Part shown: positions 1 through 31,771 of the stretch, in pieces
Layout of the letters: each line of letters begins with the position of its first letter
Numbering within the stretch: position 1 is the first letter of the stretch
From: an uncultured Eubacteriales bacterium
Lineage (GTDB): Bacteria; Bacillota; Clostridia; Oscillospirales; CAG-272
Reading direction: 5' to 3'
DNA length: 31,771 nt
Assembly (NCBI GenBank): GCA_905210485.1
Contig: CAJLXA010000021.1
Location: 1-31,771 of the forward strand
Translations under genes and position numbers: made by a program
Notes under the pieces: generated by a model
Told to the model about the DNA's origin: nothing
What the model saw: only the letters and a program-made list of their open reading frames with translations
The model's database searches: none

Positions 1-1836
1 GGTTCCTTTAATATGGACATGAGAAGTGCATATATGGATACGGAACTGATGAAGCATTATATGTACGATCCGAATGACAACAACTCGCTTTCCCAAAACT
101 TTATCACAGACATAGCAGAAACAGGAGAACATACCATGCTGGTTGCCACCCTAAAAGGTATAAACCTTTATAATGCGTTGACAGACAATTTTGAGCGGAT
201 AAATAAAGATACCGGAGAAGGAGAAATCGTACAAAACACATTAAACTGTGACTTCGTAAACTGTCTGCTGACCGATGGTGACATTATCTGGGTAGGAACC
301 GAAGTGGGAGGGCTGAACAAGATGAGCCGCCGGATGCTGTTGGTACAAAACTATTATCATATTCCCACCATTCCCGGAAGTCTTTCCCAAAATCCCGTCA
401 ATGCCATTTATGAAGACCCGTCGGGTGTTTTATGGGTAGGAACCGTAGAAGGAGGTTTAAACCGGCGGGCTCCCGGCAGCAACACTTTTGAGCACTATAC
501 TACCGATGCACCCGCCCACCTAAGCCATAATACCGTCAGTTGTTTTACCAGCGATAACGATGGAAGGCTCTGGATAGGAACCTGGGGAGGAGGCATAGGA
601 TGGATAGACATGAAAAATCCGCAGAACAAACAATTCCACCACATAGAAATACCCGAATACGGAGACTTCTCATGGGGATGGGCCGGAAGTATCTGCTATG
701 ACCGCCTGAACCATGCTATCTGGGTAGGAACCAGTACCAATATCTATGTTTACGACTTGAAAACACAAACGCTCACCGAACCATTCAAGGGTATGAACCT
801 AGGTGGAATTGAAGGCTGTACAGGATACTATATAGATAAGGATAACCACCTGTGGCTGGGACTTACAGAAGGACTTTGCCGAATAGATCTAAGCAGTTTG
901 AAAGCCCCCAGACTGATTTATCAACTCTGGAGGATCAAGCTAGACGAACCGGAGTCAAAGTTAAAGGAAAGGGTAACCTACATCACCCAGTCTAAAGACG
1001 GAACCCTTTGGATAGGCAGCAACGGATATGGTTTCTACAAATCCTCACCAACAGAAAACGGAGAATATACCTTCCGCTCCTTCACCACCGAAGACGGACT
1101 GATAAACAACAGTGTCCGCTGCATATCGGAAGATAAAGAAGGGTATCTTTGGATTACCACCACCAACGGACTCTCCCGCTTCAATCCTAACAACAACAGC
1201 TTCTTCAACTATACCCGGAAAGACGGACTATTATCCAACCAGTTCTATTGGAACGCAATATGCCGTGCCGCCAATGGAGATTTGTATGTAGGAAGTACTA
1301 AAGGGCTGTCTGTAGTCAAACCAGTCATAGACACAAATCCCAAGGAGGCTGTTCCTCTGGCATTCACCCATGTTCGTGTGGCCAATGAAGAACGATTGTA
1401 CACAAACGGCACCCTACAGTTACACGAACGCGACAAATCTCTCTATATTGAATTTGCCGCACTGGATTATGATGCATCGACATTCGCCAATTATTATTAC
1501 CGCTTGAAAGGATTTGACGACAAATGGATAAAAGTACCGGCCAACAGACGACAAGCCGCCTATACCAATCTGCGTCCCGGCAACTATACTTTCGAACTGC
1601 GTTATGCCCCCGACGGCAAACAATGGCTGGAAGAAATGGCAGAACTCCACATTGCCGTATCACCTTATTTCTATAAAACCATCTGGTTCATTCTGTCCAT
1701 ATTGGTTCTTCTATCTTTCCTTATATATAAGGTATTATCATGGAGGCTTCGTTCGTTAAAAGAACAACAAGAAATGCTCCACATCAAAGTAGAGGAACGT
1801 ACCCGTGAACTGGAAGAACAGAAAAAACTGCTTTCC
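1..1836 (+). CDS. 5'-truncated fragment of a Bacteroidota-type hybrid two-component sensor: periplasmic beta-propeller repeats, Y_Y_Y domain, TM helix and the start of the coiled-coil linker. The kinase, receiver and AraC parts are absent.
   Basis: The frame is open from nt 1. Propeller repeats of the type G-LW-GT--GL recur ([52 protein letters not shown]). The Y_Y_Y region reads [15 protein letters not shown]...[16 protein letters not shown]. It is followed by the TM helix [16 protein letters not shown] and the coiled coil [26 protein letters not shown]+C and codon usage are visibly lower than in the rest of the window. Confidence 0.7.
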
Positions 1837-3039
1837 GCACTTCGCCGCGGCACCTATTTCAGCGCGGTGCTGATCGCCGTGGCCGCCCTGTTCATTGTGG
1901 GATTTGTTCTCGGCTGGGATAAGATTGGCCTGTATTTTGCCATTATCGCGGGTCTCGTGTCCGGCGTGCTGATCGGTGCGTTTACCGAATATTTCACGTC
2001 CGACACCTATAAACCCACGCAAAAACTCGCCGCCTCTTCCGAAACCGGCACTGCGACCGTCATTATCAGCGGGCTCGGACTCGGCATGCTTTCGACGCTG
2101 ATGCCGGTCATCATTATTGCGGCCTGTATTCTGGTAGCGTTCTTTGTATCGGGCGGTACGATCGCCGATCCCGCAATGGGACTTTACGGCATTGCCCTTG
2201 CGGCGGTCGGTATGCTCTCAACGCTCGGTATCACACTGGCAACGGACGCTTACGGTCCCGTTGCGGATAACGCGGGCGGCATTGCCGAAATGGCCGAACT
2301 CCCGCCCGAAGTACGCGAACGTACGGACGCGCTTGATTCTCTCGGTAACACGACCGCGGCCACAGGCAAAGGCTTCGCCATCGGTTCCGCCGCGCTGACA
2401 GCGCTGGCGCTGATCGCCTCCTATGTCGACAAAGTAAAAACGCTTTCCCCCTCCGCAAGTCTTTCGTTTGACCTTATGAATCCTTTGGTTCTCGTCGGTC
2501 TCTTTGTGGGCGCCTGCCTTCCCTTTATCTTTGCCGCGCTCACGATGGGCAGCGTTCACCGCGCCGCGCAGAGCATCGTTCTGGAAGTACGGCGGCAGTT
2601 CCGCGAGATTACGGGACTCATGGAAGGAAAGGCGCACGCGGATTATGCCGCCTGCGTCGATCTTTGCACGCGTTCTTCTCTTCGCGAAATGATCCTCCCG
2701 TCCGTCATCGCCGTGATTGTTCCGATCGTAGCAGGTCTTGTCCTCGGCTATCAGGGCGTTGTCGGTATGCTGGCCGGCGCAACGGCATCGGGTTTCCTGC
2801 TTGCCATCTTCATGTCCAATGCCGGCGGCGCGTGGGACAATGCGAAAAAATACGTGGAGAGCGGCCATCACGGCGGAAAAGGCTCCGAACAGCATAAGGC
2901 TACCGTTGTCGGCGATACGGTGGGCGATCCTTTCAAAGATACTTCGGGTCCGTCCATCAATATTCTGATCAAACTGCTTTCCATGGTATCCATTGTCTTT
3001 GCATATCTTGTCATCAACTTCAGCCTTCTCGGACGCTGA
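1837..3039 (+). CDS. hppA: C-terminal ~400 aa of a K+-dependent membrane-bound pyrophosphatase (H+/Na+-translocating PPase). The N-terminal half is missing and this part is fused in frame to the preceding fragment.
   Basis: Motifs present: [47 protein letters not shown] (Ala after GNTT is the K+-dependent class signature), [12 protein letters not shown] and [26 protein letters not shown] stop is followed by a strong terminator. Confidence 0.85.
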
Positions 3040-3044
3040 ACCAT

Positions 3045-3085
3045 AAAACAGCGGCAAGGCATAATGCCTTGCCGCTGTTTTATTT
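3045..3085. terminator. Bidirectional rho-independent terminator between convergent hppA and the nucleotidyltransferase gene
   Basis: A 17-bp perfect stem, AAAACAGCGGCAAGGCA / TGCCTTGCCGCTGTTTT, with a 3-nt loop. An A-run lies upstream and a T-run downstream. Confidence 0.85.
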
Positions 3086-4246
3086 ATCAAGACCGAGGCG
3101 CGAAAGCAAATCATTCATATCGCACGTTTCGGAAGCGTCGATACGGTTGTTTATACGGAATTCCCGGAGACTTCTTCGTGCGCCGCCGCCGAAAATCAAT
3201 CCGAAACAACGCCGAAGTTCATAAAGCGGCAACAGCCATCTATGCTTCTCAAGCGACGGATACTTAAACTTCAGTGCGTCATACGGAAGCCATAGGCGCG
3301 ACAGGATATAGCGGAATTTACCGCCTTTTCTGGCCTGCTGAACGGCTACGCGCATTTCCGTCGTCCCGTAAACGCCGCCCTCCAGAACATAGGCTTCCAT
3401 ACGGCGCGTAAGGTCGCTGTGTTCGGCCGTACCGAACCATACGCGGGAAAGTTCCTCCGCCGTTTTTGCAAATGCGGAAAGTCCGCCCGCGGCCAGTAAT
3501 TTTTCCGTTGCGGCGTTATCCCGCTCCCTGTTTTCCCGCATGATCTTCAGGTCAAGAAAAGGTTTTATGCCGCACCCGCCATGCAAAAAATGCTTTGCCA
3601 TATGGGCGATATGATAATAGTAGAACATATCTTCGGACAGGCGAAAACGGTACGGATTATCGGTCGGGATCATGAAGTTTTCTATCCCGGCAAGCGGTTT
3701 ATCCGCCATAGCGCCCGCCGCGGAATCCTCGATAAGCGTATAATGCAATTCCAGATGCAGGCCGTCCGGCGACACGCAGAGCAGGTCGTGCGGCCCTTTC
3801 TTCCCGTCCGTACGATAGCCAAGTTCCCGTTCCACGGCGGCCGCCGCGGACATAAGGTCGGTCTCCCGTACGAAAATATCCATATCGCAACTATTGCGCA
3901 TCCACGGTTCCGGATAGAGCGGGCGTATCACGGCGCCTTTCAGCGGGATATACGGAATCTGCGCCCGTTCAAGAACGGCGGTTATGCGCGGAATCTCATA
4001 CTCCAGTTTTGCGGTATGAAGCATAGCAATCAGGCGTTCTTTACGGAATTTTTCCCCGACAGCGTTATCCGGCAGGATATGCGCGCGGTCGAGCGCGTCG
4101 CAGACAAGTGCGGCAAGGTCATGATGTTTTGAAAGTTCATACAGCGAAAGAAGTTCATCGTCCGTAAACGCGGCGCATGCCGTAAAGCACGAAGAGTCTA
4201 TCTCGCTTTTCAGTAGCCCGGTCATGGTTTTCATGACGTTTTCCAT
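3080..4246 (-). CDS. Uncharacterised nucleotidyltransferase family protein (NTP_transf_5 / PF14907-like)
   Basis: 388-aa ORF with a GAAGGA RBS 6 nt upstream of the ATG. The overall sequence pattern (LYELSKHHDLAALV..., IPYIPLKGAVIRPLYPEPWMRNSCDMDIFV, HLELHYTL) is typical of this family. The assignment is from memory of the family and not searched. Confidence 0.6.
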   Translation of the reverse strand: MENVMKTMTGLLKSEIDSSCFTACAAFTDDELLSLYELSKHHDLAALVCDALDRAHILPDNAVGEKFRKERLIAMLHTAKLEYEIPRITAVLERAQIPYIPLKGAVIRPLYPEPWMRNSCDMDIFVRETDLMSAAAAVERELGYRTDGKKGPHDLLCVSPDGLHLELHYTLIEDSAAGAMADKPLAGIENFMIPTDNPYRFRLSEDMFYYYHIAHMAKHFLHGGCGIKPFLDLKIMRENRERDNAATEKLLAAGGLSAFAKTAEELSRVWFGTAEHSDLTRRMEAYVLEGGVYGTTEMRVAVQQARKGGKFRYILSRLWLPYDALKFKYPSLEKHRWLLPLYELRRCFGLIFGGGARRSLREFRINNRIDASETCDMNDLLSRLGLDK

Positions 4247-4273
4247 GAAAAATCCTTCTTTCTACACGTTGTT

Positions 4274-4735
4274 TTATGATGCCGCTTTCCGTTTCATCAA
4301 TATAAAAACCAGTATGCGTATACACAGGACAACCGCGATCCCGCACGCAACGCCGCCAATATCCAGCCACACGTCCTGCACCTGCGAACCGCGTTTTGTG
4401 AATATCTGGATAGTTTCGTCGCACAAAGCCACCGCACTGCCGAAAGCGAACACATTGATATACGCCTGCGCATTTTTCTTTCGCAACAGCCATAAAAGGA
4501 CGGAAACTTCCGCTCCGAGCGTGAAAAATTCCGAAAAATGCGCCAACTTTCTCACAAGATGACCCGTCACATTCTCTTTACCGATGACCGGCGAAAGAAC
4601 GGGTTTCACGATTGTTTCCCCCACCCGGTCGCTCTCGCTCTGGGACGTTTCCTGATCGGGAAGCGATTTTGAAAAAATGAAGCCCACCGTCAGACAAATC
4701 AAAACAATCATGCATACAATCGGAATCTTTTTCAT
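4274..4735 (-). CDS. VanZ-like family membrane protein
   Basis: 153 aa with an N-terminal TM helix and the VanZ-like core KLAHFSEFFTLG...DETIQIFTKRGSQVQDVWLDIGGVACG. It lies 27 nt upstream of, and on the same strand as, the nucleotidyltransferase gene. Confidence 0.7.
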   Translation of the reverse strand: MKKIPIVCMIVLICLTVGFIFSKSLPDQETSQSESDRVGETIVKPVLSPVIGKENVTGHLVRKLAHFSEFFTLGAEVSVLLWLLRKKNAQAYINVFAFGSAVALCDETIQIFTKRGSQVQDVWLDIGGVACGIAVVLCIRILVFILMKRKAAS

Positions 4736-4916
4736 ATGTAAACCCCTACCATCCGGAAAACAATTTTGATTCTGATATAACTACCTTATATTATATAATA
4801 ACATGAGTTTTTTCGTGTGTCAATGAGAAAAAAAGGATTTTTGACGTTCTTATTGCCGTTACCGCAATTTCTCTGCACTGCAATATTTATTCTGTGTAAA
4901 ATTTCTGTAAAAAACA

Positions 4917-4945
4917 TTGCAAAAACGCGAAAAAAAGTATAAAAT
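4917..4945 (+). promoter_or_regulatory. Sigma-70-type promoter for the activase operon
   Basis: TTGCAA (4917-4922), a 17-nt spacer, then TAAAAT (4940-4945), about 50 nt upstream of the ATG at 4997. Confidence 0.5.
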
Positions 4946-4951
4946 AGAGGT

Positions 4952-4966
4952 GTTGCATTTTGCAAC
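4952..4966. promoter_or_regulatory. Perfect palindrome at the predicted transcription start (candidate operator)
   Basis: GTTGCA-TTT-TGCAAC, a perfect 6-3-6 inverted repeat that begins 7 nt after the -10 hexamer. Confidence 0.45.
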
Positions 4967-4996
4967 GTTCAAAATCCGCACACCCGGAGGCCCTAA

Positions 4997-7927
4997 ATGA
5001 ATTATTTACTCGGTATAGACATCGGTTCCACTACGGTAAAACTTGTTCTGACCAAAGACGGTCATACCGTTTATGAAAAATATGAACGCCACTTTTCACG
5101 TGTTCGTGAAAAGACGGCCGAACTTCTTTCCGCTATTCGCCCGCTGACGCAAAACGAACAGATTGCCGTCGCCGTTTCCGGATCGGCCGGTCTCGGACTT
5201 TCCGAAGAGGCGGGACTTCCCTTTATCCAGGAAGTGTTTGCAACAGGCGAAGTGGTGAAAAACCGTGAGCCGGATACTTCCGTCGTTATTGAACTCGGCG
5301 GCGAAGACGCCAAAATCATCTTTTTCCGCGGCGGCATTGACGAACGTATGAACGGTTCCTGTGCCGGCGGCACCGGCGCTTTTATCGATCAGATGGCCAC
5401 GCTTCTTGATGTCACGGTTGACGAACTGGATCGCCTGAGCCTGCAATATGAACGTATTTATCCAATCGCTTCCCGTTGCGGCGTTTTCGCCAAAACCGAT
5501 ATTCAGCCGCTCATGAATCAGGGCGCGCGCAAAGAAGATATTGCCATGAGCATTTATCAGGCCGTGGTCAACCAGACCATCGCCGGTCTTGCGCAAGGTC
5601 GCAAGATCGAAGGCAAAGTGCTCTTCCTCGGCGGGCCGCTCTATTACTGCAAAGGACTTCGCCTCGCTTTCAAGCAGACGCTCATGCTTTCGGACGAAAA
5701 CGCCGTTTTCCCCGACTACGCCCTTTATGCCGTAGCGCTCGGCGCGACCTATTATGCCGAAAAAGAAAATGCCCTTTTCACGATCGACGCGCTCCTTGAT
5801 AAAATCAAAAACGCAAAACGCAAACTGACAGCCGAACGCCTGCCGCCGCTTTTCGCCACTGAAGAAGACTACGAGGCCTTTGTCGAACGGCACGCGAAAG
5901 CCTCGGTGAAGACCGCGGACATTGCCACGTACCGCGGCAAAGCCTATCTCGGCATTGACTGCGGCAGTACCACGACAAAACTGGTACTGATCTCCGCAGA
6001 CAAAGAGATTCTTTATACATACTATGCATCCAACCTTGGCAATCCCATTGAAGTCATCAAAACCCGCCTTGCGGAAATATATGACCTTTGTAAAGACCGC
6101 ATCACCATTGCCGGAAGCGCTGTTACAGGCTACGGCGAAGAACTGATGCGCAACGCTTTTTCAGTGGACTGCGGAATCGTGGAGACCATCGCCCACTACA
6201 CGGCGGCGAAGTTCTTCCGCCCCGACGTCGACTTCATTATTGACATCGGCGGTCAGGACATCAAATGTTTTAAGATCCGCAACGGCGCCATTGACAGCAT
6301 CATGCTGAACGAAGCCTGCTCTTCGGGCTGCGGTTCCTTTCTCGAAACATTTGCCAAGTCCATGGGGTATAATATCGCTGATTTTGCAAAGCAAGGTTTA
6401 CAATGTAAGGCTCCCGTTAACCTCGGAAGCCGTTGCACGGTATTCATGAACTCCTCCGTGAAGCAGTCGCAGAAAGAGGGCGCCACCGTTGCGGACATCT
6501 CCGGCGGCCTCGCGGTCAGCGTTATCAAAAACGCCGTTTATAAGGTGATCCGTGCGTCCTCTGCCGCGGAACTCGGCGAAAATATCGTTGTGCAAGGCGG
6601 CACCTTTTATAACGACGCCGTATTGCGCGCCTTTGAAAACGAACTGCATCACACGGTCATACGGCCGAATATCGCGGGACTTATGGGCGCATTCGGCGCG
6701 GCGCTTTACGCAATGAAATGCACCCATTCCGATCTTATCTCCCCCAAAGCGCTTGCCGCGTTCACACATAGCGCGGTGGCGGCGACATGCCACAAGTGCA
6801 TGAACCGCTGTCGCCTGACCGTCAATACGTTTTCCGACGGACGGCGCTACATTTCGGGTAACCGTTGTGAAAAGGGTCTCGGCATCAAATCCGAAACCTC
6901 CGATACGCCGAACCTCTATGCTTATAAACGCGATTACCTCCTCACGCTTGCAAAAGACGAGGGAGAAGCCGTACGCGGCACGGTCGGTATGCCCCTTGCG
7001 CTCGGTATGTACGAACTGTTCCCGCTCTGGCATGCGATCTTCCGCTCGCTCGGTTTCCGCGTCATTACATCCGGCATGTCCACACGTGCCACCTACGAAA
7101 AAGGACAGTTTTCAATTCCGTCGGACACAGCGTGTTACCCCGCGAAACTCATGCACGGTCATATTGAAAATCTGCTTGCCGAAAAGCCGGACGCCGTTTT
7201 TTACCCATGCCTTTCTTACAACGTTGACGAACATGCATCCGATAATCACTATAACTGCCCGGTCGTCGCTTACTATTCCGAACTGCTTGCCGGAAATGTC
7301 GAAGATCTGAAAAAAACGAAATTTTTCTATCCCTATCTTTCCGTAAATGATGAAAAAGAACTGACCCGCGAACTTACGCTTTATCTGAACGAAACTTTCG
7401 GCAACATCGGAAAATCCGAAATTGCCAAAGCCGTTCACAGCGGATTTGTCGCCTATCAGACATATATCCGTGCCGTGCACGAAGAGGGCGAGCGCGCCAT
7501 TGCCTATGCGCGGGAAAAGCATATGCCGATCATGGTGCTTGCCGGCCGCCCCTATCACATTGACGAGGAGATCAGCCACGGCATCGACAAACTGGCGGTT
7601 TCGCTCGGCTTCACGGTTGTCAGCGAAGACAGTGTGGCGCATCTCACGACACCGCCCGACAAAATACGCGTTCTGAACCAGTGGACATACCACGCGCGTC
7701 TTTACCGCGCCGCCAAGTTCGTGACCGAAAACCCCGACATGCAACTTGTGCAAATGGTATCTTTCGGTTGCGGCGTTGACGCCATCACGTCCGACGAAGT
7801 GCGTTCCATTCTGGAAAGCAAAGGAAAATTCTATACTCAACTGAAAATTGACGAAATTACCAATCTCGGCGCCGTTAAAATACGTCTGCGCAGTCTGATC
7901 GGTGCCATGGAAGGAGGAAACGTCTGA
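4997..7927 (+). CDS. Acyl-CoA dehydratase activase-like protein: two BadF/BadG/BcrA/BcrD-type ATPase domains, a Cys-rich linker and a DUF2229-like C-terminal domain
   Basis: Two ASKHA phosphate-1 motifs (GIDIGSTTVKLVL and GIDCGSTTTKLVLI), each followed by IIDIGGQD/VIELGGED-type motifs. The Cys cluster is CHKCMNRCRLTVN...GNRCEKG. A GGAGG RBS is present. 976 aa. Confidence 0.8.
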   Translation: MNYLLGIDIGSTTVKLVLTKDGHTVYEKYERHFSRVREKTAELLSAIRPLTQNEQIAVAVSGSAGLGLSEEAGLPFIQEVFATGEVVKNREPDTSVVIELGGEDAKIIFFRGGIDERMNGSCAGGTGAFIDQMATLLDVTVDELDRLSLQYERIYPIASRCGVFAKTDIQPLMNQGARKEDIAMSIYQAVVNQTIAGLAQGRKIEGKVLFLGGPLYYCKGLRLAFKQTLMLSDENAVFPDYALYAVALGATYYAEKENALFTIDALLDKIKNAKRKLTAERLPPLFATEEDYEAFVERHAKASVKTADIATYRGKAYLGIDCGSTTTKLVLISADKEILYTYYASNLGNPIEVIKTRLAEIYDLCKDRITIAGSAVTGYGEELMRNAFSVDCGIVETIAHYTAAKFFRPDVDFIIDIGGQDIKCFKIRNGAIDSIMLNEACSSGCGSFLETFAKSMGYNIADFAKQGLQCKAPVNLGSRCTVFMNSSVKQSQKEGATVADISGGLAVSVIKNAVYKVIRASSAAELGENIVVQGGTFYNDAVLRAFENELHHTVIRPNIAGLMGAFGAALYAMKCTHSDLISPKALAAFTHSAVAATCHKCMNRCRLTVNTFSDGRRYISGNRCEKGLGIKSETSDTPNLYAYKRDYLLTLAKDEGEAVRGTVGMPLALGMYELFPLWHAIFRSLGFRVITSGMSTRATYEKGQFSIPSDTACYPAKLMHGHIENLLAEKPDAVFYPCLSYNVDEHASDNHYNCPVVAYYSELLAGNVEDLKKTKFFYPYLSVNDEKELTRELTLYLNETFGNIGKSEIAKAVHSGFVAYQTYIRAVHEEGERAIAYAREKHMPIMVLAGRPYHIDEEISHGIDKLAVSLGFTVVSEDSVAHLTTPPDKIRVLNQWTYHARLYRAAKFVTENPDMQLVQMVSFGCGVDAITSDEVRSILESKGKFYTQLKIDEITNLGAVKIRLRSLIGAMEGGNV

Positions 7928-9189
7928 TGACTTCCGCATACATTCCCTTTACCGAGGAAATGAAAAAAGACTATACGATCCTCGCTCCCAACATGCTCCC
8001 GATGCATTTTGAACTTATCCTGCAGATTCTGCGTAACGAAGGATATAAAACGGAACTTCTGCACGACGACGGGCGCAACGTTATTGAGACGGGGCTCCGC
8101 TACGTGCATAACGACACCTGCTACCCCGCCACGCTTATCATCGGACAGTTTATCCATGCCATTGAAAGCGGCCGCTATGACCCGCATAAAATCGCGCTCA
8201 TCATGTTCCAGACCGGCGGCGGCTGCCGTGCTTCCAACTATATTTTCCTGATCCGTAAGGCGCTTGAACGCGCGGGATACGGCTACGTTCCCGTTATCTC
8301 ATTCAGCCTGAACAATATGGAACACCATCCGGGGTTCAAACTGACCATTCCGATCATGCATAAGATGTTCTACTGCCTGTTTTACGGCGACCTTCTCATG
8401 TCGCTTGTGAACCAGGTTCGTCCGTATGAACTGCATGCGGGCGACGCGGAAGCATTGGCGCATGACTTTACAAAACGGCTGGCCTCCGAAATGAAAGAAA
8501 AGGGCGTTTCTTTCCGCCGTCTGAAAAAAGATTATATCCGTATTCTCGACGCGTTCGCCGCTATTCCGCAACGGAGTGAAAAAAATGCCGTCCGCGTCGG
8601 CGTCGTCGGAGAAATTTATGTAAAGTATTCCCCTTTCGGCAACAACCGTCTTCTTGATTTTCTGACCGAAGAGGGCGCGGAAGTTACGGTTCCCGGGCTT
8701 GTGGACTTCTTCCTGTTCACCATTCGTTATAAACTTGTCGACCATGAACTGTACCGTATGCACCGCCATTCCATTGTTCTCTACCGCTTCTTCTATCGCT
8801 TTATGAGAAAACGGCAGGAGACGCTGATCCGCATTATGGAAAAGGACGGTCGCTTCCGTCCCTCCGCTCCTTTTGAAAAAACCGTTGCGGAAACGAAAGG
8901 TATCGTCGGTCTCGGTTGCAAGATGGGCGAGGGGTGGCTTCTTCCCGCAGAGATTATGGAACTTGCGCACAGCGGCGCAAAGAATATTGTCTGCGCGCAA
9001 CCTTTCGGTTGCCTTCCGAACCACATTTGCGGGAAAGGCATGATGAAACCGATCAAGGACAAACATCCCGAAATCAATATTGTCGCCATTGATTATGACG
9101 CCAGTGCGGCCAAGGTCAATCAGGAGAACCGACTGAAATTGATGCTTGCCAATGCGAGGGAAAATGAAAATTCCGCCGTTACGAAATAA
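7927..9189 (+). CDS. Activase-associated 2-hydroxyacyl-CoA dehydratase-related partner protein (HGD-D/DUF2229-like)
   Basis: Its start overlaps the upstream stop (TGATG). Typical segments are VHNDTCYPATLIIGQ, FQTGGGCRASNY and CAQPFGCLPNHICGKG. This is the usual two-gene arrangement with the fused activase. Confidence 0.7.
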   Translation: MTSAYIPFTEEMKKDYTILAPNMLPMHFELILQILRNEGYKTELLHDDGRNVIETGLRYVHNDTCYPATLIIGQFIHAIESGRYDPHKIALIMFQTGGGCRASNYIFLIRKALERAGYGYVPVISFSLNNMEHHPGFKLTIPIMHKMFYCLFYGDLLMSLVNQVRPYELHAGDAEALAHDFTKRLASEMKEKGVSFRRLKKDYIRILDAFAAIPQRSEKNAVRVGVVGEIYVKYSPFGNNRLLDFLTEEGAEVTVPGLVDFFLFTIRYKLVDHELYRMHRHSIVLYRFFYRFMRKRQETLIRIMEKDGRFRPSAPFEKTVAETKGIVGLGCKMGEGWLLPAEIMELAHSGAKNIVCAQPFGCLPNHICGKGMMKPIKDKHPEINIVAIDYDASAAKVNQENRLKLMLANARENENSAVTK

Positions 9190-9241
9190 TTTCTGAACAA
9201 ATGTAATCTTTTGTATACATTTTTTGTGAAAAGGAGCTTAT

Positions 9242-10435
9242 ATGCAATATACGCCGGCTAACCGTATTCAAAGCGTCCGCGGCTCCGCTATCCGCGAAAT
9301 GTTCAAAAAAATGGCGGACCCGTCCATCATATCCATGGCGGGCGGCAATCCGTCCCCCGATCTGTTTCCGAACGAAGAACTGGCCGCCATTGCCGCCGAT
9401 CTTCTGAAAAACGATAAAGTCCTTGCCCTGCAATACGGCGTCACGGAGGGGTACACACCGCTTCGCGAAAAGATTGCCGACATGCTTCGCACCCGTGAAA
9501 ATATCGGGAACGAAGAGGACATGCTGATTACCGTTTCGGGCGGACAACAGGCGATTGATCTCACCGCACGCGTGCTCCTGAACGAAGGCGACGGCGTTAT
9601 TGTTGAAGAACCGAGTTTTGTCGGCGCCATGAATTCATTCCGTTCCTACGGCGCAAAACTTTACGGCGTTCCGATGGAAGATGACGGAATGAATATGGAT
9701 ATACTCCGACAAACGATCGCCTCCCATAGAAATATAAAACTCATTTATACCATTCCCTCCTTTCAGAATCCGACAGGCATCACCATGTCGGTGGAAAAAC
9801 GCAAAGCGCTGTATGCGTGCGCAAAAGAAAACGGTATCCTGATTATTGAAGACAATCCCTACGGCGAACTTTCGTATACCGGCAAAAAACTCCCCGCCAT
9901 CAAAAGTTTTGACACCGACGGCGTTGTGGTCTATTGCGGCTCTTTCTCCAAAATTCTCGCTCCGGGACTTCGCCTCGGATATATGATGGGGCATCGGGAT
10001 TTTATCAACCGCGCCGTCATTATGAAGCAGGCAAACGACGTGCACACAGCGATGCTCCCTCAGCTTCTCGCCTATCGCTTCATCACACAGTATTCGCTCG
10101 ATTCTTATATTGAAAAGATCCGCGCACTGTACAGTCATAAATGTGCGCTGATGCTTTCCGAAATCGACGCGCATTTTCCGAAGAACGTACGTCATACCGT
10201 ACCGACCGGCGGCATTTTCCTGTGGTGCACGCTCCCGGACGGGTACGACGCATCCCGCCTTGCCGCGTTATGCCTCGAAAAAAAAGTGGCCATCGTTTCA
10301 GGCAACACCTTTTCACCGGATCCCGACCTGCCGTCACCGGGTTTCCGTTTGAATTTTTCCACGGCGAGTGATGAAAATATCAAAGAAGGAATCCGCCGTA
10401 TTGCCGAAGCACTGCGGGAATTGCTCGATAAATAA
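9242..10435 (+). CDS. PLP-dependent aminotransferase, class I/II fold (2-aminoadipate/aromatic aminotransferase-like)
   Basis: 397 aa with the PLP-lysine motif CGSFSKILAPGLRLGY, plus EEPSFVGA and IPSFQNPTG. An AAAGGAG RBS is present. Confidence 0.85.
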   Translation: MQYTPANRIQSVRGSAIREMFKKMADPSIISMAGGNPSPDLFPNEELAAIAADLLKNDKVLALQYGVTEGYTPLREKIADMLRTRENIGNEEDMLITVSGGQQAIDLTARVLLNEGDGVIVEEPSFVGAMNSFRSYGAKLYGVPMEDDGMNMDILRQTIASHRNIKLIYTIPSFQNPTGITMSVEKRKALYACAKENGILIIEDNPYGELSYTGKKLPAIKSFDTDGVVVYCGSFSKILAPGLRLGYMMGHRDFINRAVIMKQANDVHTAMLPQLLAYRFITQYSLDSYIEKIRALYSHKCALMLSEIDAHFPKNVRHTVPTGGIFLWCTLPDGYDASRLAALCLEKKVAIVSGNTFSPDPDLPSPGFRLNFSTASDENIKEGIRRIAEALRELLDK

Positions 10436-10507
10436 TGTATTCTTAACCCGCCGACAGGCGGTACAGATACCATTCTGCAAGAAAAAAAGCCGGGAACGCC
10501 CTGCCCC

Positions 10508-10537
10508 GCAGAACCTTTCCCGGCAGAACCTTTCCCG
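10508..10537. repeat. Perfect tandem duplication of a 15-nt unit in an intergenic region
   Basis: GCAGAACCTTTCCCG occurs twice (10508-10522 and 10523-10537), followed by a partial third copy, GCAAAACCGGG. Confidence 0.9.
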
Positions 10538-10569
10538 GCAAAACCGGGAATTTTACTCCTTTCAAGCGG

Positions 10570-10614
10570 AAAACAAAAAGGAAGAGACACAACGCGTCTC
10601 TTCCTTTTTGTTTT
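10570..10614. terminator. Bidirectional rho-independent terminator between the convergent aminotransferase and small-multidrug-export genes
   Basis: A 19-bp stem, AAAACAAAAAGGAAGAGAC / GTCTCTTCCTTTTTGTTTT, with a 7-nt loop. It is A/T-flanked on both sides. Confidence 0.85.
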
Positions 10615-10628
10615 ATATTTTCAATTTA

Positions 10629-11105
10629 TTACGCCGCGCTTTTCGGTAACAGGAAATCAAGACCTCCCACCACACCGTAGGAAACAAGCGTCATAATAAC
10701 GCCTGCACACAGAACGCCGAGAATAATAGCCGGGAACGAATACCGTTTTTTGATGTCCAGAAGCGCCGCAACAAGTCCGCCCGTCCATGCGCCGGTTCCG
10801 GGAAGCGGAATGGCCACAAACAGTAAAAGACCGAAAAAGGCTCCTTTTTCCATTTTCTCGCTGTGCTTCATTGCCTTGTTTTCCAGCCATTCCACGAGGC
10901 CGCGGAAAATGCGGAACCGTTTCATATACATAAGAACAGGCTTCACAAAGAACAGAATAATCGGCACGGGCAACAAATTGCCGAGCACCGCAAATATATA
11001 GGTGGGAATCGGCTGAAGATGCATGGCCGCACCGGCGGGAATAGCGCCGCGCAATTCGATAATCGGCGCAATGGCGATCAGAAAAATATAAAGGTATTTT
11101 CTCAT
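10629..11105 (-). CDS. Small multi-drug export protein family (COG2426 / Sm_multidrug_ex-like) membrane protein
   Basis: 158 aa with the N-terminus FLIAIAPIIELRGAIPAG typical of the family and 4 hydrophobic helices. An ATGA overlap joins it to the upstream DUF1653 gene. Confidence 0.7.
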   Translation of the reverse strand: MRKYLYIFLIAIAPIIELRGAIPAGAAMHLQPIPTYIFAVLGNLLPVPIILFFVKPVLMYMKRFRIFRGLVEWLENKAMKHSEKMEKGAFFGLLLFVAIPLPGTGAWTGGLVAALLDIKKRYSFPAIILGVLCAGVIMTLVSYGVVGGLDFLLPKSAA

Positions 11106-11338
11106 GGGTTATCCTCTCGTGTGAAACGCGTGATTTCCGTTCCGTTTTTCATTATTTTGTCGAACCACATGCCCGCCGGGCGAACCCATAGTGCACGTTC
11201 GCCGTAAAGCGCACGGTAAACAACCATTTCTTCGCCGGTCTCGCTGTGAATGGCTGTGCCGATCACTTCATACAGACCGCCCTTATAATGGCGATATGTG
11301 CCGTTCGGGATGACATATTTTTTATCGTCCGGCATCAC
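11102..11338 (-). CDS. DUF1653 domain protein
   Basis: 78 aa with YRHYKGGLYEVIGTAIHSETGEEMVVYRALYGERALWVRP, the characteristic DUF1653 pattern. Confidence 0.75.
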   Translation of the reverse strand: MMPDDKKYVIPNGTYRHYKGGLYEVIGTAIHSETGEEMVVYRALYGERALWVRPAGMWFDKIMKNGTEITRFTREDNP

Positions 11339-11833
11339 TCATTCCCCGCTCTTTTCGTTTGTATCGGCAATATCCGCAACCGTCGCGCGGATCAGTGATA
11401 TGAGATCCTGCGGCGATGTTTCTACCTGCGCACCGACGCGCCCGGCACTGTAACATATCCGCGGAAAAGTTTCCGCCAATGAATGAATGACCGTACGAAA
11501 GGCTTTTTTCATTCCGATGGGAGAACAGCCGCCGTGAATATATCCCGTAAGCGGTAAAAGTTCCTTTTGCTTTATCATTTCCACCGATTTGACGCCCACC
11601 GCTTTAGCCGCCCGTTTCAGATTCAGAGTGGAATTCACGGGAACGACGAAAACATAATGTGTTCCCGTGTTGGCGACCGTCACCAATGTCTTATAAGTAC
11701 TGTCGGGATTTTCTCCCAGCGTTTCGGCAATCGTCATACCGTCCGTAACGCTTCCGTCGTAATAATGCGGAATATAGGCTATCTTTTTTTGATCCAGCGT
11801 GCGCATCACGTTGGTTTTTTCAATTTTGTCCAT
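11339..11833 (-). CDS. ybaK: Cys-tRNA(Pro)/Cys-tRNA(Cys) deacylase YbaK/EbsC
   Basis: A YbaK-type sequence (NVMRTLDQKKIAY..., LTGYIHGGCSPIG). I prefer the ATG at 11833 because it has a GGGGGA RBS and a TAATG overlap with the upstream stop. The GTG at 11845 given in the ORF track has no RBS. Confidence 0.8.
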   Translation of the reverse strand: MDKIEKTNVMRTLDQKKIAYIPHYYDGSVTDGMTIAETLGENPDSTYKTLVTVANTGTHYVFVVPVNSTLNLKRAAKAVGVKSVEMIKQKELLPLTGYIHGGCSPIGMKKAFRTVIHSLAETFPRICYSAGRVGAQVETSPQDLISLIRATVADIADTNEKSGE

Positions 11834-12864
11834 TAAGTCCCCCACAATGCGATAAAATGATTGTCGTCAAAAATGCGTCTCCGATGCATAGCGGCGCAGA
11901 TTGCCGCCAGATTCTGCTCCGAATGAGCAAGTTCCCGCGTCATCAGGAGGCAGTTTTCTTTCAGAAGATCGCGTTCGCCGCCGGGCGTAAGCGCCATAAG
12001 AACGGTAGTGAAAAACAGCGGCACTTTCAGCATTTCCACGGCGCGTCCGTCATTGACCGCACGGAGAAAATATTGAAAGATCAGCATGGATAAGTACCGG
12101 CGGTAAAACCGATCTGCGTCTTTCGGCAAAGATTTCTTTTGGATATTTCCGCGAAAATTCTGCAAAAATGTAATCTTTCGTTTCCATTTTTTATTTAAAA
12201 TTTCAAGTTCCTGCAAAAAGCCACCCCACTGCCGCAATACCCTTTCGGGACGAAGCGTAACGTTTTTCGCGGCTATTGCAGATCGTTCTTTCTGTCGGTT
12301 CTGCCATGCGCGTACATTGGCCAGTATATTGCATACGACAGAAAAAAACGGTTTGTCACCGTTAAGCCGTCGCCACATTTCCGTGCGCAAAGACAGAAGC
12401 GCCCGATATTTATCCGGGTCAATATCATGCGGTTCCGGCAACGCATTATCCGTGTATTCCGTATAAGAAAAAGGTGCGTCGGTTTCATATAAAAGATCAA
12501 AAACGGCCGGGCAGGAAGCGTCCATCGCCACTTCGCGCACACCGCCGTATATTTCATAGAGGCGGGGATAGCGGCGGCATGTCTCCGCCAGAACGGATTC
12601 CCCGCATTGCCGATAAAGGCGGCACAATCCGTCCTTATCCCACATAGGGCAACTCCCGTCCGCGCGGGGAACAAATATACAGTCGCCGTCCGCGTCTACG
12701 GTCAGGTGATCGGCAACCGTTTTCAGTTCCGGATTTGCTATCGTACGAAAACGTGCGGCGGCCGCGGAATCAATCACGACCGTCCAACCGCGGCAACAGC
12801 TGTCCGGACATGCGCCGCGTAAACATGTAAAAAACCTATCTATATAAGATTCGCGTACTGTCAT
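11833..12864 (-). CDS. FliB/YkgJ-family cysteine-cluster protein (flagellin lysine-N-methylase-like)
   Basis: N-terminal CxxxxCC motif FTCLRGACPDSCCRGW, and later DGSCPMWDKDGLCRLYRQCG. The ATG at 12864 has an AAAGGA RBS, whereas the ATG at 12894 has none. Confidence 0.6.
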   Translation of the reverse strand: MTVRESYIDRFFTCLRGACPDSCCRGWTVVIDSAAAARFRTIANPELKTVADHLTVDADGDCIFVPRADGSCPMWDKDGLCRLYRQCGESVLAETCRRYPRLYEIYGGVREVAMDASCPAVFDLLYETDAPFSYTEYTDNALPEPHDIDPDKYRALLSLRTEMWRRLNGDKPFFSVVCNILANVRAWQNRQKERSAIAAKNVTLRPERVLRQWGGFLQELEILNKKWKRKITFLQNFRGNIQKKSLPKDADRFYRRYLSMLIFQYFLRAVNDGRAVEMLKVPLFFTTVLMALTPGGERDLLKENCLLMTRELAHSEQNLAAICAAMHRRRIFDDNHFIALWGT

Positions 12865-13102
12865 GATTATCCTTTCGGAAACGATTTTCCCCATGGCGCT
12901 GTCATATCACTTTCGGAGCTTCAAAGCCATACGTCTCGTCCTGTCGGTATACAACGTCAAGAATTTGCCGCGATAACGGCGGTTTCTCTCTTTCAGCGAA
13001 AAACATTTTTCCAAAGAAAGGCGCCGCTTCGGAAAACGGTCGACCGCAATCCGTATTCACGAAACATGAATTTTTACGGATAACCGCGCATGAGCGGTCA
13101 TG

Positions 13103-13155
13103 AAGCACCGTTCCATGCCCCATATGCGCCCAAAACCCTTGCAAGCAAGTTTTCT
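13103..13155. repeat. Copy A of a ~54-nt intergenic direct repeat
   Basis: AAGCACCGTTCCATGCCCCATATGCGCCCAAAACCCTTGCAAGCAAGTTTTCT. It matches copy B apart from a few substitutions and a 2-nt indel. Confidence 0.85.
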
Positions 13156-13294
13156 TCCATGCACCGTTTTCATGCCGACCGACGTGTTTATGCACAATGC
13201 CGAAGTGTGTACCGCTTTTTTTCTTATATTATAACATGGACCGCGGAAAAATTATTTTCCGGCAACTGCCATTGCTACGCGCTTTCCAAAAGGA

Positions 13295-13349
13295 AAGCAC
13301 CGTTCCATGTTGCAATATGCGCTCGAAAACCCTTGCAAGCAAGTTTTCT
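13295..13349. repeat. Copy B of the ~54-nt intergenic direct repeat
   Basis: AAGCACCGTTCCATGTTGCAATATGCGCTCGAAAACCCTTGCAAGCAAGTTTTCT. A shorter third echo, TTGCAAGCATTTTCT, lies at 13380-13394. Confidence 0.85.
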
Positions 13350-13361
13350 CGCTTATATTAT
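13333..13361 (+). promoter_or_regulatory. Sigma-70-type promoter embedded in repeat copy B, pointing at the large secreted-protein gene
   Basis: TTGCAA (13333-13338), a 17-nt spacer, then TATTAT (13356-13361). A second similar module is TTGCAA (13380-13385), 17 nt, TTTAAT (13403-13408). Confidence 0.4.
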
Positions 13362-13643
13362 AGCAAACAGCTCCGGGTTTTGCAAGCATTTTCTACATTA
13401 TATTTAATGGGGGTTTTCAAGACCATCGCGGAACACCGTAAATCGCCTGCACTCCCGTTATGTCGATAATCGATAAATCATGGTTTTTGATACAAATTCT
13501 TAATAATTTGTTCTGTTTTACCAAATATTATGAAAACTAAAATATTTTTTTATATATATTCTACAAATTGTACTTGTTTTAAGATAAAAATATGTTACCA
13601 TATAATCGGCAGGACGCCAAATATTAAAGAAAGAGGAAGTACT

Positions 13644-16600
13644 ATGAACCGAACATCTTACGAATCGCAAAAACAAAGACTCCGCATTCTCTCCTGCGTT
13701 CTTCTCATCGCTCTCTGTATTTTGCTCGTTCCCTTTTCGGCTTTTTCATCGCATGCCGAAGGTGATTCCGGCAACGTATCGACGCTTTACGTCGATCCCG
13801 TGAGCGGCGACGACGCAAGTGACGGTACAACGAGTGCGACGGCACTGCGCACTCTCTCTGCGGTAAAAGCACGTATCGACGGCACGACCGTTCCTTACAA
13901 CATTGTTTTGCGCGACGGCACCCATCGTCTGACCGAGCCGTTTACGCTGAACAATCACACCGCGGGACTTACCTTCACCGCTGAAGAAGGCGCATCGCCC
14001 GTCATATCGGCAGGCTATGCTTTCGGAGGCAATGACCTTACCGCCGTGGACGGCAAAGATTACTATGTTTACACCCTGCCCGAAACCCTGAAAACCGACG
14101 GTGTCTATCCGGCATTCCGCGAACTTTACGTGAACGGTGTACCGGCCGAACAGGCGGCCACCGGTAAAAACGGAAGCTACATTATCTACGCAAACAAAGG
14201 TACATACGGTCCTACATCCGAGAACGTTATTTATCTGGATGAAGCACTGCTCCGCACGCTTTCTGCCGAAAGCGGTCCTGTCTCTGCCGAGCTGTGGCTG
14301 ACCATTGAATGGCGTATCGCATGCCTCCGTGTTACCGCCGTGGATTACACGAAAACGCTTGAGCACAACGGCATCACCTACTACGGCGCCGTTATCAACA
14401 CCGAGGACTGGGACACTATTAAAAACTACTGTCTCAGCAGCGTTTATTATTCGACCTCCGTACAGCGTTACTACTATCTGTCCAACGCGCTTGCATTCCT
14501 CGACAGCGAGAACGAATTCTACTATGACCGCGCGAACGGCAAGGTTTATTACCGTCCCGCCGAAGGCACGGCCCTCTCGTCCCTCAATTTTGAGGTTCCG
14601 ATGAGCGAATATCTGTTCCGCTTCAACAACTGCGCAAACATTTCTTTCTCCGGTATTGATTTTACCGCGACCGCATGCAATTTCGTTACCGACCACGGCT
14701 ATGTTGCCGGTCAAGGCGGCGATATTCATACGGTAATTGACGGTTCTGCAGTACACTTCCTGAAAGAAGCCGCCATTTATTGCGAAAACATTATCGGCCT
14801 TACCATTGCAAACTGCCGTTTCTACGGAATTGCGAACGACGCCGTGAACTGCCGCGGCTGGTGCCGTGACATCAGCATCACGGGTTCCGAATTCCGCCAC
14901 ATCGGCGCCGCCGCCATCCGTCTCGGTCAGAGAACGTCCTCCTATGCGGAAAACGTTATCGGTAACAAGAACATCACCATTACCGACAACCTGATAGACG
15001 GTACCGGCGAAGCCCTCTCCTGCTCCCCCGGCATTGTTATTGCATCGGTGGACACACTGAAAATTCTGCGCAACTCCATTCTGAACTCCGCCTACTCGGC
15101 GGTCAGCATCGGCTGGTCGTGGAGCGCCATGGGCGGTACGCTTTACAACATCTATGAAGACGGTGCCGCAACCGACAACTGGAAGTACGGCAGTTACCGC
15201 GATACGGACGGTGACGGCATTTACGAAACCTTTACGGAAAACACCGACACTTCCATCAACAAAATCAACATCAGAAACGCCGAAATCGCCTACAACTATA
15301 TCTATAACTTCATCACCGATATGCGCGACGGCGGCGCTGTGTATACGCTCGGCGGCAACTCCACACTGGGCGATGCCACCGTATACAATACCCTGCACCA
15401 TAACTACTTCGTATGTACCAAAGAGATCAGCCGCGGCGACGGTGTTCCTACCGTTATTTATCACGACGGCGCCTCTTCTCATTGGCACGATTACGACAAC
15501 GTCATTTACGTTGAACCGGAAAACCCGACGAAATTCACCTATGTTTCGTTCCAGACCGTCAACGCCGGAACGATCAAGTGCCTTGATAACGGCACGGAAA
15601 AAACCGCGCTTGTCGGCGGCCAGCAGGCATACCGCATCACCGCGGAACGTACGTATTACATCAATCTGACGGAAAGTGAACACCGTCTTGATACCATACT
15701 TCGGAACAGATCGGCGCTCCACCTCACCATCAGCGATGAAGTATACCTCACGGACAGCGATATCCGCGAAAACAGCCCTGCCATGCAGGCTTGCTTTGAT
15801 ATCATGCGTAACGCCGGCGTTCCCACCACGGAAACGCACACCGTACGCTTCTATGACGTCAACGGCAACCTGATTGCCACCGAAACGATCGGCCATGGCA
15901 AAAATGCGATTCCTCCCACGGAAGCGGCGCTCCCGGATACCGAATTCCGCGGATATACCGACGATCTTCTGGAGATAACGGGCGACCGCGATCTGAGACC
16001 GCTTTACTACTACCTGAAAAACGAAGCCCGTCCCACCGCAGAATATGACGATATAAGCGGCGACAAAACAAAGTTGCCCGGTTATGTCAGCACCTACAAC
16101 ACCACGTCGCCGATCACCTTTACCGTTACGGCGGCCAAAGCCGGTCTGTACACCGTGAATATGAAGTACATTGCCGAAACCGGCAACAGCGGTTACCTCT
16201 TCATGTTCAACACTTCGACCGGCAACAACACCGGCGCCACCGTGCGTATCCTGAACGGCAGTTCCGACAGCTACAAGAACATGGATCTGCACATCTACCT
16301 CCAGGCCGGCGAAAACAATATCCGCATGTACTATAACCGTGCCTCCTTCGCCGTATCGGGCGTGGAATTCGTCCGCATCGCCGATTACAGCGACGGCGTT
16401 GTCCGCGTAGAAGGCGCGACGGTGGACGACATTGCAAAATCGAGCAACACGGGCAGCCGCGATCACAGCAACTGCTATCAGATGATCCGTGTCGGCGATG
16501 TACTGACCATGAACTTCACCGTTCCGGAAACCGGCATCTACCGCATGGATATGCTCTATACCGCCGGAACCGTCGGCGCCGCCGTCATCTCGGTGAAAGA

Positions 16601-17729
16601 GGGCGAAAATACGCTCCGCTCCGTAACGAATCCCGTTAACGGCACCCGCGGTTCGGACAGCACGCCGTACAACGGTTCTCCGCTGATGGAAGAACTGTAT
16701 CTGACAAAAGACGTGACCTACACGTTGCACATCACCCTGAACGGCGGCAGTCACTTCACATTCGGCAGCGCTTTCTTTGCTCTCGACAGAACCGTTGTCG
16801 ACTATAACGACATGACCGGTGACAAAACGACGAACGAAGGCTATGTGACCTCCTCCGGCAACGCCGCACCGATCACCTTCTCCGTATCCGCACCCGCCGA
16901 CGGCCTTTACAAAGTACGCATGATCTACACAGCCGCAACCGGCAACACCGGTTACCTCTTCATGCTGAATGAAAGCCTGCCCGAAGGTACGGGTTCGACC
17001 ATGCGTATCCTGAACGGAAGTTCGACGGAATACACCGATCTCGACGTTTACATTTATCTCCGCGCCGGTGAAAACAACATTCGTATGTACTACAACCGCG
17101 CATACTTCGCTGTCAAATCGCTGATGTTCACGCCGGTCAGCAACTACCGCAACGGCAGTACCGTCGTTCTCGGCGGCGCTTCTGCGTCCGATGTGGTGAA
17201 ATCGTCGACATCGGGCAGCCGTGACCATGGCGTCTGCTATCAGATGCTGCGCGTCGGCGATGTACTGACCATGAACTTCACCGTACCGGAAACCGGCGTC
17301 TACAACATGGATATGCTCTTTAACGCCGGCGCCGTCGGAGGCGCAACGATCGCCGTGAAACAGGGCGACACCGTTCTGTACAGCACGACGAATCCCGCAA
17401 GCGTTGCACGCGGCTCCGACAGCACAGGTTACGGCGGCGCGCCCGTTCTGACGGAAATGGCGCTCACCGCCGGTGTTACCTACACCATGGAAATCACCGC
17501 ACAGAAGAGCAGTCACTTCACTTTCGGCAATGCCTACATCTATATGGCAGGCAGCAGCGAAGGCGAAGCGCAGTACTGCTACTACCTTGATCGTGACGGT
17601 TACCTCGTCGCGGCTATCGAAGACAGCACCACTGCTGTCAGCGTTGTGCTGGACGAAAAAACCTACAAACGCGCTCCTGCGCTTGAACCTGCCGACGGCA
17701 GTACGATCGTTTACGTTCTCTGCGAATGA
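13644..17729 (+). CDS. Large secreted right-handed beta-helix (pectin-lyase-fold) protein with a C-terminal tandem duplication of CBM-like beta-sandwich modules; probably acts on or binds a polysaccharide
   Basis: The ATG at 13644 has an AAGAGGAAG RBS. The signal peptide is RLRILSCVLLIALCILLVPFSAFSSHAEG. Beta-helix-type repeats include NCRFYGIANDAVNC, ITGSEFRHIGAAAIRLG, ITITDNLIDGTG, ILRNSILNSAYSAVSIGW and DGGAVYTLGGNS. Two ~254-aa repeats make up the C-terminus. Confidence 0.75.
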   Translation: MNRTSYESQKQRLRILSCVLLIALCILLVPFSAFSSHAEGDSGNVSTLYVDPVSGDDASDGTTSATALRTLSAVKARIDGTTVPYNIVLRDGTHRLTEPFTLNNHTAGLTFTAEEGASPVISAGYAFGGNDLTAVDGKDYYVYTLPETLKTDGVYPAFRELYVNGVPAEQAATGKNGSYIIYANKGTYGPTSENVIYLDEALLRTLSAESGPVSAELWLTIEWRIACLRVTAVDYTKTLEHNGITYYGAVINTEDWDTIKNYCLSSVYYSTSVQRYYYLSNALAFLDSENEFYYDRANGKVYYRPAEGTALSSLNFEVPMSEYLFRFNNCANISFSGIDFTATACNFVTDHGYVAGQGGDIHTVIDGSAVHFLKEAAIYCENIIGLTIANCRFYGIANDAVNCRGWCRDISITGSEFRHIGAAAIRLGQRTSSYAENVIGNKNITITDNLIDGTGEALSCSPGIVIASVDTLKILRNSILNSAYSAVSIGWSWSAMGGTLYNIYEDGAATDNWKYGSYRDTDGDGIYETFTENTDTSINKINIRNAEIAYNYIYNFITDMRDGGAVYTLGGNSTLGDATVYNTLHHNYFVCTKEISRGDGVPTVIYHDGASSHWHDYDNVIYVEPENPTKFTYVSFQTVNAGTIKCLDNGTEKTALVGGQQAYRITAERTYYINLTESEHRLDTILRNRSALHLTISDEVYLTDSDIRENSPAMQACFDIMRNAGVPTTETHTVRFYDVNGNLIATETIGHGKNAIPPTEAALPDTEFRGYTDDLLEITGDRDLRPLYYYLKNEARPTAEYDDISGDKTKLPGYVSTYNTTSPITFTVTAAKAGLYTVNMKYIAETGNSGYLFMFNTSTGNNTGATVRILNGSSDSYKNMDLHIYLQAGENNIRMYYNRASFAVSGVEFVRIADYSDGVVRVEGATVDDIAKSSNTGSRDHSNCYQMIRVGDVLTMNFTVPETGIYRMDMLYTAGTVGAAVISVKEGENTLRSVTNPVNGTRGSDSTPYNGSPLMEELYLTKDVTYTLHITLNGGSHFTFGSAFFALDRTVVDYNDMTGDKTTNEGYVTSSGNAAPITFSVSAPADGLYKVRMIYTAATGNTGYLFMLNESLPEGTGSTMRILNGSSTEYTDLDVYIYLRAGENNIRMYYNRAYFAVKSLMFTPVSNYRNGSTVVLGGASASDVVKSSTSGSRDHGVCYQMLRVGDVLTMNFTVPETGVYNMDMLFNAGAVGGATIAVKQGDTVLYSTTNPASVARGSDSTGYGGAPVLTEMALTAGVTYTMEITAQKSSHFTFGNAYIYMAGSSEGEAQYCYYLDRDGYLVAAIEDSTTAVSVVLDEKTYKRAPALEPADGSTIVYVLCE
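16044..17547 (+). repeat. In-gene tandem duplication (2 x ~760 nt, about 254 aa); each unit holds two CBM-like modules
   Basis: The unit 1 versus unit 2 offset is 759-762 nt. One example is GTCGGCGATGTACTGACCATGAACTTCACCGT-CCGGAAACCGGC at 16491 and 17253. At the protein level, GENNIRMYYNRA-FAV and CYQM-RVGDVLTMNFTVPETG-Y-MDML occur in both units. Confidence 0.9.
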
Positions 17730-17754
17730 GACGTCCGCAAAACCCATAAAAAAG

Positions 17755-17793
17755 GGGAATGAGGCAAAAGCCTCATTCCCTCTTCTTTTTTTG
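17755..17793. terminator. Bidirectional rho-independent terminator between the secreted-protein gene and ppiB
   Basis: An 11-bp stem, GGGAATGAGGC / GCCTCATTCCC, with loop AAAA. An A-run precedes it and TCTTCTTTTTTT follows. Confidence 0.85.
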
Positions 17794-17798
17794 CAGGG

Positions 17799-18275
17799 TC
17801 AATCCTCAACCAAGGTTACCTTTTTCATTATCTGCGGAATCTGCGGCCGATCGCTGTAATCGGTGGGAACCGACGCGATCTCGTCCACAACGTCCATTCC
17901 CTCCGTCACCTTACCGAACGCGGCATAGGAACCGTCGAGATGCGGTGCGTCTGCGTGCATGATAAAAAACTGCGATGACGCGGAATCGGGGTCCTGCGAA
18001 CGTGCCATGGAGATGACGCCGCGAACATGACGGAGCGGATTCTGAACGCCGTTCATACGGAATTCCCCTTTGATATTTTCTTCCGCGCCGCCGTACCCGC
18101 TACCGGTCGGGTCTCCCCCTTGGATCATAAATCCACTGATTACACGGTGAAAAATGAGGCCGTCATAGAAGCCTGCTTTCACCAGTTTTTCAAAATTTCC
18201 GACAGTGATCGGTGCGGCCGTCGGATCGAGCGCGATCTTGATCTTTTTGCCGTTTTCCATTTCAATGATAACCAT
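17799..18275 (-). CDS. ppiB: Peptidyl-prolyl cis-trans isomerase, cyclophilin type
   Basis: 158 aa with the cyclophilin signature FHRVISGFMIQGGDP, plus SMARSQDPDSASSQFFI. A GGAGAA RBS is present. Confidence 0.9.
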   Translation of the reverse strand: MVIIEMENGKKIKIALDPTAAPITVGNFEKLVKAGFYDGLIFHRVISGFMIQGGDPTGSGYGGAEENIKGEFRMNGVQNPLRHVRGVISMARSQDPDSASSQFFIMHADAPHLDGSYAAFGKVTEGMDVVDEIASVPTDYSDRPQIPQIMKKVTLVED

Positions 18276-18394
18276 AAATATATTTCTCCGTATCCGGGAT
18301 GACGCGTCCCTTTATTTATTTTTCGAAAATTGTGCGTATATCCGGGAAAAATTTCATATACTATCGAAAGAACCGGGAAAGGAGTATCTTTGCT

Positions 18395-19501
18395 TTGGGA
18401 GACGGTAAATTCGATTTCAAAAAATCGGCGGCTATACTTGTCACGCTCATCGGCGGCGGTATTGTCGTCTGGTTTCTTTTCCGCCACTTTCTTGCGGTTG
18501 TTCTTCCCTTTTTTATTGCCTATCTTGCCGCCTATCTTGTCCGTCCGTGCGGGAATTTTTTGAGCAAACACACAAAAATCCCGTATAAACCGATCTGTAT
18601 TCTGCTCGTACTCATTTTTGTATTCGGCCTTTCGGCGCTTGTCGGTCTTCTTTTCCGGCGGCTGTTCATCGAAGCCATGCGCCTGCTTACCTATCTTGAA
18701 GACAATCCCGATCTTATCCGCGGCCTTTATGAAAATGTCCGCCGTTTTTTTTCCGGGATTCTGGAACGTATTCTGCCGATGCTCTCACGAAGCGACGCAC
18801 CGCTTGAAAACAGCGGCGCGGAGGCGTTTGACCGCATGATCGGCAACATGGCGGAAAAACTGCTGACGAACATTACGGCCGGCGCGGCGACCGTACTGAC
18901 CTCTCTGCCCGGAATTCTCTTTTACTTTATTGTGACCATTATCGCGGCCATATACTTTTCCATGGATCTCAGCGAAATCAATGCCTTTATCCGCAATGCC
19001 GTTCCGCAAAAATTCCGCGGTATACTGGCGGTTCTGAAAAGCGGAACCGTCAGAACAGGTCTCCGCTACCTGCGCTCGTATACGATCATTTTCATCATGA
19101 ACGTCACACTGCTGACCGTGGGACTTCTTCTCTTACAGCGGGACTACGCCTTTTTACTCGCGCTGATCTTCTCGGTGGTCGATCTTTTGCCGATTGTCGG
19201 CATCGGCATTACGCTGATTCCGTGGGCGCTTTATTCATTCATTACCGGGCTTCCGGGACTGGGCGTCGGGCTTCTTCTGCTTTATCTGTTCATTACGCTC
19301 TTACGGCAATTCATCGAACCGCGCCTTGTCGGTGCGGGAATCGGCCTGCACCCGCTCCTTACCCTGTTCGCCATGGTTACGGGCGCGCAGTTGTTCGGCT
19401 TTTTCGGCATGCTCATGGGGCCGGTAGCGGCCATCACGGTGAAAAGCCTTTGGAACGCGCGAAACGAAGCGGAAAATGAAGAAAAAACAGAAAAAAAGTG
19501 A
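18395..19501 (+). CDS. ytvI: Sporulation integral membrane protein YtvI (AI-2E/PerM transporter family)
   Basis: A multi-TM protein of AI-2E type with a YtvI-like layout. I place the start at the in-frame TTG at 18395, 10 nt after a GGAAAGGAG RBS. The ATG at 18299 in the ORF track would leave only 23 nt to the divergent ppiB start. Confidence 0.7.
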   Translation: MGDGKFDFKKSAAILVTLIGGGIVVWFLFRHFLAVVLPFFIAYLAAYLVRPCGNFLSKHTKIPYKPICILLVLIFVFGLSALVGLLFRRLFIEAMRLLTYLEDNPDLIRGLYENVRRFFSGILERILPMLSRSDAPLENSGAEAFDRMIGNMAEKLLTNITAGAATVLTSLPGILFYFIVTIIAAIYFSMDLSEINAFIRNAVPQKFRGILAVLKSGTVRTGLRYLRSYTIIFIMNVTLLTVGLLLLQRDYAFLLALIFSVVDLLPIVGIGITLIPWALYSFITGLPGLGVGLLLLYLFITLLRQFIEPRLVGAGIGLHPLLTLFAMVTGAQLFGFFGMLMGPVAAITVKSLWNARNEAENEEKTEKK

Positions 19502-19528
19502 GGATTGCCACCGGCAATCCTCACTTTT
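19498..19528. terminator. Bidirectional terminator between ytvI and rpmB
   Basis: A 12-bp stem, GTGAGGATTGCC / GGCAATCCTCAC, flanked by AAAAAAA upstream and TTTT downstream. Confidence 0.8.
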
Positions 19529-19530
19529 CA

Positions 19531-19716
19531 TTATGCGCGTTCAACCTTGCCGGAACGCAGGCAACGGGAACATACATAAACGGTCTGGTTGCTACCGCCT
19601 ACAACAGCTTTGACCCGACGGATGTTGGGTTTCCAGGTTCTGTTGGTTTTACGGTTCGAGTGAGAAACATTGTGACCGAACGCAACACCTTTACCGCAAA
19701 TACAGCACTTTGCCAT
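19531..19716 (-). CDS. rpmB: 50S ribosomal protein L28
   Basis: 61 aa: MAKCCICGKGVAFGHNVSHSNRKTNRTWKPNIRRVK...YVCSRCLRSGKV. An AGGAGG RBS is present. Confidence 0.95.
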   Translation of the reverse strand: MAKCCICGKGVAFGHNVSHSNRKTNRTWKPNIRRVKAVVGGSNQTVYVCSRCLRSGKVERA

Positions 19717-19785
19717 AATTTAGCACCTCCTACGCGACACCGGCAATACCGGCAGTCAAACGATATTTTTTTAGTCAACGTGACT

Positions 19786-19814
19786 ATTATAGCATATACA
19801 TTCTGAAAATGCAA
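19786..19814 (-). promoter_or_regulatory. Sigma-70-type promoter of rpmB
   Basis: On the minus strand: TTGCAT, a 17-nt spacer, then TATAAT. Confidence 0.55.
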
Positions 19815-19854
19815 GAGAATTTTTCGTATTTTTTTCTTAATTCCGAAAAATTTA

Positions 19855-19883
19855 TTGATTTTTATCGAAGGATATGCTACAAT
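19855..19883 (+). promoter_or_regulatory. Sigma-70-type promoter of the small membrane-protein gene
   Basis: TTGATT (19855-19860), a 17-nt spacer ending in TGC (extended -10), then TACAAT (19878-19883). Confidence 0.5.
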
Positions 19884-19923
19884 GGGAAAGCAAAACGGAA
19901 AAAACGCAAACAGGAGAACGCTT

Positions 19924-20106
19924 ATGAACAAAAAACTCATCATTGCGCTGGCTATTATCGCCGTATTGATCGTGGGCCTACTTATCACGCTCGCCTTATT
20001 AAATCAGAACCTGATTCTCGGTATTGCCGCGATTATTCTGTCACTTGCCGCCATTATCTGCGCTCTGATCCGCCCCGACAAACTGCTTTCGCAAGAAGAC
20101 AAATAA
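19924..20106 (+). CDS. Small hypothetical two-TM membrane protein (60 aa)
   Basis: The ATG at 19924 has an AGGAGA RBS. There are two hydrophobic helices (LIIALAIIAVLIVGLLITLALL and ILGIAAIILSLAAIICALI). The upstream ATGs of the track ORF lie inside or ahead of the predicted -10 element. Confidence 0.45.
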   Translation: MNKKLIIALAIIAVLIVGLLITLALLNQNLILGIAAIILSLAAIICALIRPDKLLSQEDK

Positions 20107-20138
20107 GAAAAGACCGCAACGGCGGTCTTTTCTTTTAC
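20107..20138. terminator. Bidirectional terminator between the small membrane-protein gene and the blaI-like gene
   Basis: An 11-bp stem, GAAAAGACCGC / GCGGTCTTTTC, with a 4-nt loop, then TTTT. Confidence 0.8.
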
Positions 20139-20497
20139 TCTGCTTTCTCCCGATGGGCGTCGATCAGGCGTTTCAGCGAACGGGCCTCCCTGTCGGTCAG
20201 GGTAACGCCGCGAAGCGCCGCGGAAAGAAGATCGGGTAGCGAATGTGAAAAAGCGGGCGCTATCCGCACGCGGTATTCTTCTGCCAACACTTCCTCGCGC
20301 GGAACGGTCGCCGTAACAACGGCGTCACGATTGGAAAGATAACCGCCGTCGCATAGTTTTTTCAGAACGGTATAGGTGGTCGTGCGCTTCCAGCCGAGAA
20401 CCCCGGCGACGCGCGCCGTCAGTTCCCGGGAAGAAAGCGGCTCGTTTTCCCATACGATATTGAGAATACAAAACTCGCAGTCAGACAGTTTTTTCAT
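20135..20497 (-). CDS. BlaI/MecI/CopY-family winged-helix transcriptional repressor
   Basis: 120 aa with the N-terminus LSDCEFCILNIVWENEPLSSRELTARV...WKRTTTYTVLKKLCDGGYL typical of Penicillinase_R family proteins. Confidence 0.8.
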   Translation of the reverse strand: MKKLSDCEFCILNIVWENEPLSSRELTARVAGVLGWKRTTTYTVLKKLCDGGYLSNRDAVVTATVPREEVLAEEYRVRIAPAFSHSLPDLLSAALRGVTLTDREARSLKRLIDAHREKAE

Positions 20498-21063
20498 CAG
20501 GACTTTTTACTTTTCTTTGCGCGTTTCTTCGGCCAGTACTTAATGGCGAAATAGAGGAACAGAAGCGCTACAAGAATCAGGCAAACGGCAATAACGATCA
20601 CAAGTTGCGGGTCGGAGATGAACGGTTTTGCAAATACATAGGCGCCGAAAGAAACCAGCAGGACGGCGATGATGAGACGCCAGAACGGGTACTTTTTCTG
20701 CGAATCCGTACCGTGTGCAAAATAGGAACGACAAACGTCAACCGTTCCGCGGAGCCACACCGCCACGCCGAATATCTGACATGCGGAGCCGAGGTTGATG
20801 ATCTTCAGAGAATTGATAACGAGGCCGACCGCCACAAGGAGTAGAAGAAGCGCTTCGACGACGACCAGCACCTGCACTTTGCCGCGCGATGTGCGGATCT
20901 CTCCGAAAAGGTAACCGATCACATACAAAAGCAGAACAGCGGCAATGATGTACTGGAGCACCGTCATACCGAAATCGGGCAGTACCAGCATCAGAATACC
21001 GAACGTCAGAAAGAGTACGGCAAAGATGGCGTCAACAATGGCATTTTTAACAATCTTAGTCAT
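20497..21063 (-). CDS. Polytopic membrane protein (possibly DUF308/HdeD-like) with a lysine-rich tail; not a BlaR1/M56 peptidase
   Basis: 188 aa with about 6 hydrophobic helices and a C-terminal KKRAKKSKKS. Its stop overlaps the blaI-like start (TGATG). No HEXXH or other peptidase motif is present. Confidence 0.55.
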   Translation of the reverse strand: MTKIVKNAIVDAIFAVLFLTFGILMLVLPDFGMTVLQYIIAAVLLLYVIGYLFGEIRTSRGKVQVLVVVEALLLLLVAVGLVINSLKIINLGSACQIFGVAVWLRGTVDVCRSYFAHGTDSQKKYPFWRLIIAVLLVSFGAYVFAKPFISDPQLVIVIAVCLILVALLFLYFAIKYWPKKRAKKSKKS

Positions 21064-21124
21064 AAATGTATTTATCCTTTCTTTTTTCTATGTACGCGTG
21101 CCGGTCGTGCCGGCACGTCGGGCA

Positions 21125-22738
21125 TCAAAGCGTGATCTTATCGGTTCCGTGTTCTTTTTTATACTGCACGAAATCTTCATACTTACCGCTGTAATCAAAA
21201 ATACCGTCGGGGCGGATCTCAATAATGCGGTTGGCTACGGTATTCACAATCTCGTAGTCGTGAGACATAAACATCACGTTTCCGCGGAAATCGGAAAGAC
21301 CGTTGTTCACCGCCGTAATGGATTCGAGGTCAAGATGGTCGGTCGGACGGTCAAGGATCAGCATATTGGAACCGAAAAGCATCATGCGTGAAAACATGCA
21401 ACGCACTTTCTCGCCGCCGGACAGCACGTTGACGGGTTTGAAAATCGCGTCGCCGGAAAACAGCATACGTCCGAGGAAACCGCGGAGATACGTCTCCGTT
21501 GTGTCCTTGGAATAACGGCGCATCCAGTCAAGAATGGAGTCGGTGCAACCGTTGAAATACGCGCTGTTGTCATGCGGAAAATACGACGTGGTAATGCTGA
21601 CGCCCCATTTATACGACCCGGCCGCCGGTTTCACTTCGCCCATCAGGATACGGAAAAGCGCCGTAATGGCCATTTCGTTACCGACAAAAGCGATTTTATC
21701 GTTCTTTTGTACAGTAAAGCTTACATTTTTAAACAATTCCGTGCCGTCTTCGGCAGTAGCCGCAAGGTCATTGACAAACAGAATATCTTTGCCCGCTTCA
21801 CGATCCATGTCAAATCCGATAAACGGATAGCGGCGGGAGGAAGCCGGCATTTCTTCGATCGTCAGTTTATCCAGGAGTTTCCGACGTGAGGTTGCCTGAC
21901 GCGACTTTGACTTATTGGCGGAGAAACGGGAAATGAACGTCTGAAGTTCTTTGATCTTCTCTTCATTCTTCTTATTCTGCTGTTTCATCATGCGCTGAAT
22001 AAGCTGTGACGATTCGTACCAGAATTCATAGTTACCGACGTACATTTTAATACCGCTGTAATCAATATCGACGATATTGGTGCAGACGTCGTTCAGGAAA
22101 TGCCGGTCATGGGAAACGACGAGAACCGTGCCGAAATAATCGGAAAGAAAGTCTTCCAGCCACATGGTCGCGTCAATATCAAGACCGTTTGTCGGTTCAT
22201 CGAGGAGAATAATATCGGGATTTCCGAACAGCGCCTGTGCCAGCAGGACTTTCACCTTTTCCGGCTCCTTTAACAGTTTCATTTCACTGTACAGAAGCGA
22301 TTCGTCAAGGCCGAGCCCCTGAATGAGCTTGGAAGCGTCCGATTCGGCTTCCCAGCCGTTCATTTCCGCAAATTCCCCTTCCAGCACCGCCGCGCGCGCG
22401 CCGTCTTCATCGGTAAAATCTTCTTTTGCATAGAGCGCGTCTTTTTCTTTCATTACTTCGTAAAGATGCTGGTTGCCCTGCATAATGGTATCAAGGACCG
22501 TGAAATCATCATAGGCAAAGTGATCCTGACGAAGAACCGACATCCGGACGGTATCGGGAATTGAAACTTCGCCGGTTGACGGTTCAAGTTCACCGCAAAG
22601 CAGTTTGAGAAAAGTGGATTTTCCCGCGCCGTTCGCGCCGATAACGCCGTAGCAATTGCCGGGGGTGAATTTCAGATTGACATCTTTGAACAGAAGCTGT
22701 CCTCCGAAATGGAAACTCAGGTTGTTAACTGTTATCAT
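21125..22738 (-). CDS. ABC-F family ATPase (YbiT-like, soluble, two NBDs, no TM domain) with a degenerate second nucleotide-binding domain
   Basis: NBD1 has Walker A GANGAGKST and Walker B IILLDEPTNGLD. The inter-domain linker reads RFSANKSKSRQATSRRK. NBD2 has the signature LSGGEKVR, but its Walker A is GNEMAITA and its Walker B is MLILDRPTDHLD. Confidence 0.85.
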   Translation of the reverse strand: MITVNNLSFHFGGQLLFKDVNLKFTPGNCYGVIGANGAGKSTFLKLLCGELEPSTGEVSIPDTVRMSVLRQDHFAYDDFTVLDTIMQGNQHLYEVMKEKDALYAKEDFTDEDGARAAVLEGEFAEMNGWEAESDASKLIQGLGLDESLLYSEMKLLKEPEKVKVLLAQALFGNPDIILLDEPTNGLDIDATMWLEDFLSDYFGTVLVVSHDRHFLNDVCTNIVDIDYSGIKMYVGNYEFWYESSQLIQRMMKQQNKKNEEKIKELQTFISRFSANKSKSRQATSRRKLLDKLTIEEMPASSRRYPFIGFDMDREAGKDILFVNDLAATAEDGTELFKNVSFTVQKNDKIAFVGNEMAITALFRILMGEVKPAAGSYKWGVSITTSYFPHDNSAYFNGCTDSILDWMRRYSKDTTETYLRGFLGRMLFSGDAIFKPVNVLSGGEKVRCMFSRMMLFGSNMLILDRPTDHLDLESITAVNNGLSDFRGNVMFMSHDYEIVNTVANRIIEIRPDGIFDYSGKYEDFVQYKKEHGTDKITL

Positions 22739-22770
22739 GGCATACTTCCTTATTTTTTATCTCAGACGTT

Positions 22771-22799
22771 ATTGTATCATATATTTTATAACGGGTCAA
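22771..22799 (-). promoter_or_regulatory. Sigma-70-type promoter of the ABC-F gene
   Basis: On the minus strand: TTGACC, a 17-nt spacer, then TACAAT, about 30 nt upstream of the ATG. Confidence 0.55.
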
Positions 22800-22906
22800 G
22801 GGAAAAAGCAAAATTTCGTTTTTTATCCGGAAAGTCCGCCTTTCCGCGGCGCCGTCACCAAAAACACCGTTTCCGGACAAAGATACAAAAGTGCGTACGG
22901 ACCTTC

Positions 22907-22935
22907 TTGACTTCCGCCGCCGAAAATGATATACT
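22907..22935 (+). promoter_or_regulatory. Sigma-70-type promoter of rlmD
   Basis: TTGACT (22907-22912), a 17-nt spacer, then TATACT (22930-22935). An alternative -10, TATAAT, lies at 22940-22945. Confidence 0.5.
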
Positions 22936-22982
22936 TCATTATAATGAATGAAACGCGGCGGATGCGCCGGGAAGGATACTCC

Positions 22983-24362
22983 GTGGAACTGAAAAAGAAT
23001 CAGACAGTAACATTAACCGTAGACGGTATGAACGACTTCGGCAACGGCGTTGCCCGCGCGGACGGCAAAACCGTTTTTGTCACAGGCGCCGTGGAGGGCG
23101 ACACCGTAACGGCGCAGATCATCAAGGTAACGCCCGGCTACGCTGTGGCGCGCTGTACGGAAGTCCTCATTCCCTCTCCTTTCCGCGTCGACCCGCTGTG
23201 CCGCGCCGCGGGGTGCGGCGGCTGTACCTACCGCGCGCTTTCCTACGAACGGGAGAAAATAACCAAGGAAAACGACGTGCGTTTTGCTTTCCGCAAGGCC
23301 GGACTCCCCGACGTCAAAGTACTGCCGCTTGTTTCTGCGGGCAGAACCGAGGGATACCGTAACAAAGCGCAGTTCCCCGTTGCGCCGGATAAAAACGGCG
23401 ACCCCGTTGCCGGATTCTATGCGCCGAAAAGTCATCGCGTAGTTCCCGCCGCCGACTGTCGGTTGCAGTCCCCCGCCTTTTCCCCGATCGTCTCCCGCCT
23501 CCTCGTTTTTTTCCGTGAAAACGGCATTACCGCATACCGCGAGGAGACCGGCACGGGCGACGTCCGGCATCTGTATTTGCGCTGTAACTGCGACGCGTCC
23601 GAAATTCTGCTCACCATTGTCGTGAACGGCCGCACACTGCCGCACGAAAAAGAACTCTGCGCGATGTTGCAGACCGATTTTCCGGCGATCGTCGGCGTTG
23701 TTATCAATGAAAACCGTGAAAATACCAATGTGATCTGCGGGAAACACTACCGCCTGCTGTACGGCAAAGCCTCCGTTACGGATACGCTGTGCGGCATCAG
23801 ACTGACAGTGGCGCCGCAATCTTTTTATCAGGTAAACCATGACGCGGCGGAGCTTCTCTATCGGAAAGCGGCCGCGCTTGCCGGACTGACAGGCGACGAG
23901 ATACTGCTCGATCTGTACTGCGGGATCGGTTCCATCGGTCTCACCATGGCCGACCGGGTAAAACTGCTTGTCGGTATTGAAATCATTCCGGAAGCCGTGG
24001 AATGTGCGAAAGAAAACGCCGCGCAAAACGGTATAAGCAACGCCCGTTTTTTCTGCGGCGACGCCGCCAATGCCGAAAATCTCCTGAAAGAAGCGGAAAA
24101 ATCTCTCGGGAAAATCGTCCCTGACGTTGTTATTCTGGATCCGCCCCGCAAAGGGTGCGACGGCGCTCTCATCTCTTTCATCATGGATCGTCTCTCGCCG
24201 AAACGTATTGTATACATTTCCTGCAATCCCGATACGCTGGCGCGCGACGTTACCCTTTTCTCCGGAAAGTATACTGTCGGCGATGTAACCCCGGTCGACC
24301 TGTTCCCCCGCACCGGTCACGTTGAGGCGGTAGTCTGCCTCGAACGGCGACCAGACAGCTAA
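22983..24362 (+). CDS. rlmD: 23S rRNA (uracil-C5)-methyltransferase RlmD/RumA (TRAM domain, 4Fe-4S cluster, SAM methyltransferase)
   Basis: The TRAM-like N-terminus is LKKNQTVTLTVDGMNDFGNGVAR. The Fe-S cysteines are CRAAGCGGCTY. The SAM motif is LDLYCGIGSIGL and the catalytic motif is YISCNPDTLARD. I place the start at the GTG at 22983 (GGAAGGA RBS, 6-nt spacing). The ATG at 22926 in the track lies inside the predicted promoter. Confidence 0.85.
   Translation: MELKKNQTVTLTVDGMNDFGNGVARADGKTVFVTGAVEGDTVTAQIIKVTPGYAVARCTEVLIPSPFRVDPLCRAAGCGGCTYRALSYEREKITKENDVRFAFRKAGLPDVKVLPLVSAGRTEGYRNKAQFPVAPDKNGDPVAGFYAPKSHRVVPAADCRLQSPAFSPIVSRLLVFFRENGITAYREETGTGDVRHLYLRCNCDASEILLTIVVNGRTLPHEKELCAMLQTDFPAIVGVVINENRENTNVICGKHYRLLYGKASVTDTLCGIRLTVAPQSFYQVNHDAAELLYRKAAALAGLTGDEILLDLYCGIGSIGLTMADRVKLLVGIEIIPEAVECAKENAAQNGISNARFFCGDAANAENLLKEAEKSLGKIVPDVVILDPPRKGCDGALISFIMDRLSPKRIVYISCNPDTLARDVTLFSGKYTVGDVTPVDLFPRTGHVEAVVCLERRPDS
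24318..24359. repeat. Left copy of the 42-nt direct repeat (attL-like); it forms the present 3' end of rlmD
   Basis: CACGTTGAGGCGGTAGTCTGCCTCGAACGGCGACCAGACAGC matches 25768-25809 at 39 of 42 positions. Confidence 0.9.
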
Positions 24363-24385
24363 CGAGTGAAGTTGCTACGCAGTGA

Positions 24386-24622
24386 AGTTTCGGTTATCGC
24401 CGAAGTGAAGTTTGCGCCGCAAGCAAGGCTGATTTTATAAATAAACTTCATATCGCACTCAAAGGGTGCAGTGAAACCGAATATTGGATTGAAATGCTTG
24501 TGGGCTCAAATGCGATAAGTGAGCAAATATCAAAGGAGCTTTTGCAAAAGTGTGGCGTTATCCGTCGTATGCTTGTGAAATCCATCACCACCGCAAAAGT
24601 CAACCCCGACGGCCAAGAGTAA
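24386..24622 (+). pseudogene. 5'-truncated four-helix-bundle protein gene (23S rRNA intervening-sequence protein / Avd-like family, PF05635-type)
   Basis: The frame reads ...ASKADFINKLHIALKGCSETEYWIEMLVGSNAISEQISKELLQKCGVIRRMLVKSITTAK-stop, matching the family's C-terminal SKADFI-KL-IALKE--ET-YWLELL pattern. There is no in-frame start, a TGA lies just upstream at 24383-24385, and the N-terminal ~half is missing. Confidence 0.6.
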
Positions 24623-24638
24623 ATTGAGAGGTTACTTT

Positions 24639-25700
24639 ATGGAACAAGAGCAGAAAAACATTGTCGAAGCAATTGCAGAAACCATAAGCAATGCTGTCGG
24701 TAACGGCGAAGAATTTGTTGCTCCTTTAGCTACTTGGCAAACAAAAACTCCTACATCCAAGGTAATCAATGCGGCATATTCCGAAGAAATAAAAGAATAT
24801 TTAAAGGCGCCGGTTCCGGTCTGTAATAAAGCCGCATCGCTGAAGTTATTAAAGCGTTTCGCTCGAAAGGATTTTCGCGACTTTTGGACTACTCCCGTTG
24901 CGGAATATCTTCCTGCTGTCAGCGAAGGAACAATGAAGCTTTGCGAGCGTGTTTATCCACACGACCAGGCAATTTTCTATGCAAAAAAGCTGATTTCAAC
25001 ACTTTCACCAAAGGAACTGGCAAAGGATTTTCTTTACGGTGTAGCACACAACGCTCCCGAATACAGAACGACACTCGCTTGCTATTACTACATAAAAAAT
25101 TTGCCAGATCATGAATTTGAAAAGAAGTATGTTGGCGCTGTCGTGAGTAAGGACGGTGAATGGGAGGACAGACACCGAGAGAGCAAATGCGAAATCTGCG
25201 GATATGATCATGCAGTCAGTACAGAGCCTAAAATGCAATTCTGGCACATTAACGTTGACATGGAACATTTCTATTTCAAGTCGTCGGTTCCGTTCCGCTT
25301 CGATCTCAATACGGCAATCATATTTTTAGAGGAATATAAAAAGCTTCCGTGCCCCGAGCACTCGTTGACAGATTACAAGCATTTTATGAAAATCATTGAG
25401 GTAATAGAAAGCGCGCCGCTGAACACGACCCCGGGAAAACTACGCAAAGAATTAAAGCAATCCGGTTTTTTGACAATGACGATGGAGCAGATTGAGGCAT
25501 TTATCGATATGCTGGGGTATCTCAACATCTTGCACCCGAACGATTCCTTTGGCGTTACCGTCAAACACATCTGCGAAAGGGATATGCTACCGCCGCTTAG
25601 TGACAGAGGATATGCGGCTTACCCCGTAAATCGTTGGACACGTAAATACGGAATTGACTACGATAGTATTTCAATGCTTTTTGACGAGATTTACGAATAA
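24639..25700 (+). CDS. Hypothetical protein, 353 aa, no family recognised (cargo of the insert)
   Basis: The ATG at 24639 has a GAGAGG RBS 7 nt upstream. The frame is uninterrupted through AT-richer DNA. There is no signal peptide or TM helix. The only Cys pairs are CEICGYDH and LPCPEH. Confidence 0.6.
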   Translation: MEQEQKNIVEAIAETISNAVGNGEEFVAPLATWQTKTPTSKVINAAYSEEIKEYLKAPVPVCNKAASLKLLKRFARKDFRDFWTTPVAEYLPAVSEGTMKLCERVYPHDQAIFYAKKLISTLSPKELAKDFLYGVAHNAPEYRTTLACYYYIKNLPDHEFEKKYVGAVVSKDGEWEDRHRESKCEICGYDHAVSTEPKMQFWHINVDMEHFYFKSSVPFRFDLNTAIIFLEEYKKLPCPEHSLTDYKHFMKIIEVIESAPLNTTPGKLRKELKQSGFLTMTMEQIEAFIDMLGYLNILHPNDSFGVTVKHICERDMLPPLSDRGYAAYPVNRWTRKYGIDYDSISMLFDEIYE

Positions 25701-25767
25701 AAGTGAGACTTTTTGGAGTTACAACCCCCATTTTAAACCGATTTTTATACCTTTTAGAGTTATGACC

Positions 25768-25809
25768 CACGTTGAAGCGGTAGTCTGCCTCGAACGGCGA
25801 CCCGACAAC
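25768..25809. repeat. Right copy of the 42-nt direct repeat (attR-like); an orphan copy of the rlmD 3' end
   Basis: CACGTTGAAGCGGTAGTCTGCCTCGAACGGCGACCCGACAAC. Read in the rlmD frame it gives HVEAVVCLERRPDNR-stop (TGA at 25813-25815). Confidence 0.9.
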
Positions 25810-25908
25810 CGTTGAATCCCGTCATCAGGCGACGTGTGCATAAAAACGTGAACCGCGCCGCCGCTATACCGTTCCCCGCTTTGAAACCGTCATAAAACCA
25901 TGCCCCCG

Positions 25909-25953
25909 CACCGTCCGCACGGAAAATGCGGACGGTGTTCTTTTATTCTTTTT
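25909..25953 (+). terminator. Rho-independent terminator, probably the original rlmD terminator
   Basis: An 11-bp stem, CACCGTCCGCA / TGCGGACGGTG, with a 7-nt loop, then TTCTTTTATTCTTTTT. Confidence 0.85.
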
Positions 25954-25964
25954 CCCGGAATCTA

Positions 25965-25993
25965 TTAACACAGGCACAAAATCGTGATATACT
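25965..25993 (+). promoter_or_regulatory. Sigma-70-type promoter of the marR, kinase-like and MATE operon
   Basis: TTAACA (25965-25970), a 17-nt spacer, then TATACT (25988-25993). Confidence 0.45.
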
Positions 25994-26032
25994 ATCCTGC
26001 AAGTCCGAAATCGTACTAACGGAGTGTGAAAA

Positions 26033-26470
26033 ATGGAGATAAACCTGAGCAAACTCATGTACCGCGTGAACTGTCTCGCCTCCGACCTTGACGCATTGTA
26101 CCATCAGGCGGCCGTGAAACTGGGACTGTCGGACAGCGTTATGTTTGTGCTGTATCTCGTTTATGAAAAAGGATCCGGCTGTCCGCTGAACGATATCCGC
26201 AAAGCAACCAGCATCAGTAAGCAGACCATCAATTCCGCCATTCGGAAACTGGAAAACGAACAGATTGTTTATCTGGAATCGGGCGGCGGCAGAGCAAAAA
26301 CCGTGTGTCTTACGGAAAAAGGCAAAGAATATGTCGCCGGGACGATTGCGCGCCTGTTTCATGCGGAGTGCCGCGTTTTCGGCAAATGGACCGCAGAGGA
26401 GATCCATGAGTATCTGCGCCTTATGGAGAAATACAACAGCGACTTCCGGGAACAACTTGAAAAACTGTAA
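26033..26470 (+). CDS. MarR-family winged-helix transcriptional regulator
   Basis: 145 aa. The wHTH region is LNDIRKATSISKQTINSAIRKLENEQIVYLESGGGRAKTVCLTEKGKEY. A GGAG RBS is present. Confidence 0.75.
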   Translation: MEINLSKLMYRVNCLASDLDALYHQAAVKLGLSDSVMFVLYLVYEKGSGCPLNDIRKATSISKQTINSAIRKLENEQIVYLESGGGRAKTVCLTEKGKEYVAGTIARLFHAECRVFGKWTAEEIHEYLRLMEKYNSDFREQLEKL

Positions 26471-26481
26471 GGAGACCAACC

Positions 26482-27102
26482 ATGAATATCATCACCATCA
26501 GCCGGGAATTCGGCAGCGGCGGTCGGGAACTCGGAAAACGTCTTGCCGATTTTCTGGGATATGACTATTATGACAGCGAGATCATAGCCGCCGTAGCGCG
26601 GGAAAGCGGCATGGACGCGGATTATGTCGAAAACACGCTCAGCAATCACGGGTGGAAAAATCAGGCGATTACTTTTCGCGCAACGCTCGGTTCCACCGCT
26701 TACGTTCAGTCCTCCAAAGTGACTCTGCTTCTGAAACAGAAAGATGTGATAGAAAGCATTGCCGCTCTCGGAAAGGATTGCATCATTGTCGGACGTAACG
26801 CCGACGTAATCCTGCGCCTGTATCAGCCGTTCAATATTTTCGTCTGCGCAACGCAGGAGGCCAAACTGCGGCGTTGCCTTGAAAGAACGCCCGAAGGTGA
26901 AAAACTGACAGAAAAAGAACTGCTTCGTAAAATGAAACAGATCGACCGCGTTCGCTCGCAAACGCGGGAAATTCTCACCGGTTCTCCGTGGGGGAACCGG
27001 AATACGTATCAGTTGACCGTCAACACCACCGCATGGGAAATCAAAGACCTGGTACCCGCGGTTGCCGATTTCGCAACACGCTGGTTTGGGGGAAAACAGT
27101 GA
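26482..27102 (+). CDS. Cytidylate kinase-like family protein (Cytidylate_kin2-type P-loop protein)
   Basis: The N-terminus IITISREFGSGGRELGKRLADFLGYDYYDSEII is characteristic of the family. A GGAG RBS is present. Confidence 0.7.
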   Translation: MNIITISREFGSGGRELGKRLADFLGYDYYDSEIIAAVARESGMDADYVENTLSNHGWKNQAITFRATLGSTAYVQSSKVTLLLKQKDVIESIAALGKDCIIVGRNADVILRLYQPFNIFVCATQEAKLRRCLERTPEGEKLTEKELLRKMKQIDRVRSQTREILTGSPWGNRNTYQLTVNTTAWEIKDLVPAVADFATRWFGGKQ

Positions 27103-28439
27103 AACAACAAATTCAATTATCGGATCACTTCACATACAGACGTTTGATCCGCTTTACGTTGCCGTCCATCGGTATGATGATCTGCACTTCCGTATACAGT
27201 GTGGTTGACGGCTTTTTCGTGTCCAATTTTGCGGGGAAAACTCCCTTTGCGGCAGTCAATCTGATCATGCCTTTTCTTATGATCCTGTCCACCGTGGGCT
27301 TCATGTTCGGCACCGGCGGCTCCGCCATCGTGGCCAAAAACTTTGGCGAAGGGGACAGAGAAAAAGACAATCGCCATTTTTCCCTGTTCGTTTATACCGC
27401 CGCCGCGCTGGGCGTATTGTTTGCCGTTCTGGGAATCCTCTTTATCCGCCCGATCGCCATGCTTCTCGGCGCCGAGGGCGAAATGCTGAATAATGCCGTG
27501 CTGTACGCCCGGATTATTCTGACAGCGCTTCCGTTCAATGTGCTTCAGCTTCTGTTTCAGTCGTTCTTCGTAACCGCCGAAAAACCGAAAATGGGACTTA
27601 CCATCACGGTGATGTCGGGACTTACCAATATGATACTGGACGCCGCGCTCGTAACTCTTTTGCCGCCGGAACACAAACTGGCAGGGGCGGCCGTGGCAAC
27701 GGCGCTGAGCCAGGTGATCGGCGGCGCAGTGCCACTCTTGTATTTCGGACGGAAAAACAGCAGTATCCTCCGGCTGGGTCGCGCCCGCTTTGACGGAAAG
27801 GCCATTTTCAAGGCCTGCGCCAACGGCTCCTCGGAATTTATGAGCAACATCTCCATGAGCCTCGTGGGTATGCTCTATAACATACAGCTTTTAAGATATG
27901 CGGGGGAAAACGGCGTGGCCGCATACGGTGTGATGATGTATGTCAGCATGATTTTTTCGGCGGCCTTTGTGGGGTACTCCATCGGTACCGCTCCCGTTGT
28001 CGGGTATCACGACGGCGCCAAAAATTATACCGAACTGAAAGGATTATTGAGAAAAAGCCTTGTCATGATCGGAGGTTTCGGGATAGCCATGGTTGCCTCC
28101 GCCGAACTGCATTCCGTGCTGCTTGCAAAAATTTTTGTAGGGTATGACGCCGAACTGATGCAACTGACCGTTTCGGGATTCCGCATATTTGCCCTTTCCT
28201 TTATCTTTATGGGTTTTGCCATTTTCAGTTCCGGTTTCTTCACGGCGCTCAACGACGGCGTTACCTCCGCCATCATTTCTTTCCTGCGTACACTAGTCTT
28301 CCAGACCGCCGCCGTTATTCTGCTTCCCTTGATTTTTAAAATCCGCGGCGTCTGGATCTCTATTGTGATCGCGGAACTGATGGCCGTTATCTTTTCCGCA
28401 ATGTTCCTCATTATAAAACAAAAGAAATACCATTATTGA
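27099..28439 (+). CDS. MATE-family efflux transporter
   Basis: The GTG at 27099 overlaps the upstream stop (GTGA). The protein has 12 hydrophobic helices. The MATE-type N-terminus is LIRFTLPSIGMMICTSVYSVVDGFFVSNFAGKTPFAAVNL. Confidence 0.85.
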   Translation: MKQQIQLSDHFTYRRLIRFTLPSIGMMICTSVYSVVDGFFVSNFAGKTPFAAVNLIMPFLMILSTVGFMFGTGGSAIVAKNFGEGDREKDNRHFSLFVYTAAALGVLFAVLGILFIRPIAMLLGAEGEMLNNAVLYARIILTALPFNVLQLLFQSFFVTAEKPKMGLTITVMSGLTNMILDAALVTLLPPEHKLAGAAVATALSQVIGGAVPLLYFGRKNSSILRLGRARFDGKAIFKACANGSSEFMSNISMSLVGMLYNIQLLRYAGENGVAAYGVMMYVSMIFSAAFVGYSIGTAPVVGYHDGAKNYTELKGLLRKSLVMIGGFGIAMVASAELHSVLLAKIFVGYDAELMQLTVSGFRIFALSFIFMGFAIFSSGFFTALNDGVTSAIISFLRTLVFQTAAVILLPLIFKIRGVWISIVIAELMAVIFSAMFLIIKQKKYHY

Positions 28440-28516
28440 AACGCGACGGATAACCGTTTGCCGTAAAAACGCCCGAATCCGCGCCTTTTGCAAGACTCTT
28501 AACGCAACTTGTCCGC

Positions 28517-28575
28517 AAAAAACCGTTGCAGACCTCATTTCCCTCCGAAATGAACACGCAACGGTTTTCTTTTTA
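28517..28575. terminator. Bidirectional terminator (compound hairpin) after the MATE gene
   Basis: The outer stem is AAAACCGTTGC / GCAACGGTTTT and the inner stem is CATTTC / GAAATG. An A-run lies upstream and TTTTCTTTTT downstream. Confidence 0.7.
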
Positions 28576-28615
28576 TTATGCGGATCGTTCTTGCATCCTA
28601 TCCATGCCGGCAATA

Positions 28616-28897
28616 TCAGCCGAAAACATCGTCATATACGTCAAGAAGATGTTCGGGCAAAACACGCATACGCCAAAGCAAACGGAAAAATGTTTCCGCC
28701 GCCGCAGGCGATGTTGTGAAATCCCGTATTTCCGCAAAAAGCGCCGGAAAAACACCTCGCCGTTCCATCGTCAACGTAAAATGCTCGCGGCCGTCTTTCC
28801 GGGTGCGGCATAGCCGATAAACGATCTCCCCCTGTTTCCGTGTTCGTCTTCTTTCGCAAATGTCTCCGCAAAACGATAATTCCTGTTTCTTGTTCAT
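28616..28897 (-). CDS. Small hypothetical protein (93 aa)
   Basis: ORF starting at the ATG at 28897, with GGAGG 12 nt upstream. It is the only sizeable ORF in a ~1-kb gap and ends next to the bidirectional terminator. No family is confidently recognised. Confidence 0.35.
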   Translation of the reverse strand: MNKKQELSFCGDICERRRTRKQGEIVYRLCRTRKDGREHFTLTMERRGVFPALFAEIRDFTTSPAAAETFFRLLWRMRVLPEHLLDVYDDVFG

Positions 28898-29321
28898 AGC
28901 TGTTATATGCCTCCGATGTCTTTTGGTTATTACCATTATAACCGTTTCCCCGTCTTTTGTCTTGTTCGCACGAACCATCGATAATGGAAATTTATTCCAT
29001 CATATTTGTGCATCATCACGAAAAACAAACGAAACCCGATCCATTGCGACCTTTGTTCTGCGTATAACCCGCATATTGTGAATATTCTCATCGTATACAG
29101 GCGGCTCTGTTTGTTTTCGGGATAGAATTTCCGACTGATTTTTTTATAAGATCCGTCATATATTCCCGGGAACTGCCCTTTTTCTACCTATTGCACAAAA
29201 ATGTATATTTTGAATAAAGGCGCCGTAACCGTCCGGAAAAGATACGCCCATACTTTCGCCGCACGCAATGAATCCATCCGGCGTACCGGCGGACGATATA
29301 TTTTATCTTCCGTTTACCCAC

Positions 29322-29350
29322 TTGTATTTTGTTTTTATCTGTGATATACT
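29322..29350 (+). promoter_or_regulatory. Sigma-70-type promoter of the lacI-family gene
   Basis: TTGTAT (29322-29327), a 17-nt spacer ending in TGA (extended -10), then TATACT (29345-29350). Confidence 0.5.
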
Positions 29351-29352
29351 TC

Positions 29353-29368
29353 GTGTAAACGGTTACAC
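29353..29368. promoter_or_regulatory. LacI/CcpA-type (cre-like) palindromic operator at the predicted transcription start
   Basis: GTGTAAACGGTTACAC is 14 of 16 palindromic. Its core, TGTAAACGGTTACA, fits the cre/LacI-family pattern TGNAANCGNTNNCA. Confidence 0.55.
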
Positions 29369-29417
29369 ACCGTAAAAACCATATCGCGCTTTTTACATTT
29401 TCAGGCAGGAGAAAACG

Positions 29418-30380
29418 ATGAATATTTACGATATTGCCAAAAAGACCGGCGTTTCCACAGCCACCGTATCGCGCTACCTTAACGGATCGGGATACGTCGG
29501 CAAAAAAACACGGGAACGCATCGCCGAAGTTATCGCGGAAAGCGGTTATACGCCGTCCGGTTTTGCGCGTTCCCTTTCCCGCGGCGAAAAAATGAAACTT
29601 TTCGGCGTTATCGTTTATCGGATAAACGACCTGTACTATGCCGGATGTGCCGCCGTTCTTGAAAAAGCGTTGCGGACGGCGGGTTATGAAATGATGCTCG
29701 GTTGCGCGGAAAATACGGAAACCGCCGTCGCCGCCGTGACGGAATCGCTGATCAAGAAAAACGCCGACGCCCTGATCTATATCGGTTCGGCATTTACCGA
29801 AACGGCGCCGTATATCACGGCGCACATCGCACCGCGTATTCCCTGCTTTTTTATCAACGCCGCCGTAACGGGAAACAATGTTTTTTCCGCGTTCTGCGAT
29901 GACGAAAAAGCCACGGCTTCCGCCGCGGCAATACTGGCCGCACAGAGAAAACGGCCGATCTATCTGTACGATCGGGAAATCTACGGTACCGCACGCAAGC
30001 GGAAAGGGTTCCTTTCCGTTTTTCCCGAAGCCGGCGTTTACCTGATTGACGACGGTGAACCGTCATCACGAAAAAAACTGGCGGCAATCCTGCGCGAAAC
30101 CGACGCCGACGCCATAATGGCGGCAAACGATACGCTTGCCGCCATTGCGATCCGGGCGGCACATGACATCGGGCGCCGCGTTCCGGAAGACATTGCCGTT
30201 ATCGGGCATGACAATTCCTTTATTTCGGAACTGACAATCCCGGCGCTGACTTCCATTGATAACGGAGGGGAAAAACTGGCGGCAGAGACAGCGAAAAAAA
30301 TACTCTCGTTCTTTCAAGGCGAAAAGTTCGCCGCCGAAACCGAAATAGAAGCCGTTCTGAAAAGACGTGAAAGTTTCTGA
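29418..30380 (+). CDS. LacI-family transcriptional regulator
   Basis: The HTH N-terminus is MNIYDIAKKTGVSTATVSRYLNGSGYVGKKTRERIAEVI, followed by a periplasmic-binding-protein-like effector domain. An AGGAGA RBS is present. Confidence 0.85.
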   Translation: MNIYDIAKKTGVSTATVSRYLNGSGYVGKKTRERIAEVIAESGYTPSGFARSLSRGEKMKLFGVIVYRINDLYYAGCAAVLEKALRTAGYEMMLGCAENTETAVAAVTESLIKKNADALIYIGSAFTETAPYITAHIAPRIPCFFINAAVTGNNVFSAFCDDEKATASAAAILAAQRKRPIYLYDREIYGTARKRKGFLSVFPEAGVYLIDDGEPSSRKKLAAILRETDADAIMAANDTLAAIAIRAAHDIGRRVPEDIAVIGHDNSFISELTIPALTSIDNGGEKLAAETAKKILSFFQGEKFAAETEIEAVLKRRESF

Positions 30381-30456
30381 AGAATATTCAAAAACTATGC
30401 CCGCAGGATAGGCTATGCCGAAAACGGTTTTTGCAATATATCCGTTAAAATCCGAT

Positions 30457-31140
30457 TCAGATAAGTCGCCCGTCCACGCCGATCACTCTCACGCTGAGCG
30501 GAATCTCACGTCCCGTGGCCGCAATCGCGCGCTTCACGGCATGCTCAATGCCGCCGCAACACGGCACTTCCATGCGCGCCACCGTCACACTGCGTACATT
30601 GCCCATGGCGAAAATCGTCGTCAGGCGCTCCGCATAGTCTTCATCATCCAGTTTCGGACAGCCGATAAGCGCTATGCGCCCTTTGATGAAATCTTCATGA
30701 AACGCGCCGTAGGCAAACGCCGTACAATCGGCCGCGATCAGAATATCGGCATTACGGAAATACGGTGCTCCCGGCGACGCCAGTCTTATCTGTATCGGCC
30801 ACTGGGAAAGGCGGCTCGGTACGGTTGCGGACAACGCCGCGTCGGAAACCGTCATCTGACGTGCGCGCATGCCGGGGCACCCTCCGTGCGGCGCGGCGCT
30901 CTTTGCCGCTTTTGTCTTTTTCACGGCGGCTTCATCATATGCCGGCGCTTCCCGCTCTTCAAAAGTGATGGCCCCCGTCGGGCAGGCGGGCAAACAGTCG
31001 CCGAGTCCGTCGCAATAATGTTCATGCATCAATGCGGCCTTACCGTCCACAAGTTGAATCGCGCCTTCGTGGCACGCCGTGACGCAGGCACCGCAACCGT
31101 TGCATTTCTCTTTATCTATTTTAATGATTTTCCGTATCAT
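30457..31140 (-). CDS. 4Fe-4S dicluster ferredoxin-domain protein with a Cys-containing C-terminal domain
   Basis: The ATG at 31140 has an AGGAGG RBS. Ferredoxin motifs are CNGCGACVTACHEGAI and CDGLGDCLPACPTGAI. The C-terminal domain carries CPKLD and VPCCGG. Confidence 0.7.
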   Translation of the reverse strand: MIRKIIKIDKEKCNGCGACVTACHEGAIQLVDGKAALMHEHYCDGLGDCLPACPTGAITFEEREAPAYDEAAVKKTKAAKSAAPHGGCPGMRARQMTVSDAALSATVPSRLSQWPIQIRLASPGAPYFRNADILIAADCTAFAYGAFHEDFIKGRIALIGCPKLDDEDYAERLTTIFAMGNVRSVTVARMEVPCCGGIEHAVKRAIAATGREIPLSVRVIGVDGRLI

Positions 31141-31178
31141 AGGATCCTCCTCTATCGGACAAAGCCGTTTTCGGTTAC

Positions 31179-31207
31179 AGTATAACATATCGTTTCGGGA
31201 TTTGTAA
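31179..31207 (-). promoter_or_regulatory. Sigma-70-type promoter of the 4Fe-4S protein gene
   Basis: On the minus strand: TTACAA, a 17-nt spacer, then TATACT. Confidence 0.5.
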
Positions 31208-31224
31208 AGCGGTAAATCCCGAAA
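31193..31224. promoter_or_regulatory. 11-bp perfect inverted repeat overlapping the -35 element of the 4Fe-4S gene promoter (candidate operator)
   Basis: TTTCGGGATTT-N10-AAATCCCGAAA. No U-tract follows on either strand, so it is unlikely to be a terminator. Confidence 0.4.
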
Positions 31225-31316
31225 AAAGACCATAAAATCCCCAAAAATGTAAACTTAACATTATAATTTGCACAATAATGTCACAGAAAAAACAAAAAAC
31301 AATCCATATTCTGCGC

Positions 31317-31345
31317 TTGACAGAATGTGCATTGTGTGCTAAAAT
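31317..31345 (+). promoter_or_regulatory. Near-consensus sigma-70 promoter of the dtxR-family gene
   Basis: TTGACA (31317-31322), a 17-nt spacer ending in TGC (extended -10), then TAAAAT (31340-31345). Confidence 0.6.
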
Positions 31346-31408
31346 ATAACATGATTACATAGAAATATCCGCGTCCCGTTCATACCGCACGGATAAAGGA
31401 GGAAAAAC

Positions 31409-31771
31409 ATGGCACTTCAGGAATCCGGCGAAATGTATCTTGAAACGATTTTGATTTTGTCCGAAAAGACCGGCTTTGTCCGCTCAATCGACGTATGTGA
31501 ATATATGGGTTTTTCCAAGCCGAGCGTCAGCCGCGCCGTCGGTCTTCTGAAACAAGGCGGTTACTTATACATGGAGCGCGACGGCAACCTCGTCCTGACA
31601 GACGCCGGCAAAGAAGTCGCACGGAAAATATATGAGCGACACAACGTTCTGACCGAATGTCTTATGCGCCTCGGTATCGACCGTGAAACGGCCGCCGAAG
31701 ACGCATGCAAAATCGAACATGTCATCAGTGATAAAACATTTGAAGCGATAAAACAGTTTCTCGGTAAATAA
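31409..31771 (+). CDS. DtxR/MntR-family metal-dependent transcriptional repressor (HTH plus dimerisation domain, no SH3-like domain)
   Basis: 120 aa with SGEMYLETILIL..., SIDVCEYMGFSKPSVSRAVGLLKQGGYL and EDACKIEHVISDKTFEAI. An AAAGGAGG RBS is present and a TAA stop sits at the window end. Confidence 0.8.
   Translation: MALQESGEMYLETILILSEKTGFVRSIDVCEYMGFSKPSVSRAVGLLKQGGYLYMERDGNLVLTDAGKEVARKIYERHNVLTECLMRLGIDRETAAEDACKIEHVISDKTFEAIKQFLGK

Follow-up and report, generated by a model that had tools for sequence, protein, structure and literature searches.

A small integrase-less cassette behind rlmD represents a hitherto undescribed cassette family of gut Clostridia

The rlmD locus and its insert

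In the window (the whole stretch of DNA analysed, 31,771 nucleotides), rlmD, the gene for a RumA-family 23S rRNA uracil-5-methyltransferase, was located at 22926..24362 on the + strand (longest ORF; gene calls in its homologues begin at 22962 or 22983). Both RlmD/RumA domains were present: TRAM (PF01938; 1e-10) and tRNA_U5-meth_tr (PF05958; 1e-21). The ORF was complete with all domains kept, and the conspecific proteins form a 99% identical cluster. The last 42 nt of the gene (24318-24359) recurred as a direct repeat at 25768-25809, with 39 of 42 positions identical (mismatches at 24326/25776, G/A; 24353/25803, A/C; and 24358/25808, G/A). No other repeat in the 5-kb region came close in length or quality (the runner-up had 29 nt at 72%); according to our own rough estimate, not a tool result, the chance expectation of such a match is ~10^-11 among ~10^7 position pairs. 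The left copy (24318..24359, + strand; attL-like core and tail) encodes the present C-terminus of RlmD, HVEAVVCLERRPDS-stop, and aligned to the single copy in a conspecific empty site (L047; see below). The right, attR-like copy (25768..25815 through its stop codon, + strand) translates as HVEAVVCLERRPDNR-stop, the displaced original terminus of rlmD and the terminus of the uninterrupted L047 gene. An intrinsic terminator (25908..25938, + strand; 12-bp stem with 8 G-C pairs and a T-run) starts 93 nt past this stop, and a terminator scan revealed none on the + strand between the present rlmD stop and 25908.

The 1408 nt between the repeats had a G+C content of ~43% overall; values were 0.42-0.47 over 24450-25800 vs 0.53-0.62 in rlmD, a drop of ~10-15 points. 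Two genes were found in this insert, a truncated four-helix-bundle gene and one intact ORF of 353 aa, and scans of both ORFs with Pfam, NCBIfam, PADLOC and PHROG revealed no integrase, excisionase, relaxase, transposase or conjugation gene. The preliminary description of this DNA had reported a recurrence of the 42-nt rlmD end with three mismatches, an in-frame alternative RlmD C-terminus, a terminator ~100 nt after the second copy with none at the current stop, and an AT-richer insert with this gene content and no mobility gene; all of these points were borne out.

A truncated "ladder" resembling Gut-1 RNA (24356..24416, + strand) consists of three AGTGAAG(TT) units (24365, 24381 and 24404), each followed by a small hairpin. 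It lacks the reverse-complement half, and intact counterparts were found in L002, L011, L045, L055 and L060. The four-helix-bundle gene (23S rRNA IVS protein family; 24428..24622, + strand) matched PF05635 (38.5 bits; cut-off, 33.8) and TIGR02436 (44.8 bits; cut-off, 24); since the match is confined to profile positions 52-108 of 109, the ORF is a fragment of the gene, its 3' half. An alignment to the intact L011 cassette indicated that a deletion of ~370 nt removed the 5' half, and that the window cassette has two internal deletions in all. The intact cargo gene, of unknown function, lies at 24639..25700 (+ strand; 183 homologues and 240 remote representatives). It is followed by two copies of a cassette-end motif recognised by a motif scan and an alignment of 54 cassette ends: R1 (25708..25726, + strand; ACTTTTTGGAGTTACAACC) and R2 (25749..25767, + strand; ACCTTTTAGAGTTATGACC), the latter abutting the core directly. 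The window copy is a single, decayed cassette, and its decay is measured solely against an intact cassette of its own family.

The comparison with relatives proposed in the preliminary description gave a positive result: the site was empty in three conspecific genomes (L047, L086 and L087), in which rlmD runs into the sequence of 25810-25953 and then MarR. L047 had a single repeat copy and flanks ~99% identical to those of the window (BLAST), and the other two sites were judged by gene order. The terminus displaced in the window (...RPDNR) was found in 9 of the 15 members listed of the RlmD 90% cluster. In L047, the terminator stands at the same distance from rlmD as from the right repeat copy in the window; it is the terminator of rlmD in the empty site and, by inference, serves rlmD and the cassette in the window. 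In a fourth conspecific genome (L048), the same site contained a different element, with a serine-recombinase stump and AbiJ cargo at the same core; its ends differed from those of the cassettes (a coding stump without R1-R2). A search seeded with this stump returned only stumps of 67-159 aa and no full-length serine recombinase among the best 120 matches; such stumps are widespread. These results showed that at least two unrelated types of element use the 3' core of rlmD/rumA as a common landing pad. The statement in the preliminary description that rumA/rlmD is a known integration target was correct (PMC5704250, PMC13651849).

Cassette arrays at RumA-family genes

The window element is one member of a family of small cassettes in gut Clostridia that lack an integrase and had not been described before. 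Their loci are co-oriented arrays of up to five cassettes, each of 0.26-3.4 kb. With 2-5 core copies per locus, we obtained 41 core-to-core intervals, 40 of which were cassettes (256-3431 nt). Each cassette ends in a conserved ~70-nt motif pair (R1 and R2) that abuts a copy of the rlmD 3' core, CAYGTYGAGAGTGTCGTTTGTCT. The first core in a locus, the intact rlmD end, has no R motif, and R1-R2 stands before nearly all later cores. Cores, R motifs and leaders were essentially confined to the + strand (there were two stray minus-strand core matches), as were most cargo ORFs: 42 on the + strand vs 7 small ones on the - strand. The same R1-R2 motif was joined to an rlmD core in 54 distinct right ends from other genomes and metagenomes; the R2|CAYGT junction was found in 54/54, and the conservation of R2 exceeded 90% despite unrelated cargo. 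An independent metagenome scan added 33 loci, several containing rlmD itself, and R2 adjoined an rlmD-type core in nearly all of them. The cargo includes restriction-modification systems, a helicase, four-helix-bundle genes and many unknowns, and most cassettes with the same ends carry genes other than that for the 353-aa protein. The upstream neighbours of the arrays also varied (ABC-F, AraC and others).

The repeats within a locus always begin at CAYGT on the left, and their right edge varies (9-214 nt). Long host-type repeats (118-214 nt, 96-99%) were found in L002, L015 and L023, and arrays of unrelated cassettes had repeats of only 9-34 nt in common. Hairpin-type cores have a tail complementary to the HVESVV codons, and this applies even to copies directly after R2; therefore, the core moves as a whole together with the sequence on its right. 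A leader of ~85 nt is not essential because it was found in only 16 of the 40 cassettes, and we rejected it as a second arm of the recombination site. The modules left of the cargo gene were shuffled relative to that gene.

No recombinase family was detected in the cassette genes scanned, in the other ORFs of the window or in the flanks; PF00239 and PF07508 had no match in the window, and no ccr-type genes were seen adjoining the arrays. For the 86 flanking and cargo proteins scanned with Pfam, only the 25 top families were listed, so that a weak recombinase match may be hidden. Intact relatives of the window cassette (L011, L009 and L016) were equally small and also without a recombinase. A combination of R1-R2-core ends with a recombinase was not found in 87 loci, IMG/VR, PLSDB or a phage collection (whole genomes were not covered), and none of the loci examined had the terminal overlaps of a circular cassette contig. 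The sole end-motif match in IMG/VR (L085) was a chance-level look-alike without a core. The search for elements with the same ends, also proposed in the preliminary description, was likewise positive, with the 54 right ends elsewhere; no larger element combining these ends with an integrase was found.

The 353-aa protein itself had no significant match in Pfam, NCBIfam or PADLOC, and only chance-level matches in PHROG (E 0.11 and 0.33). Its AF2 model (pLDDT 73.7) is mostly α-helical with a CxxC β-hairpin, and no fold match was found in PDB (Foldseek; best E 1.5), nor was there any match in a profile search against PDB sequences. This orphan fold has invariant acidic, histidine and CxxC residues; a PD-(D/E)xK-like pattern spotted by eye (D177...E196-x-K198) was not supported by the model. 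An exhaustive profile search returned uncharacterised relatives only, some fused to Imm26 domains. The ORF was 62-80% identical across loci, whereas the adjoining methyltransferases were just 34-55% identical to RlmD of the window. Wherever a species-level genome had enough sequence upstream (20 of 20), the ORF lay directly 3' of a RumA-family methyltransferase gene on the same strand; it is likewise downstream of such a gene in L001, L002 and L004. This strict linkage to the rlmD site applies to the long subfamily, and a 327-aa subfamily occurs in ordinary chromosomal contexts away from rlmD.

The published description of Gut-1 (Rfam RF01706) is that of a free-standing non-coding RNA whose context is unknown, with "human gut only" as its range (PMC2864571). 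The ladder of the window (24356-24416) matched it weakly, at 16.4 bits, below the gathering score (50 bits), and an Rfam scan of the region at normal sensitivity gave nothing relevant. In relatives, the k-mer/hairpin module after hairpin-type cores matched Gut-1 at 29-52 bits, and that of L055 (52 bits) passed the gathering score. In the cassettes, Gut-1 makes up the 5' half of a palindromic ladder that is larger than the motif and directly follows the rlmD stop. The orphan Gut-1 motif belongs to the rlmD cassettes, and the window copy is a truncated remnant.

Possible routes of cassette movement

We consider it probable, although far from settled, that the 1450-bp unit 24318-25767 is a recombinase-less mobile cassette of a minimal-cassette family, whose accretion was site-specific and brought about in trans by a recombinase as yet unidentified. 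The unit, located at the conserved HVE(A/S)VVCL-coding core of the rlmD 3' end, comprises the core with a replacement rlmD tail, the Gut-1-like remnant, the four-helix-bundle fragment, the 353-aa cargo gene and R1-R2. Every member of the family has one or two co-oriented genes and a conserved ~100-bp recombination site (R1, R2 and core), and the cassettes pile up in tandem at the 3' ends of RumA-family methyltransferase genes in gut Clostridia. A recombinase encoded elsewhere may join the R2-core site of a cassette to the rlmD core, or to a core already in the array. If strands are exchanged at or beside CAYGT, the incoming cassette would supply rlmD with its last 11-15 codons and stop, and the old terminus and terminator would be pushed downstream. 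The cassette genes, with no terminator ahead of them, are probably read through from rlmD.

The insertion/empty-site polymorphism, the cassette family, its target, ends and orientation, and the absence of a recombinase gene are direct observations; the recombinase in trans, the exchange point and expression are inferred. The preliminary description had taken the repeats as the footprint of site-specific integration at the rlmD 3' end: the insertion is supported by the empty sites, and site-specific recombination has not been demonstrated.

Some observations do not fit this scheme easily. No recombinase has been identified, and neither an excised circle nor an autonomous relative was seen in the loci, IMG/VR, plasmids or phages. 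Moreover, both repeat copies of the window are host-like over all 42 nt, and related cassettes elsewhere have ...RRLDN-type cores; thus, a single crossover with a typical cassette is insufficient, and one must assume that the core of the donor was host-like, that gene conversion took place or that homologous exchange happened between members of the species. The long host-type repeats in L002, L015 and L023 equally fit homologous recombination.

The rlmD end may instead be a hot spot of RecA-dependent homologous recombination without a dedicated recombinase, in which exchange after transformation or conduction occurs between short conserved segments (core, ~25-35 nt; leader, ~85 nt; R1-R2, ~70 nt) that are conserved through hitch-hiking or a role in expression. 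Such recombination has been documented for elements at the streptococcal rum locus (PMC13651849), and the long host-type repeats within loci, the host-like copies of the window, the shuffled modules left of the cargo gene and the lack of a recombinase in the proteins scanned are all compatible with it. However, because the host methyltransferases are only 34-55% identical, their sole shared target is the ~25-nt core, a poor substrate for RecA, and arrays of unrelated cassettes have no more than 9-34 nt in common. The invariable R2|CAYGT junction and the >90% conservation of a non-coding motif over unrelated cargo and hosts suggest a protein-recognised site, and we regard the hot spot as an unlikely explanation that still deserves attention. 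Less plausible again is a CIME in the strict sense, the remnant of a larger ICE, IME or prophage whose own integrase was lost by deletion. The window copy is visibly decayed with its two internal deletions, serine-recombinase stumps are widespread, serine-integrase IMEs are known to target rumA (PMC5704250), and L048 provides a true example at the same core in the same species; the ends of that element nevertheless differ, the intact relatives of the window cassette are just as small without a recombinase, and a common compact architecture in 40 cassettes with unrelated cargo is not expected from independent decay. The proposal of a decayed or CIME-like element in the preliminary description holds for decay relative to an intact cassette of the family; a strict decayed ICE or CIME was not shown because no larger element with the same ends and an integrase was found. 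The element is no randomly decayed island and resembles a member of a dedicated minimal-cassette family.

The remaining two alternatives have little support. That the 353-aa protein moves the element itself, as a new recombinase or homing nuclease, might be read from its orphan fold, its invariant residues and the strict linkage of the long subfamily to the rlmD site, but most cassettes with the same ends have no copy of the gene, the 327-aa subfamily resides away from rlmD, and remote relatives are fused to Imm26 immunity domains, which makes this very improbable. A local duplication or ancestral arrangement, with no insertion involved, has nothing in its favor beyond the repeat itself; it is refuted by the conspecific empty sites, and the G+C drop and the presence of the same cargo and ends in distant hosts also speak against it, so that we see practically no room for it.

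Relation to known elements

The closest analogues of the cassettes are CIMEs, ccr-less SCC cassettes at rlmH and integron cassettes. CIMEs and their tandem accretion at the 3' end of a target gene are known from the ICESt1/ICESt3 family (reviewed in PMC5704250). As in a CIME, the window element is flanked by attL/attR-like repeats of the target 3' end, with a single copy in the empty site; it lacks genes for integration or transfer, the ORF of the target gene is restored, and the family accretes in tandem at one site. CIMEs are by definition decay products of ICEs or IMEs that have att sites in common with a known autonomous element (PMC5704250), whereas no autonomous relative of these minimal one- or two-gene cassettes, with their common, engineered-looking R1-R2 end, is known. 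The same gene family is a hot spot for serine-recombinase IMEs and prophages in streptococci (rumA/rum; PMC5704250, PMC13651849), and L048 contains a serine-recombinase element at exactly the core used in the window. The streptococcal elements encode their own recombinase, and the IMEs described disrupt rumA at an internal site (PMC5704250, PMC13651849), unlike the window element, which has no recombinase and leaves rlmD intact.

SCC and ccr-less pseudo-SCC cassettes occupy the 3' end of rlmH (orfX) in staphylococci (10.1101/336396; PMC11470126). By analogy only, they too target the 3' end of a 23S rRNA methyltransferase gene that stays intact, are bounded by direct repeats and form composite tandem islands, in which many units lack a recombinase and carry defence genes. 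The cassettes differ in the target gene (rlmD, not rlmH), site sequence and phylum-level host group, in that no ccr-type gene was detected alongside the arrays, and in size (0.26-3.4 kb vs tens of kb). The only trace of a serine recombinase was the L048 stump, with its different ends.

Like the cassettes of integrons and CALINs, those at rlmD are small, co-oriented and mostly single-gene, stand in arrays, each end in a ~100-bp recombination site, contain no recombinase, are rich in defence and unknown genes, and probably depend on an upstream promoter. Integrons have adjacent intI and attI, and attC is an imperfect palindrome that folds into a single-strand hairpin (R''-L''/L'-R'). In contrast, the R1-R2-core site is conserved in sequence, there is no intI beside the array, and the docking site is inside the 3' end of a housekeeping gene. 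An attC-like folding of R1-R2-core was rejected, since it was no better than that of shuffles on either strand (z -1.5 to +0.05). To our knowledge, no integron-like cassette stockpiles have been described in Firmicutes, and our literature searches found no description of cassette arrays at rlmD. We tentatively propose, with doubts that still outweigh our confidence, an undescribed integron-like gene-capture system in gut Clostridia: the last dozen codons of RumA-family genes would be the docking site for 0.26-3.4 kb cassettes with a ~100-bp R1-R2-core site, the dedicated recombinase would be encoded elsewhere, and Gut-1 RNA and the "IVS-protein" four-helix-bundle genes would be accessory modules.

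If true, such a compact system in a housekeeping gene would be a new route for gut anaerobes to trade defence and accessory genes. The cassettes also provide, in enriched and easily harvested form, small genes whose function is unknown and which adjoin restriction-modification systems and immunity-like proteins. The Gut-1 RNA motif, an orphan since 2010, gains a genomic home, and the arrays explain short "alternative C-terminus" fragments and odd RlmD fusion proteins in the annotation of metagenome-assembled genomes.

The insert at the 3' end of rlmD

The last 42 nt of rlmD (24318-24359) were repeated at 25768-25809 with 3 mismatches, unmatched by any other repeat within the 5-kb region. The right copy translated to HVEAVVCLERRPDNR-stop, an in-frame alternative RlmD terminus, and a strong terminator (25908-25938, + strand) lay 3' of it, whereas the terminator scan found none on the + strand between the present rlmD stop and 25908. 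The G+C content of the 1408 nt separating the copies was 42-47%, in comparison with 53-62% in rlmD. In this insert, a four-helix-bundle gene was reduced to its 3' half (PF05635/TIGR02436 matches at profile positions 52-108 only), alongside a sole intact ORF of 353 aa (24639..25700, + strand) with no significant match in Pfam, NCBIfam, PADLOC or PHROGs; no recombinase was detected in protein family scans of the window ORFs. The preliminary description had listed the duplication, the alternative terminus, the one-sided terminator, the AT-richer insert with its truncated gene and orphan ORF, and the lack of an integrase or transposase, and all of these were borne out.

RlmD of the window fell in one 90%-identity cluster of 18 members, and the termini of the 15 listed members were compared: 9 ended in ...RPDNR (the form displaced in the window), 4 in the window-like ...RPDS, and 1 in ...RPDN (locus L001), while 1 was fused to a 100-aa extension. 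A search for the empty site in relatives, as had been suggested, succeeded in all three fetched ...RPDNR contigs (L047, L086, and L087, of the same species), in which rlmD ran straight into the terminator region and then MarR. L047 aligned with 22001-24357 and 25768-27500 of the window at ~99% identity (BLAST), the overlap being one repeat copy. The 1408-nt stretch is an insertion.

L001 carried another filled allele, and its ORF shared 97% identity with the 353-aa ORF. A different element of 2.17 kb was found in the same core (the conserved HVE(A/S)VVCL-coding stretch) in L048 (11379-13547), also of the same species. It contained an RlmD C-terminal extension (the 100-aa fusion), an AbiJ-N-terminal-domain (AbiJ_NTD3/NTD4) protein, and a 91-aa C-terminal piece of a large serine recombinase, reading into ...NTVEAVVCLERRPDNR. 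The empty sites and this different element show that the rlmD site is polymorphic, with no fewer than two kinds of element using it. Similar recombinase stumps (67-159 aa) were common in gut metagenomes (229 matches), among the best 120 of which there was no full-length relative. A further locus, L084, was a bare scar without cargo.

Ends, cargo and distribution of the cassettes

Homologues of the 353-aa ORF numbered 183, in gut Clostridia MAGs, and 42 loci were obtained by scanning species-representative genomes. A RumA-family methyltransferase gene was upstream and co-oriented in 20 of the 20 long-subfamily loci with enough upstream sequence; the genes downstream differed between loci. The long-subfamily ORF was 62-80% identical, and the adjoining methyltransferases only 34-55% identical to RlmD of the window; this far better conservation shows that the cargo spread horizontally, with a fixed target. 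Since a 327-aa subfamily occurred in ordinary chromosomal settings away from rlmD, and remote relatives carried fused Imm26 immunity domains, the ORF is cargo, not the mobility function. Its product is possibly an immunity-type protein, as far as sequence relationships indicate.

At many loci, the methyltransferase C-terminal fragment HVESVVCL...stop was present in 2-5 copies, and a conserved ~70 nt preceded every copy except the first. This end contained two direct motif copies, R1 (...ACCTTTTGGnnTTACAACC; 25708..25726 in the window) and, 41 nt on, R2 (...ACCTTTTGnnnTCTTGACC; 25749..25767), the latter directly abutting the core CAYGTYGAGAGTGTCGTTTGTCT. The proposed search for shared ends elsewhere was productive: R2 was >90% identical across 54 distinct right ends, and a metagenome scan with R2 plus CAYGT, the opening of the core, yielded 33 further loci, nearly all with the match adjoining an rlmD-type core. 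Cassettes (256-3431 nt) accounted for 40 of the 41 core-to-core intervals; the exception, in L026, had a second methyltransferase paralogue at its end. The + strand carried essentially all cores, R motifs, and leaders (~85-nt segments before cargo genes), and 42 of the cargo ORFs, vs 7 small ones on the - strand.

The cargo included NgoPII and MjaI restriction enzymes with their own methylases, another N6/N4 methylase pair, a DUF4268/HSDR_N/PD-(D/E)xK-like protein, a ResIII helicase, four-helix-bundle genes, GNATs, hydrolases, small membrane proteins, and many unknowns; GIY-YIG-like genes were recognized by eye, without a profile scan. No integrase, resolvase, or transposase families were detected in family scans of the cargo. 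The leader, found in 16 cassettes, opened with GGGACAAATG..., which also occurred just 5' of R1 in L014 (3700-3725), L052, and L070 (two sites), as though the start of a leader had become attached to a cassette end. Two RlmD homologues, P0135 (617 aa) and P0159 (575 aa), bear additional C-terminal domains (GNAT; PF04266) and have the appearance of rlmD fused by read-through to a cassette gene.

Core hairpins, the Gut-1 ladder and the state of the window cassette

The HVESVV codons and the rlmD tail codons were reverse complements of each other in ~30 of the roughly 95 distinct cores. These hairpin-type cores (L009 2471, L014 369, L008 5319, L011 5268, L045 1082, and about 25 more) had 13-17-bp stems with compensatory changes between variants, also in copies right after R2, and encoded variable RlmD tails such as KRQIQQ, RRLDN, and RKQ. 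The window's own core folded weakly (-9.1 kcal/mol). A structured module after hairpin-type cores, always starting about 38-42 nt past them, matched Gut-1 (RF01706), an orphan RNA motif, at 29-52 bits; the 2010 description of this motif was of 'human gut only' (PMC2864571). Sites were located in L055 (118-190), L011 (4235-4306, 5310-5384, and 7134-7209), and L023 (4500-4579 and 5810-5889), and a truncated, weakly matching one (16.4 bits) in the window (24356-24416). Gut-1 amounted to no more than the 5' half of a palindromic ladder that comprised 3-5 copies of a 7-9-nt k-mer, separated by small variable hairpins, and then 3-4 copies of its exact reverse complement. Five k-mer families (GCGATAT, AGTGAAG, ATGAATT, CGTGATA, and TCGATAT) had this pattern, and ladder regions folded far better than shuffles (z about -6.7).

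The four-helix-bundle gene (23S rRNA intervening-sequence protein family) was often first in the cassette, directly after the ladder (L009 2722-3078, L011 5565-5918, L014 561-944, L015 5521-5940, L016 4447-4821, L045 1306-1662, L051, and L081), recalling the position of this family inside long stem-loops of rRNA intervening sequences. Alignment with the window gave the intact layout in L011: core hairpin, Gut-1 ladder, four-helix-bundle gene, ~85-nt leader, ORF, and R1-R2. The window and L001 lacked ~370 nt of this (the remainder of the ladder plus the four-helix-bundle 5' half), and likewise the leader; just three direct k-mers of the ladder were kept in the window. The window element is a decayed single cassette.

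Possible movement and relation to known systems

Within-locus repeats shared their first base (CAYGT) and extended to the right by a variable 9-214 nt. Because of this fixed start and the hairpin complementarity in the cores, the junction was placed at the R2|CAYGT edge, and the repeat edges and core hairpins together implied that the last 11-15 codons of rlmD are replaced by those that a cassette carries in. R1-R2-core folded no better than shuffled sequence; an attC-type hairpin was therefore ruled out, and a sequence-recognised duplex site was inferred. The most economical reading, which we favor with some reservation, is site-specific movement by a recombinase (tyrosine or large serine) supplied in trans: cassettes would accrete at rlmD, the incoming one replacing its last 11-15 codons by joining at R2|CAYGT. 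Against it, no enzyme, circular form, or autonomous relative was found in the loci and the virus, plasmid, and phage collections covered, the two window copies are both host-like over 42 nt, and some loci have long host-type repeats; the latter two observations fit homologous exchange within a species. Movement by host RecA recombination alone was judged unlikely. As for the decayed or CIME-like element of the preliminary description, the losses relative to L011 agreed with a decayed copy, and a strict decayed-ICE origin was disfavored as quite improbable.

The insertion interpretation of the rlmD repeat was supported, and the insert belongs to a family of integrase-less cassettes related to known site-specific accretion. 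In streptococci, prophages, ICEs, and serine-integrase IMEs are documented to insert preferentially at rum/rumA/rlmD, and both CIMEs and tandem accretion are well-established notions (PMC5704250, PMC13651849). Functionally, the closest analogues are integron cassettes and the ccr-less SCC cassettes, which are located at the rlmH 3' end and likewise occur in tandem and bear defence genes (10.1101/336396, PMC11470126); each of these lacks or adds a defining feature relative to the rlmD family. No account of cassette arrays at rlmD in Clostridia emerged from searches of the literature.

Elsewhere in the window, ORFs at 11833-12894 (- strand, 353 aa) and 19809-20342 (+ strand, 177 aa) had no Pfam match. 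In a 1008-aa ORF (13-3039, + strand), propeller repeats of the two-component-regulator type (Reg_prop, Y_Y_Y) were combined with an H+-pyrophosphatase lacking its N-terminal third (profile positions 254-645 of 645 present); it is either an odd fusion or a window-edge artefact.
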